From positions 32,001 to 96,000 of the forward strand of contig CAWHHI010000016.1 of the NCBI GenBank assembly GCA_963829055.1: a stretch of 64,000 nt of DNA, given 5' to 3'. The notes beneath the pieces are model-generated. The model was not told where the DNA came from, searched no databases, and was given only the letters and a program-made list of their open reading frames with translations. The translations under genes were made by a program, and so were the position numbers. The stretch comes from an uncultured Gemmatimonadaceae bacterium. GTDB taxonomy: Bacteria > Gemmatimonadota > Gemmatimonadetes > Gemmatimonadales > Gemmatimonadaceae. This document shows positions 1 to 64,000 of the stretch, in pieces. Within the stretch, counting starts at the first letter, position 1, and every line of letters begins with the position of its first letter.

Positions 1-2451
1 CGTGACGCGCGCATCGCCGGGATCCAGCTCGCCGCGAGCGCGACAACGATCAACGTGACGCCCACGAGCACGAAGACGAACGGGTCTGTCGGTGACACGT
101 TGAAGAGCAGCGGCTTGACCCATTTGCCGGCCCAGAGCGCGATCCCCACGCCGATCGCGACGCCGATGATCGCGAGACGCAGCCCATCGGTCACCACCAG
201 GCGGATAACGTCGGTGGCCTGCGCGCCTAACGCACGTCGAACGCCCAACTCGTGCGTCCGCTGCGCCACGTTGTACGAAATGACGCTGTACAGCCCGATG
301 GCCGCGAGCACGAGCGCCAGCGCGCCGAACGCGACGAACATCGTTGCCCCGAGGTGCCACGAGCGCGTCTGTGAGCCAACGACCTCTCTGAACGGCGTGA
401 GTGTGATGTACGACGCTCCAGGCATTTCCTTCTGCAGGCGACGCCTGATGGCTTCTTTCAGCTTCACGGCGTCGCCGCGGGTGCGTACGACCAGCCCGCC
501 GTTCGTCGGGCTGAACTGCGCCGCCGACATGTAGTAGTAGTACCCCGAGTCCGCCGCGAGACCCTGTTCCTTGATGTTCTCGGCGATGCCGACCACGTAG
601 GTGCACGGCACCGTGTCGCCGCCGACCTTCATACACTGGCCAATCGGGTTCTTGCCTGGCCACAGGACTTTCCCCATCGCCTCGCTCACGACCGCGGCTC
701 GCGGCGCGTTCACCGCGTCTTCGATGCCGATCCCTCGGCCGGCTATGATGCGGGTGCCGAGGGTCGCGAAGTACTCGGGCGACACGGCATTCAAATCGAA
801 CTGCCCGAGCCGACTGACTGTGTCGATGCCTTCGACGAAGAGCGAATTGCTCCACATACTCCAGAACGGAATCGTCGCCTGAAGGCTCGCGTTCTGAACA
901 CCAGTGATGCCTTTCGCTGTTTCAAGGAGGCGTTGGCGCAGCGACACCGTACCTGCGCTGTCGAGTTTCACACCCCGCATGTTGAGTTCGACGAACAGTA
1001 CCGGATCGACGTCATAGCCGAGTCGAATGTTCTGCACGTTTCGGAGGCTGCGGACGAACAGTCCGGCGCCAACGAGCAGGATTACCGATAGCGTCGCCTG
1101 CAGCACGAGCAGGCCTATGCGTGCCTTGGAGCGATGGTAGGTTCCTTCGCGAGCGCCGGCCTTGAGATCGCCCGTGAGATCCGCGCGACCGGCTTGCAGA
1201 ATGGGCGCGAGCCCGGTCAGCAGCCCGACGACGATCGCGGCCGTGGCGGTGAACAGGACCGTGCGGGCGTCGTGGAGTCCGGACGCCGCCTCGCTCTTCT
1301 CCAGCAGCGTGGCGCGCAACGCGGTGCCACCCCAGTGAGCGACGAGCAGGCCCAGGCCGCCGCCTAACACGGCGAGCAGCATGCTCTCCGTGAGCAGCTG
1401 CGACAGCAGGCGGCCGCGGCTCACGCCGAGTGCGAGGCGGAGCGCGATTTCACGCCTGCGGCGCAGTGCACGGGCGAGCAGGAGGTTGGCGACGTTGGCG
1501 CACGCGATGAGAAGGACGATCACTGACACGCCGCCAACCCACGTCGCGACCTTCGCGACATTCGACGCGTTAGGGCCGCGCTCGGCCAGGATGGATCCGA
1601 TGATCGCGCGCGGGCGCATGACCTCGTTTGGCGACGTTCTCTTCTGCTCGACGCGTTGTGCGTCGAGGCTCTTGAGGTACGCGTTCGTGAGGTCGGCGTT
1701 CGCCGCGGCGATCGAGACACCCGGCTTCAGGCGCACCATCGTCGACATCCAACCCCAACTGTACGTCGTCCACCAGTTCGTCTTCGCCCTGAGGAAACCG
1801 GCAGCCGTTGCCGCGTAGCTCGTGAGCGGGATGAACGCCGCTGGTGGCTTGTCCGCCCACAGGCCAACGAACCTCGGGGGCGCGACCCCGATGATGGTGT
1901 AGATCGTGGGGCCGATCTGGATCTGCGCGCCGAGCGCGTCACGGCGGCCGCCGTACTGCATCTGCCACATCGTGTTGCTGAGCACTGCGACCGGCGTTCC
2001 CGGCGGGCGGACGATCCTCGCTCTCGAGGAAATAGCGGCCGAGTGCCGGCGGCGCGTCGAAGAAGCCGAAGAAGTTCGCGCTGACGATCCCGATGCTCAT
2101 CTCACGGGCGGCGTCGCCGACACCGACCGCGACGTCACGTTGCGTGTAGCCGGCAACGTCCGAAAACGCGTGCGTCCAGCGCACGAAATCGGCGTACCGC
2201 GCATACTGGCCGCCTCCCGACACGTTCTCCTTGCCCCGATACGTCTGGAACGTGTAGACCCGATGCGCCGTGGACGGGTCCTTCATCAGGGCCGGGGGCC
2301 GGAAGAGCAGCTGGTCCACGATGCCGAACATCGCGGCGTTCGCACCGATCCCGAGGCCGAGCGTCGCGATGACCGCGATCGCGAAAGCGGGCTTCAGACG
2401 AAGGCCGCGGATGGCGTACTTGAGATCGTGCTTCAGGTTGTCGAAGATCAT
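1..2451 (-). CDS. ABC transporter permease, duplicated MacB/FtsX (ADOP-type); one frameshift near 2000; 3' end runs off the window
   Basis: N-term MIFDNLKHDLKYAIRGLRLKPAFAIAVIATLGLGIGANAAMF; downstream frame has LLIACANVANLLLARA, RRREIALRLALG, RTHELGVRRALGA and ends ...AASWIPAMRASR at position 1; AGAGGG before the ATG. Confidence 0.9.
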
Positions 2452-2516
2452 ATCCCTCTGACACAGGCCGTCGAACAAGGGTTGTCGATTGCCGTCGGTC
2501 CACGAATTCCAAGCTC

Positions 2517-3927
2517 ATGACACTACGTACCGCAGCGACTGCCGCAACCTTCTGTGTCACCCTCTCGATTTCGGCTTCCGGCCAGGTTACCGGTCAGGCC
2601 GCCGTACTGAGCCGGATCGACTCCGTCGTCAAGGCTGAGATGAGTCGCCAGAAGATCCCGGGCGTCGCCGTCGCGATCGTCTCGAAGGGGACGGTGATGA
2701 TGGCGAAGGGCTACGGCGAGGCGAATGTCGAGCATCACGTCGCGGTCACGCCGGAGACGGTATTCGAGTCGGGGTCGGTCGGTAAGCAGTTCACATCGAC
2801 TGCCGTCATGTTGCTCGTCGAAGACGGGAAGATCGGACTCGAGGACCCGATCACGAAATATTTCCCGGACGCCCCCGCGAGCTGGGCTGGCATCACCGTT
2901 AGGCACCTGCTGACGCACACGTCCGGCATTCCTGATTACACGACGGACGCGATGGACTACCGTCGCGACTACACGGAAGACGAGCTGGCGAAGATGGCGT
3001 TCGGACTGAAACCCGAGTTCCCGCCGGGCTCGCGCTGGAACTACAGCAACACCGGGTACGTGTTGCTCGGCATCATCATTCACAAAGCGTCGGGGCAGTT
3101 CTACGGCGACGTGCTTCGCGACCGCGTGTTCGGGCCACTGCAGATGCGTACAGCCCGGATCATCAGCGAAGAAGACATCATCCCGAACCGTGCCGCGGGC
3201 TACCAGCTCGTAAAGGGTGCGCTCAAGAACCAGGAGTGGGTCGCGCCGATGTTGAACACCACGGCGGACGGCTCGCTCTACCTCTCGCTGCAGGACTACA
3301 TCGCGTGGGATCGTGGCCTGCGCGCAGGGAAGATCCTCAAGCCGGCGAGCTGGGCGACGGTCAACACGCCCGTGACGCTCACGAGCGGGAAGCACTACCC
3401 GTACGGCTTCGGGTGGAGCATCGACACGGTCGCAGGGCAGCTTCGCATTCACCACGGCGGCGCGTGGCAGGGATTCCAGACGTACATCTCGCGCTACCTG
3501 GGCGACGACATGACGATCGTCGCGCTCGCCAACCTTGGCGGCTCGCAGCCAGTGGCGATCGTGGATGGCGTCGCCGGCATTCTCGATCCGGCGCTCCGTG
3601 CGAAGCCGCTCGTGCCCATCGAGGATCGCGAGCCGGCGTTGCGGGCGCGGCTGGAGACGGTGCTGGCGGCTACGCGCGACGGGAAACTCTCGCCTAACGA
3701 CTTCGCGTACGTCCGCGCCGGATTCTTCCCGGCGTGCGGCCAAGGCCTATCAGGAGATGCTGAGCGGCGTCGGCACGCCGAACCGGGTGACGCTGCTCGA
3801 CCGAACGGTGCTCGGTGACGATCGCATCTCGGTCTACGACGTGGCGTACGGAGACAAGGTATTCCGCGTTCGCCTCGGACTCGCCCCAGATGACAGGGTG
3901 TCCGTGTTCACGATGCGGCGGCGATGA
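2517..3927 (+). CDS. Secreted serine hydrolase, beta-lactamase/AmpC family; frameshift near 3735
   Basis: Signal peptide; SxxK (GSVGKQF), LLTHTSG, YSN (WNYSNTGY), HGG motifs; C-terminus continues in ORF 3535..3927. Confidence 0.9.
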
Positions 3928-3934
3928 GGAACTG

Positions 3935-5494
3935 ATGCTGGTTGCCCCCTGGCACTTGCTCGTCGCGTTCGTGTCGGTCGCGGCGCCGCTGCGTGCTGCG
4001 CACGGACAGCCACCGCTACCATCGCCGCTATCGACCTCGTCGCAGGACGAGCCCATCGCCACCACCCGACACGCGGTGACGCTCGACGGGCGAACGCTCC
4101 AATACACGGCGCGCGCCGGTCGCATACCGATCCGCGACAACGAAGCAGGCGACGTGCATGGGCAGATGTTCTTCGTCTCGTACACGCTCGACCGCGTCGC
4201 GGGTACGGCGCCACGCCCATTGACGTTCGTGTGGAACGGCGGCCCCGGATCCAACTCGGCGCTCGTCCACCTCATTGGTTTCGGACCGAAGCGCATCGCG
4301 CCACCGCGCGGGGCCAGCGCCAGCGATGGGACGCGCTGGGTCGTCGAGCCGAATCCGGGCACGTGGCTCGACGAGACAGACCTCGTGTTCGTCGACCCGA
4401 TCGGCACCGGATATAGTCGGCCCACGCGCGCCGACTATGCGGGAGAGTTCTATCAGAACCGCGGTGATGCCGAATCGGTCGCGGAGTTCATTCGCGTGTA
4501 CCGCACGCGCTACGACGCGTTCGATGCGCCGCTGTTTCTCGCTGGCGAGAGCTTCGGCGTCACCCGGGCGGCGGGCGTCGCGGACGCACTCGAGAGTCGC
4601 GGCACCGAGGTGCGCGGCGTCATTCTGATGGGACTCGCGCTGCCGCTCGGCTCGGCGTCGAATGTGACGCGCATCGCGTTAGGCCTGCCGAGTCAGACGG
4701 TTGCGGCGTTTACGCATCGGAGGCTCGCACCGGAATTGCAGCGCGACATGGCCGCTACCGTCAAGCAGGTCGAGTCGTGGGCCGCGACGGACTACGCGCG
4801 CGCGCTCGCACGGCGCGACAGCCTCAGTCCAGCGGAGCGGGATTCAGTCACGCGAGCGCTCTCTCGATTTACCGGTCTCGCCGCATCGCTGATCGATCAG
4901 CGCACACTCGCCGTCGAAGACATGCAGTTCGCGACGCAATTGCTGCGGGGAGAAGGGAAGTTCGTTGGGCTCTACGACACGCGGAGGCTTGGTCCGCTCG
5001 ACACGACCGACGCGCCGTACGATCCGACCAAAGATCCGAGCCTGCTCAACCTGCTCGACGACGTCACTGTGCTGCGTTATCTGCGCGATGAGCTCGGGTA
5101 CCGGAACGATCTGAAGTACCAGGGTCCATTCGGCGGCGGGTATCCGCCGCCTACGACGTTTCGCGGTGACTGGATGTCTACGAAATGGCGGTGGGCTCCG
5201 GCGGACACCGCGCCAGCTACACAGCCGCCGCAGCAGCCGCTCGAGAGCGCGATGCGAGCGAACCCGTCGCTCCGCGTGTTGATCGGCTGCGGCATCTACG
5301 ATCTCGTCTGTGATTACTTCGGTAACGTGTGGAGGGCGAGCCACCTCGACGCGTCGCTCGCGCGAAACGTTGTCGCTCGCAGCTATCCGGGCGGTCACGC
5401 GATGTACACGGATCCGCGCGCGCACCTCGAGCTCAAGCGCGATGTCGTGCAGTTCATCCGTGATGCGGTAGCGTCGTCGGCGCGTCCGCGCTGA
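3935..5494 (+). CDS. Peptidase S10 family serine carboxypeptidase
   Basis: WNGGPGS, DLVFVDPIGTGYS, GESFG nucleophile, YPGGHAMY; signal peptide; GAGGA before the ATG. Confidence 0.9.
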   Translation: MLVAPWHLLVAFVSVAAPLRAAHGQPPLPSPLSTSSQDEPIATTRHAVTLDGRTLQYTARAGRIPIRDNEAGDVHGQMFFVSYTLDRVAGTAPRPLTFVWNGGPGSNSALVHLIGFGPKRIAPPRGASASDGTRWVVEPNPGTWLDETDLVFVDPIGTGYSRPTRADYAGEFYQNRGDAESVAEFIRVYRTRYDAFDAPLFLAGESFGVTRAAGVADALESRGTEVRGVILMGLALPLGSASNVTRIALGLPSQTVAAFTHRRLAPELQRDMAATVKQVESWAATDYARALARRDSLSPAERDSVTRALSRFTGLAASLIDQRTLAVEDMQFATQLLRGEGKFVGLYDTRRLGPLDTTDAPYDPTKDPSLLNLLDDVTVLRYLRDELGYRNDLKYQGPFGGGYPPPTTFRGDWMSTKWRWAPADTAPATQPPQQPLESAMRANPSLRVLIGCGIYDLVCDYFGNVWRASHLDASLARNVVARSYPGGHAMYTDPRAHLELKRDVVQFIRDAVASSARPR

Positions 5495-7031
5495 TGGTGC
5501 GACAGCGACGACTCCTGCGGGCTGGGCAATGCGTCGTGTTGCTGATCGGCGCAGCTGTGTTGCTGGCGACAGGCAAAGTCAGCGCTCAGGCCGACACCGT
5601 TCCAGGTGTCGCAACGCCGATCGTCACGACGCATCACCGCATCGCGCTCGCCGGGAAGTCAATCGCGTACACGGCGCGCGCAGGCATGATTCCCATCCGG
5701 CACAACGAGACCGGTGAGGCGCGCGGCTACATCTTCTTCGTGTCGTACAGTGTCGACCGTCCGAACGGCCGGCCGCCGCGACCGCTGACGTTCGCCTGGA
5801 ATGGCGGGCCTGGTTCGAACTCGCTGCTCCTGCACCTCGACGCGTTAGGCCCGCGACGGCTGGACGCCGGCGATGGCGTGACGCCGAGCAGGCCGCCAGC
5901 GTTCGAGGACAATCAGGCGACATGGCTCGATCAGACGGACCTGGTGTTCGTCGATCCCATCGGCACAGGCTTCAGTCGTGCCGCGCGGCCCGAGATCGCG
6001 CAGGACTTCTACGGAGTGCTGGGCGACATCGCCGCGACGGTGGAGTTCATCCGCGCGTATCGGACGCGCTTCGACGCGTGGGACGCGCCCGTGTATCTCG
6101 CCGGTGAGAGCTACGGCGTCTGGCGCGCCGCCGGCGCCGCCGAGGCGATGGAGAAGGGCGGCCAGCGCGTCGCGGGGCTCGTGCTCATATCCGGCGGTAT
6201 TCCCCTCGGGCCACTCGCCTCGGACGATGAGCGCGCGGCGTTGTTCATTCCAACACGAACGGCGTCGGCATTCTATCACCGCGCGTTGCCCGCCGACCTG
6301 CAAGGCGATCGCGCACGCGCCCTGGCGGAAAGCGAACGCTGGGCGAAAGAGGTCTATGCGCCGGCACTCGCGCGTCGTGACTCATTGAGCGAGACGGAGC
6401 GGGCGGCAATCATCGCGCAGCTGTCGCGATTCACCGGGTTGGACGCGCGTCTCATCGACAGGAAGTCGCTCGTCGTCGACCGACAGTTCCTGCTCGATCA
6501 CCTGCTCCGCGATCGCGGGCAGGGGACGTTAGGCAGGTTCGATACCCGACAGATTGGAGGCCGCACCTGCGACCGAACGTGCGGTGGAGGCAAAGCGCCG
6601 CGCACTGATCAACCGCTACCTTCGCCGCGAGCTCGGCTTCACCACGGACCTCGTCTACCAGGGGCTCGAGGTCGGCTATTCGTCGTCGCCCAACCCCGAG
6701 AGCGTCGGCGCGCGGTGGCAGTACGACCAGGGTGATCCTACCGTGCCTCTCGTCGTTCGCAACACCGACGGGCCGCCCGGCGGAACTCCACCGTGGCTCC
6801 GCCGCGCGATGGCCATCGACACGTCGCTTCGTGCGTTTGTCGCGACGGGCATCTACGATTCGCTGAACAGTTGCGCGGGCGAACGACTACGTGCTGAGCC
6901 GGCTCCCCGCGACTGACGCCCGGCGGATCACGTTCCGCTGCTACGAGGGCGGACACATGATGTACGAGGACCGCGACGCCCGGTTCAAGCTTCAGCGGGA
7001 CATCGCGCGGTTCTATGCGGGGGATCGTTAA
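5494..7031 (+). CDS. Second peptidase S10 family carboxypeptidase; frameshifts near 6555 and 6880
   Basis: WNGGPGS, DPIGTGFS, GESYG; last frame reads FRCYEGGHMMYEDRDARFKLQRDIARFYAGDR*. Confidence 0.85.
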
Positions 7032-7107
7032 CCGTTCCCGCATCTCAGACGAAGGGGCGAACGGATTGCTCTGATCTTGCGGATGACCGCCTGGCGAGCG
7101 CTGGATC

Positions 7108-8491
7108 TCATCGGGCTGGACGCACCAGCTCCGGCTGCTCCTGGAGTAGCGACGCAATGGTCTCGAGCGCGGTGGTGAGCGCAGCGTGGCTCGTGGCCGA
7201 GCCCAGGCTCACACGCACCGCACGCGATGGGTGCGTCGGGTCCACCGCGAACGCGTCACCACTTGCGACGAGCACGCCACGGCGGCGCAGGGCTTCCACG
7301 AAGTCCGACGCGCGGTCCCACTGACGCGGGAGCTCGAGCCAGTGGTGCAGGGCGTAGGGTGACCCCGCGCTCCGCGGCAATCCGAGCTGCGCGTGAAGGA
7401 TTGTTTGTCGCGCCTGCGACTCCGTGCGGCGCTCGGCGACGATCTTCGTGGCGTCGCCATTCGTGATCCAGCGTGACGCGATCTCCGTCATGAGCGGGGC
7501 GGCGAGCCAGCCCGTCGCCTGCAGGTGCGGCGAGAGCTTCACCGCGAGGGCGGGCGTGGGTGCGACCACGTACGCAGTACGCAGCGCTGGTGTGACGGAC
7601 TTCGAGAAGCTGCTGACGTAGTACGAAAGCTCCGGCAGCAGCGAGGCGAGCGGGCGCGGCGCGTCCGGCACGAGCGGGGCGTACGTGCCGTCTTCGACGA
7701 GCCCCACGCCGCGCTCGCGCAGGATGGCGGCGACGCGACGTCGGCGTCCGACGGACATCACCGACGTCGTCGGATTCTGCAGCGTCGGCGTCGCGAGCAG
7801 CAGCTTCGGGCGATGCACTCGGCAAGCGTGCGCGAGCTCTTCAGGCACGAGCCCGTCGCGATCGAGTCCCACGCCGACGGTGCGTAGACGGAGCAAGCGA
7901 GCAGCCGCCAGGAAGCCCGGATATGTGTGTGCCTCGGTGAGCACCACATCGCCCGGCTCACAGTGGGCAGACAGGACGGAGGTCAGCGCCTGTTGCGCCC
8001 CACCACAGACGGCAAGGCGATCGACCGATGCCGTGATGCCATGCGACGCGCACCACGCGACCCCAGCCTCGCGATGTTCGACGCTGCCGCCCACGGGCGC
8101 GTACGCCAGCAGGGCCGCGAGGGTAGGGGAGCGCCCGATGTCCGCCAGCGAGCGTCGCATCGCGGCGTCGCACGTATCGCTCGGTTCAGGCGGCAGGTTC
8201 ACCGTGAGATCGACGAGCGGAGCGGCGGTGCGCGTCGCGGGCGATGGGCGTGCTCCGCGGACGTACGTACCACGGCCCACATGACCGACGACGAGCCCGC
8301 GACGGCGCGCTTCCGCTGTACGCGCGCGAGACCGTCGTGACATCCACGCCGAGGGTCGCGGCGAGCGCGCGATGCGTGGGCAGTCGAGTGCCGGCGGCGA
8401 GCCGACCGGATTCCGCGTCGTCGGCGATCGCGTCCGCGATGGCGGCGTAGAGCGGTTGTGTGTCGGCGGGGAGCCGAGGGGTCCACGTCAT
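7108..8491 (-). CDS. MocR/GabR-type GntR regulator (wHTH + PLP aminotransferase domain); frameshift near 8318
   Basis: wHTH LYAAIADAIADD..GRLAAGTRLPTHRALAATLGVDVTTVSRAY in ORF 8186..8560 joins GRGTYV...PTLQNPT...SFSKSVTPALR in ORF 7108..8343. Confidence 0.9.
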
Positions 8492-8509
8492 GTGCGGCTG
8501 GGCTGGATG

Positions 8510-8553
8510 CATACAACTCGCGATCCATACAAGAAGAACAGAAAACCATACAA
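8510..8553. promoter_or_regulatory. Three direct CATACAA repeats in the divergent promoter, candidate MocR-family operator
   Basis: CATACAA at 8510, 8526 and 8547 in an AT-rich spacer between regulator and decarboxylase. Confidence 0.6.
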
Positions 8554-8629
8554 TTTGCAAGCAATCGGAGCATTGTCTACGTTGCGTGCATTACTCGCTT
8601 CTCCTCTGAATCGCCGTCCCGAGGACCCG

Positions 8630-10138
8630 ATGACTTCCATGTTCACCCCTGCCGCACATACCCCGACCGACGCGACCGCGCCTTCCGAGTCGGATGTCGT
8701 TCCGCGCGAGCGCTCGCTCGATCCCGAGAACTGGGACACCATGCGCGCGCTCGGTCATCGCATGATCGACGACATGTTCGCGTACCTCACGACGATAGGC
8801 GATGGGCCCGTCTGGCAGCCGCCGACGGAACGCGCGCGCGAGAGCTACCGCGCCGCGCTCCCCCACTCAGCGACGGCGCCGGAACGCATCTACGAGGAGT
8901 ATCAGCAGAACGTGCTTCCCCATCTCATCGGCAACGCGCACCCGCGTTTCTGGGGCTGGGTGACAGGAACGGGAACGCCGCTCGGCATGCTCGCCGATCT
9001 GTTGGCCTCGGGCACGAACGCGCACGCGGCGTTCGGTGACCAATCCGCGACGCACCTCGAGCGGCAGGTCATTAGCTGGTTCACGACGCTGTTCGCGATG
9101 CCCGAGACGGCTGGCGGGTTGCTGGTGTCGAGCGGATCGACGGCGAATCTCACGGCGCTCACCGCGGCGCGCGACGCGATGGTGCCCGGGTTTCTCCAGG
9201 ACGGGAACGCGGGAGCGCCGTGCGTCGTGTACGCGTCGGATGAGGTGCACAACTCCGTCGATAAAGCCGTCGGAATGATCGGACTGGGACGACGAAACGT
9301 TCATCGCGTGGCGACGGACGACGACTATCGCATCGTGCCGGCCGCGCTCGAGCGGGCGATCGCGGAAGATCGTGCGGCTGGTCGCCGGCCGATCTGCATC
9401 ATCGCGACGGCGGGCACCGTGAACACTGGCGCGATCGATGATCTCGAGGCGCTCGCCGCGATCGCCAGGCGAGAGAAGCTGTGGCTCCACGTCGACGGCG
9501 CGTTCGGCGCTTCACTCATTGTCTCATTGCAACTGCGCCATCTCCTGCGCGGGATTGAGCTTGCGGACTCCATCGCGTTCGATTTTCACAAGTGGTTCTA
9601 CGTTCCGTACGACGTCGGCTGCACGCTCGTGCGAGACGAGCGGCATCTGCGCGACTCGTTCTCGCCGCCGGCGGCGTATCTCGCGAAGCTCGATCGTGGT
9701 GTGGTGGGTGGTGGCGTCTCGTACGGTGGACTCGGCGCCGATCTGTCGCGCCGGTTTCGCGCGCTCAAGGTGTGGATGAGCTTCAAGGAGCACGGCGCTG
9801 ACCGATACGGTGAGCAGATCGAGCAGAACGTCGCGCAGGCGAAGTATCTCGCGGGTCTCATCGAGCGTGCGCCGGAGTTGGAGCTCGCCGCACCGGTCCC
9901 GCTCAACATCGTCTGCTTCCGCTACGTTGGCGGCCAGCGCTCCGCCGAAGATGGCGACACCGTCACCCGCGAAATCCTGATGCGTCTCCAGGAACGCGGC
10001 ATCGCGGTGCCATCATCGACGGTGCTCGACGGGCGCTTCGCGATTCGCGTCGCGATCTGTAATCACCGCAGCACGCGCGCGGACTTCGACGCGCTCGTGG
10101 CAGCGGTCCTGGCGATCGGCGCTGAATTGCGACGGTGA
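8630..10138 (+). CDS. Group II PLP-dependent decarboxylase (aromatic-L-amino-acid decarboxylase-like)
   Basis: HPRFWGW, ATAGTVNTGAIDDL, WLHVDGAFG, SIAFDFHKW (PLP Lys), SRRFRALKVW; GAGGA RBS. Confidence 0.9.
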   Translation: MTSMFTPAAHTPTDATAPSESDVVPRERSLDPENWDTMRALGHRMIDDMFAYLTTIGDGPVWQPPTERARESYRAALPHSATAPERIYEEYQQNVLPHLIGNAHPRFWGWVTGTGTPLGMLADLLASGTNAHAAFGDQSATHLERQVISWFTTLFAMPETAGGLLVSSGSTANLTALTAARDAMVPGFLQDGNAGAPCVVYASDEVHNSVDKAVGMIGLGRRNVHRVATDDDYRIVPAALERAIAEDRAAGRRPICIIATAGTVNTGAIDDLEALAAIARREKLWLHVDGAFGASLIVSLQLRHLLRGIELADSIAFDFHKWFYVPYDVGCTLVRDERHLRDSFSPPAAYLAKLDRGVVGGGVSYGGLGADLSRRFRALKVWMSFKEHGADRYGEQIEQNVAQAKYLAGLIERAPELELAAPVPLNIVCFRYVGGQRSAEDGDTVTREILMRLQERGIAVPSSTVLDGRFAIRVAICNHRSTRADFDALVAAVLAIGAELRR

Positions 10139-10163
10139 CAGTAGTGCCGCTCGTGCTGCTCGG

Positions 10164-11003
10164 TTACCGAGCGGCGCGGGCGGCGGCGACGATCTCGTCT
10201 CGCATTGCCGCGTCAGGCATCGGCTCGTACGCTGCGCGCATGTTGTCGCGCAGGTGGTCGACCTTCGATGTTGCCGGTATGACGCACGTGACCGCCGGGT
10301 GCGAGATCACGAACTTCAGCAGCAGCTGCGCCCACGTGGAGCAGCCGATGTCGGCCGCCAGGCCAGGTAGGGGTTTGCCGCTCAGCCTGCCTAACACGTT
10401 CCCGCCACCGAACGGTCGGTTTACGATGACCGCAATGCCCCGCTCGGCCGCGAGCGGCAGGATCGTGCGGTCCGCCTCGCGTTCGGCGACCGAGTAGTTG
10501 ATCTGCACGAAGTCGACGGGTTCCGCCTCGAGAACGCGAGCCACGTCGTCATGGTGCCCCGCGGTATAGTGCGTCACGCCGACGTAGCGGACGCGTCCCG
10601 CTTCTCGCCAGGCGCGGATGGTTTCGAGGTGAGTCTGCACGTCGACCAGGTTGTGCACCTGCATGAGGTCGACTTGTTGGACGTGCAGCTTTTTCATCGA
10701 CTGCTCCATCTGGTCGGCGCCGCGCTTCTTGCCTGACGTCCACACTTTCGTGGCGACGAAGAGACGGTCGCGGACGCCGAGCTTCGCCATGAGATCGCCG
10801 ATCACTTCTTCGGACCGCCCGTACATGGGAGATGTGTCGATCATACCACCCGGGATTGTGGCGAATTCCGAGAGGCACGTCTCTAGCGTTTCGCGATCGG
10901 CGGCGCCGCGACCGACGTCGAACGTCTGCCAGGTGCCTAGTCCGAGAACCGGAATCGTTTCGCCCGACGACGGGATGGTGCGGGACAATGGTGAGGGTTC
11001 CAT
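10164..11003 (-). CDS. Aldo/keto reductase
   Basis: LGLGTWQTF, IDTSPMYG, ATKVW, DLMQVHN, IPATSKVDHLRDN. Confidence 0.92.
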   Translation of the reverse strand: MEPSPLSRTIPSSGETIPVLGLGTWQTFDVGRGAADRETLETCLSEFATIPGGMIDTSPMYGRSEEVIGDLMAKLGVRDRLFVATKVWTSGKKRGADQMEQSMKKLHVQQVDLMQVHNLVDVQTHLETIRAWREAGRVRYVGVTHYTAGHHDDVARVLEAEPVDFVQINYSVAEREADRTILPLAAERGIAVIVNRPFGGGNVLGRLSGKPLPGLAADIGCSTWAQLLLKFVISHPAVTCVIPATSKVDHLRDNMRAAYEPMPDAAMRDEIVAAARAAR

Positions 11004-11072
11004 GCGTCCAGGTTACGTGGTGTATCTCGATGTGACATAGGATGTCGGTGCATTGGCTCTGGCGCTGGTATC

Positions 11073-11417
11073 GTGCCACGTATTCCAACCGGGGCGTATT
11101 TGACTCTATCGACACCGTACTCCGAGTGTCTGGCGCGAGTGCGGTCAGTACTCGTGTTCTTCGCCGCCATCGGCCGGGCGAACGCTGCGGTGCTGGCGGA
11201 GCTGGAATCCGAGGTGAGGTCCACGGTGGAGACGGCGCGCGCGGCCGGCCTCGAGAGCGAAGAGGTGGTTGCGGATCTCGATCGGCTGGCCACAACGACC
11301 TTACCGGCATCCGCCGCCGCCTCGGCGTCCCGGACGATGCGCGGCTGGATCGCCAACGGAGCAGAGCGGCCGAATGCGAACAATTTAACGAGTGGTGGCG
11401 ATGAGCTCACCGCCTGA
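11073..11417 (+). CDS. Hypothetical small helical protein (start uncertain)
   Basis: Only ORF here with protein-like composition; no motif recognised. Confidence 0.35.
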   Translation: MPRIPTGAYLTLSTPYSECLARVRSVLVFFAAIGRANAAVLAELESEVRSTVETARAAGLESEEVVADLDRLATTTLPASAAASASRTMRGWIANGAERPNANNLTSGGDELTA

Positions 11418-11619
11418 GGATCGGCGACCGCTCATGCAGGCAGGCTGCGACGCATCTGCCTGACGAGTGCGGTAGCGGTATCCGGTAACGCCTCCGTTTC
11501 GCGACTCATCACATTGGGCTGGTCGCAACGGGCGAAAACAACGGTTGTTTCGGGAGCGTCGTTCATGATCCCCGTTACCCCGTTTCCGCACCGTGCCCAT
11601 AGCGCCGTCGCTGCCACCG

Positions 11620-12982
11620 ATGCTCCGCGCCGCAATCGCCGTTGGGTTGTCGGCAGTGCTCATGTGGGCACCATCGCGATTACAGGCGCAGGGTCGCACG
11701 ATACACGGTTCTGTGCTCGCGCCGCAGGCCGACTCCGCGGCGATGGCCCGGTCGGCGTACGGCCGCGCCGTGGCCGCCTATCGGAAGAATGACATTCCCA
11801 CGGCGCGGCTCGAGATGAAACGCGCGGCGGACGCATGGCCAACGCAGGGAGTTTACCTCGAGAACGCGCTCGCGCTCGCGGCGGTGGCGCACGACACGGC
11901 GGATGCGACGCGATGGCTCGAGCGGCTGGCCGATCTTGGACTCGGCAACGCGGTCGCCGGCGATTCGATGTTTCGCGCCTTCACCGGTGCACCGGCGTTC
12001 GACGCCGCGGCCAAGCGACACACCGCCGCGACGGCAGCCGTGGCCAGGAGTCGCGTTAGGCTCACGGTGCCGGATTCGATGCTGCACCCGGAAGGCGTGA
12101 CGTTCGATGCCCGCACGGGTCGGTGGTTCGTGGGGAGCATCCGCCAGCGGCGCGTCGTGGTTGTCGAGAGAGACGGAAACACGCGTGATTTCGTGCAAGC
12201 CGCGTCCGATGGCATTGGCGGCGTGTTCGGTATGGCGGTGGATGACGCGCATCGCACGCTCTGGGTGGCGACGACGTCACTGCCGCGGATGCGGGGGTTC
12301 ACCGCCAGTGACAGTGGACACGTTGGTGTGTACGCCTACGACCTGGACACCGGACGATTGCGTCGAAGCGCGTGGGCGCCGCGTGACTCGTCGACGGCCC
12401 ACACATTCGGCGACCTCGTCGTCGCGCCGAACGGCGACGTGTACGTGTCGGACAGCCAGGCGCCATGGATCTTCAGGCTTCCTGTTGGCGGCGACTCACT
12501 GGTGCGGTTCATGACGCATCCGCTGTTTCGCTCGCTCCAGGGGATGGCGATCACGCCGGACGGAGCGTGCGATGTACGCGGCGGACTATTCGCACGGGCT
12601 TCTGCGCATCGATCTGCGCTCGCGTTCTGCGGTACTGCTTCGTGCGCCGCGACGTGTGACGATGCTCGGCGTGGATGGGTTGTACTTGCATCGCGGTGTT
12701 CTGATCGGGATTCAGAATGGTGTCACGCCAGCCCGTGTCGCGCGGTTCTGTCTCGATGCGGACGGCCGCGGTGTGCGCCGAGTCGATGTGATCGATAGGA
12801 ATCCGGCGTTGGCGGACGAGCCGACGCTGGGTGTGGTGGTGGGCGATTCGCTGTTCTACGTCGCGACGAGTCAGTGGGACAAGTTCGACGACACGGGCGC
12901 GCGAGTCGCGGGCTCGGTGCTGCGTCCCGCGACGGTGCTAGGCGTGGGGCTCGAGACCGCCGATGCCTGTCGTGCGCGGTAG
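11620..12982 (+). CDS. Secreted beta-propeller protein (SMP-30/gluconolactonase/NHL-like) with helical N-terminal domain; frameshift near 12570
   Basis: Signal peptide; blades HPEGVTFD, FGMAVDD, GDLVVAPNGDVYVSDS, LQGMAITPDG, YAADYSHGL, GVDGLY. Confidence 0.75.
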
Positions 12983-13039
12983 TGACGGCAAGGTGACACG
13001 CAGGGTATCACGGGTGCCTGACGCGAGGAGCGCGGACCC

Positions 13040-14437
13040 GTGGTGCCTAACGCAGGCGGCGCTGCCGCCTTTTCGCTTTCATACGTAGCGACCGCACGCG
13101 CCGCCGTGATCGTCGCGTGTCTCGGGCTCGCCGCATGCGGCGCCGACGCGCCAACCGCATCGGCCGGACCGCCCGCCGCGCTCGAGCGCGTCAGCGGCGA
13201 CGGGCAGAGTGCACCGCCTGGCGCTGCCCTCGAGCAACCTCTCGTCGCGCGGCTCGTCGACGCCGACGGGCGTGCCGTGCGCCGCGCTGAAGTGCGATGG
13301 GAAGCGAGCGCCGGTGAGGTCACTCCCGGCGTCTCCACCACGGACGCGAACGGCGACGCGAAAGCCATCTGGCGCCTCGGGACCGAGACTGGCGCCCAGC
13401 GCGCGACGGCGACCGTCGATGGCCTCGACGCCGTCGTCTTCGTGGCGTTCGTGGACGCGAGCGCGCTTCCGGAGCGCGTTCCGCTGCACAGCATCGCGCT
13501 CGTCACCGCTGACGGGTCCGGGCAGGTCGTGCATCCCGACGTCGTTCTGCCGCCCTTCGAGGCGCTCGACGATACGCCGAGACTCGCGATCACGCCGTAT
13601 CCGTGGGGCAATGCGAACTTCGAGAACCCGTCGATTTTCACCGGCGGCCGCGACACGTGGCGTGTACCGTCGGGCCTAACGAATCCCGTGGTCAAGCCGA
13701 ACGGTGGCTACCTGTCGGACCCGGACATCGTCTGGCTCTCCGATCGCCGCGAGTTCTGGCTCTACTACCGGCACGTGGACACCGAGAATGAAATCCTCGT
13801 CACGTCATCGATCGATGGCGTGCGGTGGGGGCCATCACGCGAGGTGGTGCGTGCGCCGAATCACCAGGTGGTGTCGCCGACGGTGGTGCGGCGAACGCCG
13901 ACCGACTGGCTCATGTGGAGCGTGAACTCGGGTTCGGCCGGGTGCTCGAGCCCGAGCACGACCGTGGAGCTGCGCCGCTCCGTCGACGGCACGTCGTGGT
14001 CATCGCCAACGACCGTCACGCTCTCGCAGCCGGGTGTGTTCCCCTGGCATATCGAAGTGCAATGGATCGCGTCGCTTGGGGAATACTGGGCAATGTTCAA
14101 CGGCAAGGTTGCCGGGTCGTGCACGACGGACGCGCTCTACATCGCCACGAGCGCCGACGGTGTCGCGTGGCGAACGTATCGGTCGCCGGTACTTCGTCGA
14201 GGATCGATCCCGGAGCTCGCGGATGTCGTGTACCGCGCGACGTTCGCGTACGAGGCGGACCGCGACCTCGTCTCCATCTGGCACTCGGGCGCGACGTTCA
14301 CGCCGCGCGGCTACGAGTGGCATGCCGCGTACGAGCGACGACGGCGCGATGACCTGTTCGCCTCCGTGGGTCGCGTCGATGCGGCGTTCATTACGGCATC
14401 CACATCGCCGCCGCTCACCAATGCCACCGCGCCGTGA
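13040..14437 (+). CDS. Lipoprotein with Ig-like domain and glycoside-hydrolase-like beta-propeller
   Basis: Lipobox LAAC; VSGDGQSA..TTDANGDA..WRLG Ig motif; repeated S-x-DG-x-x-W boxes (SIDGVRW, SVDGTSW, SADGVAW). Confidence 0.75.
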   Translation: MVPNAGGAAAFSLSYVATARAAVIVACLGLAACGADAPTASAGPPAALERVSGDGQSAPPGAALEQPLVARLVDADGRAVRRAEVRWEASAGEVTPGVSTTDANGDAKAIWRLGTETGAQRATATVDGLDAVVFVAFVDASALPERVPLHSIALVTADGSGQVVHPDVVLPPFEALDDTPRLAITPYPWGNANFENPSIFTGGRDTWRVPSGLTNPVVKPNGGYLSDPDIVWLSDRREFWLYYRHVDTENEILVTSSIDGVRWGPSREVVRAPNHQVVSPTVVRRTPTDWLMWSVNSGSAGCSSPSTTVELRRSVDGTSWSSPTTVTLSQPGVFPWHIEVQWIASLGEYWAMFNGKVAGSCTTDALYIATSADGVAWRTYRSPVLRRGSIPELADVVYRATFAYEADRDLVSIWHSGATFTPRGYEWHAAYERRRRDDLFASVGRVDAAFITASTSPPLTNATAP

Positions 14438-14546
14438 AGCCGTTGCGAACGCATCGTCAACTTGGGTCAGCGCAATACCGCGGCCGGGTTATTGCCCCTG
14501 CGAACTGGTTCGGTATGGTTTAGAACGAGACCAAAGGGGAGAGCGT

Positions 14547-15173
14547 ATGAGTCCGAAGACGAAGGGAAATGGTGGCCGTCAGACCAGCCAGACGAGCCAG
14601 GGGAATGGCGATACTCGCGGCGTGGCTCAGATGGCGCAGCAGGCGGCCGAAGGCACGCTGCTCTACGAGACGAAGAATCCGCTGCCCGCGGAAACGCGCG
14701 CGCGCTCAGTCGATTTACTGAATCGCCGGCTCGCGGACGCCGTCGATCTGCAGTCGCAGACGAAGCAGGCGCACTGGAACGTGAAGGGGCCGAACTTCAT
14801 CGGGCTGCACAAGCTGTTCGACGAGATCTACGAAGACATCGGCGAATACGTCGATCTCATTGCAGAGCGGGTCGTGCAGCTTGGTGGCATCGCTGAGGGA
14901 ACGGTGCGCTTTGCCGGCCAGCGTTCATCGCTGTCCGAGTATCCCTTGGTGCTCTCGACCGGCGAGGAGCACGTCGCCGCGCTGTCTGATGTGCTGGCGC
15001 AGTTCAGCGGAAGGGCGCGTGAGGCGATCGACCAGCTCGAGGAGTTCGAGGACCCCGATAGCATGGACATCCTCACCGAGGTGTCGCGCGGGGTCGAAAA
15101 ATGGCTCTGGTTCGTCGAGGCGCATCAGCAGACTCGCCCGGTGTCGACGGAAGCCGCGCGGTCGCGGCGGTAA
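14547..15173 (+). CDS. dps: DNA starvation/stationary-phase protection protein Dps
   Basis: KQAHWNVKGPNFIGLHKLFDE, DLIAERVVQLGG, KWLWFVEAH; AGGGGAG RBS. Confidence 0.95.
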   Translation: MSPKTKGNGGRQTSQTSQGNGDTRGVAQMAQQAAEGTLLYETKNPLPAETRARSVDLLNRRLADAVDLQSQTKQAHWNVKGPNFIGLHKLFDEIYEDIGEYVDLIAERVVQLGGIAEGTVRFAGQRSSLSEYPLVLSTGEEHVAALSDVLAQFSGRAREAIDQLEEFEDPDSMDILTEVSRGVEKWLWFVEAHQQTRPVSTEAARSRR

Positions 15174-15186
15174 CACTCGATAGAAA

Positions 15187-15225
15187 GCGCGAGGGTGAGT
15201 TGCAGCGTAGTACTCGCCCTCGCGC
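15187..15225 (+). terminator. Stem-loop downstream of dps
   Basis: GCGCGAGGGTGAGT (15187-15200) pairs with ACTCGCCCTCGCGC (15212-15225); no U-tract. Confidence 0.5.
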
Positions 15226-15308
15226 CCGGCGGGGGCGTCGCCTCACGCACGGGAACGATGTGTACTCAGTACGCGTACTTCTGATTGACTGACCAACGGG
15301 AGAGGTCA

Positions 15309-15803
15309 ATGCGCACAGACACGCACAGCATTGTTCGCGAAGGTGCGATCTCCGGGTTCCTCGGCGCTACAGCGGTCGCCGTCTGGTTCTTCGTCGTGGA
15401 CCTCATAGCCGGCCACGCGCTATACACGCCGAGCGTTCTGGGCGAAGGGTTGCTGAGCGTATTTGGGCGGTCGCCGGAGTCCCAGGCGGTGAACATCATC
15501 GCCTACACGATCTTCCACTATGCGGCGTTCACGCTAGTGGGCATCATCGCGGTCATCCTCGTGCATGCCGGCGAGCGAACGGCGTCGGTGCTCGCAGGGT
15601 CGATGATCTTGTTCGTCGCGATCGAGCTCGGGTTCTACGGCCTGGTCGCATTGCTGCAGGAGACTACGCTGGGGAATCTCGCGTGGTATCAGATCCTGGC
15701 TGGCAATCTCCTCGCGGCGGGGGTGATGGGGACGTACCTGTGGCGTTCTCATCCGGCGCTGCGGTCGGGCATTGTCAGCGCGCTCGACGGAACGGCCGAC
15801 TAG
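15309..15803 (+). CDS. Hypothetical integral membrane protein (about 4 TM)
   Basis: Hydrophobic helices; GGAGAGG RBS. Confidence 0.8.
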   Translation: MRTDTHSIVREGAISGFLGATAVAVWFFVVDLIAGHALYTPSVLGEGLLSVFGRSPESQAVNIIAYTIFHYAAFTLVGIIAVILVHAGERTASVLAGSMILFVAIELGFYGLVALLQETTLGNLAWYQILAGNLLAAGVMGTYLWRSHPALRSGIVSALDGTAD

Positions 15804-16090
15804 TGGATTGTGAGTTGGCCGTTGCTAGCCGGCGATGCAGACCGTATTGCCAGAATTGGCAAAGGCGAAGCCTCCTGTGACGGGTGTGAGGCGCCGTGCG
15901 TTTGCCCATGCTGGCAATGAGGCCGGAATCGCCTGCTATCAACAGCTCACCGTCGCTCCGCTAGTACGAGGCCACAATCCGGATGGCGAGTAGACGAACT
16001 GTCTCGCTCGCCGTGCGCCTCCGGGTGGCGGACGCGGGCGTGGAACGCTTTCTGCTTTTCGGGAGAGCGTCGTAAGCCCGGAGTCCTCTC

Positions 16091-16945
16091 ATGCGCTTGA
16101 TCAGGCGCGGGATGCCGCTTGTCTACGCCGTGCTGGTTGCCAGCGCATGCGGCGTCACCGACACTGACGAGCCATCTCCCGTCGAAGCCGTGGTCGTCAC
16201 GCCGCCGACGTTGGATGTCGGCGTCGGGGGCACGGGCGCACTCGACGCCGAAGTGACCGGCGTTGGCGGTGTCGTGCTCCGCGACCATCGGATCTTCTGG
16301 GCGAGCGCGAATCCGGCCATCGCGACCGTGTCGGACAAGGGCGTCGTCACGGGCGTGGCTGCGGGTCGCGTCGACATTGCCGCAAGCGCGGAAGGGAAGT
16401 CCGGCATCGCCAGCGTGACGGTGGTCGCCGCGCCGGCGAGAGTCGCGTCCGTGAAGATCGCTCCGGATGTCGTCAACCTCGTTGTTGCCGGCATGACGAC
16501 GCTGGTCGCGACGCCATACGACAGCCGCGGCGCTCCGCTCTCCGGGCGCACGGTCGTGTGGACGACCAACAACGCCACGGTCGCCGCGGTCTCGCAGACC
16601 GGGCGCGTCACGGCGCTCATCCCCGGTTCGGCCATCATCACCGCGGTGATCGAGGGGTTCGCCGGACACGCCACCGTCAACGTGGCGCTCGTGCCCGTGT
16701 CGAAGGTGATCGTCTCGCCGTCCAACGTCGCTGTCGGTGTGGACAAGACGACTACTTTTACAGCCCGCGTTACGGATGCCGACGACAACACGCTCACGGG
16801 CCGGGCAGTCACATGGTCCGTCGGCGACACGCGCATCGCGACCATCGATCAGGCGGGCGTCGTGCGGGGTGTCCGTCGCGGGTCCACCACGGTGATTGCG
16901 ACGTCCGAGGGGAAATCCGGTACTGCGACGGTGCGCGTGGAATAG
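16091..16945 (+). CDS. Lipoprotein with three bacterial Ig-like (Big_2) repeats
   Basis: Lipobox ASAC; three repeats W.S.N..IATV...G.VTG; SEGKSGTATV. Confidence 0.88.
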   Translation: MRLIRRGMPLVYAVLVASACGVTDTDEPSPVEAVVVTPPTLDVGVGGTGALDAEVTGVGGVVLRDHRIFWASANPAIATVSDKGVVTGVAAGRVDIAASAEGKSGIASVTVVAAPARVASVKIAPDVVNLVVAGMTTLVATPYDSRGAPLSGRTVVWTTNNATVAAVSQTGRVTALIPGSAIITAVIEGFAGHATVNVALVPVSKVIVSPSNVAVGVDKTTTFTARVTDADDNTLTGRAVTWSVGDTRIATIDQAGVVRGVRRGSTTVIATSEGKSGTATVRVE

Positions 16946-17026
16946 TCACTGTCGAGCCCGTGCGGAGCGCCGATGGGTACGGTTCGTGCGAACGGTCTGC
17001 GCACAGCCATTCCCGTGAGGTACACG

Positions 17027-17356
17027 ATGGGTCTGCTCGACAATCTTTTCGACAAAGACAAGGACCACGACAAGGACAAGCCCAAGGCGGACTTCTCGGA
17101 CGTGGTCGCTGGCGGCTCGTCGACCGCGCCGCGCGCCGACGTTCCGAATGTGTCGTCGTCAAGCACCGCCGCGCCTAACGTCACCGACCGGGAGCGCACG
17201 TACACCGTGGTTGCCGGCGATACGCTCTCCAAGATCGCGAAGCACGAATACGGCGACGCGTCCAAGTGGCATCGGATCTACGAAGCGAACAAGGACACGA
17301 TCAAGAACCCGGACCTCATCTATCCGGGACAGACGTTCAAGATTCCTGGCGCCTGA
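17027..17356 (+). CDS. LysM peptidoglycan-binding domain protein
   Basis: YTVVAGDTLSKIAKHEYGDASKWHRIYEANKDTIKNPDLIYPGQ. Confidence 0.93.
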   Translation: MGLLDNLFDKDKDHDKDKPKADFSDVVAGGSSTAPRADVPNVSSSSTAAPNVTDRERTYTVVAGDTLSKIAKHEYGDASKWHRIYEANKDTIKNPDLIYPGQTFKIPGA

Positions 17357-17372
17357 CCGAGGAGAGCACCCT

Positions 17373-17843
17373 ATGCACCTGCAATTTCACGCGCGCTCGA
17401 CGCGCGTCATGGCGGCGACCGCACTGGCCCTCGCCGCCCTCACTGCCTGCTCGAAGGAGCAGAAAACGGCCGACGGTGATGTGACGCCTGGAGCGGCGGC
17501 CACGACGCCTGCTGCGACGACCGTCGCGGTCGCCGACGTCGATGTCGGGAAGGCCGTGTCGAACGCGCGGGTGACCGACAAGACGGACGACTTCAAGCCC
17601 GCCGACACGGTGTACACCTCCGTGCATACGACGGGCAGCGCGTCGGCCGCGACTGTGATGGCGCGCTGGACGTTCGAGGACGGCCAGGTGGTGCAGGAGT
17701 CGAGTCAGGCGATCGCACCCTCGGGCGATGCGTACACGGAGTTCCACATCTCGAAGGCGTCCGGCCTTCCGAAGGGGAAATACAAGGTCGAAGTGTTCCT
17801 CGACAGCAAGTCTGCCGGAACGAAGGACTTCGAGGTGAAGTAG
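17373..17843 (+). CDS. Hypothetical lipoprotein
   Basis: GAGGAG RBS; lipobox LTAC; beta-rich C-terminus GKYKVEVFLD. Confidence 0.8.
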   Translation: MHLQFHARSTRVMAATALALAALTACSKEQKTADGDVTPGAAATTPAATTVAVADVDVGKAVSNARVTDKTDDFKPADTVYTSVHTTGSASAATVMARWTFEDGQVVQESSQAIAPSGDAYTEFHISKASGLPKGKYKVEVFLDSKSAGTKDFEVK

Positions 17844-17881
17844 GGCGGCCGCTTCACAGCGCCATCGTCGTACTCGAGCGC

Positions 17882-18987
17882 CTAACGCCGCCGCCGGTCA
17901 TCACTCGGCGGCGGCTTTCGCTTACCATACGTGACGGTGAGCAGCGCGAGCAGCTGGACCGTATCGGGCCCGTTCCATGCCCGCTCGTATCGCGCTGACG
18001 CCCGACGCCACCACATCGCCGACCGTCGAATCGGGAACGACGATGAACGGTGACGGCGAGCGAAACGTCGTGTAGCCCTCGAGCCGGCGAGCCACGTCGG
18101 CGTCGATTGCAGTCCGACCAGTTGGAACTGCGACGCGCTCGCAGCACGCTCGTGGCCGAGTCGACGAACGCCGTTCCCATCCAGTCGACGGTCGAGACAC
18201 TCAGGGCTGGCTCGAAGTCGAGGCGTAACACGCGCCCGTCGAGCAGTGTCTCGACGCCCCGCACCGCGAAGCAGTGGTGCTCCCAGAACACCGAGTCGGC
18301 AAGCGCCGAAAGGAATAGCAGCGGCACCGAGAACCCATTCGGCGGCGATCGATGACGCCGCCGGGCCGGTATCGTTCGCCCCACCCGCGTCGACGTCTCG
18401 TCCTCGGTGCCTTCGCGTACGTCGCGAGCACTGCCATTGCGATTGAAGTGGATCGTTCGCCGCTTCTGTTTGATACGAAACGGATACGCCTTGCGGAACG
18501 ACTCGTAACGCTCGGCGCTCATTGCGAAGCTGCCCCAGCGCGACGGCCGCCAGTGCTCTGGTCGCGGCGTCGCCGTCCGCGGCGCACTTGCGGCGCGCGC
18601 GAGTGGCCACGTCGGGAGAGCGTACAGGCGACGCGCGAGAGCGTGAACGTCGCAGTGTCGACAGCGCCTCGGTGGCGTCGGCAGGACGCATGAGCTCGCG
18701 ATCCTCGAACTGGAAGCCGAGCTGACGCACACGGAGCCGTAGCCGGCCGCGATCGGGCCAGCGATACGCGCTTCGCCGTCGCAGTTCGTGAACCGGTGCG
18801 AGGACGCGTCGAGGTCGATGATCTCTGCGTTAGGCAACGGTTGCCCGCTCGTGGCTTCCACGACTCGCACGAGCAGAACGGCGCTCTCCGTAACGCTAGC
18901 GGCGTGGCGCGATGCAGTCACGCTCGGATACGGCTCGAGGATGCCAACGCCGACTAATGCGATGACTGCGAACAGCCGTATGGTCAT
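17882..18987 (-). CDS. Secreted protein with carboxypeptidase-regulatory-like N-terminal domain; several frameshifts
   Basis: MTIRLFAVIALVG signal, VRVVEATSGQPLPNAEI..TN.DGEA; later FLSALADSVFWEHHCF..LDFEP..DW.GTAFVDSATSVL; fragments in three frames. Confidence 0.6.
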
Positions 18988-19066
18988 CCGAGCTCCGCTG
19001 GGTAGCGCGACAATATAGTTAGTGTGCCGATTGCAGTCGACTTGGAAACAGCTGGGCGCGCAGAGA

Positions 19067-19403
19067 ACAGCAACTGCAACGGCTTTTTCACGCCGCTGGA
19101 CGCGGGACGACTGCTTCATCAACCATCCGGACGGACCGCTTCGACACGACATCCAGCATCGAGAGTGTGGACGGAAACGGCCGGAAACGACTGAAAGGGC
19201 CTGATCCCATCTCGACCCGGACAGACCGTTGAGCGGCGCGCCCGTTCCCTTTCCGTCACGGCTCGTTGCGCCACCGCGTGTCCTGCGATTGCCCATCCGC
19301 CCGATCCGATGTTTCCGGTCGTTTCCGTCGGCATCCTCTGTTCTGGATGGCTGGTGAAGCAGTCTCCGCGTCCTCTGCGGTGATTGGCCGTTGCAATCGT
19401 TGT
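19067..19403. repeat. Long nested imperfect inverted-repeat element
   Basis: Arms 19067-19091/19380-19403, 19098-19131/19342-19373 and 19170-19188/19311-19329. Confidence 0.75.
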
Positions 19404-19576
19404 CATCTGTCCACGCCCGTCACCGTCGGAATGGGGGAATGGCCGGAAGCAGCCGCGTGCCACCGGTGCCCTTGCTCGCGCGCAGGCCAGTACGCGAACT
19501 TGGCCTGCATGCAGCAATTCCCGAATGCCGGCGACCTCGATGCACGGCTCGTCCGCGAAGTCAGGATGGAAAGGCC

Positions 19577-21020
19577 ATGACCGTCACCACGGCCGCACCC
19601 GCGGGAGCCGTGACGCGTCAACTCGCCGGAGTTTCTCGCCGACGGCGTCGCTACGACGACCTTCCGCCGGACGTCCTCCACGAGACGCTATCGCGCCACG
19701 CTCGACTGGTTCGGGTCGGCGCTGGCCGGATCGCTCGAGCCACCCGCACGTTTCGCCCAGGGCGTCGCGCGCAGTCTCGGCGCGTTCGGACGACGCGACC
19801 ATGTTCGGCGCCGGACGCGCATCGGCCGCCGCTGCCGCGTTCGCGAACGGCGTGGCGTCGCACATCCTCGAGCTCGACGACGTCCACAAAGGGCTCGACG
19901 CTCCACGCCGCCGCGCCGGTCATCCCCGCCGCGTTAGCGGTCGCCGAACGCGAGCGAGCGAGCGGGCGCGCGTTCTCGCTGGCGGTCGCGGTCGGCTACG
20001 ACGCCGCGCTTGCGCATCGGCGAAGCGGTCAATCCGAGTCATTACCGCTACTGGCATCCGACGGGCACCGTGGCGACGTTCGGCGCGGCCGCGGCGGCCG
20101 GCTCGCTGCTCGGGCTCACGCGCCGCGCAGATGCTCGACGCGCTCGGCAGCGCCGGCACGCAGGCGGCGGGGCTGTGGGAGTTCAACGCCGACGGCGCGA
20201 TGAGCAAGCATCTCCATCCCGGCAAGGCGGCGTTCAACGGCGATTCTCGCCGCCGATCTCGCGCGCGCAGGCTTCACCGGCGCAGCACGGATTCTCGAAG
20301 GCGAGCGCGGATTCTTCCGCGCGACCGCGTCCGCGTGCTGACGCGACGCGAATTACGGACGCGCTCGGGCGATCGGTGGAAGATCACGGAGAACTGCTAC
20401 AAGCTGCACTCGTGCTGCGGGCACACGCACACCGCCATCGATGTCGCGCTCGATATCCGCGCCGAGCGCCGGTGGTCGGCGCGTGACGCGCTCGACGCGA
20501 TCGTCGCCGCGTGGACGTCGAGACGTACGGGCCGGGCTACGAGATCGTGAGCGATCCGAACCCGAGCACGCCGTATCGGGCGAAGTTCAGCATCGCGTAC
20601 TGCGTCGCTGCGGCGCTCGCGGAGGGAGCGCGTGAACCTCGAGCAGTTCTGCTCCGAGCGCTTCGGCGACGATGGCGTCGTCGAACCGGCGATCGCCGCG
20701 CTGCTTCCGCGCATTCACGTGAGCGTCGCGCGATGATCTGACCGCGAAGTACCCCGCGACGTGGCCGACGCGCGTTGCGGTCACGCTCGAACGACGGCAC
20801 GACGCTGCGTGGCGCCAGCGACTATCCGCGCGGCAATCCCGAGAATCCCGTGTCCACCGACACGCTCGAGGAGAAGTTCGTCGAGCTCGTCGCGCCGCGG
20901 CTGGGCGATGCGTTCGCGCAGCGTGCGCTGGCGACCGTCCGGTCGCTCCACGATAGCTGCCGGACGTCCGCGACGCTGTTCGCGGAGCTGTTCACGACCA
21001 GCCGTCGGCCTAACGAATGA
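19577..21020 (+). CDS. MmgE/PrpD family protein; multiple frameshifts
   Basis: AAFANGVASHILELDDVH, HAAAPVIPAALAVAE, WHPTGTVATFGAA, KHLHPGKAA, YKLHSCCGHTH, AKFSIAY, PRGNPENP. Confidence 0.88.
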
Positions 21021-22192
21021 GCCGACATCAATCCCGCGCGCACGGCGAGTACCACGAGTATCGGGAGTCCGTTCGCGAGCTGTGCCGAGGCTTCGGCAGC
21101 GACTACTGGCAGCGCATGGAGGCGGACGCGACGTATCCGGAAGCGTTCGTCCGTGCGCTCACCGAGGCCGGCTGGCTCTCGGCGCTCATCCCCACGGAGT
21201 TCGGGGGCGGCGGACTCGGCGTCACCGAAGCGTCGGTGATTCTCGAGGAGATCAACCGGTCCGGCGCGAACTCCGGCGCGTGCCACGCGCAGATGTACAT
21301 CATGGGCACGCTGCTGCGGCACGGATCGGACAGCGCAGAAGCAGCGGTATCTGCCGCGCATCGCGTCCGGTGAGCTGCGCCTGCAGTCGTTCGCGGTCAC
21401 CGAGCCGACGACGGGCACCGACACGACGCGCATCAGCACGTTCGCGCGTCGCGAGGGCGATCGCTACGTCGTGAACGGGCAGAAGGTGTGGATCTCGCGC
21501 GTCCAGCACTCCGATCTCATGCTGCTCCTCGCGCGCACGACGCCGCTGCCGACGTGAAGAAGAAATCGGAGGGGCTGTCGGTCTTTCTCGTCGATCTCGA
21601 GGCGGCAGGGCAGAAGGGGCTGACCGTGCGGCCCGATCCGCAACATGGTGAACCACGAGACGAACGAGGTGTTCTTCGACGAGCTTCGAGATCCCGGCGG
21701 AGAATCTCATCGGCGAGGAGGGGAAGGGGTTTCGCTACATCCTCGACGGCATGAACGCCGAGCGCATTCTCATCGCCGCCGAGTGCATTGGCGACGGCTA
21801 CTGGTTCGTCGATCGCGCGCGGACGTATGCGTCGTCGCGCGTGGTGTTCGACCGACCGATCGGCCAGAACCAGGGCATCCAGTTTCCGATCGCGACGCGC
21901 GTACGCGCACGTCCGCGCGGCTGATCTCATGCGGTACGAGGCGGCGCGTCTGTTCGACGACGGCCAGCCGTGCGGCGCCGAGGCGAACATGGCGAAGATG
22001 CTCGCGGCCGACGCGTCGTGGGAGGCGGCGAACGTGTGTCTGCAGACGCACGGCGGCTTCGGCTTCGCGGCGGAGTACGACGTCGAGCGCAAGTTTCGCG
22101 AGACGCGACTCTATCAGGTCGCGCCGATCTCGACGAATCTGATCCTTTCGTACCTCGGCGAGCATGTGTTAGGCATGCCGAGGTCGTTCTGA
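21017..22192 (+). CDS. Acyl-CoA dehydrogenase (methylsuccinyl-CoA dehydrogenase-like); multiple frameshifts
   Basis: ALIPTEFGGGGLG, FAVTEPTTGTDT, NGQKVWIS, FDRPIGQNQGIQF, QTHGGFGFAAEYDVERKFRE. Confidence 0.9.
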
Positions 22193-23382
22193 GCGCGACT
22201 CGAGCGCGGGCCTCGAGGCGAACGACGCGCTGCCGCTGGCGGGCATCCGCGTCGTCGCGCTCGAGCAGGCCGTCGCCGCGCCGTTCGCCTCGCGGCAACT
22301 CGCGGACATGGGCGCCGACGTCATCAAGGTCGAGCGGCCCGACGGCGGCGATTCGGCGCGCGCGTACGACGGCGCGTTGAACGGAACGTCTGCGTACTTC
22401 GCGTGGCTCAATCGCGGGAAGCGAAGCGTCGTGCTCGATCTCAAGCGAGCCGAGCGATCACGACGTGTGCGCGCAGCTGCTCGCGCGCGCCGATGTGTTC
22501 GTTCACAACCTCGCGCCGGGCGCGGTGGAGCGACTCGGGCTTCGGGTACGACGCGCTTGCCGAGCGAAACTCGCGGCTCGTGTGGTGCGGGATCTCCGGG
22601 TACGGACCGGACGGCCCGCAGCGCGACAAGAAGGCGTACGACATGCTCGTGCAGGCGGAGTCGGGCGTCGTGTCGCTCACCGGGAGCGCGGATGCGCCGG
22701 CGAAGGTCGGCATCTCGATCGCCGACATCTGCGTCGGGGCTGTACGCGTATTCGTCCGTGCTCGCCGCGCTGTTGCGACGCGGGACGCACGGGCAAGGGC
22801 GCGCGCATCGACATCTCGATGCTCGAGTGTCTGACGGAGTGGATGACGCCGGCGCTGTACGTCTGGCACGGGACGGGTCAGGTCCCGGCACGTGTCGGCG
22901 TGCGCCACAACATGATCGTGCCGTACGGCGCGTACGAGTGCGCTGACGGCGCGGTGCTGTTCGCGGTGCAGACGCAGCGCGAGTGGCGGCGGTTCTGTGC
23001 CGACGTCGATGCATAACGCGGCGCTCGCCGACGACGTGCGCTTCGCGACGAACGCGGAGTCGACTGCAAGCATCGCGTGGAGCTGGAGTCGATGATCGAG
23101 AATCGTCTGCGCCGCATTCCCGCGCGCGCAGGTCAATGCGCTTGCTCGCAGGCCGCCGATATACCCACGGGGGCACGTGAACGATGTGCCGGCGGTGATG
23201 GCGCACGCGCAACTCGCGGCGCGCGATCGCGTTGGACGACCGTCGGCGCGCCGGGAGGATCGATTCCGGCGCTGCTGCCGCCACACAATCTTGGCGGCGC
23301 CTCGCCGCGGATGGGTGACGTGCCAGCGTTAGGCGCTCATACGGCGGAGGTGATCGCGGAGCTTGCTCGTGACCGACGCTGA
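22189..23382 (+). CDS. Family III CoA-transferase (CaiB/BaiF); multiple frameshifts, start approximate
   Basis: LPLAGIRVVALEQAVAAPFASRQLADMGADVIKVERP, NRGKRSVVLDLK, ISGYGPDGP, PALGAHTAEV. Confidence 0.88.
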
Positions 23383-23420
23383 TCAGGCTGGATCACGCCG
23401 TGATCAGACTCAGGAGGCCA

Positions 23421-23923
23421 ATGATGACGGAGACCGCCGGAAGCGCCGGCCGATGCTACGAGGACTTCGAGGTCGGGCTCGTCATGCGCCACCCGCTGGG
23501 CCGCACGGTGACGGCGACGGACAACGCGTGGTTCGCGCTCATGACGGTGAACACGAATCCGATTCACTTCGACGCACACTACTCGTCGCAGACGGAGTTC
23601 GGGCGACCGCTCGTGAACTCGTGCTTCACGATCGCGCTCGTGACCGGCCTCTCGGTCGCGGACGTCTCGCGCAACGCGGTGAACCTCGGCTGGGATGAGG
23701 TGCGGATGCCGTCGCCACTGTTCGAGGGTGACACGGTGTACGCGCAGTCGAGGGTGCTGCACGACGCGCGAGTCGAAGTCGCGACCGACGATGGGCATCG
23801 TCGAGATCGAGACGACGGGCTTCAAGCAGGACGGGACGGTGGTGATGACGTTCCGGCGGACGATCCTCGTGTACAAGCGCGGGCACGTCCCGACGATTCC
23901 GCCTCCTACGCCGCGAGCGGTAG
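23421..23923 (+). CDS. MaoC-family (hotdog) dehydratase/hydratase; frameshift near 23765, end approximate
   Basis: GRCYEDFEVG..HPLGRTVTATDN..NTNPIHFD..FGRPLVNS; continues ESKSRPTMGIVEIETTGFKQDG. Confidence 0.85.
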
Positions 23924-24154
23924 GCGGTCGAGCGGCAGGTTGTCGGCGCATGGCACCGAGCGGCAGCGACGGACCGCTGCGACGGCATTGCAGCCGGTCT
24001 GGCCACGAGTACATGAGCGGAACGGCTCGCCTCGTCGTTCGTGCTTGCTCCGTCGGTGCCACGCGCAGTTCGATCGGCCTCGCAGTCCGACGTGCCCTGC
24101 GCGGTCCGCGCTCTGCGCCGTTAGGCGTCGGCACCGCTGCTCCAGCGAGACGTC

Positions 24155-25456
24155 TTAGAACCGCTCGATCACCCGCTCGACGGCTTCGATCGTCGCGTCG
24201 ATCTCGACCGGCGGATTCGCGAACTCCGGCGGCGGCGACAGCTCCTGGTGATAGCGGAGCAGGGCACCCGGGTCCTTCAGGATGTGCCCCGTCAGCACCG
24301 CGACCACGCGATCCGACGAGCGGATCGTGCCCTCCCTAACGAGTCGCCGTACGCCCGCGACGCTCGCCGCGCTTGCCGGCTCACAGCCCACGCCAGCGGC
24401 GTCCACGACTGCCTTCGCGTCGAGAATCTCGGCGTCGGTCACCGACGTTACCACACCGTCTGTGAACCGAATCGCATTCACGCCGCGGTCGAACGACGCC
24501 GGGTCACCAATGCGGATCGCGGTCGCGACCGTCTCCGCTTTCACCTTGTGGCGCGTGGCGAACGCGTCGCGGAACGACTGCGCGAACGGCGACGCGCCCT
24601 CCGCCTGAATCGCGGCGATGCGCGGGACGCGCGTGATCAGGCCCAGCTCGTGCGCTTCACGCAGCGCTTTTCCAAACGCTGCCGTGTTGCCGAGGTTACC
24701 CGCGGGGAGGACCAGCCAGTCCGGCGCGTCCCAGCCCAGTTGCTCGAGCGTCTCGAGGACGATCGTCTTCTGCCCCTCGACGCGGAATGGGTTGATCGAG
24801 TTGAGCAGATAGATCCCGAGACGCGTGCTCGCCTGCTGCACGAGTGACAGGCAGGCGTCGAAGTCGCCTTTCACCATCAACGTCCGCGCGCCGTACGCGA
24901 GCGACTGCGCCAGCTTACCTAACGCGACCTGCCCGGCCGGCACGAACACGAGCGCCGGAATCCCGGCCTGCGCGGCGTACGAAGCGAGCGATGCCGACGT
25001 GTTGCCGGTGGACGCACACGCGACCGCGCGCGCGCCAATGCGTCGCGCTTGCGTCACGCCCACAGTCATGCCGCGATCCTTGAAGGAGCCGGTCGGGTTG
25101 TGCCCCTCGTGCTTGAGCTGCAACCCATCGACACCAGCCCACGCCGCCACACGCGCTCGCGACAGGAGCGGCGTGTTGCCCTCGGGGTGCGAGACGATGT
25201 GATCGCCGGCGCCAGGCAGGACCATCTCGCGATACCGCCATACGCCCGAACCGCCGTCCGTGCCGTTTATCCGTCGAGCCGAGAACACGCCGCGGAGTTG
25301 AACTCCGCGGACGCTGGGCGGCGCGTGCACGACCTCGAGCAGGCCGCCGCACGACGCGCACGTGGGCGACGCGTCCGTATCCGGAAACTGATGGCCGCAC
25401 ACGGCACAGCGCTGATAGCTCGCGGCCTGCGCCGCAACATCCGTAAGGCCCGTCAT
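24155..25456 (-). CDS. thrC: Threonine synthase
   Basis: EGNTPL, KHEGHNPTGSFKDRG, CASTGNTSAS, PAGNLGN, LTGHILKD; operon with thrAB. Confidence 0.95.
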   Translation of the reverse strand: MTGLTDVAAQAASYQRCAVCGHQFPDTDASPTCASCGGLLEVVHAPPSVRGVQLRGVFSARRINGTDGGSGVWRYREMVLPGAGDHIVSHPEGNTPLLSRARVAAWAGVDGLQLKHEGHNPTGSFKDRGMTVGVTQARRIGARAVACASTGNTSASLASYAAQAGIPALVFVPAGQVALGKLAQSLAYGARTLMVKGDFDACLSLVQQASTRLGIYLLNSINPFRVEGQKTIVLETLEQLGWDAPDWLVLPAGNLGNTAAFGKALREAHELGLITRVPRIAAIQAEGASPFAQSFRDAFATRHKVKAETVATAIRIGDPASFDRGVNAIRFTDGVVTSVTDAEILDAKAVVDAAGVGCEPASAASVAGVRRLVREGTIRSSDRVVAVLTGHILKDPGALLRYHQELSPPPEFANPPVEIDATIEAVERVIERF

Positions 25457-26421
25457 GACTCGATCTCCACTCGCGCACCGACCCGATCCACTTCACACAC
25501 GCGCACACTCGACGTGATGGCCTGTGCCGCGAACGCCGCCTCCATCGCCACCGCCACTGCCTGCGCGCACGCGAGGTCGCCAACGAGCGCGAACGTCGTC
25601 GGGCCGGCGCCGGAGATCGACGCGCCTAACGCCCCGGCGGCGAGCGCCGCCGCCTTCGCCTCGCGGAACCCCGGAATGAGCGGCGCCCGCGCCGGCTCGG
25701 CGATGCGGTCGTCGATCGCGCGCCCGAGGAGCGCGAGGTCGCCTGACGCGAGCGCCGCGACGATCGCACCGACCTGCGCCGCCTGATGCAGCGCGATGCT
25801 TCGTTCGACCATCGCCGGCAGCACGGAGCGCGCGTCCGCCGTGCGAAGTCGCTGCGACGGGTGCGCGAGCACGATGAACAATGACGGCGGTACCGGCAGC
25901 TGCACGACGTCGATCGGATCGATCGACCTGATGAGGCAGATGCCGCCGAGCAGCGACGGCGCGAGGTTGTCGAGGTGCCGGCCAGCGACAGTCGCTTCGG
26001 CGAGCAGACACGCTTCGAGCAGGGCGTCCGTCGCGAGCGGCGAGCCGCACAGCACGTTCACGGCGACCGCGCCAGCCACCGCCGATGCCGCGCTACCGCC
26101 CTGGCCCGCGGAGAGCGGCAGGTCCTTCTTCACCGTCAGCGCGATACCGGGCGCCGGCGGGCATCGGCCACCGCCTAACGCCTGACGCAGCACCGCGGAC
26201 GCCGCGATCGCCGACGAGTGCAGCGCCGGATCCGTAGGCAACTCGGGGTGTCCGGCATTGCGCACCACGACGCCTTCCTCGTCGCACCACTCGGCCGTCA
26301 CGCTATCGCCAACGCCGGTGACGGCGCAGCCTAGCACGTCGAGCCCGGGCCCGAGGTTGCCTATGCCGCCCGGGGCGTAGGCGAGCACGCGCTTCGGGAA
26401 AGCGCCCGGCGTCTGGCTCAC
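25453..26421 (-). CDS. thrB: Homoserine kinase
   Basis: NLGPGLDVLG, GHMP loop PLSAGQGGSAAS, HLDNLAP, ISGAGPT. Confidence 0.95.
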   Translation of the reverse strand: MSQTPGAFPKRVLAYAPGGIGNLGPGLDVLGCAVTGVGDSVTAEWCDEEGVVVRNAGHPELPTDPALHSSAIAASAVLRQALGGGRCPPAPGIALTVKKDLPLSAGQGGSAASAVAGAVAVNVLCGSPLATDALLEACLLAEATVAGRHLDNLAPSLLGGICLIRSIDPIDVVQLPVPPSLFIVLAHPSQRLRTADARSVLPAMVERSIALHQAAQVGAIVAALASGDLALLGRAIDDRIAEPARAPLIPGFREAKAAALAAGALGASISGAGPTTFALVGDLACAQAVAVAMEAAFAAQAITSSVRVCEVDRVGARVEIES

Positions 26422-28919
26422 GAGGCGGCCAGCGCGAGAATGTCGTTCAACACGCCGGCTGCCGTCACCGCCGGTCCCGCACCCGGCCCAGTGATCACGA
26501 GCGGATTCGTCTGATAGCGCATCGTCGTGAAGGCGACCTGATTGTCCGTCCCATTGAGCGCCGCGAACGGGCTCGTCGACTCGACGGCCTGAAGACCGAC
26601 CTCGACGCGTCGTCGCGTGACAGACGCAACATATCGCAGCACTCGCCCAGCGTCCCGTGCCTCACGCGCGCGTTTCTCCCAGGACTCGTCGAAATCCTCC
26701 AGCCGCGCGAGGAAGTCGCGGAGCGGAAGCTTTCGTGCGGGCGGCGGCACGAGCGACTCGAGCTCGATGTCTTCGAGCTCGCCCTCGAACCCGACGAGTC
26801 GGCCGAGGATGAGCGCCTTTCGCGCGACGTCCATGCCGGACAGGTCGTCGCGCGGGTCCGGCTCGGTATAGCCCTTCTCCATCGCCTGGCGCAGCGACTC
26901 GGAGAACTTGCGGCCTCGCCCGATCTCGCTCAGGAGAAAGCCGAGCGTGCCTGACGTGCACCCGTCGATGCGATGCACGCGATCGCGCGCCTCGACGAGC
27001 TTGTAGTACGTGTCGATGATCGGGAGTCCCGCGCCGACCGTCGTCTCGTGGAGAATGCGTCGGTCGTGCGTCTCTGCGGCGGCCTGCAGCGCACGCGCAT
27101 CGCTCAGCGCCCCGGAGAGTGGACGCTTGTTCGCGAGTACCACGTCCATGCCGGCGGACAGTGCGCCGCGGAGCAGGGCAGTCGTGTCGTCCGCGGTGAG
27201 ATCGACGAAGATTGGACGGGACAGCGCGTGACGCGCGATGGACGCGAGCGCCTCCTGCGTCGTCGCGACGGTGCCACCGGCAGCCGCGCTCAGACGCGCA
27301 CCGCCTGCCTTCTCCTTCGCGAGCGACGCGAGTCGACGCGGCGAGATTCCGCCGGGCTCGAACACGTAGCCGCTGCGGTCGATGACCGCGACGACCCGCG
27401 CACGCGGCCCGTTCTGACGTGCGCGGCCGAGCATGCCGGAGAGTGTGCGTCCGATCTGGCCGAAGCCGAGCAGGACGACGTCCGCGTGTTCCGGCCGCAC
27501 GGCCGCGCCGCCACCAAGGCGACTGAGCTGGAATTCGCCGTGGACGCGACGCATCGCTGCCGACAGGTCGGCTTCGGGAACGACTGCGGAGATGTTGAGC
27601 TCCGACGAGCCCTGCGCGATCGCGATGATGTTGATGCCGCCGTCGGCGAGCGCAGAGAACACGCGCGCCGCAACGCCCGGTGTTCCGTGCATGCCGAGGC
27701 CGACGACCGCGAGCGTCGCGAGGCTCGATTCGATCTCGACGTCGTCGATCTCCCGACGCTCGATCTCGTCCGCGAACGCCGCGCGCAGACTCGTTCGCGC
27801 CGCGTCCGCGCTCGCCGCCGGAACGGTGAAGCAGATCGAATGCTCCGACGACGCCTGCGAGATGAGCGAGACCGACACGCCCTCGCGATGAAGCGCGGCG
27901 AACGTGCGCCCCGCGATGCCGGGCACGCCGAGCATGCCGTTGCCGGATACGGTGACGAGCGCCTGCGCGGTGACCGCGGACAGCGCCTTCACGGGATACT
28001 TCGTGAGCGTACGACGCGCGGAGATCTCGGTCCCCGCGGCGGACGGATCGCCGAACGGTCGGATGAACAGCGGCGTCGATCGATTGACGAGCGGCGTGAG
28101 CGCACGCGGATGCAGCACCTTCGCGCCGTAGTACGCGAGCTCGGCTGCCTCACGCGCGTTGAGCTGCGGAATCACGCGCGCGTCGGAGACGATGCGCGGG
28201 TCCGCGGTGAGCAGGCCCGGCACGTCCTTCCACAGCGTCACGGAGGTCGCCCGGAGCGCTCTCGCGAGGAGCGTGGCGCTGAGGTCGGACCCACCGCGAC
28301 CCAGTGTGGCTACCTCGCCCGCGGGTGTTCCGCCAATGAATCCCGGCACGACGGGTGTGATGCGGCGTCGAAGCAGCGGGAGGATCGCCGCGCGCGCGGC
28401 GCGATCCGTGGCCGCGAGATCGGGGGACGCGCCGCCGAACTGTCCATTTGTGCGGATCACGTCAGGCCCATCGACGAATTGCGCGCGCCGTCCGGCCTTC
28501 GTGAGTGCGGCGGCGACAATGCGCGCGCTCAGCCGCTCGCCGCGTGAGGCAACGTAGTCGGACGTGCGAGGTGTGAGCTCTCTAAGGACAGCCAGCCCAT
28601 GAGCGAGCGCATCGAGCTCTGCCATGGCCTCATCGATCTCGGCGAGCAGGGAGCGTCGTTCCGGCGTCGCGCGAAGCAGCTTCATGACGATGGCCCGGTG
28701 CCGCTCGCGAAGCTCGGCCGACGTCTCCCGGAGGACACGTTCCTCGCCTGACGCGGCGCGCCGCGCGCCCTCGAGCAGTGCATCGGTGACACCGGCGAGC
28801 GCGGAGACGACGATGACGGATCGCGTGTCCTGCGCGACAGCGATGTCGACCGCGTGCGAGACGGCGGTCGCGTCGGCGAGCGAGGCTCCGCCGAACTTAT
28901 GAACGGCTATGGAAGGCAC
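26418..28919 (-). CDS. thrA: Bifunctional aspartokinase/homoserine dehydrogenase
   Basis: VHKFGGASL, TLGRGGSD, two ACT domains, LLGFGQIG, ETTVGAGLP, TEPDPRDDLSG, GPGAGPAVTA. Confidence 0.96.
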   Translation of the reverse strand: MPSIAVHKFGGASLADATAVSHAVDIAVAQDTRSVIVVSALAGVTDALLEGARRAASGEERVLRETSAELRERHRAIVMKLLRATPERRSLLAEIDEAMAELDALAHGLAVLRELTPRTSDYVASRGERLSARIVAAALTKAGRRAQFVDGPDVIRTNGQFGGASPDLAATDRAARAAILPLLRRRITPVVPGFIGGTPAGEVATLGRGGSDLSATLLARALRATSVTLWKDVPGLLTADPRIVSDARVIPQLNAREAAELAYYGAKVLHPRALTPLVNRSTPLFIRPFGDPSAAGTEISARRTLTKYPVKALSAVTAQALVTVSGNGMLGVPGIAGRTFAALHREGVSVSLISQASSEHSICFTVPAASADAARTSLRAAFADEIERREIDDVEIESSLATLAVVGLGMHGTPGVAARVFSALADGGINIIAIAQGSSELNISAVVPEADLSAAMRRVHGEFQLSRLGGGAAVRPEHADVVLLGFGQIGRTLSGMLGRARQNGPRARVVAVIDRSGYVFEPGGISPRRLASLAKEKAGGARLSAAAGGTVATTQEALASIARHALSRPIFVDLTADDTTALLRGALSAGMDVVLANKRPLSGALSDARALQAAAETHDRRILHETTVGAGLPIIDTYYKLVEARDRVHRIDGCTSGTLGFLLSEIGRGRKFSESLRQAMEKGYTEPDPRDDLSGMDVARKALILGRLVGFEGELEDIELESLVPPPARKLPLRDFLARLEDFDESWEKRAREARDAGRVLRYVASVTRRRVEVGLQAVESTSPFAALNGTDNQVAFTTMRYQTNPLVITGPGAGPAVTAAGVLNDILALAAS

Positions 28920-29149
28920 AGTCAGCAGTGAACAGTCAGTTCGGCGACGATCGCAGCCAACGCTCGGCGACGCAACTGCGTAGACGAGGCAGCGCAATCC
29001 CGTCCGCAGATCGCACGGGGGGGCGCGCCACGCAAGCGGTAGGTAAGCTAGCGCGTCCGCCCGCCAGTCGTCCCACCGACTCGTGCGACGGCGCGCGCCG
29101 GCTATTTTGCCGACCTTCCCCCCTCACTCCCGAGAACCAAGGACCGGTC

Positions 29150-32060
29150 ATGCGAGTGAACGTCCCCGTAGTTCCACGCGCACTTCGCGCGGTCACCCCG
29201 AACCTTCGACCTGGGCGCTGGGCGTCTGGACTCCTGCTGGCTGCGACGCTGGTCGCGCCCGGCGCTGTCCGCGCAGTCGGTGCGCCAAGGTAACAACCCC
29301 GAAGGAATTCTTCGGGTTCAACATCGGCGACGACTGGAAGCTGGCGAACTACGATCAGTTCCAGGAATACTGGAAGAAGATCGACGCCGAGTCCGACCGC
29401 ATGGTCGTGCAGGAGATCGGGAAGACGGCCGAAGGTCGCCCGCAGCTCATGGCGATCATCACGTCGCCGGAGAACTTCAAGAAGCTCGACCGCTACAAGG
29501 ACATCGTCGCGCCGCCTCGCGATGGGCGAAGGCACCGAGGAAGACGCGACGCGCGCTCGGCGCGCGAAGGCAAAGCCGTCGTCTGGTTCGACGGCGGTCT
29601 CCACGCCACCGAAGTCCTCGGCGCGCACCAGCTGATCGAGACGACGTATCAGCTGATCAGCCGCACCGATCCGGAGACGATGCGCTTCCTGAACGACCTG
29701 ATCATCCTGGCCGTTCACGCGAATCCGGACGGGATGCAGCTCGTCTCGAACTGGTACATGAAGGACGCGGACACGCTCAAGCGCAACATGAACATCCCGC
29801 GTCTCTATCAGAAGTACATCGGTCACGACAACAATCGTGACTTCTACATGCTGAATCAGCCCGAGTCGGTGAACATCGCGCGGATTCAGTACCTCGAGTG
29901 GTTCCCGCAGATCGTCTACAACCATCACCAGACCGGTCCGGCCGGTACGGTGATGTTCGCGCCGCCGTTCCGCGATCCGTTCAACTACAACTTCGATCCG
30001 CTCATCCCGATCGGCATCGACATGGTCGGCGCGGCGATGCACGAGCGCTTCCTGCGCGAGAACAAGCCGGGCGTCACGATCGCGCACGGGCTCGAGCTAC
30101 TCGACGTGGTGGAACGGCGGCCTGCGCACGACGGTGTACTTCCACAACATGATCGGCCTGCTCACGGAGACGATCGGCAACCCGACGCCGATGGAGATCC
30201 CGCTCATCACGCGCAATCAGCTGCCGCGCGCCGACCTGCCGTATCCGATCGCGCCGCAGAAGTGGCACTTCCGTCAGTCGATCGACTACTCGGTGACCGC
30301 GAACTACGCGGTGTTCGACATCGCGTCGAAGCGGCGAGAGGACTTCCTGTTCAACGTCTGGCGCATGGCGAAGAACTCGATCGAGCGCGGCAGCCGCGAC
30401 TCGTGGACGATCACGCCGACGGAGCTCGACTCGCTCGATGCGCGCATTGCGCGCGAGCGTCCGAACGCCGGCGGCAGCGGCGGTCGCGCGGCGACGGCAG
30501 TGGTGGCGGCGCGGCGGGCGCGATCAATCCGTTCGGCGGCGCGGCTCCCACGAAGTACTTCACCGAGTACATGCGCGATCCCGCGAAGCGCGATCCGCGC
30601 GGCTACATCATTCCGTCGAACCAGCCGGACTTCCTCACGGCGACGAAGTTCATCACCGCGCTGCGCAAGGTGAACGTCACCGTGCACCGCGCGACGGCGC
30701 CGTTCACGGTCGCCGGCAAGAACTACCCGGCCGGCTCGTACGTCGTGAAGGGGGCGCAGCCGTTCCGTCCGCACGTGCTCGACATGTTCGAGCCGCAGGA
30801 TCACCCTAACGATTTCGCGTATCCGGGCGGCCCGCCGAAGCCGCCGTACGACAACGCCGGCTACACGCTCGCGTTCCAGATGGGCGTGCAGTTCGATCGC
30901 ATCCTCGATGGCTTCGACTGCCCCTGCGAAGTCATCAAGGACCTCGGCACGCCGCCGGCGGGAACGGTCGCCAGCGACGAACGCCGCGGGCTTCCTGCTC
31001 TCGCACGCAACGAACGACGCGTTCGTCGCGGTGAACCGCGCACTCAAGGCGGGCAACGACGTGTTCTGGATCAAGACGCCGATGACGGCGAACGGCAAGA
31101 CGTATCCGGCCGGCTCGTTCTACATCGCGTCGAAGTCCGGCACGCCGCAGATGCTGCAGACGCTCGCGAAGGAGAAGGGCCTGTCGTTCGACGGCACGTC
31201 GGCCAAGCCCGGCGCCGATGCGATGAAGGTACAGCCGAAGCGCATCGCGCTCTGGGATCAGTACGGCGGCTCGATGCCGTCGGGCCACAACCGCTGGCTG
31301 TTCGAGCAGTTCGAGTTCCCGTTCCAGGTCGTGTATCCGCAGACGCTCGATCAGGGCAACCTGTCGAGCAAGTACGACGTGATCGTGTTCCAGGGCGGCG
31401 CGATCCCGGAGCTCAACCGCGTCCGCAGCAGGGCTTCGGTGGCGGTGGCGGCGGTGGCTTCGGCCGCAACGTCGATCCGGCCACGCTTCCCGCGGAGTTC
31501 CGCGGCATGGACGGGCCGCATCACGCCGGACAAGACCATTCCGCAGCTCAAGAAGTTCCTCGAGGACGGCGGCACGATCATCACGATCGGCAGCTCGACG
31601 AACCTCGCGTATCACCTCGGTCTCCCGGTGATGGACAAGCTCGTCGAGAAGACGGCGAACGGGCGAAGAGCGCGAGCTGCCGCGCGAGAAGTTCTACGTG
31701 CCCGGCTCGGTCATGCAGGTGGAAGTCGACAACACGCTGCCGGTCGCGCAGGGGCTTCCGAAGGAAGTCGATGTGTTCTTCGACGAGAGCCCGGTGTTCA
31801 CGCTCGATGCGGACGCCGCGGCGAAGGGCGTGAAGCCGGTGGCGTGGTACGACTCACCGCACACGCTGCGCAGCGGCTGGGCGTGGGGCCAGACAGTATC
31901 TCGACAAGGGCGTCGCGTTGCCGAGGCGCAGGTCGGGAAGGGCAAGCTGTACCTGTTCGGACCGGAGATCACGTTCCGCGGGCAGCCGCACGGGACGTTC
32001 AAGTTCCTGTTCAACGGCATCTACGCGGACAAGAAGGTCGATCCGAAGGTAGTGCAGTAA
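29150..32060 (+). CDS. Secreted M14 zinc carboxypeptidase-family protein; many frameshifts
   Basis: IGKTAEGR, DGGLHATE (HxxE), ANPDG, HDNNRD, YNHHQ; C-terminal FGPEITFRGQPHGTFKFLFN. Confidence 0.88.
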
Positions 32061-32083
32061 CGCAATTGCGCCGTGGACATACG

Positions 32084-32117
32084 CCGGCGACGGGGCGCAT
32101 TTTGGCTCCGTCGCCGG
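32084..32117 (+). terminator. Stem-loop after M14 peptidase
   Basis: CCGGCGACGG (32084-32093) pairs with CCGTCGCCGG (32108-32117). Confidence 0.5.
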
Positions 32118-32120
32118 TTC

Positions 32121-32269
32121 TGTCATTCCGAGCGGGTTGTCATTCCGAGCGGATTGTCATTCCGAGCGAGGTCAGCGAGTCGAGGAATCGTCGGCGTCCC
32201 GGTAGAGGGCCCTCTACGGCACGGTCACGATTCCTCGACTCCGGCCTGCGGCCTCCGCTCGGAATGACA
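32121..32269. repeat. GTCAT...ATGAC palindromic (REP-like) element with triplicated left end
   Basis: TGTCATTCCGAGCG at 32121, 32138, 32155; inverse at 32256-32269; inner arms 32178-32191/32227-32240; central palindrome GTAGAGGGCCCTCTAC 32202-32217. Confidence 0.85.
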
Positions 32270-32457
32270 CGGCGTCTCAGACGAAACGTGCGAACGGATT
32301 CATCTGATCCAACGGATCGACTCCGATCCCGGGAATGGCTACATCGCTCGTGACTCTTTTGTTTTTTGAAGGTGTGCCAGCGAGACGCTCTGTCTCGCTC
32401 ACGGAATCAATCCGCTAGATCCGACGCATCCGTTCGTTCCTTTCGTCTGAGATGCCG
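32270..32457. repeat. MITE-like element with ~30-bp imperfect terminal inverted repeats; partial copy at 7040-7085
   Basis: CGGCGTCTCAGACGAAACGTGCGAACGGAT versus ATCCGTTCGTTCCTTTCGTCTGAGATGCCG. Confidence 0.75.
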
Positions 32458-32498
32458 GACTGACATTGCCGGACTCACCACTCCAACGTGATCACGTT

Positions 32499-34110
32499 AT
32501 GCAGAGATCTCTGTCCATTGCCGTTCTCCTCGCCGCATGCGGCGGATCTGTTCTCGCCGCGCAATCGTACCCCACCGCGAATCCCGTCGTCCGGCAGATC
32601 TGGACCGAAGGGATGGACAACTCGCAGGCGTACAAGCTCACGCAGGTGTTGAGCGACTCGATCGGTCCTCGCCTAACGGGGTCGCCCGGCATCAAGCGCG
32701 GCAACGACTGGCTCGTCGCGACCTACAAGAGTTGGGGCGTCGACGCCCGCAACGAGCAGTACGGCAAGTGGAAGGGATGGCGACGCGGCACCACGCACGT
32801 CGACCTCATGACGCCGCGCGTTCGGACGCTCGAGGGAACGCTGCTCGCGTGGAGTGCGGGCACCGGCGGCAAGGACGTCACGGGCACGACGGTCATCCTT
32901 CCCGAAGTACGCGATAGCGCCGCGCTCGTCGCGTGGTTGCCGCAGGCGAAGGGTAAGTTCGTGCTCGTCTCCATGGCGCAGCCGACCTGCCGCCCCGACG
33001 ACAACTGGCGTCAGTTCGGCGACTCGGCTTCGTTCGCCCGGATGCGTGCGGCGCGCGATAGCGCGACACGCGCGTGGACCGCGCGCATCGCCGCGACCGG
33101 CTATGGCGTCGGCCTCGGGACTGGGACGTTAGGCAAGCGGCTGCAGGACGCGGGAGTCGCCGGCGTGATCGCGTCGCGCTGGTCGAACGGCTGGGGCGTG
33201 AACAAGGTGTTCGACTCGCGCACCGACAAGGTGCCGTCGGTCGACCTGAGCTGCGAAGACTACGGGCTCGTCTATCGGCTGACGGAGAACAACCAGGGGC
33301 CGACCCTTCGCGTCCGCGCAGACGCCGAATTCCTCGGCGATGTTCCGGTGTTCAACACGATCGCGACGATCAAGGGATCCCAGAAGCCTGACGAGTACGT
33401 GATGCTTTCCGCTCACTTCGACTCGTGGGACGCGGGCTCCGGCACGACCGACAACGGCACCGGCACCATCACGATGCTCGAGGCGCTTCGCATCCTGAAG
33501 AAGGTCTATCCGAATCCGAAGCGCACGATCGTCGTCGGGTCACTGGAGCGGTGAAGAGCAGGGGCTCAACGGCTCGCGCGCGTTTGCCGCCGATCACCCG
33601 GAGATCGTGAAGGGATTGCAGGCGCTGTTCAATCAGGACAACGGCACCGGCCGCATCGTGAACTTCTCGGGGTCCGGCTTCACGACGGCGAGCGGCAATC
33701 TCGCGCGCTGGATGGCGAACATTCCGGCCGAGATGGCGCGCAACATCAACCTGAGCTTCCCCGGTGCGCCTGCAGGTGGCGGTTCCGACAACGCGTCGTT
33801 CGTCTGCTATGGCGCTCCGGCGTTCGGACTCGGCGCCACGAGCTGGGACTACGGCACGTACACGTGGCACACGAACCGCGACACGTTCGACAAGATCGTC
33901 CTCGACGACCTCAAGAACAACGCGACGCTGACGGCGATGCTGGTGTATCTCGCGAGCGAGGATCCGGAGACGCTGTCGCGCGACAAGCGCGTGTTCGAGC
34001 TCGGACCTAACGCGCGTCCGGCGGCTGGCCCTGGCGGCGCGCCGGCCGGCCCGCAGACATGGCCGGCCTGCACCGAGCCGCTGCGCGACTACTCGCAGTA
34101 TCGTCGTTAG
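32499..34110 (+). CDS. M28 family peptidase (carboxypeptidase Q-like); frameshift near 33540
   Basis: IGPRLTGSP, SAHFDSW, TDNGTG, WSGEEQGL, GGSD, TWHTNRDTFD. Confidence 0.92.
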
Positions 34111-34133
34111 GCGACCAATAGCAGGAGTCGACG

Positions 34134-35216
34134 ATGAGCGACGGTGTTCCATTTCTCAACCTGGCCGAGATCGAGGCGGCGGCACGCGAGCGCCTGACGA
34201 CGCTCGCGTACGAGTACTACGTCGGCGGCGCGAACGACGAAGTAACGGTGCGCGAGAATCGCTCGGCGTTCGAGCAGCTCGCGCTCCGCTACCGCGTGCT
34301 GGTCGACGTCAGTCGCCGGTCAACGAGCACGACCGTCCTCGGGACGCCCATCGATCTACCGGTGCTCATCGCGCCGACGGCGTTCCAGCGGCTGGCGTGC
34401 GACGAGGGTGAGATCGCCACGGCACGAGCGGCGTCCGCGGCCGGCACGGTGATGATTCTGAGCACCGCGTCCACGTGCACCATCGAGGACGTCGGGGCCG
34501 TCGGCGGTCGCCTCTGGTTTCAGCTGTATGTGTACTCCGATCGCGGCCTGACCAAGGCGCTCGTCGAACGGGCCGAGGCGTGCGGCATGCAGGCGGTCGT
34601 GCTCACGGTGGACGCGCCCGTGTTAGGCCGCCGAGAACGCGATCTCAGGAACCGCTTTCACCTGCCCGACGGGATTCGACTGGCGAACGTGCCGTCGTCA
34701 GGCAGCGTGCCGCTCCCAACCGGACATGGCGAGAGCGGGCTCGCGAACCATTTCGCGACCGGCATCGACGCCGGCATAACGTGGCGCGACGTCGAGTGGC
34801 TGAGGTCGATCACACGCTTGCCCGTGCTGATCAAAGGCATCGTGCGCGGCGACGATGCCGCTCGCGCCGTTGAGCATGGCGCGGCCGGCATCATCGTCTC
34901 GAATCACGGCGGCCGGCAGTTGGACACGGCCATCGCCTCGATTCGCGCGCTGCCTGACGTGGCCGAAGCCGTCAACGGGCGCGCTGAGGTGCTGCTGGAC
35001 GGCGGCGTCAGGCGGGGCACGGATGTGATCAAGGCCATAGCGCTCGGCGCGCGCGCCGTCCTCGTGGGCCGTCCTGTCGTGTGGGGACTCGCCGCCAGTG
35101 GAGAGAACGGCGCGCGGCGGGTGCTCGAGCTTCTGCGCGCCGAAATCGATCTCGCCATGGCGCTTTGCGGGTGCCCGACCGTCGGCGACATTTCACGTGA
35201 CCTGGTGGCGGACTGA
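34134..35216 (+). CDS. FMN-dependent alpha-hydroxy acid oxidase
   Basis: LTVDAPVLGRRERD, VSNHGGRQLD, DGGVRRGTD, VGRP. Confidence 0.95.
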   Translation: MSDGVPFLNLAEIEAAARERLTTLAYEYYVGGANDEVTVRENRSAFEQLALRYRVLVDVSRRSTSTTVLGTPIDLPVLIAPTAFQRLACDEGEIATARAASAAGTVMILSTASTCTIEDVGAVGGRLWFQLYVYSDRGLTKALVERAEACGMQAVVLTVDAPVLGRRERDLRNRFHLPDGIRLANVPSSGSVPLPTGHGESGLANHFATGIDAGITWRDVEWLRSITRLPVLIKGIVRGDDAARAVEHGAAGIIVSNHGGRQLDTAIASIRALPDVAEAVNGRAEVLLDGGVRRGTDVIKAIALGARAVLVGRPVVWGLAASGENGARRVLELLRAEIDLAMALCGCPTVGDISRDLVAD

Positions 35217-35316
35217 CCCGTCGCCTTGGGCGAGACGCCTTTCACCGCGCTGTACTTGCGCCTCACGCGTCCCGTTGCCTACGTACGCGAGACTCTCTTT
35301 CTACCCGAGACCCGAC

Positions 35317-35808
35317 ATGCGCTTGATGCGTTCATTCTCCGCCGTTGCCGCGATTGTGCTCATGGCCGCCTGCGACCTGAGCACCGATCCCAACGTCCCG
35401 GCTCCCATCGACCCGACGAAGGATACGTATGCGCCGGCGCTCGGCGTCGACATCGCGTCGATGACCAAGACCTCGAGCGGTCTCTATTACAAGAACAAGA
35501 CAGTCGGCGCTGGCGCGGCTGCCCAGAAGGGTGATTCGGTTCGCGTGCACTACACGCTCTGGCTGACGAACGGCACGAAGGTGCAGTCGAGCAAGGAGAG
35601 CAGTACTGGTGCGCCACTCGAGTTTCTGACCGGTGCAACGCCGCCGCGCGTCATCCCCGGCTTCGAGGAAGGCGTCATGGGCATGCAGCCGGGTGGCGTG
35701 CGTCAGCTGGTGATCCCGCCCGGCCTGGCCTGGGGGTCCGACGGATTCCCGCCCGTGCAGCCTAACGCGAACGTCGTCTTCGAGATCGAGTATCTCGGGC
35801 GGCTCTAG
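35317..35808 (+). CDS. FKBP-type peptidyl-prolyl isomerase lipoprotein
   Basis: Lipobox MAAC; SGLYY, VRVHYT, VIPGFEEG, RQLVIPPGLAWG, VVFEIE. Confidence 0.92.
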   Translation: MRLMRSFSAVAAIVLMAACDLSTDPNVPAPIDPTKDTYAPALGVDIASMTKTSSGLYYKNKTVGAGAAAQKGDSVRVHYTLWLTNGTKVQSSKESSTGAPLEFLTGATPPRVIPGFEEGVMGMQPGGVRQLVIPPGLAWGSDGFPPVQPNANVVFEIEYLGRL

Positions 35809-35819
35809 GCCGGTCGCGA

Positions 35820-37877
35820 TTGCTCGATCGCGAACCGCTCTGGTCGCCCGCTCCTGAGCGAGCGGCCGCTACAAACCTCGCACGATTCGTTGCAGCCGCG
35901 CGCGCCGCCGGGTACGAACCACCGGAGCGCAGCGCGGCTGTCGACTATTCATCGCTCTACGACTGGTCCGTCGCGAATCCCGAGCGGTTCTGGCCGGCGG
36001 TCTGGGAATTCTGCGGCGTCGTCGCTGACGTGCTTCCCGTTGGGCGCGCATGGACCGACGTGGTTCACGGACTCGATCGAATGGCCCCGCCGGATGCGGT
36101 CGCGGGCCCGCGATGGTTCCTCGGCGCACGACTCAACTTCGCCGAGAACCTGCTGCGTCACCACGATGATCATCCGGCGCTGATCGGCCGCAACGAGCGC
36201 GGCCGCGGTCGCGTGCTGACGTACGCGCAGCTCGGTGACGAGGTCGCGTCCGTCGCCGCCGCTCTCGCGAATGCGGGCGTTCGTGCGGGCGACCGGGTCG
36301 CGGGGTTCCTGCCTAACATTCCGGAAGCCGTGATCGCGATGCTTGCCACGGCGACGCTCGGCGCCATGTGGTCTTCGTGCTCGCCGGATTTCGGCGTGAA
36401 GGGCGTACTGGACCGCTTCGGGCAGATCGAGCCAAAGGTGCTGTTCTGCGCGGATGGCTACCGCTACGCGGGGAAGGAGATCGACTGCCTGACGCGCGTG
36501 CGCGAGATCGTGGCGCAGATTCCAGCCATCGAGCGCGTTGTCGTAGTTCCGTATCTGCGCGACACTCCGGCACTCGGCGAGTTCGTCGAGCTGGGACGCG
36601 TTCTGCGCAACAGCCGAGCACCCAGCGTCACCCAGCCACCAGCACGACCACCCAGCCACCAGCCGCAGTTCCGCGGTTCGAGCGTTTCGCGTTCGACCAT
36701 CCTTTGTACGTGATGTACTCGTCAGGCACCACCGGCCTGCCGAAGTGCATGGTGCACGGCGCTGGCGGGACGCTGCTGCAGCACCTCAAGGAGCTGGTGC
36801 TGCACACCGACCTCCGGCGCGACGACCGCATCTTCTACTTCACGACCTGTGGATGGATGATGTGGAACTGGCTCGTCAGCTCGCTCGCGGTCGGTGCGAC
36901 CGTGGTGCTCTACGACGGTGCGCCGCTCGCGCCTCACGCGGCCAGTCTGTGGGACATGGCCCAGGAAGAGCGCATCACGGTGTTCGGCACGAGCGCGAAG
37001 TATCTGGCGCTCACGGAGAAGGAAGGCGTGGAGCCGGCGCGCACGCACGACCTCTCGTCGCTGCGCGCGATTCTGTCCACGGGAAGTCCACTCGCGCCAC
37101 CGAGCTTCGACTACGTCTACGAGCGAGTGAAGCGAGACGTCCAGCTGAGCAGCATCAGCGGCGGCACGGACATCATCTCGTGCTTCGCGTTAGGCAACCC
37201 CGCGGGCCCGGTCTGGCGCGGCGAGTTGCAGGCGCGCGGGCTCGGCATGGCCGTCGACGTGTTCGACGAGACAGGCACTCCGGTTCGTGGCGCAGCCGGG
37301 AGAGCTCGTCTGCACCAGACCGTTCCCGAGCATGCCCGTCGCGTTCTGGAACGATCCCGACGGCGCGAAGTATCGCAGCGCGTACTTCGAGCAGTACCCG
37401 GGCGTGTGGCGCCACGGCGACTGGGCGCAGCTCACGGAGCACGGCGGCCTGATCATCACAGGCCGCAGTGACGCGACGCTCAACCCCGGCGGCGTGCGCA
37501 TCGGAACCGCGGAGATCTACCGGCAGGTGGAGCAACTCCCCGAGGTCATCGAGAGTCTGGTAGTCGGCCAGGATATCGTGACCGATGGTGCGATCGACGT
37601 GCGGGTCGTGCTGTTCGTCCGCCTCAGACCTAACGAGTCACTCGACGACGCATTGCGCGACCGCATCCGCCGCCAGATCCGCGAGGGCGCGAGCCCGCAC
37701 CACGTGCCGCGGGTGATCGTTCAGGTTGCGGACATTCCGCGGACGATCAGCGGCAAGATCACGGAGCTCGCGGTGCGCGACGTGATCCACGGCCGCCCGG
37801 TGAAGAACACGGACGCGATGGCGAATCCGCAGGCGCTCGAGCTGTTCAGGGATTTGCCGGAACTCGCTAGGCCATAG
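35820..37877 (+). CDS. Acetoacetate--CoA ligase; frameshifts near 36590-36610 and 37290
   Basis: [67 protein letters not shown]. Confidence 0.93.
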
Positions 37878-38100
37878 GAAGGAGGCCTGGGAAGGAGGCG
37901 GACGGCGAGGCGGAGGGCGGAGAAAAGCGCATGTCATCCCGAGGAGCGTCAGCGACGAGGGACCTTCTATGCATGTCATCGTGGCCGGTCTGGCCACCAG
38001 CGCGTTCGAGAAGGTCCCTCGCTGCGCTCGGGATGACGCCGCCCTTCCTCCGCCCTCCGCCTTCCGCCCTCCTCCTTCCTAGGCCTCCTTCCTACGGCCT
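37869..38100. repeat. Nested palindromic element: purine-rich arms around a GTCAT...ATGAC core
   Basis: Outer arms 37869-37922/38048-38100; core GTCATCCCGAG 37933/CTCGGGATGAC 38027; CGAGGGACCTTCT 37956/AGAAGGTCCCTCG 38009. Confidence 0.85.
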
Positions 38101-39786
38101 GCTCGTCGACTCCGCGATCAACGTCGCGATTTGCGTCGTGACGTCGTGCAGCTTCTTGTGCCGATTCGACACCAGGCGGCGGAAGATGAGCCGCGCCGTA
38201 CCGTACGCCGTCGCCCCGATACCGAGCCACGCGGCGAGTCCGAGCAACGGCGCGTGTGTAGAGGCGGCGACCGACCCCATGACCGCGCCGCCGAGGCCAG
38301 CCCCACCGGGGCCCATGCAGAGGGCAAAGGTTCGTCTCGCGTCGTGCCCGAGCTGCTCGTCGACACGGATGGTCGTCTTGCCGCCACGCGGCATCACCGA
38401 GATCTGCAGGTTCCGCTCTCGACCCGAAACCGACCACGAGAAGGTGCGGCCCACGGAACCGATCTGGCCCACTTCGCCGATCTCTCGCCTGATGATGTCG
38501 AGCACGAGATCGTAGTCGCGCTCGGGCATCTCGCCGTCGATGGTCGCCTCGACCACGATGCGCGTGGGCGATCCGAGGAGCGGATTCACGCGCTGCGTCG
38601 GTCCGTCCTTCACGACGATCGCCGAGGTTCCGTGCGCGCGGGGCGCAACCGATGCGTTGTCGGTCCCGCGAGCCGCAGGCGACGGCACGAGCCCGTATTC
38701 CGCCAGCGCCTGTTGCACGAACGTCTCGGGAATACCTGCGTCCACTGCGGATGCGCGAACGTCGGCGAGCTGGTACGCGGACGACTCCGAGACCGGACGC
38801 GCTGAACGCGGCGCAACCTGCGGCAGCGGGAGCGCCGGCTGCGAGCTCGTGTGCGCCTGCAGTTCCGCCGCGCGCTTCCAGACGGACTGTGCCTGTGTCT
38901 CCGAGATGAGCGATCTCGCGTCTTCACTGCGTGCGCGGTCCGCCTCTGCAGCGTCAGTGCGCACGCGCTCGAGGGCTTCCGCTAGCGCGCCGCTGTTCTC
39001 GAACCGGTCGTCGGCGCTCTTGGCGAGACAACGATCGACGATGGCGGCGATCGCCGGCGGCACGTCGGGCGCGACGTCGCGGAGTCGCGGGGCGGGGCGC
39101 GTCACGTGCGCCACGAGAATCGCCGACGGCGTCTCGCTGTCGAACGGAAACTGACCGGACAGCGCGAGAAACGCGGCGACGCCTAACGCGTACACATCGC
39201 TCCGGCCGTCGATGCGCTCGCCAGTGACCTGCTCGGGGCTCATGTAGTGGACCGTCCCGAGCACCTGGCCTGTCGCCGTGAGCTGCTTCGCCTCCGCGAG
39301 CCGCGCGATCCCGAAATCCGTCACCACTGCACGCCCTGTCGCGCGGTCGATCAGAATGTTCTCCGCCTTCACGTCGCGGTGAATGACGCCGCGCGCGTGA
39401 GCGTAGCCCAGCGCGAGCGCAACGTCTCGCAACTGAGCGATGGTCTCGGCGAATGGCGGGCGACCCTGCGCCTGAATGCGCTGCGCCAACGATTCGCCGT
39501 CGACGTAGCCCATGGCGAAGAACACCCGTCCGGCGATCTCGTCCGCGCGATAGATCGGGACGATGCTCGGGTGCGACAGATGCGCGGCTGTGCGCGCCTC
39601 GCGCAGGAACCGCTCGCGCACGTCGGGATTTCCGGCGAGGTGGGGCGGCAGGGTCTTGATCGCGACGGGACGGTCGAGGTGCCGATCTCTCCCGAGAAAG
39701 ACGACGCCCATGCCGCCGCGACCGATCTCGCGCTCGATGTCGTATTGCCCGGCAAGAGCGGCTGCGAGATCGGATAGTTCAGACAC
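38092..39786 (-). CDS. Hanks-type Ser/Thr protein kinase with C-terminal membrane domain
   Basis: IGRGGMGVV, VAIK, HRDVKAENIL, DFG, GTVHYMSPE, DVYALG; two C-terminal hydrophobic helices. Confidence 0.93.
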   Translation of the reverse strand: MSELSDLAAALAGQYDIEREIGRGGMGVVFLGRDRHLDRPVAIKTLPPHLAGNPDVRERFLREARTAAHLSHPSIVPIYRADEIAGRVFFAMGYVDGESLAQRIQAQGRPPFAETIAQLRDVALALGYAHARGVIHRDVKAENILIDRATGRAVVTDFGIARLAEAKQLTATGQVLGTVHYMSPEQVTGERIDGRSDVYALGVAAFLALSGQFPFDSETPSAILVAHVTRPAPRLRDVAPDVPPAIAAIVDRCLAKSADDRFENSGALAEALERVRTDAAEADRARSEDARSLISETQAQSVWKRAAELQAHTSSQPALPLPQVAPRSARPVSESSAYQLADVRASAVDAGIPETFVQQALAEYGLVPSPAARGTDNASVAPRAHGTSAIVVKDGPTQRVNPLLGSPTRIVVEATIDGEMPERDYDLVLDIIRREIGEVGQIGSVGRTFSWSVSGRERNLQISVMPRGGKTTIRVDEQLGHDARRTFALCMGPGGAGLGGAVMGSVAASTHAPLLGLAAWLGIGATAYGTARLIFRRLVSNRHKKLHDVTTQIATLIAESTSRP

Positions 39787-39961
39787 GATGCGGGGACTGG
39801 GGATTCGGGACTGGGGACTCGGCGCCGGACGCCTGTTTCGCGCCTGACCCATACGTCCCAACAGGCCAAGATGTGTCCGTTGCCCGGCACTCGCGAGGGC
39901 GACGCGACGTTAGATTTCCGCCAACGCACCGCCGAACTCCCGCTTCTTCGAGGACGTTTGC

Positions 39962-41086
39962 ATGGCGACTCAGACCCTGCCTACCGCCGAGACCGCGCAC
40001 GACGCGTTTCCTATCAACGGAACCGACTACGTCGAGTTCTACGTGGGGAACGCGAAGCAAGCGAGTCACTTCTATCGCGCTGCTTTCGGCTTTCAGCTCA
40101 TGGCGTATCGCGGTCCCGAAACGGGCGTGCGCGATCGCGCGAGCTACCTCATGCAACAGGGCAAGATCCGGATCGTGCTGACGACGGCGCTGTCGCCGAA
40201 CTCGCCGGTCGCGGAGCACGTGCACAAGCACGGCGACGGCGTGAAGGATTACGCGCTGTGGGTGGACGACGCGCGTTATGCGTACACGACCGCGGTCGAG
40301 CGTGGCGCGATTCCGAAGCAGGAACCGAAGGTCTTTCGCGACGACCAGGGCGAGGTCGTGATCGCGGCGATCGGCACGTACGGCGACACGATCCATTCGC
40401 TCGTCGAGCGGCGGAACTACAACGGACTGTTTCTGCCGGGCTTCCGCGCGGTCACGCCGCGGTATCAGCCGAAGGACGTGGGCCTCCAGTACGTCGACCA
40501 CTGCGTCGGCAACGTGGAGCTCGGCCAGATGAATCGCTGGGTCCAGTATTACGGCGATGTGATGGGCTTCCGAAACCTGATCACCTTCGACGACGAGGAC
40601 ATCAGCACCGAGTACTCGTCGCTCATGTCGAAGGTGATGGCGAACGGCAACGATCGCATCAAGTTCCCGATCAACGAGCCCGCGTCAGGCAAGAAGAAGT
40701 CGCAGATCGAGGAGTATCTCGATTTCTACGGCGGCCCGGGGGCTCAGCACCTGGCGCTCGCGACGAACGACATCATCGAGACGGTGACCGCGCTCCGCGA
40801 ACGCGGCATCGAGTTCCTGCAGGCGCCGACGTCGTACTACCAGGAGCTGCAGCAGCGCGTCGGGAAGATCGACGAGCCGCTCGAGACGCTCGAGGAGCTC
40901 GGCATTCTCGTGGATCGCGATCCGGATGGCTACCTGCTCCAGATCTTCACGAAGCCGGTGGAGGACCGCCCGACGCTCTTCTACGAGATCATCCAGCGAA
41001 AGGGCGCAAAGAGCTTCGGGAAAGGGAACTTCAAGGCGCTGTTCGAGGCGATCGAGAAGGAGCAGGAACTAAGAGGTAATCTCTAG
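39962..41086 (+). CDS. hppD: 4-hydroxyphenylpyruvate dioxygenase
   Basis: HGDGVKD, DHCVGNV, KFPINEP, SQIEEYL, GAQHLAL, LLQIFTKP, FGKGNFKALFEAIE. Confidence 0.97.
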   Translation: MATQTLPTAETAHDAFPINGTDYVEFYVGNAKQASHFYRAAFGFQLMAYRGPETGVRDRASYLMQQGKIRIVLTTALSPNSPVAEHVHKHGDGVKDYALWVDDARYAYTTAVERGAIPKQEPKVFRDDQGEVVIAAIGTYGDTIHSLVERRNYNGLFLPGFRAVTPRYQPKDVGLQYVDHCVGNVELGQMNRWVQYYGDVMGFRNLITFDDEDISTEYSSLMSKVMANGNDRIKFPINEPASGKKKSQIEEYLDFYGGPGAQHLALATNDIIETVTALRERGIEFLQAPTSYYQELQQRVGKIDEPLETLEELGILVDRDPDGYLLQIFTKPVEDRPTLFYEIIQRKGAKSFGKGNFKALFEAIEKEQELRGNL

Positions 41087-41107
41087 CACAGCGCCCTTCT
41101 CGACGGC

Positions 41108-41212
41108 GCTGGTTGCTGGGTGGTCGTGCTTGTTGCTGGGTGACGCTGAGTGAGAGCACCCAGCCCGCACCCAGCGTCACCCAGCCACCAGCACACACAC
41201 CCAGCCACCAGC
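41108..41212. repeat. CCCAGC/CCAGC-rich inverted repeat pair; same unit occurs at 36618-36663
   Basis: 41108-41152 is the imperfect reverse complement of 41167-41212. Confidence 0.8.
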
Positions 41213-41220
41213 TTGCCGTT

Positions 41221-42415
41221 ATGCCGATCTACCATACGCTCGGAACCAGTCCCGAAGAAGAGGCATACAGTCTTCCGTCGCCCCGACGGCGGCTTGTACG
41301 CCGAAGAGCTGATGGGGCACGAAGGGTTCGTCGGAACCTCGTCGTTGCTCTATCACTCGTATCCGCCGACCACCGTGAAATCCGCTCGGCGCATCCGGGA
41401 CATTCGCTGGGAGGCCGACGAGGACACGTCGCTCAGGCATCGGCACTTCCTGACCGCGCGCTCTGCGAAGGGCGGCAGTCCGACACTCGACCGCATCCCG
41501 CTGCTGTTCAACAGCGACATCGCGATGCTGTACGTCGAGCCCGATGAGATCGACGCGCACTTCTATCGGAACTCGCAGGCCGACGAGTGCGTGTACGTCG
41601 TCGAGGGCTCGGGCGTCCTAGAATCCGTGTACGGTGACATGCCCTATGTGCCGGGAGATTACGTAGTTATCCACCGTAATATCCTGCATCGCTGGAAGCT
41701 CGATCTGGCGAAGGGGCCGACCAAGTTGCTGGTGTTCGAGAGCCGCGGACACGTGCGCTGGCCGAAGCGATATCGCAACGAATTCGGTCAGCTGCTCGAA
41801 GGCGCGCCGTACAGTGAGCGCGATATCCGGCGCCCGAGCGAGCTACGAACGCACGATGAGAAGGGCGACTTCCGGCTCCTCGTGAAGCAGTACGATGCGC
41901 TCAACGAGCTGATCCTCGATCACCATCCGTTCGACGTCGTCGGTTGGGATGGCTACTTCTATCCGTGGATCTTCAACATTCACGACTTCGAGCCGATCGT
42001 CGGTCGCATCCATCAGCCGCCGCCCGTCCATCAGACGTTCCAGGGCGATGGCTTCGTGATCTGCTCGTTCTGCCCGCGCCCGTACGACTTCGATCCTCAG
42101 GCGGTCCCGGCGCCGTACAACCACAGCAACGTGGATTCGGACGAGGTGCTGTTTTACGCGTCGAGCGAGTTCATGAGTCGGAAGGGCATCGAGTACGGGA
42201 GCGTCACGCACCATCCGGACGGCCTACCGCACGGTCCGCATCCGGGCCGAGCGGAGGCGAGCATCGGCGCGAAGTTCACGAACGAGCTCGCGGTGATGAT
42301 GGACTCGTTCAAGCCGCTGAAGGTGGCGAAGCCGGCGCTCTCGTTCGAGGATCCGAAGTACCACCAGAGCTGGGTGGACGCGCAGCACGAGACGTTCAAC
42401 CCGCCGACGAGTTAG
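41221..42415 (+). CDS. hmgA: Homogentisate 1,2-dioxygenase; frameshift near 41245
   Basis: MPIYHTLG..PKKRHTVFR, HHPFDVVGWDG, IHQPPPVHQTF, PYNHSNVDSDE, HPDGLPHGPHPG; follows hppD. Confidence 0.95.
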
Positions 42416-42556
42416 GCGCGTACGCGCCTAACTCGTCGGCGGGAGCTATCAGCTAGCAGCCATCAGCCATCAGCTAACTGCCTCGCGACATCGTCCGTCT
42501 CGACCAGGAAGATCCCGCCGTTTGAGCTGATGGCAGATGGCTGATGGCTGCTAGCT
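42400..42556. repeat. Perfect 44-bp palindrome followed by inverted heptamer (AGCCATC-type) arrays between convergent genes
   Basis: 42400-42443 is self-complementary; AGCTAGCAGCCATCAGCCATC (42451-42471) is the exact inverse of 42536-42556. Confidence 0.88.
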
Positions 42557-43342
42557 TCTTTTCTCAAACGCCGCGATCGCGTTGCGTGTGAAGTCCGAAA
42601 GGACGAGCGTGCCGCTCATCGCGGCGCGTTCTTCGAGCAGCCGGTCCCAGTTGTCCGTGCCTTCCCAGAGCGCCTGCTTGAGCTGCGTGATCGCGTCCGG
42701 GTTGTACGTCGCGAGCTTGTGCGAGACCGTGCCTAACACCTGATCCAGCGCGGGGAGGTTGTCGCAGATCCGCGTGTAGAGCCCGCGCGCGAGGCACCAC
42801 GCGGCGTCTCTCCAGTCCGCGTCGAGCGCGAACGCGGAGAAAGGCCCCGGCCCGATCTTCCGCTCGATGACCGGCCCGACGACGAACGGCCCGATGCCAA
42901 CGGCGAGCTCGCTCAGGCGAGCCGGCGCCTCCGGCACCGCGAGCACGTAGTCAGACGCAGCGACGATGCCGACGCCGCCGCCCACGACCTTGCCCTGCAC
43001 TCGACAGATGATCGGCTTCGGGCATCGGCGCATCGCCAGGATCACGCGCGCGAAGCCCATGAAGAATTCCTTGCCGGCCTCAGGTGAGTCGATGCGCTTG
43101 AGCTCGTCGAATGAGGCGCCGGCGCAGAACGACCCCGCGCCCTCGCTCCGGATCACGACCACGCGCGTCGCCGGGTGCTTGCTCACAGACGTGATGCGGC
43201 CGGCAATGTCATTTAGTAGGACGGCGGGGAGCGAATTACCCTTCGGGTGGTAGAAGGAGACGGTCGCGATCCCATCGGTGATCGAGCACGTGACGACGCC
43301 GGAACCGACGGCCTGCGAGCTCGCGGGAGTAGGTGTGAGCAT
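42551..43342 (-). CDS. Enoyl-CoA hydratase/isomerase family protein (methylglutaconyl-CoA hydratase-like)
   Basis: FCAGASFDE, VQGKVVGGGVGIVAASD, LSELAVGIGP. Confidence 0.9.
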   Translation of the reverse strand: MLTPTPASSQAVGSGVVTCSITDGIATVSFYHPKGNSLPAVLLNDIAGRITSVSKHPATRVVVIRSEGAGSFCAGASFDELKRIDSPEAGKEFFMGFARVILAMRRCPKPIICRVQGKVVGGGVGIVAASDYVLAVPEAPARLSELAVGIGPFVVGPVIERKIGPGPFSAFALDADWRDAAWCLARGLYTRICDNLPALDQVLGTVSHKLATYNPDAITQLKQALWEGTDNWDRLLEERAAMSGTLVLSDFTRNAIAAFEKRS

Positions 43343-43539
43343 TGGCCTGCGTTACGCCTCGCTGCATCGTGGGTGGCATTGCGTTTTCGCGCTCGGATCG
43401 CGACCGGCCGGCACGCCGTTAGCCATTGAAATCCAATGAGATTGGTGTTTAATACACGAAAGCGACCGCCCTCGGAAGGCCACCGGTTCGAAGGTCCGGA
43501 ACGGAGCGCCGAGAGGGCTCATCTTCGCCGGAGTCGACC

Positions 43540-44523
43540 GTGATCGATCAGAGTCAGGAAGCCCACATGCGCGCGAATCCGACCACGGACGACGCCGCGC
43601 GGGTGGCCGAGTTCGAGGCGCGTATCGCGCAGGGCGAGTCGATCGAGCCCAAGGACTGGATGCCCGAGCGCTATCGCAAGCAGCTCGTGCGCATGATGTC
43701 CCAGCACGCGCATTCCGAGATCGTCGGCATGCTGCCCGAGGGCAACTGGATCACGCGTGCCCCGAGCCTGCGCCGGAAGATGGTGCTGCTCGCGAAGGTG
43801 CAGGATGAGGCCGGGCACGGTCTGTACATCTACTGCGGTACCGAGACGCTGGGCGTAGGCCGCGAAGAGCTCGTCGATCAGCTGCTGACGGGCAAAGCGA
43901 AGTACTCGAGCATCTTCAACTACCCGACGCTCACGTGGGCTGACATTGGTGTGATCGGCTGGTTCGTCGACGGCGCGGCGATCGTCAATCAGACGATGCT
44001 CGCGAAGGCGTCGTTCGGGCCGTACGCGAGAGCGATGGTGCGGATCTGCAAGGAAGAGAACTTCCACAAGAAGCAGGGCTACGAGAGCGTCGCGACGCTC
44101 GCGGCGGGTACACCCGAGCAGCACGCGATGGTGCAGGACGCCGTGAACCGCTGGTGGTGGCCGTCGCTCATGATGTTCGGACCGAGCGACACGAATTCGC
44201 CGAACTCGGCGGAGCTCATCCGGTGGCGGGTCAAGCGCGACACGAACGACACGCTGCGCCAGCGCTTCGTGGACCTCACGGTTCCGCAGGCCCGCGCGGT
44301 CGGGCTGACGCTTCCCGATCCGGATCTCCGCTACAACGAGGAGACGGAGCATTGGGAGTTCGGCGAGATCGACTGGAAGGAATTCCAGGAGGTCATCTCG
44401 GGCAATGGGCCGTGCAACCGCGAGCGTCTCGCGGCTCGCCGGAAAGCGCATGACGAGGGCGCGTGGGTGCGCGAGGCGGCCGAGGCCTATGCCGTCAAGC
44501 GTTCGGCGGCGGACGCCGCCTAG
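43540..44523 (+). CDS. paaA: Phenylacetyl-CoA epoxidase subunit A
   Basis: [58 protein letters not shown]. Confidence 0.97.
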
Positions 44524-44612
44524 CGGCGGGAACGGGAAGAGGGAACTGGGAACGGGGGCTGCCAGCTGCTTCGCTGCGCATAGCCCCCAGCCAGCATCCA
44601 CCTAACGACAGA

Positions 44613-44942
44613 ATGACAAACGATACCACGAGCTCACCGGGGTCTGTCGGCGCCTCACCCGAGACGCAGTGGGACCTCTGGGAAGTGTTCACGCAGGAAG
44701 GCCAGGGCGCGCCGCACGAGCACGCTGGAAGCGTGCACGCGACGACAGCGGAGCACGCGATGCAGAACGCGCGGGACGTGTACGCGCGGCGCGGGAAGGT
44801 CGTGAGCCTCTGGGTCGTGCCGACCGCGTCGATCGTGGCCTCTGCGCCGAGCGACGCGGGGCCGCTGTTCGACCCGGGAAACGACAAGGCGTATCGGCAC
44901 CCGCAGTTCTACAAAACGCCTCGTGGGGTGAGAGGACTGTGA
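44613..44942 (+). CDS. paaB: Phenylacetyl-CoA epoxidase subunit B
   Basis: WDLWEVF, HAGSVHA, NARDVYARR, DKAYRHPQFY. Confidence 0.95.
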   Translation: MTNDTTSSPGSVGASPETQWDLWEVFTQEGQGAPHEHAGSVHATTAEHAMQNARDVYARRGKVVSLWVVPTASIVASAPSDAGPLFDPGNDKAYRHPQFYKTPRGVRGL

Positions 44943-44984
44943 GCGCGAGACGGGCCGGGAACGCGGGAACATGGGAATCGGGAA

Positions 44985-45807
44985 TTGGTAACCGAACTGC
45001 CGGCTGACAGCTGGGTCGCGGGCGCGCGGCCGACGACCGCCACGTCCGGCGTTACCGAGAACCCGCTCTTCGAGTACCTCCTGCGCCTCGCGGACGATCG
45101 ACTGGTCCTCGGCCACCGACTCTCGGAGTGGTGTGGCCACGGCCCGATTCTCGAGGAGGACATCGCGCTCGCGAACATTGCGCTCGACTTCATTGGCCAG
45201 GCGTCGATGCTGCTCAAGCTCGCTGGCGAGGTCGAAGGGAAGGGGCGAACCGACGACATGCTCGCGTACTTCCGCGACGCCATCGAGTTCCGCAACGTGC
45301 AGCTGGTCGAGCTGCCTAACGGCGATTTCGCCACGACGATCGTCCGTCAGTTCCTGTTCGACGCCTGGGACGTGCTGGTGCTCGAGCGGTCTGACGAGCG
45401 CGACGAACGAACAGCTCGCTGGGATCGCGGCCAAGGCGCTCAAGGAGGCGAAGTACCATCTTCGCCACAGCGCGGAGTGGGTGCGAATGCTTGGCGACGG
45501 AACGGTTGAGAGTCACCGTCGCGCACAGCAGGCGCTCGACGCGCTGTGGCCGTACACCACCGAGCTCTTTCTCACGGACGACATCGACCGTCAGGCCGTG
45601 GCGGCAGGTGTCGGCGTAGACGTCGAGTCGCTTCGTCCGCGGTGGCGGCAGATGGTCGAGCAGGTGTTCGGCGAGGCGACGCTGACGATCCCGAAGGACG
45701 GATTCGCGCCGCGCGGCGGACGGATGGGACGCCACACGGAGCACCTCGGCCGGATGCTGGCTGACATGCAGAGCCTCGCCCGCGCGCACCCGGGGGCAAC
45801 GTGGTGA
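44985..45807 (+). CDS. paaC: Phenylacetyl-CoA epoxidase subunit C; frameshift near 45390, start uncertain
   Basis: [64 protein letters not shown]. Confidence 0.95.
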
Positions 45808-46301
45808 GCGTCGCCGAGTCGCGGCGCGACGAGATTCTTCGCTGGCTCGACGAGGTGAAGGATCCGGAGGTGCCGGTGCTGAGCATCCGCGAGCTGGGTG
45901 TGCTGCGCGATGTGGAGGTGTCCGACGACGGCGTGGTGGTCGTGATGACACCGACGTACTCCGGCTGCCCCGCCATGCACGCGATGGAGACCGAGGTCGT
46001 GCAGACGCTCGCGAGCCACGGCGTGCCTAACGCGCGCGTCAGGACGGTGTACTCGCCGGCCTGGACGACCGACTGGATGTCGGACGAGGCGAAGGCGAAG
46101 CTCGAAGCGTACGGTATCGCCGCGCCCGATCGATTGGAGTCGGACGATCTCGTGCCGCTGCGTCGACGCGTGGCGGTGCGGTGCCCGTACTGCCAGTCGG
46201 TGAACACGATCATGCGCAGCGAATTCGGATCGACGGCGTGTAAGGCGATCCTGTTCTGCAACAGCTGCCACCAACCCTTCGAGCAATTCAAGGCCATCTG
46301 A
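45804..46301 (+). CDS. paaD: Phenylacetyl-CoA epoxidase subunit D
   Basis: DPEVPVLSI, TPTYSGCPAM, PAWTTDWM, CPYC, FGSTACKA, PFEQFK. Confidence 0.95.
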   Translation: MSVAESRRDEILRWLDEVKDPEVPVLSIRELGVLRDVEVSDDGVVVVMTPTYSGCPAMHAMETEVVQTLASHGVPNARVRTVYSPAWTTDWMSDEAKAKLEAYGIAAPDRLESDDLVPLRRRVAVRCPYCQSVNTIMRSEFGSTACKAILFCNSCHQPFEQFKAI

Positions 46302-46325
46302 ATGGGCACGCGGAGGCGTCCGATC

Positions 46326-46893
46326 ATGCGCCCACCAACGAGAGTGCCTAACGGGCTCAGGGTAGTGGCGGCCCTCTCGATCGCCACTGGCGTTGCGGCG
46401 TGTTCCGGTGGCGAGCGCTCTCGTGCGTCCGACTCGGCGACGAAATCGGTGGAGGCCGTACCGCCGTCACCGACCTCCGGGGCGGCGTCCAGGCCCGCGG
46501 GTGACAGCGTCGGCATCATCAACCGCACCGGTGCCGTGCTGCTGTCCGTCGCGCGCGACTCCGTGTCGATGGGATTCTCGCCGGCAACGATCGCCAAGGT
46601 CCGACGTGAGACGGATACGACGGGAAGCGGCTCGGGATTCGGTGCGATGATCGAACGCACCGTCAAGTCCGGCGTGCAGACGATGCTCTCGACGCGCATC
46701 ATGGTCCCGCTCGCGGACATCGAGAACGTGCGGTACGAGGACGGCACCATCAAGTTCGACTATCGCACGCGCGCCGCGAGGCATGAAGCTCGAGGATATC
46801 AAGATCGACAACGAACCGGCGCTGCAGTCGTTCCGCGAGGAAGACGCGAGGACGTTCGTCAGCGCGGTTCAGGCACGGCTGCCAGCGAGGTAG
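46326..46893 (+). CDS. Hypothetical lipoprotein; frameshift near 46775
   Basis: Lipobox VAAC; second frame MKLEDIKIDNEPALQSFREEDARTFVSAVQARLPAR*. Confidence 0.65.
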
Positions 46894-46923
46894 CGCCTCC
46901 GCGGTCCTCGCTCCGGCCTCGCC

Positions 46924-47625
46924 TCACAAGGTTCGCGCACGCTCGATCTCCGCGAGGTTCGGCAGCAGCTTCGCCTCATCGAGCAGCGAGACGATCCGCT
47001 TTCTGATCGAGCGGAGCAGCGGCAGCCGCGCAATCTTGAACGTTGCCACGATCAGGCCAATCGCCCCGGTTGAAAGCGCCACCGTGCGCCGGCCGTTAGG
47101 CGACCGGTCGTGAAGGAAGAATAGCAACAGGCCCATGTGAAGCGCCCACAGCGCGACTGGAGCGAGTCGTGCGACGTCTTCGGGGAGATGCTCGTCGCCG
47201 AGCGCAATGGAGAACGCCGCCATGCTTTCGAGCCGGTGCTGGCGCAGCGGTGCGCCAAAGAATGAAAGCGGGTGCGTCGGATCGCCAGCGTAGCGGAGCA
47301 GGGCCCCCATGAGCGGCCGGTCGTCGCGGAGGATCTCGATCTTGCTGTGCAGCGCGATGGCGAGCCTGGCGGCGAGCGGTTTGTCGTTGGTCGCCTCGTT
47401 CGCGACCCGCCGGGTGTGCTCCTTCGAGACGCGATCGTAGTACGCGAGCACGATGGCGTCCTTGCTGGGGAAGTAGTGATACGCGGCGCCGAGCGACATC
47501 TCCGCGGCGGCGGCAATATCGCGCATCGTGGTCGCGTCGAACCCCCGGCTCCGAAAAAGCGTTAGGGCGGCGTTGTAGATGCGGTCTCGGGTGTCTTCGC
47601 CCTTCGCGGTGACTGTTTTGAACAT
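46924..47625 (-). CDS. TetR/AcrR family transcriptional regulator
   Basis: TRDRIYNAALTLFRSRGFDATTMRDIAAAAEMSLGAAYHYFPSKD. Confidence 0.95.
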   Translation of the reverse strand: MFKTVTAKGEDTRDRIYNAALTLFRSRGFDATTMRDIAAAAEMSLGAAYHYFPSKDAIVLAYYDRVSKEHTRRVANEATNDKPLAARLAIALHSKIEILRDDRPLMGALLRYAGDPTHPLSFFGAPLRQHRLESMAAFSIALGDEHLPEDVARLAPVALWALHMGLLLFFLHDRSPNGRRTVALSTGAIGLIVATFKIARLPLLRSIRKRIVSLLDEAKLLPNLAEIERARTL

Positions 47626-47725
47626 GTTCAATATCGGAACGGCCGGATCATTCGTCAAGAGCCAATGTTGAACATGTTCAAGACATGAATTGAACGTGTT
47701 CAACTCAGTCTTTGAACACGTTCAA
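47618..47725. promoter_or_regulatory. Four 14-bp palindromic operators TTGAACRYGTTCAA, likely bound by the adjacent TetR
   Basis: TTGAACATGTTCAA at 47618 (overlaps TetR start) and 47668; TTGAACGTGTTCAA at 47690; TTGAACACGTTCAA at 47712. Confidence 0.85.
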
Positions 47726-47793
47726 TAACATGAGGCACGCGTCGCGTTGCATCACGGGAATGATTGGCGCCACGCTGCGGCGTTTAGATGGTG

Positions 47794-48314
47794 GCGCCGG
47801 GGTCGGTGAGAACTACGATGGCGCGGATGACGCAGAAACGGCCGGATCGACCAACCTGGCTACCCAGCGCACATTGGCTGGCGTCGACGAGAACTCACCG
47901 CGAAGGTGATTGGCGCGTTCTACGACGGTGTACAACACGCTCGGCTATGGATTTCGCGAAGTCCGTGTACACGCGCGCACTGGCGCTGGAACTGCGGCGG
48001 CGAGGCTTGCGCGTAGAGCGCGAGGTGTGGATCGCCGTGTACTACAAAGGCGAAGTCAGGTCGGCTCGCTATCGCATCGACATGCTGGTCGAAGGCTGCG
48101 TTGTGCTGGAGATCAAGGCGACAGTCGCACTGGCGCCAAGCGATCGGGACCAACTCCTGAATTACCTTCGCGGTAGCCGTCTCGAGGTCGGACTGCTCCT
48201 GCATTTCGGACCGCGCCCAACCTTCCAGCGCGTCGTCGCCGAGAACGCCCGATCGTGCAGATCCGGCCGTTTCCGCGTCTTCCGCGCCATCGCAGTTCCC
48301 ACCGGCCCCGGAGC
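47794..48314 (+). mobile_element. Candidate element: GxxExxY gene bounded by 55-bp inverted repeats
   Basis: 47794-47848 and 48260-48314 are reverse complements at 49/55 positions; mobility is inferred only. Confidence 0.6.
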
Positions 48315-48405
48315 GATGAGCTGGCCTCAGGTGGAGAGCAGCGCCGCAATCCGATCCGCGATTCGGTCCGCGTCCGGGAGCACGGCCTCGAGCAGCGACG
48401 GGTGA
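47818..48405 (+). CDS. GxxExxY family protein (PD-(D/E)XK-like nuclease fold); 5' part split by indels, ends approximate
   Basis: Reconstructed ELTAKVIGAFY.VYNTLGYGFRESVYTRALALEL..VEREV..YYKG..YRIDMLVEGCVVLEIKA..DQLLNYL..EVGLLLHFG. Confidence 0.88.
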   Translation: MARMTQKRPDRPTWLPSAHWLASTRTHREGDWRVLRRCTTRSAMDFAKSVYTRALALELRRRGLRVEREVWIAVYYKGEVRSARYRIDMLVEGCVVLEIKATVALAPSDRDQLLNYLRGSRLEVGLLLHFGPRPTFQRVVAENARSCRSGRFRVFRAIAVPTGPGAMSWPQVESSAAIRSAIRSASGSTASSSDG

Positions 48406-50459
48406 TAGGGCATCGGCACATCCGCGACCGCCAGACGGTCCACCGGAGCATCCAAAGCCCAGAAAGCCTCACGCCCCACCACCGCCGCGATCTCGGCACC
48501 GAAGCCCGCCGTGATCGTGTCCTCGTGCACGATCAGGCAGCGCGACGTTTTCCGCACCGAATCGAGCACCGCCTCGCGGTCCCACGGCGCAACGGTCCGC
48601 AGATCGAAGAGCTCCACCACGCCGTCGCCGAAGCGCGCGGCCGCTTCGGCGCAGCGGTGCACCATCGCGCCCCAGCTCACCACCGTGATGTCCTTGCCCT
48701 CGCGCAGGCGCGCGGCCCTGCCGAACGGCAACACGTAGTCGTCGCCGGGATAGCGCGCGCTGCCGTCGCTCGTCATGAGCAGCGATCGGTGCTCGAAGAA
48801 GATCGTCGGATTGCGACTGCGCATCGCCGCTCGCAGGAGCCCGACGGCGTCCGCCGCGTTCGACGGGATCGCCACCTGCCAGCCTAACGCGTGCGCCCAC
48901 GTCACCTCGGCGCTCAACGAGTGCCACGGGTCGCCGACGTCCTTGCCGTACCCGCCCGGCATCCGCACGACGATCGGCGCGCAGAAGCGGTTCGCCGTGC
49001 GCCAGCGCATCGTGCCGCAGTTGTTGAGCTGCTCGTGTGCGGGGTCCGCGTACTTGCGGAACTGGATCTCGGCAACGGGGACGAGGCCGGCGATGGCCAT
49101 GCCGACGGCACGGCCAATGATGCCTTCCTCGGACAGGCTCGTGTCGAACACGCGAGCGGCGCCGAACTGCTTCTGCAGGCCCTCGGTCACGAGGTGCACG
49201 CCGCCCTTCACGCCCACGTCCTCGCCGAACACCGCGACTTTCGGATTTCGCTCGAGCTCGGAGCGCAGCGTGCGCTTGATCGCCTCCGCGAATCGCACGA
49301 CCTCGCCGCTGTCGCTCGGGACGTCGGTTCCACCGAGCGCGTCACGCTCCTCGTCGGAGAGACCGCCTAACGGCACAGTGTCGCCCGGCTGGACGGGCTC
49401 CTCGTATACGAAGCGATGAATCGTCGCGGGGTCAGGCGCCGGACGCGCACGCGCGCCGTCCAGTCCCCGCTTCACGTCGCGCGCGACTTCTGCCTCCAGA
49501 TCAGCCCAGTCCGCCTGGTTCATGAACTCCGGCACCAGGTGCTCCCGGAGACGCGGAAGCGGATCGCGCGCGCTGTCGGCGGCGATCTCGGCTTCGGTGC
49601 GGTAGCCCTTCTGGTTGTCTGGCCCCGAGTGGGAGGAGAGCCGGGGGACCGTGAGGTGAATCAGGGCGGGGCCGACGCCGGAGCGGACGTGATCCACCGC
49701 ATCGCCTAACAACCGCGCCGACTCGTCAGGATCGCACCCGTCGCCATCGCGGATGAGCAGGTTGGCAAAAGACGCCAGGTTCCGCGCGATGTTGCCGCCC
49801 GGAGTCTGCATCTCACCCTTGACCGAGATGCCGAGTCCGTTGTCCTCGATGTAAAACAGCATCGGGAGCTTCAGCGTCGTCGCCATCGTGAGCGCGGACC
49901 AGAAGCCGTTCGTCGCCACCGACGCTTCGCCACCAAGAGCAACCGCTATCGCGCCGCGGTATGACGCGTCGCCGAGCACGTCGCGATGATACGTGATGGC
50001 CTGGGCCCAGCCGGCGGCGGGCGTGTACTGCGATCCTACGTCGCCGGACATCGGCAGGACGACGGTGCCGTTGCGGTTAGGCAGGTTGCAGACGACACCG
50101 ATATCGCGGCCATCGCTGAATCCGCCGGAGCGACCGAGCGGGCTGGCGAGCGCGTCCTCGATCGAGAGGCCGATGGAGAGCAACAGCGGGCGCGATCGGT
50201 AGTACGCTCCGACGCCATCGTGCGCGTGGTCGAGCATCGATCCCAGAATCGTCTGCGCCACGTCGTGGCCGCGCGCCGAGAACTGGTAGAGCACGAGGTG
50301 CTCGCGCGGGACGGTCGCCCGGTTGCGATTCGTCGTCTCCTCGGCGTCATCGAGCGCGCGCGAGACGAGCGAGTTGTACGCGATGGCGCGCCAATCGATG
50401 GAACGACTGGTCGCCTTGGGACGAGCGGATTTGGCCTTGGCAGGGGAGCGAACGGGCAT
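48327..50459 (-). CDS. 2-oxoacid dehydrogenase E1, fused alpha+beta (branched-chain type)
   Basis: YQFSARGHD, ThDP region GGEAS..IEDNG, SHSGPD, GEDVG.KGGV, FDTSLSEEGIIG, AEIQF, IFFEHR. Confidence 0.92.
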   Translation of the reverse strand: MPVRSPAKAKSARPKATSRSIDWRAIAYNSLVSRALDDAEETTNRNRATVPREHLVLYQFSARGHDVAQTILGSMLDHAHDGVGAYYRSRPLLLSIGLSIEDALASPLGRSGGFSDGRDIGVVCNLPNRNGTVVLPMSGDVGSQYTPAAGWAQAITYHRDVLGDASYRGAIAVALGGEASVATNGFWSALTMATTLKLPMLFYIEDNGLGISVKGEMQTPGGNIARNLASFANLLIRDGDGCDPDESARLLGDAVDHVRSGVGPALIHLTVPRLSSHSGPDNQKGYRTEAEIAADSARDPLPRLREHLVPEFMNQADWADLEAEVARDVKRGLDGARARPAPDPATIHRFVYEEPVQPGDTVPLGGLSDEERDALGGTDVPSDSGEVVRFAEAIKRTLRSELERNPKVAVFGEDVGVKGGVHLVTEGLQKQFGAARVFDTSLSEEGIIGRAVGMAIAGLVPVAEIQFRKYADPAHEQLNNCGTMRWRTANRFCAPIVVRMPGGYGKDVGDPWHSLSAEVTWAHALGWQVAIPSNAADAVGLLRAAMRSRNPTIFFEHRSLLMTSDGSARYPGDDYVLPFGRAARLREGKDITVVSWGAMVHRCAEAAARFGDGVVELFDLRTVAPWDREAVLDSVRKTSRCLIVHEDTITAGFGAEIAAVVGREAFWALDAPVDRLAVADVPMPYHPSLLEAVLPDADRIADRIAALLST

Positions 50460-50694
50460 GCGGGGAAATTAGCTGGGAGACCGATACGGCGGGAACAGGG
50501 AACAGGGAACGGGGAACCGGGAACACCAGCGGCAGCTGGTGGCTGGTCGCTCGTGCTGGTCGCTGGTCGTGGCCGGTCGTTCCGACCTGTAGTGGTGCTT
50601 CGGATAGACGGCGTGCAGCTTTGCTGGCGATTCGCAACCGCGACCGGCCTACCCCTGACGCGCGAGAGGCGCGGCTGCGATGGATCTGAACGAA

Positions 50695-52999
50695 ATGCAA
50701 CCGAATCGTCGACAAATCCTACGTCGCGCGCTACCACTCGCTGCGGTCGTCGCGTGTGCCGCAGCGTACACCGGCACGATTGGCAGAGCGGACGCCGGAC
50801 CAGCTGGCGCGGTCGCGCCGGACTCCGCGCTGCTCCAGCGCATGCTGAACGCCGAGGATTCCCGCGTAAGTGACTCCGCGTCCCTCGCGCCGCTGTTCGA
50901 GGGAATGCGCAGCGCCGACGTCACGACGCGCCGCATCGCCACGCGGGCGATCGGGCGGCTCGAGCGCAGCGACTACATGAGCGTCCTCGAGCCGATGCTC
51001 ACCGACCCGTCGCCTGCCGTTCGCGCCGAGGCGGTGAACGCGTTAGCGCAGATCGCGCGCGCGAGCGTCGTGAATGCGCCGGCCAGCGACGAGTCGCGCA
51101 TGCGCCTCGCCATGAGTGCGCAGGGATTGATTCGCGGTCTGCTCGCTGGCGAGAGCGATCCAGTCGTTCGAGGCAGCATAGCGCGTTCGCTGGGGCGACT
51201 CCCATACCCGAGCGAGGAAGTCGCTCGTGCCGCGGCTGAGTCGATCGCGTCGATCACGGATGGGATGCCAAGCGACGGCGCGCTGGCCCGCGAACCGTGG
51301 TTCGGCGTGGTGCACGGGATCGACGACCTTCTCCGTCGCTTTCCCGGAGTACGCACCGCGCCGGCGGTACAGCGCATCGCGGCGCTGCCTCGCGTTCCCA
51401 CCGTCGCGAACGCCGGTTCTACGGGCTCCACGAGCGACAGCGGATGGTCGCGAGAGACGAACGTCATGCTCGCGGCCGTTCGGGGACGAGTCCTCGGCGC
51501 CGCGGTCGGCACGGCGAAGGCCGTCGATGAGGCGACGGCACGCAGCGTCGGCGCGCGTTTCCTCAGCGATTTCGGCGACGCCGATCCGCAGGTTCGACGT
51601 CAGGTCGTGGCCCTGCTCGCGGTCGCGGGGGCCGTTGATGAGTCGTCCCGTGCACGAGTCGTGACCGCCGCGCTCGGCGATCCATCGTTCAGCGTGCGAT
51701 TCGAGGCCGTTCGTGCGTACGCGCGGCGGCACAGTACCGGGTGTGCGCCGCTCATCACGGCGACCCGCGACGCGAGTGCGCACGTGGCCATCGCCGCGAT
51801 CGATGCACTGGCAACGCCGTGCGACTCGTCCGGCGCGGCTGTTGTTCGGCTCGCGCAGCTCGTGCGAGACCTTCCCCGTACGGCGACAGCGCGTTCAGGA
51901 ACGCGGGGAAGTTGGCACGCCGGCGCCCACGCGCTCGTCGCCCTCGCGCAGCTGGCGCCGGATTCGGCGCGCGCGTCAGCGTCGCGCCTCGCGAGCCATC
52001 CGGTGTGGCAGGTTCGCATGTACGCGGCTCGCGCGGCGGGTGAGCTCGTAGACACCGTCACGCTCGCGAAGCTCGCGAGCGACACGACGGACAACGTGCG
52101 AGACGCCGCGGTCAACGCACTTGCGGCGTTGATTCGGCCGCCGCGCGGCACCAACAACCGTCCACGGATCGAGCGGACTGAGAAGATCGACTCGCTCTTC
52201 ACCGCGCAGTTGGCGCACACGGATCATCAGCTCGTGCTGGATGCCGCGAGGGCGCTCGAGGGCGGTCGATCGTCGGCGAAGCTGGCGGACGCTCTGTTCG
52301 CATCGCTCGCCCGGCTCACGGCGCGGCAGAGTGAAAACTCGCGCGATCCGCGAATGGAGTTGCTCGCGCGCATCGAGACCATGGTGGAGGGCAGCAACCA
52401 CGCGCTCGCGCATCCAGCCGTACCTGAGCGACTACGATCCGGCAATCGCGGAACGGGCCGCGCAGCTCCTTCGGAAGTGGGGCGTGCCGACGGCCGCGGC
52501 CACGCCGCGTCGGTTTCAACCCATGCCGGTCTCGCTCTCGGAGATGGGTCGACTGCGGAACGCGCGCCTGCGCGTCACCATGGCGCCCGAATCTGGCGGT
52601 GGGTCGTTCGAGATGCGGCTGCTCGTCGACGATGCACCCGCGAGCGTGAATCGCCTCGTCACGCTGGCGCGCATGGGCTACTACAACAAGCTCACGTTCC
52701 ATCGGGTGGAGACGAACTTCGTGATCCAGGGCGGCAGCCCCGGCGCGAACGAATACGTCGGCGCGCAACGCTTCATGCGCGACGAGCTCGGGCTCCCTTC
52801 GCACGAGCGTGGCACGGTCGGGATCTCGACTCGCGGGCGCGACACGGGCGACGCGCAGATCTTCGTGAACCTCATCGACAACTGGCGCCTCGATCACGAT
52901 TACACCGTGCTCGCGGACGTGGTGCGCGGGATGGACGTGGTGGACGCAATCCTGGAAGGCGACGTGATCGCGCGCATGGAGATCGTCGGGGGGCGCTGA
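50695..52999 (+). CDS. HEAT-repeat protein with C-terminal cyclophilin-type PPIase domain; frameshift near 52400
   Basis: Repeats DPSPAVRAEAVNAL, DADPQVRRQ, DPSFSVRFEAV; GYYNKLTFHRVETNFVIQGG, RGRDTGDAQIFVNL. Confidence 0.88.
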
Positions 53000-53109
53000 A
53001 CCAGGCTCGGTGGTGTGTGGTGGCGGTCGTGAGCGACTAGCTTTCGCGCGTCCGTGCGAGCGGCGCACGGGGTAGTAACGTCGCCCTCATGATTTCGGTC
53101 CGGACCTCC

Positions 53110-53898
53110 ATGTCATTCGAGTTCATCCTTTACGAAGCGGGCGAGGGCGTGGCGAAGATCACGCTCAATCGGCCCGACGTGCTGAACAGCTTCAACCGCC
53201 CGATGGCGATCGAGGTGCGTCAGGCATTCTCTGCCGCCGCTGCCGACAGCGACGTGCGCGCTGTGTTGCTCACGGGCGCCGGACGCGCGTTCTGCGCGGG
53301 CCAGGATCTCGCCGAGATGACCCCCAAGGAGGGGCCGGCGCCCGATCTCGGCGACATCGTCGCTCGTGGCTACAACCCGATCGTCCGTACGATTCGGCAG
53401 ATCGACAAACCGGTCGTGTGTGCGGTGAATGGCGTCGCTGCAGGTGCCGGCGCGAACCTCGCGTTCGCCTGTGACTTCGTGCTCGCGGCGTCCGAGGCGT
53501 CGTTCATCCAGTCGTTCACCAAGATCGGCCTCGTGCCCGACACGGGCGGCACGTTCTTCCTGCCGCGGACGATCGGAATGGCGCGCGCGACGGCGCTCAT
53601 GATGCTCGGCACCAAGGTGACGGCGGCGGAAGCGGTCGCGATGGGATTGATCCTTCGCGCGGTCGACGGCGGTACGTTGATGGACGAAGCAACGGCGCTG
53701 GCGAAGCAGCTCGCGACACAGCCCACGCGTGGGCTCGGCCTCATCAAGCGCGCGCTCAACGCATCGGCGACGAACGGTCTCGACGAGCAGCTCGCGCTCG
53801 AGGCGCAGCTGCAAGCGGAAGCCGGCTCGACGGCGGACTACCGCGAAGGTGTGAAGGCGTTCATCGAAAAGCGGCCGCCTGTGTTCGTCGGGCGTTAG
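53110..53898 (+). CDS. paaG: Ring-1,2-epoxyphenylacetyl-CoA isomerase
   Basis: LNRPDVLNSF, AFCAGQDL, YNPIV, VNGVAAGAGANLA, GLVPDTGG; paa context. Confidence 0.9.
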   Translation: MSFEFILYEAGEGVAKITLNRPDVLNSFNRPMAIEVRQAFSAAAADSDVRAVLLTGAGRAFCAGQDLAEMTPKEGPAPDLGDIVARGYNPIVRTIRQIDKPVVCAVNGVAAGAGANLAFACDFVLAASEASFIQSFTKIGLVPDTGGTFFLPRTIGMARATALMMLGTKVTAAEAVAMGLILRAVDGGTLMDEATALAKQLATQPTRGLGLIKRALNASATNGLDEQLALEAQLQAEAGSTADYREGVKAFIEKRPPVFVGR

Positions 53899-53906
53899 GT
53901 GAACCG

Positions 53907-55094
53907 GTGACCATGCTCGACAACAATGTCCTCGTCGGCGTGATCGGGGCGGGGGCGATGGGCAGTGGCATCGCGCAGGTCGCGGCTGTTGCGGGCCATC
54001 GTGTCGTAATCGCTGATGCCGATAGCAACGCCGTGGGCCGAGCGCGCGCAGGAATGGCGAAAGCGCTCGCTCGTGATGTCGAGAAGGGGCGACTGCCTGC
54101 GGGCGCGGACGCGAGTATCCTCGAACGCGTGACGTTCGTGGAGGGCGTGAGCGATCTGTCCGCGTTCGCCGACTGCGGCATCGTGATCGAAGCGATCGTC
54201 GAACGGCTGGACGCGAAGCGCGCGCTGTTCGCGTCGCTCGAGGCCGTCGTGAGAGACGATTGCGTGCTCGCGACGAACACGTCATCGCTCGCGATCGCCG
54301 CGATCGCTGGCGGATGCAAGCGACCGGAACGCGTGCTCGGCGTGCACTTCTTCAATCCGGCGCCGGTGATGCCGCTCGTCGAGATCGTGCCGTCGCTCGC
54401 GACGTCTCCCGACATTACGCGAGCCACGCGCGCGCTCGTCGATTCGTGGAAGAAGACAACTGTGCTCGCGAGCGACACGCCGGGCTTCATCGTGAACCGC
54501 GTCGCGCGGCCGTTCTACGGTGAGTCCATCCGGATGTTCGAGGAAGGCGTCGCCGACGTCGCGACGATCGATTGGGCGATGAAGACGATCGGCGGCTTCA
54601 GGATGGGCCCGTTCGAGCTGATGGATTTCATTGGGCACGACGTGAACTTCGTCGTGACGCGCAGTGTATTCGAAGGACTGTCGTTCGATCCGCGGTATCG
54701 TCCGTCAGTCACGCAGCAGCGGCTGGTGGACGCCGGTTGGCTGGGGCGGAAGAGTGGCCGGGGATTTTACGACTACCGCGACGGTGCCACGCCGCCGAGC
54801 CCGAGCGAGGATCGCGCGCTTGGCGAGCGGATCGTCGATCGGACGCTCGCGATGCTGGTCAACGAAGCGGTGGACGCGGTGCTGATGCGCGTCGCATCGC
54901 CAGCGGATATCGATCTCGCGATGACAAAAGGGGTGAACTACCCGAAGGGCCTCATCGCGTGGGGCGAGGAGATCGGCTTCGAAGTGATTCTCGACCGACT
55001 CGACGGTTTGCACTCCGAGTACGGCGAGGATCGCTATCGGCCGAGCGCGCTCCTGCGACGTTGGGTCCGCGATGGCAAGGGTTCGCTCGCATGA
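53907..55094 (+). CDS. paaH: 3-hydroxyacyl-CoA (3-hydroxyadipyl-CoA) dehydrogenase
   Basis: GAGAMGSGIA, EAIVE, ATNTSSL, HFFNPAP, PGFIVNR, MGPFELMD. Confidence 0.92.
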   Translation: MTMLDNNVLVGVIGAGAMGSGIAQVAAVAGHRVVIADADSNAVGRARAGMAKALARDVEKGRLPAGADASILERVTFVEGVSDLSAFADCGIVIEAIVERLDAKRALFASLEAVVRDDCVLATNTSSLAIAAIAGGCKRPERVLGVHFFNPAPVMPLVEIVPSLATSPDITRATRALVDSWKKTTVLASDTPGFIVNRVARPFYGESIRMFEEGVADVATIDWAMKTIGGFRMGPFELMDFIGHDVNFVVTRSVFEGLSFDPRYRPSVTQQRLVDAGWLGRKSGRGFYDYRDGATPPSPSEDRALGERIVDRTLAMLVNEAVDAVLMRVASPADIDLAMTKGVNYPKGLIAWGEEIGFEVILDRLDGLHSEYGEDRYRPSALLRRWVRDGKGSLA

Positions 55095-55587
55095 CGCTCG
55101 GATCGGCTCCGAACGCCGGCGATTCCGCCGACGCAGGGCAGCGGGTGGCCGAGCGTGTGGTGGCGGAGATGTTGGAGCACGATGAATTCAGTCGCTGGCT
55201 CGGTGTCGAGGTGACGCACATCTCACCTAACGCGGCGACTCTGCGCATGACGGTGCGTCCCGAGATGGTGAACGGGTTCGGCGTGTGTCACGGCGGGATC
55301 GCGTTCTCGTTGGCGGATAGCGCACTGGCGTTCGCGTCGAACGCACACGGGCGACTCACGGTGAGCGTCGAGAACAGCATCCGGTACCCGGCGCCGATCA
55401 TGCCGGGCGACGTGTTGACGGCTTCGGCTGTCGAGGAACGGGCAGGCGGGCGTCTCGCGTTCCTGACGGTGACGGTCAGGAAGCAGAACGACGACGTCGT
55501 CGGCCTGTTCACGGGAACGGTGTATCGCACGAGTCGCGAGCACTTCCCGACGACGAGACCGACGGCGGTACAGAGGGACAACGTTAG
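55091..55587 (+). CDS. paaI: Phenylacetyl-CoA thioesterase (hotdog); stop probably TAG 55585-55587 after a 1-nt indel
   Basis: DEFSRWLG, MVNGFGVCHGGIAFSLADSALAFASN, GTVYRT. Confidence 0.9.
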
Positions 55588-55600
55588 GCGAAACGAAATC

Positions 55601-56820
55601 ATGACTGACGCATACATCGTAGACGGGCTTCGAACGGCGATTGGCAGCTTCGGCGGCTCACTGTCGGAGTCGCGACCGGATGACCTCGCGGCGCTGACGA
55701 TCCGCAGACTCCTCGAGCGTCACACGGCGCTCGATCCGGCACGGATCGCCGACGTCGTGCTCGGCTGCGCGAATCAGGCGGGCGAGGACAATCGCAACGT
55801 CGCGCGCATGGCGCTGCTGCTGGCGGGGCTGCCGGTGACCGTGCCGGGCGAGACCGTGAATCGGCTGTGCGCGTCGGGGATGACGGCGGTCGCGTCCGCG
55901 GCGCGTGCTGTTCGCAACGGCGACGGCGACTTCTACATCGCGGGTGGCGTCGAGAGCATGACGCGCGCGCCGTACGCGATGTCCAAGAGCGCGAAGCCGT
56001 TCGGGCGCGACGTGGAGATCTTCGATACGAGCATCGGGTGGCGGTTCGTGAATTCGAAGATGCGCGACATGTATGGCATCGACTCGATGGGACAGACGGC
56101 GGAGAACGTCGCCGAGCAGTTCCACGTGTCGCGCGGCGATCAGGATCTGTTCGCGTGTCGCTCGCAGCAGAAGGCGGCGACGGCGCGCGCGTCGGGGCGA
56201 TTCGGAGTCGAGATCACGCCAGTGGAGCTCGCGCCGGCGAAGAAGGGCGGTGCGCCGCGGCAGTTCGCGGAGGACGAGTTCGTGAGGCCCGATACGACGC
56301 TGGAGGTGCTGGCGAAGCTGCGCCCGGCGTTTCGGACGGACGGAAATGGCTCCGTGACGGCTGGGAACTCGTCGGGGATAAACGACGGTGCGTGTGCGCT
56401 CCTGATCGCGTCGGATGCCGGGGTGCAATCGCTCGGCGTAAAACCGCTCGCGCGCGTGGTGACGTCGGTGGCCGTCGGCGTCGAGCCTCGTATCATGGGT
56501 ATGGGCCCGGTGCCGGCAACGCGGGCCGCGCTCGCGCGTGCCGGCCTGACGCTCGACGACATGTCGCTGCTGGAGCTGAACGAGGCGTTCGCTGCGCAGA
56601 CGCTGGCCTGCCTGCGGGAGCTCGGCGTGGCCGATGATGATCCCAGGGTCAATCCGAATGGCGGCGCGATCGCGTTAGGCCACCCGCTCGGGATGTCCGG
56701 CGCGCGCCTGCTGCTCACGGCCGCGCACGACCTGCAGCGCACGGGCGGGCGTTATGCGCTGTGCACGATGTGCGTAGGCGTCGGTCAGGGGACGGCGACA
56801 ATCCTGGAACGCGCGTTTGA
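55601..56820 (+). CDS. paaJ: 3-oxoadipyl-CoA thiolase (PaaJ/PcaF); stop probably TGA 56818-56820 after an indel
   Basis: GCANQAGEDNRNVARM, NRLCASG, TAGNSSGINDG, NEAFA, GGAIALGHPLG, MCVGVGQG. Confidence 0.93.
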
Positions 56821-56821
56821 G

Positions 56822-57245
56822 ATCATCGCGCCGGGGTCGGTGGGAACTGCGATTGGGCGGATCTGTACTGCGAAACTACCGGATACGGCTTTGCATTCAG
56901 GCATCACGGCGCCGGGGTCGGTGGGAACTGCGATTTTGCGGATGACACGGAAAACGGCCGGATACCGCTTTGCATTGACACTGGCTCTCGCCGGACTCTG
57001 AACTAATAGGAACGGCCGCTCGGGACGCAGGAGTCTCCCGAGCGGCCGTCCCCAAAAATCCGGCCCGCTGCGCGAGGCGCCGTCCCGAGCGCGATCGATC
57101 CTGCTTCTTCCGCGTCATCCGCGCGATCGCAGTTCCATTGGCCGGGCGCGATGATGCGTGGATGCAAAGCAGGATCCGGCTGTTTTGCAGTTCATCCGCA
57201 AAATCGTAGTTCTCACCGGCCCCGGCGCGACGATGCCTGGGATGC
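56822..57245. repeat. Four gene-less copies of the GxxExxY-flanking repeat (two direct, two inverted) around a hairpin
   Basis: Copies at ~56828-56897, 56909-56976, 57097-57156 (inverted), 57162-57238 (inverted); hairpin 57012-57049. Confidence 0.88.
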
Positions 57246-57254
57246 GAGCAACGG

Positions 57255-58790
57255 CTACCGCGCAGATCGCGGTTCCCAGAGAGAAATCTCCCCATCCCCG
57301 ACCGTAGCCGGCAGCGTCTCGACCTTCGTCCATCCAGTCTCGACGCGCTTCCACAATTCCGGCGACTCCACCTTGAACGCGCGCTCGAGGGTCGTCGCCA
57401 GCATCACGCGCCGATCCGCGAGCATCGTTGTGAGAGAGTCGAAGCCGGCCACCGTGCGCGTCGAATAGAATCGCCCCTTGCCCGCGAGGCCCAAGACGCC
57501 GCGTATAGAGATCGAAGCCGCGGTCCGCCTGGTACACCGCGACGAGCGCATCGCCCGGGCCTGACCGCGCGTTGAACGACGCGATCGTCGCCCGGAATGA
57601 TTGCTTCGGCACCGCGTAGTATCGCGGCAAGCCGAAGCCTAACGCGATCGCGCACACCAGGACAGCCGCCGCCGAGAGCGCCCCGTGAATCTGCGCGCGT
57701 CGTACGCCATCCGCGACGAGCTTCGACAGGAGCCGCGCTACGAGGTCGAGGCTCTCCACTGCGACGAGGAACGCCAGCGGCACGACCAGAATGAAGAAGC
57801 GCGGCGACGTGAGCCAACCCGCCACGACGACGAGCACGGCCATCATGCCTAACGGCAGCACGAACGATAGCACGATGAGCCAGCCGCGCCGCATGAGGCT
57901 CAGTGTCCCGATGGCCACGAGGACGAGGAATGGAACCGCCCCCACGAGCGCGAGCGACCCGAATCCCGCGGCGAGTCCGCGCAGCGTCTCCTTCAGGAAG
58001 TCCAGCGAAACGGGATTGAATCCCGTGCCCTGTCGCGTGTACGCCGTTCCCACGACGCGCAGCAGCTCGATCGCGGTGGGCCCGTAGATCACGAGCGACG
58101 CGACCGCCGTGGCGCCGAACGCCAGCGCCAGACGCCGAACGAGCGGCGCGACCGGCTCGGCACGTCGGCGCCGTACGATCACGAGCGCCGTCGCGAGCAA
58201 CACGTGCGTGATGATCACGAACGCGGTAATGATGAGCGACGTCAGCCCAAGCACCGCGAACACGGCGTACAGCGCGACCCACCTGCGCTGTGGCGTCGCG
58301 ATCAGTCGCCACAGGGCTCCGGTCGCGAGCACACAAAACAGCAGATAGGCCGAGTACCCGCGCGCGTTCTGCGAGAACCAGATGTGGTGATAGCTGACGG
58401 CCGTGAGGAACGCGACCGCCAGCGCCTGCCAACCCTTCATGATCGGCCGCGCGAGCCAGTACAGCGCTGGCACGGTGGCGATCCCGAACAGGACCGCCGG
58501 CAAGCGAATCGACCAGTCATGCTCGCCGAGCGCCGCCACGCTGACGCGCATGAGCAGCGAGTTCATGAGGTGCTGGTTCGGACTCGAGAACGTCCGCAGC
58601 AGCTCGCCGACCGTCACCGAGGTCGCGTACTGAAACGACCCGATCTCGTCGATCCACAGGTCGGAGTCGAGCCGGTAGATGCGCAGTGCCGCGGCGAGCA
58701 GCGTGATCAGGGCCAGAACGACGTACTCTCGAGTAACAGCCTCGCGCGCGCGACTGCGTCTCCGGCGAAAGCTCAGTCGCTATGCGCCAC
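57255..58790 (-). CDS. GT-C membrane glycosyltransferase (family 39/ArnT-like); frameshift near 57505, start uncertain
   Basis: LRIYRLDSDLWIDE, IRLPAVLFG, HIWFSQNARGYS; more than 10 hydrophobic helices. Confidence 0.85.
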
Positions 58791-58880
58791 CTCGGCGTGG
58801 CGCTCGAGGCGCGGTAATATCCTGCGCGATACCATGCGCACGCCAACGAGGCGCGGCGAAGAAACCGAGGAGCGACATCC

Positions 58881-59480
58881 GTGGCAATCTACGAGTTCGA
58901 TGGATACCGGCCAGTCGTACATGAGTCCGCGTTCGTGCACCCGCTCGCCGCCGTGACCGGAAACGTCGTCATCGGCCGTGATGTGTACGTCGGTCCCGGC
59001 GCGGCCATTCGCGCGGACTGGGGCGAGATCCTCATCGCGGATGGCTGCAACGTGCAGGAGTGCTGCGTGATTCACGTGTTCCCGGGCGCGACGGTCACGC
59101 TCGACGAGAGCGCGCACATTGGCCACGGCGCGGTCATCCACGGCGCGAACATCGGCCGGAACACGCTCGTGGGAATGAGCTCCGTCGTGATGGACCGGGC
59201 GCGCATCGGGGCCGAGTGCGTCATCGGTGCGATGTCGTTCGTACGCGCTGACATGGTGGTGGCCGACCGGAAGGTCGTGGTTGGAAATCCGGCCCGCGTG
59301 GTGAAGGACGTGACGGACGAAATGCTCGCGTGGAAGACCGAGGGGACGCGCCTGTACCAACGTCTGCCGTCGGACATGCGCGCGACGTGGCGTGAATGCG
59401 AGCCCTTGCGCGAGGCGCCAGCCGATCGCCCGCGACAGAGCGTGACGTACCGGACATGGCAGGAAACGCGGGGCAGCTGA
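58881..59480 (+). CDS. paaY: Hexapeptide-repeat (gamma-carbonic-anhydrase-like) protein PaaY
   Basis: MAIYEFDGYRPVVHESAFVHP, HIGHGAVIHGA, WKTEGTRLYQ, CEPL; upstream of paaZ. Confidence 0.9.
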   Translation: MAIYEFDGYRPVVHESAFVHPLAAVTGNVVIGRDVYVGPGAAIRADWGEILIADGCNVQECCVIHVFPGATVTLDESAHIGHGAVIHGANIGRNTLVGMSSVVMDRARIGAECVIGAMSFVRADMVVADRKVVVGNPARVVKDVTDEMLAWKTEGTRLYQRLPSDMRATWRECEPLREAPADRPRQSVTYRTWQETRGS

Positions 59481-59532
59481 GCGCCGCTCGACAACTTGCC
59501 GGCCTCGATGACGACCGGCGATCCTTCATGGT

Positions 59533-61698
59533 ATGACACAGGACATCAAGCGACTCCAGAATTTCGCGCGCGGCGAATGGGTGCTCGGCACCGGCGCCGC
59601 GACGCCGCTCGTGCACGCCGTTACCGGTGAGACTGTGGCCGAGGCGACGTCGGAAGGGCTCGACTTCGCGGGAATGGCCGAGTATGCGCGCACCGTCGGC
59701 GGGCCGGCGCTCAGGAAGATGACGTTCCATCAGCGCGCGCTCATGCTCAAGGAGATGGCGAAGTACCTGAGCGAGCGTAAAGACGGCTTGTATCAGCTGT
59801 CAGCGGCGACTGGCGCGACGAAAGCGGATTCGTGGATCGACATCGACGGCGGCATTGGCACGTTCTTCGTCTACGCCAGCAAGGGCCGCCGCGAGTTTCC
59901 TAACGAGACGTTCTACGTCGACGGCGCGATGGAGTCGCTGTCGAAGGGCGGGACGTTCGTCGGCCGGCACATCTGCGTGCCGCTCGAGGGCGTCGCCGTC
60001 CACATCAACGCGTTCAACTTCCCCGTGTGGGGGATGCTCGAGAAGCTCGCGGCGACGCTGCTCGCCGGCGTGCCCGCGATCGTGAAGCCGGCGACGGTCA
60101 CGTCGTATCTCACCGAGGCGTGTTTCCGCTTGATGATCGAGTCGGGAATCTTCCCGAAGGGTGCGATCCAGCTCATCTGCGGCAGCGCCGGCGATCTTCT
60201 CGATCACCTCGGGCTTCAGGACGCAGTTGCGTTCACGGGCTCGGCCGCGACGGGACGGAAGCTCAAGGACACGCGGTCGATCGTCGAGAACACGGTGCGC
60301 TTCAATCAGGAAGCGGACTCGCTCAACTGCTCGATCCTCGGGCCAGACGCCGTTCCGGGCACCGACGAATTCGATCTGTTCGTGAAGGAAGTCGTGCGCG
60401 AGATGACGTCGAAGGCCGGCCAGAAGTGTACGGCCATCCGGCGGACGATCGTGCCTAACGGGATGATGGACGACGTCATCGCCGCACTGCGAAAGCGACT
60501 GAGCGCGGTGCAGGTCGGTGACCCGTCGGTCGATGGCGTCAAGATGGGGCCACTCGCGAGCCGCACGCAGGTGCGCGATGTCGGCAGCGCGACGGACACG
60601 ATCCGGCACGGCGCCGAGCTGGTGTTCGGCGGGCGCGACACGATGAACGTCGTCGGCGCGGACCCTGAGCGCGGCGCGTTCTTCCCGATCACGCTGCTGG
60701 CGACGGACAAGCCGTTCACGAATCGCGAGCCGCACGACGTCGAGGCGTTCGGCCCGGTGAATACGGTGATGCCGTACTCGTCGGTCGATGAGGCGGTCGA
60801 GTTGGCGAAGCTCGGCAAGGGAAGTCTCGTCGGCTCGTTGTTCACCGCCGACGCGTCAGTCGCGCGGAAAGTCGTGCTTGGCGTCGCGCCGTATCACGGC
60901 CGAGTGATGGTCGTGGACCGCACGAGCGCGAAGGAGTCGACGGGGCATGGATCACCGATGCCGCACTTGGTTCACGGCGGTCCGGGACGCGCGGGTGGCG
61001 GCGAGGAGATGGGCGGTGTGCGCGGCGTGCTGCACTACATGCAGCGGACGGCCGTGCAGGGTTCGCCGTCGATGCTGACGCAGGTGATGCACGAGTGGAT
61101 GCCGGGCGCCGCGCGTCCGACGGATCGCATTCACCCGTTCCGCAAGCACTTCGAGGAGCTCGAGATCGGCGACACGCTGGTGACGCATCGGCGCACGGTG
61201 ACCGAGGCGGACATCGTGAACTTCGCGGGGATCAGCGGCGACTACTTCTACGCGCACATGGATGACATCGCGGCGCGTGAGTCGTTCTTCGAGCGTCGCG
61301 TGGCGCACGGGTACTTCGTGCTCTCGGCGGCGGCGGGTCTGTTCGTCGACCCGGCGCCGGGTCCGGTGCTCGCGAACTACGGGCTCGAGTCGCTGCGGTT
61401 CACGAAGCCGGTGTACATCGGCGACACGATCCAGGCGAAGCTGACGTGTAAGCAGAAGACGGCGAAGGAGACGCCGCCGGGTGGTGTGCCGCAGGGTGTG
61501 GTCGCGTGGGACGTGGAGGTGACGAACCAGGCGAACGAGACGGTCGCGGTCTACACGATCCTGACGCTCGTTAGGCGACTGGCTCCGGCGCCGTCGTCCG
61601 AGAACGGGAAGGGCAATGGCGCCGTCGCGGCGCCGACCGACGCCACGCTCGCCGAGGAGTCGAAGGACCCAGGCCCGCGTGCGGCGAAGGTCGGCTGA
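59533..61698 (+). CDS. paaZ: Bifunctional oxepin-CoA hydrolase / aldehyde dehydrogenase
   Basis: [41 protein letters not shown]-terminal MaoC domain with VAHGYF. Confidence 0.97.
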
Positions 61699-61713
61699 CG
61701 TACGCGGCGGGAC

Positions 61714-62386
61714 CTAACGCTCGCGGATAACTCCAAAGGTCTGGACCACGAGATCGGCACCGTTACGCCGGCCGACGATCCAGACCTTGCTCCCCGTTTG
61801 CGCGGTCAGATCGGCGGACACGCTCGTGAGCCTCACCGTGTCGCGCTCCGTGGCGAGCCACTGAGCGCCGGCTCGGTCGAGCAGCGTGCCGACGAGCGGT
61901 TTCGCGCCGTCGATCGAGATGATCTCGTAGCGGGTCACGGTGAACGCCCCCGGTGGCGAAGACGCCGGCGCGCCGGCCACCGACACCGTCGCACTGCTGA
62001 GCCGACGCAACTCGGGCTCGAGTGGCCCGATCAGAATCGCTGGCTTCGCACCGTCGATCGCGAGCGATGTCATCGGATCCGACGCGAGTCCACCGGCCGT
62101 CACCTTTCCCATCAGCACGGTCTCGGAGGGTGTTGCGGTGGGCGACTGAAGCCGGGGCTGGCGTTGCGGCAGCTGGACTCCTGGTCGGCTGATTGGAACC
62201 AGGGGCTTCCTTCGTCGATGCGACCGGCTCCGCTGCCGGCGGCGTCACGTTTGCCGGTCCCTTTACGTCGGCGGAGTCCAGCGCGACAACGGTGGTCGAG
62301 TCGCCGGCCCTGGCGGAAGACCGCGCGCATCCGTTGCCTAACGGCGCGAGCACGAGCGGTACCACCAGGGCCCACAGCAAAGTCAT
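61714..62386 (-). CDS. Hypothetical lipoprotein; frameshift near 62120
   Basis: Signal peptide ending LGNGC, Pro/Ala linker, beta-rich domain in ORF 61714..62118. Confidence 0.65.
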
Positions 62387-64000
62387 TGCGTCCTCACGAC
62401 CCAGAGGCGCATCACGCTGGGGAGCGTGCCGTCACTCAAGTCGCGCATGCGGATACCCGTCGCCGGTCGACCAGCACCGGACACGAGGAAGTACGCCGTC
62501 GAACCACCGCGCACCGCGATCTGGTCGCTGAACGCCCCGAACGGGCGGTCGCGCGGCAGCAGATGTGTTACCGGGATAAGCCCAGCCTCGATGTTGGTCA
62601 GATTCCAGCTCGTGAACGTGAGCTTTGGGTCGATGCCCGGGACGCGGTCGTCCACGTACAGAGCCGCCGCCCAGCGGGCGAGCAGCACGTCGATTGGTGT
62701 TCCCGTGACGTCCGACAGCGTGGCATACCCGGTGAACGCGTTGTCGATGAGCTTCCGGTGAAGGCCTTTCTCGCCGCCCGGGAAGGTCGGTCCGTACTGA
62801 TCCGAGATCCAGCGCAGGAGCGTGTACGGCACACCATACACGTCGCGGCCGCCGACGCACGGGCCGGAGTTGCCCGAGGAGGACGGCTGCGCCAGCCAGC
62901 TGCACTGTTCCGGCGCGTTACGCACGCGCGTCGTCAATGTCTGGACGCCATAGTAGTACAGGAGGTCGATCCAGCCGTCCTTGAACCAGTCGATGGGCGT
63001 CAGCTTCGGGTCGTTCCACATCACGGCGAATCCCAGGTTCTGTCCCGGAGAGCGCCCGGTCGCCTGAAACCCGTTCACCTCCTCGGCAAACGTCGCCTGG
63101 CCCTCGATCTCCCACTGCGACTGGAAGTCCGTGGCCGCCTCGTACGTGCCTCGGCGTCCGATCTGGATCACGTGTGTGAACTCGTGCGCGATGATGATCG
63201 GCGCGTCGAGCAGCGCGTTCGCGACGGTGTAAGCGCTCCCCACACTGGCATTGGGGTCAGGCGCGCGGCCGTAGAAGTACTCGCCCTCGTTGCTCGCCGG
63301 GCACTCATCCCGCGACGCGAGGTCGGCGAAGATGACCTGGCCGAGGATCGTTGGCGTGACCTTGTTGACCTCTCTCGTGATCACGATGACGACGCGCGTA
63401 TTCTCGTCGAAGTCGGTGGGATCGCCGAAGTAGCCCACGTCAACGGCGTAGATCTCGTTGTCGAAGCGGGCACTGAGCGTCTGATAATCCGCGGCGCTGA
63501 AGCCGCCGGCGGGATTTGCGTTGTCCTCGACGAAAATGCCGTGTTGACCGACCGCCTTCACGGTCACGGTGATCGGCGTCGAGAGCACGCACGTGTTGGG
63601 ACGCGTCGGCACCTTCATGTTGATCACGTCGCCGACCTTCGCAGTCGCGGGCACCGTCGGCGCTTGCGAGGCGGACGCGCGTGAGGCTGCCGCCCGTGCG
63701 CTCCGCGTAGCCAGCTTGGCACGCCCGCTCGCGAATCGTGCCACGAGGTCGGCCCGATCCTGTGCGAGGAACGCCGCATGCGCTGCGCGATGCTGTGCCA
63801 TTCGATCGTTTCGCGCCGCGAGCGGATCGATGAGGGGTGCGCTGAACACTGGCGCCGTCGCGATGCTCACTTGCGATACGATCGCACCCGTCGGCGCCTC
63901 GCCCGTCACGACGGCCGGGGTCAGGCTGGCCGCACTCTGGGACACCGACTGGAGACCAATCAGGTAGGTCTCCGCCGTGCTGGTCGCGGGGAACTGCAGG
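62383..64000 (-). CDS. Putative secreted zinc metallopeptidase (HExxH); 5' end outside the window
   Basis: IIAHEFTHVIQ followed by WEIEGQATFAEE; FGDPTDFDEN, SNEGEYFY; frame open to the window edge. Confidence 0.75.
   Translation of the reverse strand, partial: LQFPATSTAETYLIGLQSVSQSAASLTPAVVTGEAPTGAIVSQVSIATAPVFSAPLIDPLAARNDRMAQHRAAHAAFLAQDRADLVARFASGRAKLATRSARAAASRASASQAPTVPATAKVGDVINMKVPTRPNTCVLSTPITVTVKAVGQHGIFVEDNANPAGGFSAADYQTLSARFDNEIYAVDVGYFGDPTDFDENTRVVIVITREVNKVTPTILGQVIFADLASRDECPASNEGEYFYGRAPDPNASVGSAYTVANALLDAPIIIAHEFTHVIQIGRRGTYEAATDFQSQWEIEGQATFAEEVNGFQATGRSPGQNLGFAVMWNDPKLTPIDWFKDGWIDLLYYYGVQTLTTRVRNAPEQCSWLAQPSSSGNSGPCVGGRDVYGVPYTLLRWISDQYGPTFPGGEKGLHRKLIDNAFTGYATLSDVTGTPIDVLLARWAAALYVDDRVPGIDPKLTFTSWNLTNIEAGLIPVTHLLPRDRPFGAFSDQIAVRGGSTAYFLVSGAGRPATGIRMRDLSDGTLPSVMRLWVVRTQ

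Follow-up and report, generated by a model that had tools for sequence, protein, structure and literature searches.

A GxxExxY nuclease gene and the pair of inverted arms that encloses it form one unit, a hairpin-armed cassette, and this gene is the sole coding member of a family of 70 loci that carry the same arms. Such an armed GxxExxY cassette is likely a kind of mobile DNA not described before. The explanation that we favour, tentatively and at somewhat under even chances, is that the nuclease recognises short words in its arms and drives the spread of the cassette and of its gene-less hairpin relatives. Throughout, the window is the whole stretch of 64,000 nucleotides that was analysed (C16:32001-96000), and G000 is the Gemmatimonadaceae genome that holds it, a 7.78-Mb assembly of 66% G+C. 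The features of the window are collected in Table 1.

Table 1. Position, strand and supporting evidence of the features described in the window.
Feature	Position	Strand	Evidence or remark
TetR-family regulator gene	46924..47703	-	context; cassette upstream of TetR start
Left arm	47794..47848	+	inner core of 9-10-nt words ACGAT..CGGAT..CAGAA..CCGGAT; sequence read directly
GxxExxY (PF13366/TIGR04256) PD-(D/E)XK nuclease gene	47818..48259	+	profile matches; homology through frames 1, 2, 0, 1
Right arm	48260..48314	+	reverse complement of left arm, 49/55
E1 dehydrogenase / transketolase-like gene	48327..50459	-	context; its 3' end adjoined by the cassette
Gene-less family member	56825..57230	.	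two direct arms, palindromic centre, two inverted arms
Direct arms of the 56.8-kb element	56825-56884, 56909-56963	+	nhmmer arm search
Inverted arms of the 56.8-kb element	57098-57152, 57174-57230	-	nhmmer arm search

Anatomy of the armed locus

A repeat search delimited two arms of 55 nt which are 89% complementary and lie 411 nt apart; together with the profile searches described below, it bears out the preliminary description, which had reported two inverted arms matching at 49 of 55 positions around one GxxExxY gene. A 20-nt word of the arm occurs 2 times in the 64-kb window against 0.04 expected. When the 541-nt unit is folded as RNA the arms form its closing stem, with a predicted energy of -279 kcal/mol (z -8.1) that none of 100 shuffles equalled. 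The cassette is set between genes for a TetR-family regulator and an E1 dehydrogenase, not inside a 23S rRNA helix, its right arm ending 12 nt short of the stop codon of the E1 gene (48327), and an Rfam search of window positions 46000-58500 at E up to 1 gave no match. Just upstream of the TetR start, at 47614-47730, repeated TTGAACA(N)GTTCAA palindromes are found which are kept in two other genomes of the genus (G003 and G004) and are probably an operator.

The enclosed gene and its reading frame

Profile searches with the enclosed frame gave matches to PF13366 (E 3e-25, 89.3 bits, cut-off 22) and TIGR04256 'GxxExxY protein' (92.7 bits, cut-off 35), so that by profile score the gene is a member of the PDDEXK_3/GxxExxY family. 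The D..E-I-K catalytic-type motif seen earlier is indeed in frame: the PD-(D/E)XK core D ... E-x-K reads RIDMLV followed by VLEIKA, and D88, E98 and K100 are invariant among 78 relatives. The nearest structures to the AlphaFold model (pLDDT 84.7) are nucleases of the Cas4/RecB type, matched weakly (E 6e-4, TM 0.43), while an 11-sequence profile found none of the sequences of solved structures at E up to 1 and a search of the ESM Atlas returned GxxExxY clusters only. In the accessible part of a PD-(D/E)XK survey, the function of PF13366/PDDEXK_3 is listed as 'Unknown' (PMC3424549). Literature searches for GxxExxY, the family accessions and the nuclease, MITE or hairpin context found no description of armed GxxExxY cassettes in the accessible texts.

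The likely start codon, ATG at 47818-47820 in frame 1, falls within the left arm. Judged by homology to intact relatives, 'ELTAKVIGAFY' is read in frame 2, 'VYNTLGYGFRE' in frame 0 and 'SVYTRAL' onward in frame 1. Three +1 shifts are hence required to read the gene through in the assembly, the first within 47854-47903 and the others at 47926 and 47962, rather than the one indel proposed before.

Contigs of four public soil or rhizosphere metagenomes were aligned to the locus; those of X1 and X7 span the gene and those of X2 and X3 cover only the arms and flanks. The X1 and X7 contigs are ~ 90-95% identical to the window across the gene, and that of X1 continues into the E1 gene. Both are without one base at 47926 and one at 47962, which are exactly the last two shift sites, and X1 is also without seven single bases in 47854-47903, seven being equal to one modulo three. 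Given these missing bases in X1 and X7, the gene is likely intact in close strains, and the frame breaks of the window may be assembly errors or indels, or else very recent decay. As to whether the ORF is intact, a point raised by the preliminary description, the frame is thus broken in the window itself and two of the shift sites are free of the extra base in X1 and X7. The metagenome depth is 40-240 over the arms compared to 4-5 over the unique parts, which means that the arms are repeated in the metagenome strains too. Elsewhere in the window, the frame of a small lipoprotein-like ORF (46302-46895) seems to switch near 46770, with a sensible C-terminus in another frame, and this may be a further sign of assembly indel errors.

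The gene-less repeat family

Iterated nhmmer searches with the arm found 201 arm copies at 70 loci in G000. At 63 of the 70 loci arms stand in both orientations, one to three per side with a period of about 78 nt, and at 56 a palindromic centre of 133-145 nt, containing a very conserved hairpin of roughly 21 bp, takes the place of the gene. A gene lies inside the centre (413 nt) at one locus of the 70, the GxxExxY locus of the window, in line with the layout of a gene-bearing unit plus gene-less copies that the preliminary description had seen; the next longest centres (267, 249 and 192 nt) contain a nested copy of another repeat. On the left arm homology ends exactly at CCGGAT and on the right at ATCCGG, hence the gene occupies the place of the standard centre. 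The four gene-less arm copies noticed before at 56.8-57.2 kb are real and their coordinates are confirmed; the palindromic centre between them is 134 nt long, with the conserved hairpin near 57009-57053.

The possibility that the gene-less centre (137 nt) is a remnant of the gene was considered and rejected, as a profile of the centre found no match in the gene-bearing interior with nhmmer at E up to 10. Simple deletion that leaves recognisable remains of the gene thus does not account for the gene-less elements. Of the 56 standard copies, the two most alike share 90.6% identity, and the similarity of arms is not higher within one element (0.78) than between elements (0.81). The gene-less copies are old, which counts against spread driven by the nuclease. 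No target-site duplication was seen by eye at 63 loci, where the element ends are ragged from partial outer arms, in agreement with the earlier statement that no clear target duplication is visible.

Several other repeats were observed alongside this family. A GTCATTCCGAGCG-type element is nested within the arm-family elements C12:71042-71426 and C4:284139-284497. At the same two places there are nested copies of a very large second family of palindromic repeats in G000, with the word GTCATTCYGAGC and 670 matches over both strands, which also occupies orthologous spacers of sister species. A second family of period-9 CGGAT arms (GAACGGATGCGNCGGATCNGCCGGAT) is present in the window at 32410-32432 (C16:64410) and has 28 other matches, for example C9:67919/68180; these arms are partly in inverted pairs about 260 nt apart and resemble the arms of another GxxExxY cassette type (C7:59374-59928). 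Finally, the heptamer GTTAGGC/GCCTAAC occurs 5630 times in G000 (0.72 per kb), about six times a rough base-composition estimate of 900, and is unlinked to the arm family. A link to attC sites and integrons was rejected on this heptamer, found within 80 nt of 12 of the 70 loci when random placement gave 8 on average and 19 at most; unlike integron cassettes, the elements show no enrichment of GTTRRRY core sites at their borders.

The cassette within the genus

Seven genomes of the genus (G000-G006) were compared, and no conclusion draws on G013, an unpublished genome. The cassette is found at the junction of the TetR and E1 genes in G000, G001 and G002, and 2.3 kb away in G003 and G004, between a gene that is paaD-like by sequence appearance, not by profile, and two other genes. 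In G004 the TetR-E1 spacer is 187 nt long and without any arm, that is, an empty site. Homology of G000 with this site ends near 47795-47797, where the left arm begins; on the right the alignment breaks into short pieces, so the clear insertion boundary is the left one. In G006 there is no TetR gene at this place and an internally deleted cassette keeps both arms. An empty site of the kind that the preliminary description had proposed to look for is thus found, along with a relocated and an internally deleted copy. The copy of G001 has lost one base near its 3' end, and in G004 a frame of 183 aa starts within the left arm and ends past the right arm.

The cassette proteins of G000 and G004 are 69% identical, those of G000 and G003 64%, those of G000 and G001 or G002 50-51% and those of G003 and G004 63%. 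For the E1 protein, the identity of G000 with the others is 82-85% (82% with G004) and that of G003 with G004 is 91%. These two sets of identities conflict, hence the history of the cassette differs from that of its neighbours, the cassette having been replaced, moved or converted.

Six of the seven genomes have a cassette with one and the same arm core, the seventh copy being cut off at a contig end, and species without the outer-arm family are among its carriers. The core GAAC..CGATGA..CGGATGA..CGGAAAC..CCGGAT is kept on both arms in six species. Furthermore, at 13 columns of the arms both arms have the same base within a species and this base differs between species (ATGGCG, ATGAAG, ATGACG, ATGATG).

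Copy number was counted with an 18-nt word of the outer arm at up to 3 mismatches, the reversed word serving as control. The count reached 180 in G000 (control 2), 152 in G004 (control 4) and 86 in G003 (control 4), compared to 10 in G001 (control 6), 11 in G002 (control 2), 10 in G005 (control 10) and 5 in G006 (control 2). The three rich species are those whose cassette has that outer arm. Elements without a gene but with the inner arms and the centre are found in G002, G005 and G006 as well, where the cassette is a different one, is truncated at a contig end or has an internal deletion. The family is therefore genus-wide and the 18-nt count covers one variant of it only.

Individual insertions differ between species. 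Two gene-less elements, one at 56.8 kb and one at C17:23962, are absent from both orthologous sites examined in sister species, the spacers of which hold other palindromic elements, including inverted heptamer arrays and a GTCATTCCGAGCG-type element; such spacers are hot spots of hairpin-element turnover. The TetR-E1 spacer of G003 (C772:4375-4908) contains a hairpin element that lacks a gene and has CAGGAT 9-mers in inverted orientation together with a GGGGAACGGCCG hairpin. At one and the same junction there is hence the cassette in G000, a gene-less CAGGAT element in G003 and nothing in G004.

Arms around other GxxExxY genes

The two other GxxExxY genes of G000 are also enclosed by inverted arms, in one case 27-nt AATCCTGYC arrays and in the other a degenerate CGGAT pair. 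The 27-nt arms belong to the third gene (C20:240670-241136); each consists of three 9-nt AATCCTGYC words, they lie 413 nt apart, and this gene as assembled has one frame shift near its N-terminus. With arms scored as present at a score of 16 or more, they were found at 13 of 26 testable GxxExxY loci of the genus, two further loci being too near contig ends, and one protein subgroup has no armed loci. Across phyla, 80 loci were fetched and 76 were testable; 56 of the 76 have arms compared to 0 of 72 displaced controls, and no shuffle scored above 14. Flanking inverted repeats, which the preliminary description had proposed to look for at other GxxExxY genes, are thus the rule in this family.

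These counts bear on the simplest alternative, that an ordinary GxxExxY gene has by chance been inserted into, or become flanked by, an unrelated genome-wide repeat. Other repeats do nest in the family, as the GTCATTCCGAGCG-type elements illustrate. However, the start codon lies within an arm, the cassette and its arm core are shared across the genus, even by species that lack the outer-arm family, and relatives in other phyla are armed when displaced controls are not. The armed relatives and the arm core kept across the genus already contradict chance nesting, which we regard as very improbable.

Most of these arms consist of 9-10-nt words of the CGGAT type. CGGAT itself is the commonest arm word in 36 of the 56 armed loci; in the others its place is taken by CTGAT, CAGAT, CCGAT, ACGAT or CGCGG, or no word dominates. 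Word type clusters on a tree of 78 proteins, from which 8 fetched loci were excluded for their stop codons (8 changes against a shuffled mean of 11.8, a value reached by 1 of 500 shuffles). No such clustering is seen for arm presence (16 changes against a shuffled mean of 15.3), and all arm states together cluster weakly (28 changes against a mean of 31.8, with 12 of 500 shuffles as low). Joint inheritance is by itself enough to give arm and gene a shared tree, which is a point against nuclease-driven spread. One well-supported clade unites a Saccharimonadota locus with Acidobacteriota loci, all of them with CTGAT arms, so gene and arms seem to travel together.

Repeat number was also compared with gene presence, as the preliminary description had suggested. 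The gene was found in 56 of 151 sampled Gemmatimonadota genomes. Triple-CGGAT arrays of period 8 were counted apart from those of period 9-10, and nine genomes have 6 or more triples of the latter kind; eight of these nine have the gene compared to 48 of the 142 others, a contrast which is no proper statistical test because the genomes are related and not independent samples. On the other side, G113 (100% complete) has 7 period-9-10 arrays and the gene was not found in it, period-8 arrays are abundant in genomes where the gene was not found, and arrays are few or absent in 48 genomes that do have the gene. G035, which belongs to another family, is a second lineage in which a single gene copy is accompanied by gene-less ones: the CACGGATT arms of its one cassette lie 414 nt apart, and the same word forms about 14 inverted pairs without a gene.

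Other armed genes and the passenger explanation

Armed genes in G000 are not restricted to nucleases. Among its PF05635 four-helix-bundle genes, 4 of 11 are armed at a score of 16 or more. These 23S-IVS-type genes (C17:131424-131983, C3:398215-398799, C16:412455-413022 and C15:4373-4959) have inverted heptamer arrays (CGGAGGG, GGGACTG, CCATCAG) or a 60-nt inverted repeat as arms, at an inner distance of 467-525 nt. Given that these proteins are not nucleases and share the armed layout, a nuclease is unnecessary for it. The single Y1 (PF01797) transposase gene of G000 (C20:35020-35346) is far from any arm of the family. It is itself bracketed by inverted arrays of the GAGTCTGACTC word within C20:33520-36846 and looks like an RAYT-type arrangement, separate from the nuclease cassette.

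Such observations suit an explanation in which arms and hairpins are spread by host replication or repair acting on hairpins, or by an enzyme encoded elsewhere, and GxxExxY is a cargo gene carried in the loop, perhaps one with a role in addiction, defence or repair, as the four-helix-bundle genes would be in arms of other types. In its favour, two unrelated protein families have the same layout in one genome, the Y1 gene also lies between inverted word arrays, gene-less arrays exist in genomes where no GxxExxY gene was found and the centre module is unrelated to the gene. Moreover, the different hairpin elements that one intergenic site holds in different species suggest a preference for site or structure independent of any gene. 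Against this, the coding sequence runs into the arms, the type of word tracks the protein clade, the gene is present in eight of the nine array-rich genomes, no other gene is found at any of the 70 loci, the sole PF01797 gene is not near any family arm and, as regards a defence gene, a search of the PADLOC defence families gave no match for 2 proteins. On balance we find it rather unlikely that the gene is a passenger.

Relation to known systems

The closest known kinds of element are REPIN/RAYT systems and ORF-bearing rRNA intervening sequences; the locus departs from the first in its enzyme and from the second in its location. As far as the accessible part of Bertels and Rainey 2011 (PMC3116915) describes REPIN/RAYT systems, the likeness consists in a gene flanked by its own repeat, an extragenic location, one cognate gene per repeat family and many gene-less copies in inverted, potentially hairpin-forming pairs. 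Unlike in these systems, the flanked gene is PF13366 with a PD-(D/E)XK fold and not a Y1/HUH transposase, so that the defining enzyme is absent. In addition, the cassette arms are 55-78-nt arrays of 9-10-nt words as opposed to REPs of about 20 nt, coding sequence and arms overlap, and a separate conserved centre of 137 nt is present in the gene-less copies. The history of the cassette in the genus is not vertical.

With MITEs and their parent insertion sequences the elements share short palindromic non-coding copies that have the same ends as one coding element, and gene-less insertions that are lineage-specific. They differ in that the cassette is without a DDE or other known transposase, a fixed terminal repeat or a visible target duplication, and in that the gene-less centre is no deletion derivative of the gene.

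In the accessible part of its description, the 23S rRNA intervening sequence of Coxiella burnetii is an ORF-bearing stem excised by RNase III (PMC4990558). Both it and the cassette have a small, decay-prone ORF in the loop of a long inverted-repeat stem and horizontal acquisition; the cassette is, in contrast, located between protein genes and not in rRNA, its ORF is PF13366 and not PF05635, and it has dozens of gene-less relatives. This identity of stem-plus-ORF design, which the PF05635 genes of G000 share, is one point in favour of an RNA-level module, in which the arms would pair in a read-through transcript, RNase III would cut the stem and the cassette would leave the host RNA, the arms making the insertion harmless and spread being a separate matter. 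The predicted stem is strong, and the elements mainly adjoin gene 3' ends, with 14 convergent, 21 tandem and 4 divergent cases among loci where both flanks could be called. However, the mismatches of the arms comprise 30 that are G.U-compatible in the sense RNA compared to 38 other transitions and 90 transversions. This absence of a sense-strand G.U bias, with mostly transversions, argues against selection on an RNA stem and favours a constraint at the level of the DNA or of the words. Furthermore, the arms within an element are only 78% complementary, a stem does not require conserved words of 9-10-nt period and the 70 dispersed copies are left unexplained. An RNA-level module is for these reasons decidedly unlikely.

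Proposed action of the nuclease on its own arms

Recognition of DNA words by the protein is the explanation that we prefer, because gene and arms belong together as a unit, the words have been kept across deep divergence and only this nuclease is encoded within the 70 loci. The GxxExxY protein would recognise the 9-10-nt words of the arms on DNA and would cleave at the hairpin. The cassette would then be copied or moved in cis by its own nuclease, and the gene-less hairpins, which may descend from a cassette, could be moved in trans by the same enzyme, in the way that RAYT transposases are thought to move REPINs. Several observations count against nuclease-driven spread: four-helix-bundle genes have such cassettes too, the centre is unrelated to the gene, target duplications were not seen, the copies are old, and G113 has arrays although the gene was not found in it. 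The original idea that GxxExxY spreads its own repeats hence keeps the layout, the cognate arms and the empty or relocated copies on its side, and is weakened by non-nuclease genes that share the layout and by arrays in genomes where the gene was not found.

Implications

The contribution of the window is the natural history of the cassette within a genus, together with a gene-less family of 70 loci. The genus provides a natural test set, with intact, relocated, internally deleted and absent copies and with gene-less families of very different size. If the protein does act on its own arms, PF13366, a large family without a known function, would have one, PD-(D/E)XK enzymes would be a third enzyme type driving small bacterial repeats, and much of the palindromic DNA between genes in soil phyla would have an explanation. 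In its widest form, which we hold to be doubtful, the idea is that GxxExxY proteins are the engines of a widespread and so far undescribed class of mobile DNA, with lineage-specific words, cutting of hairpins or cruciforms and gene-less populations, the ORF-bearing rRNA intervening sequences being a special case. Were this true, the gene-less populations would be subject to turnover at the 3' ends of genes and would mould the intergenic DNA of soil phyla.
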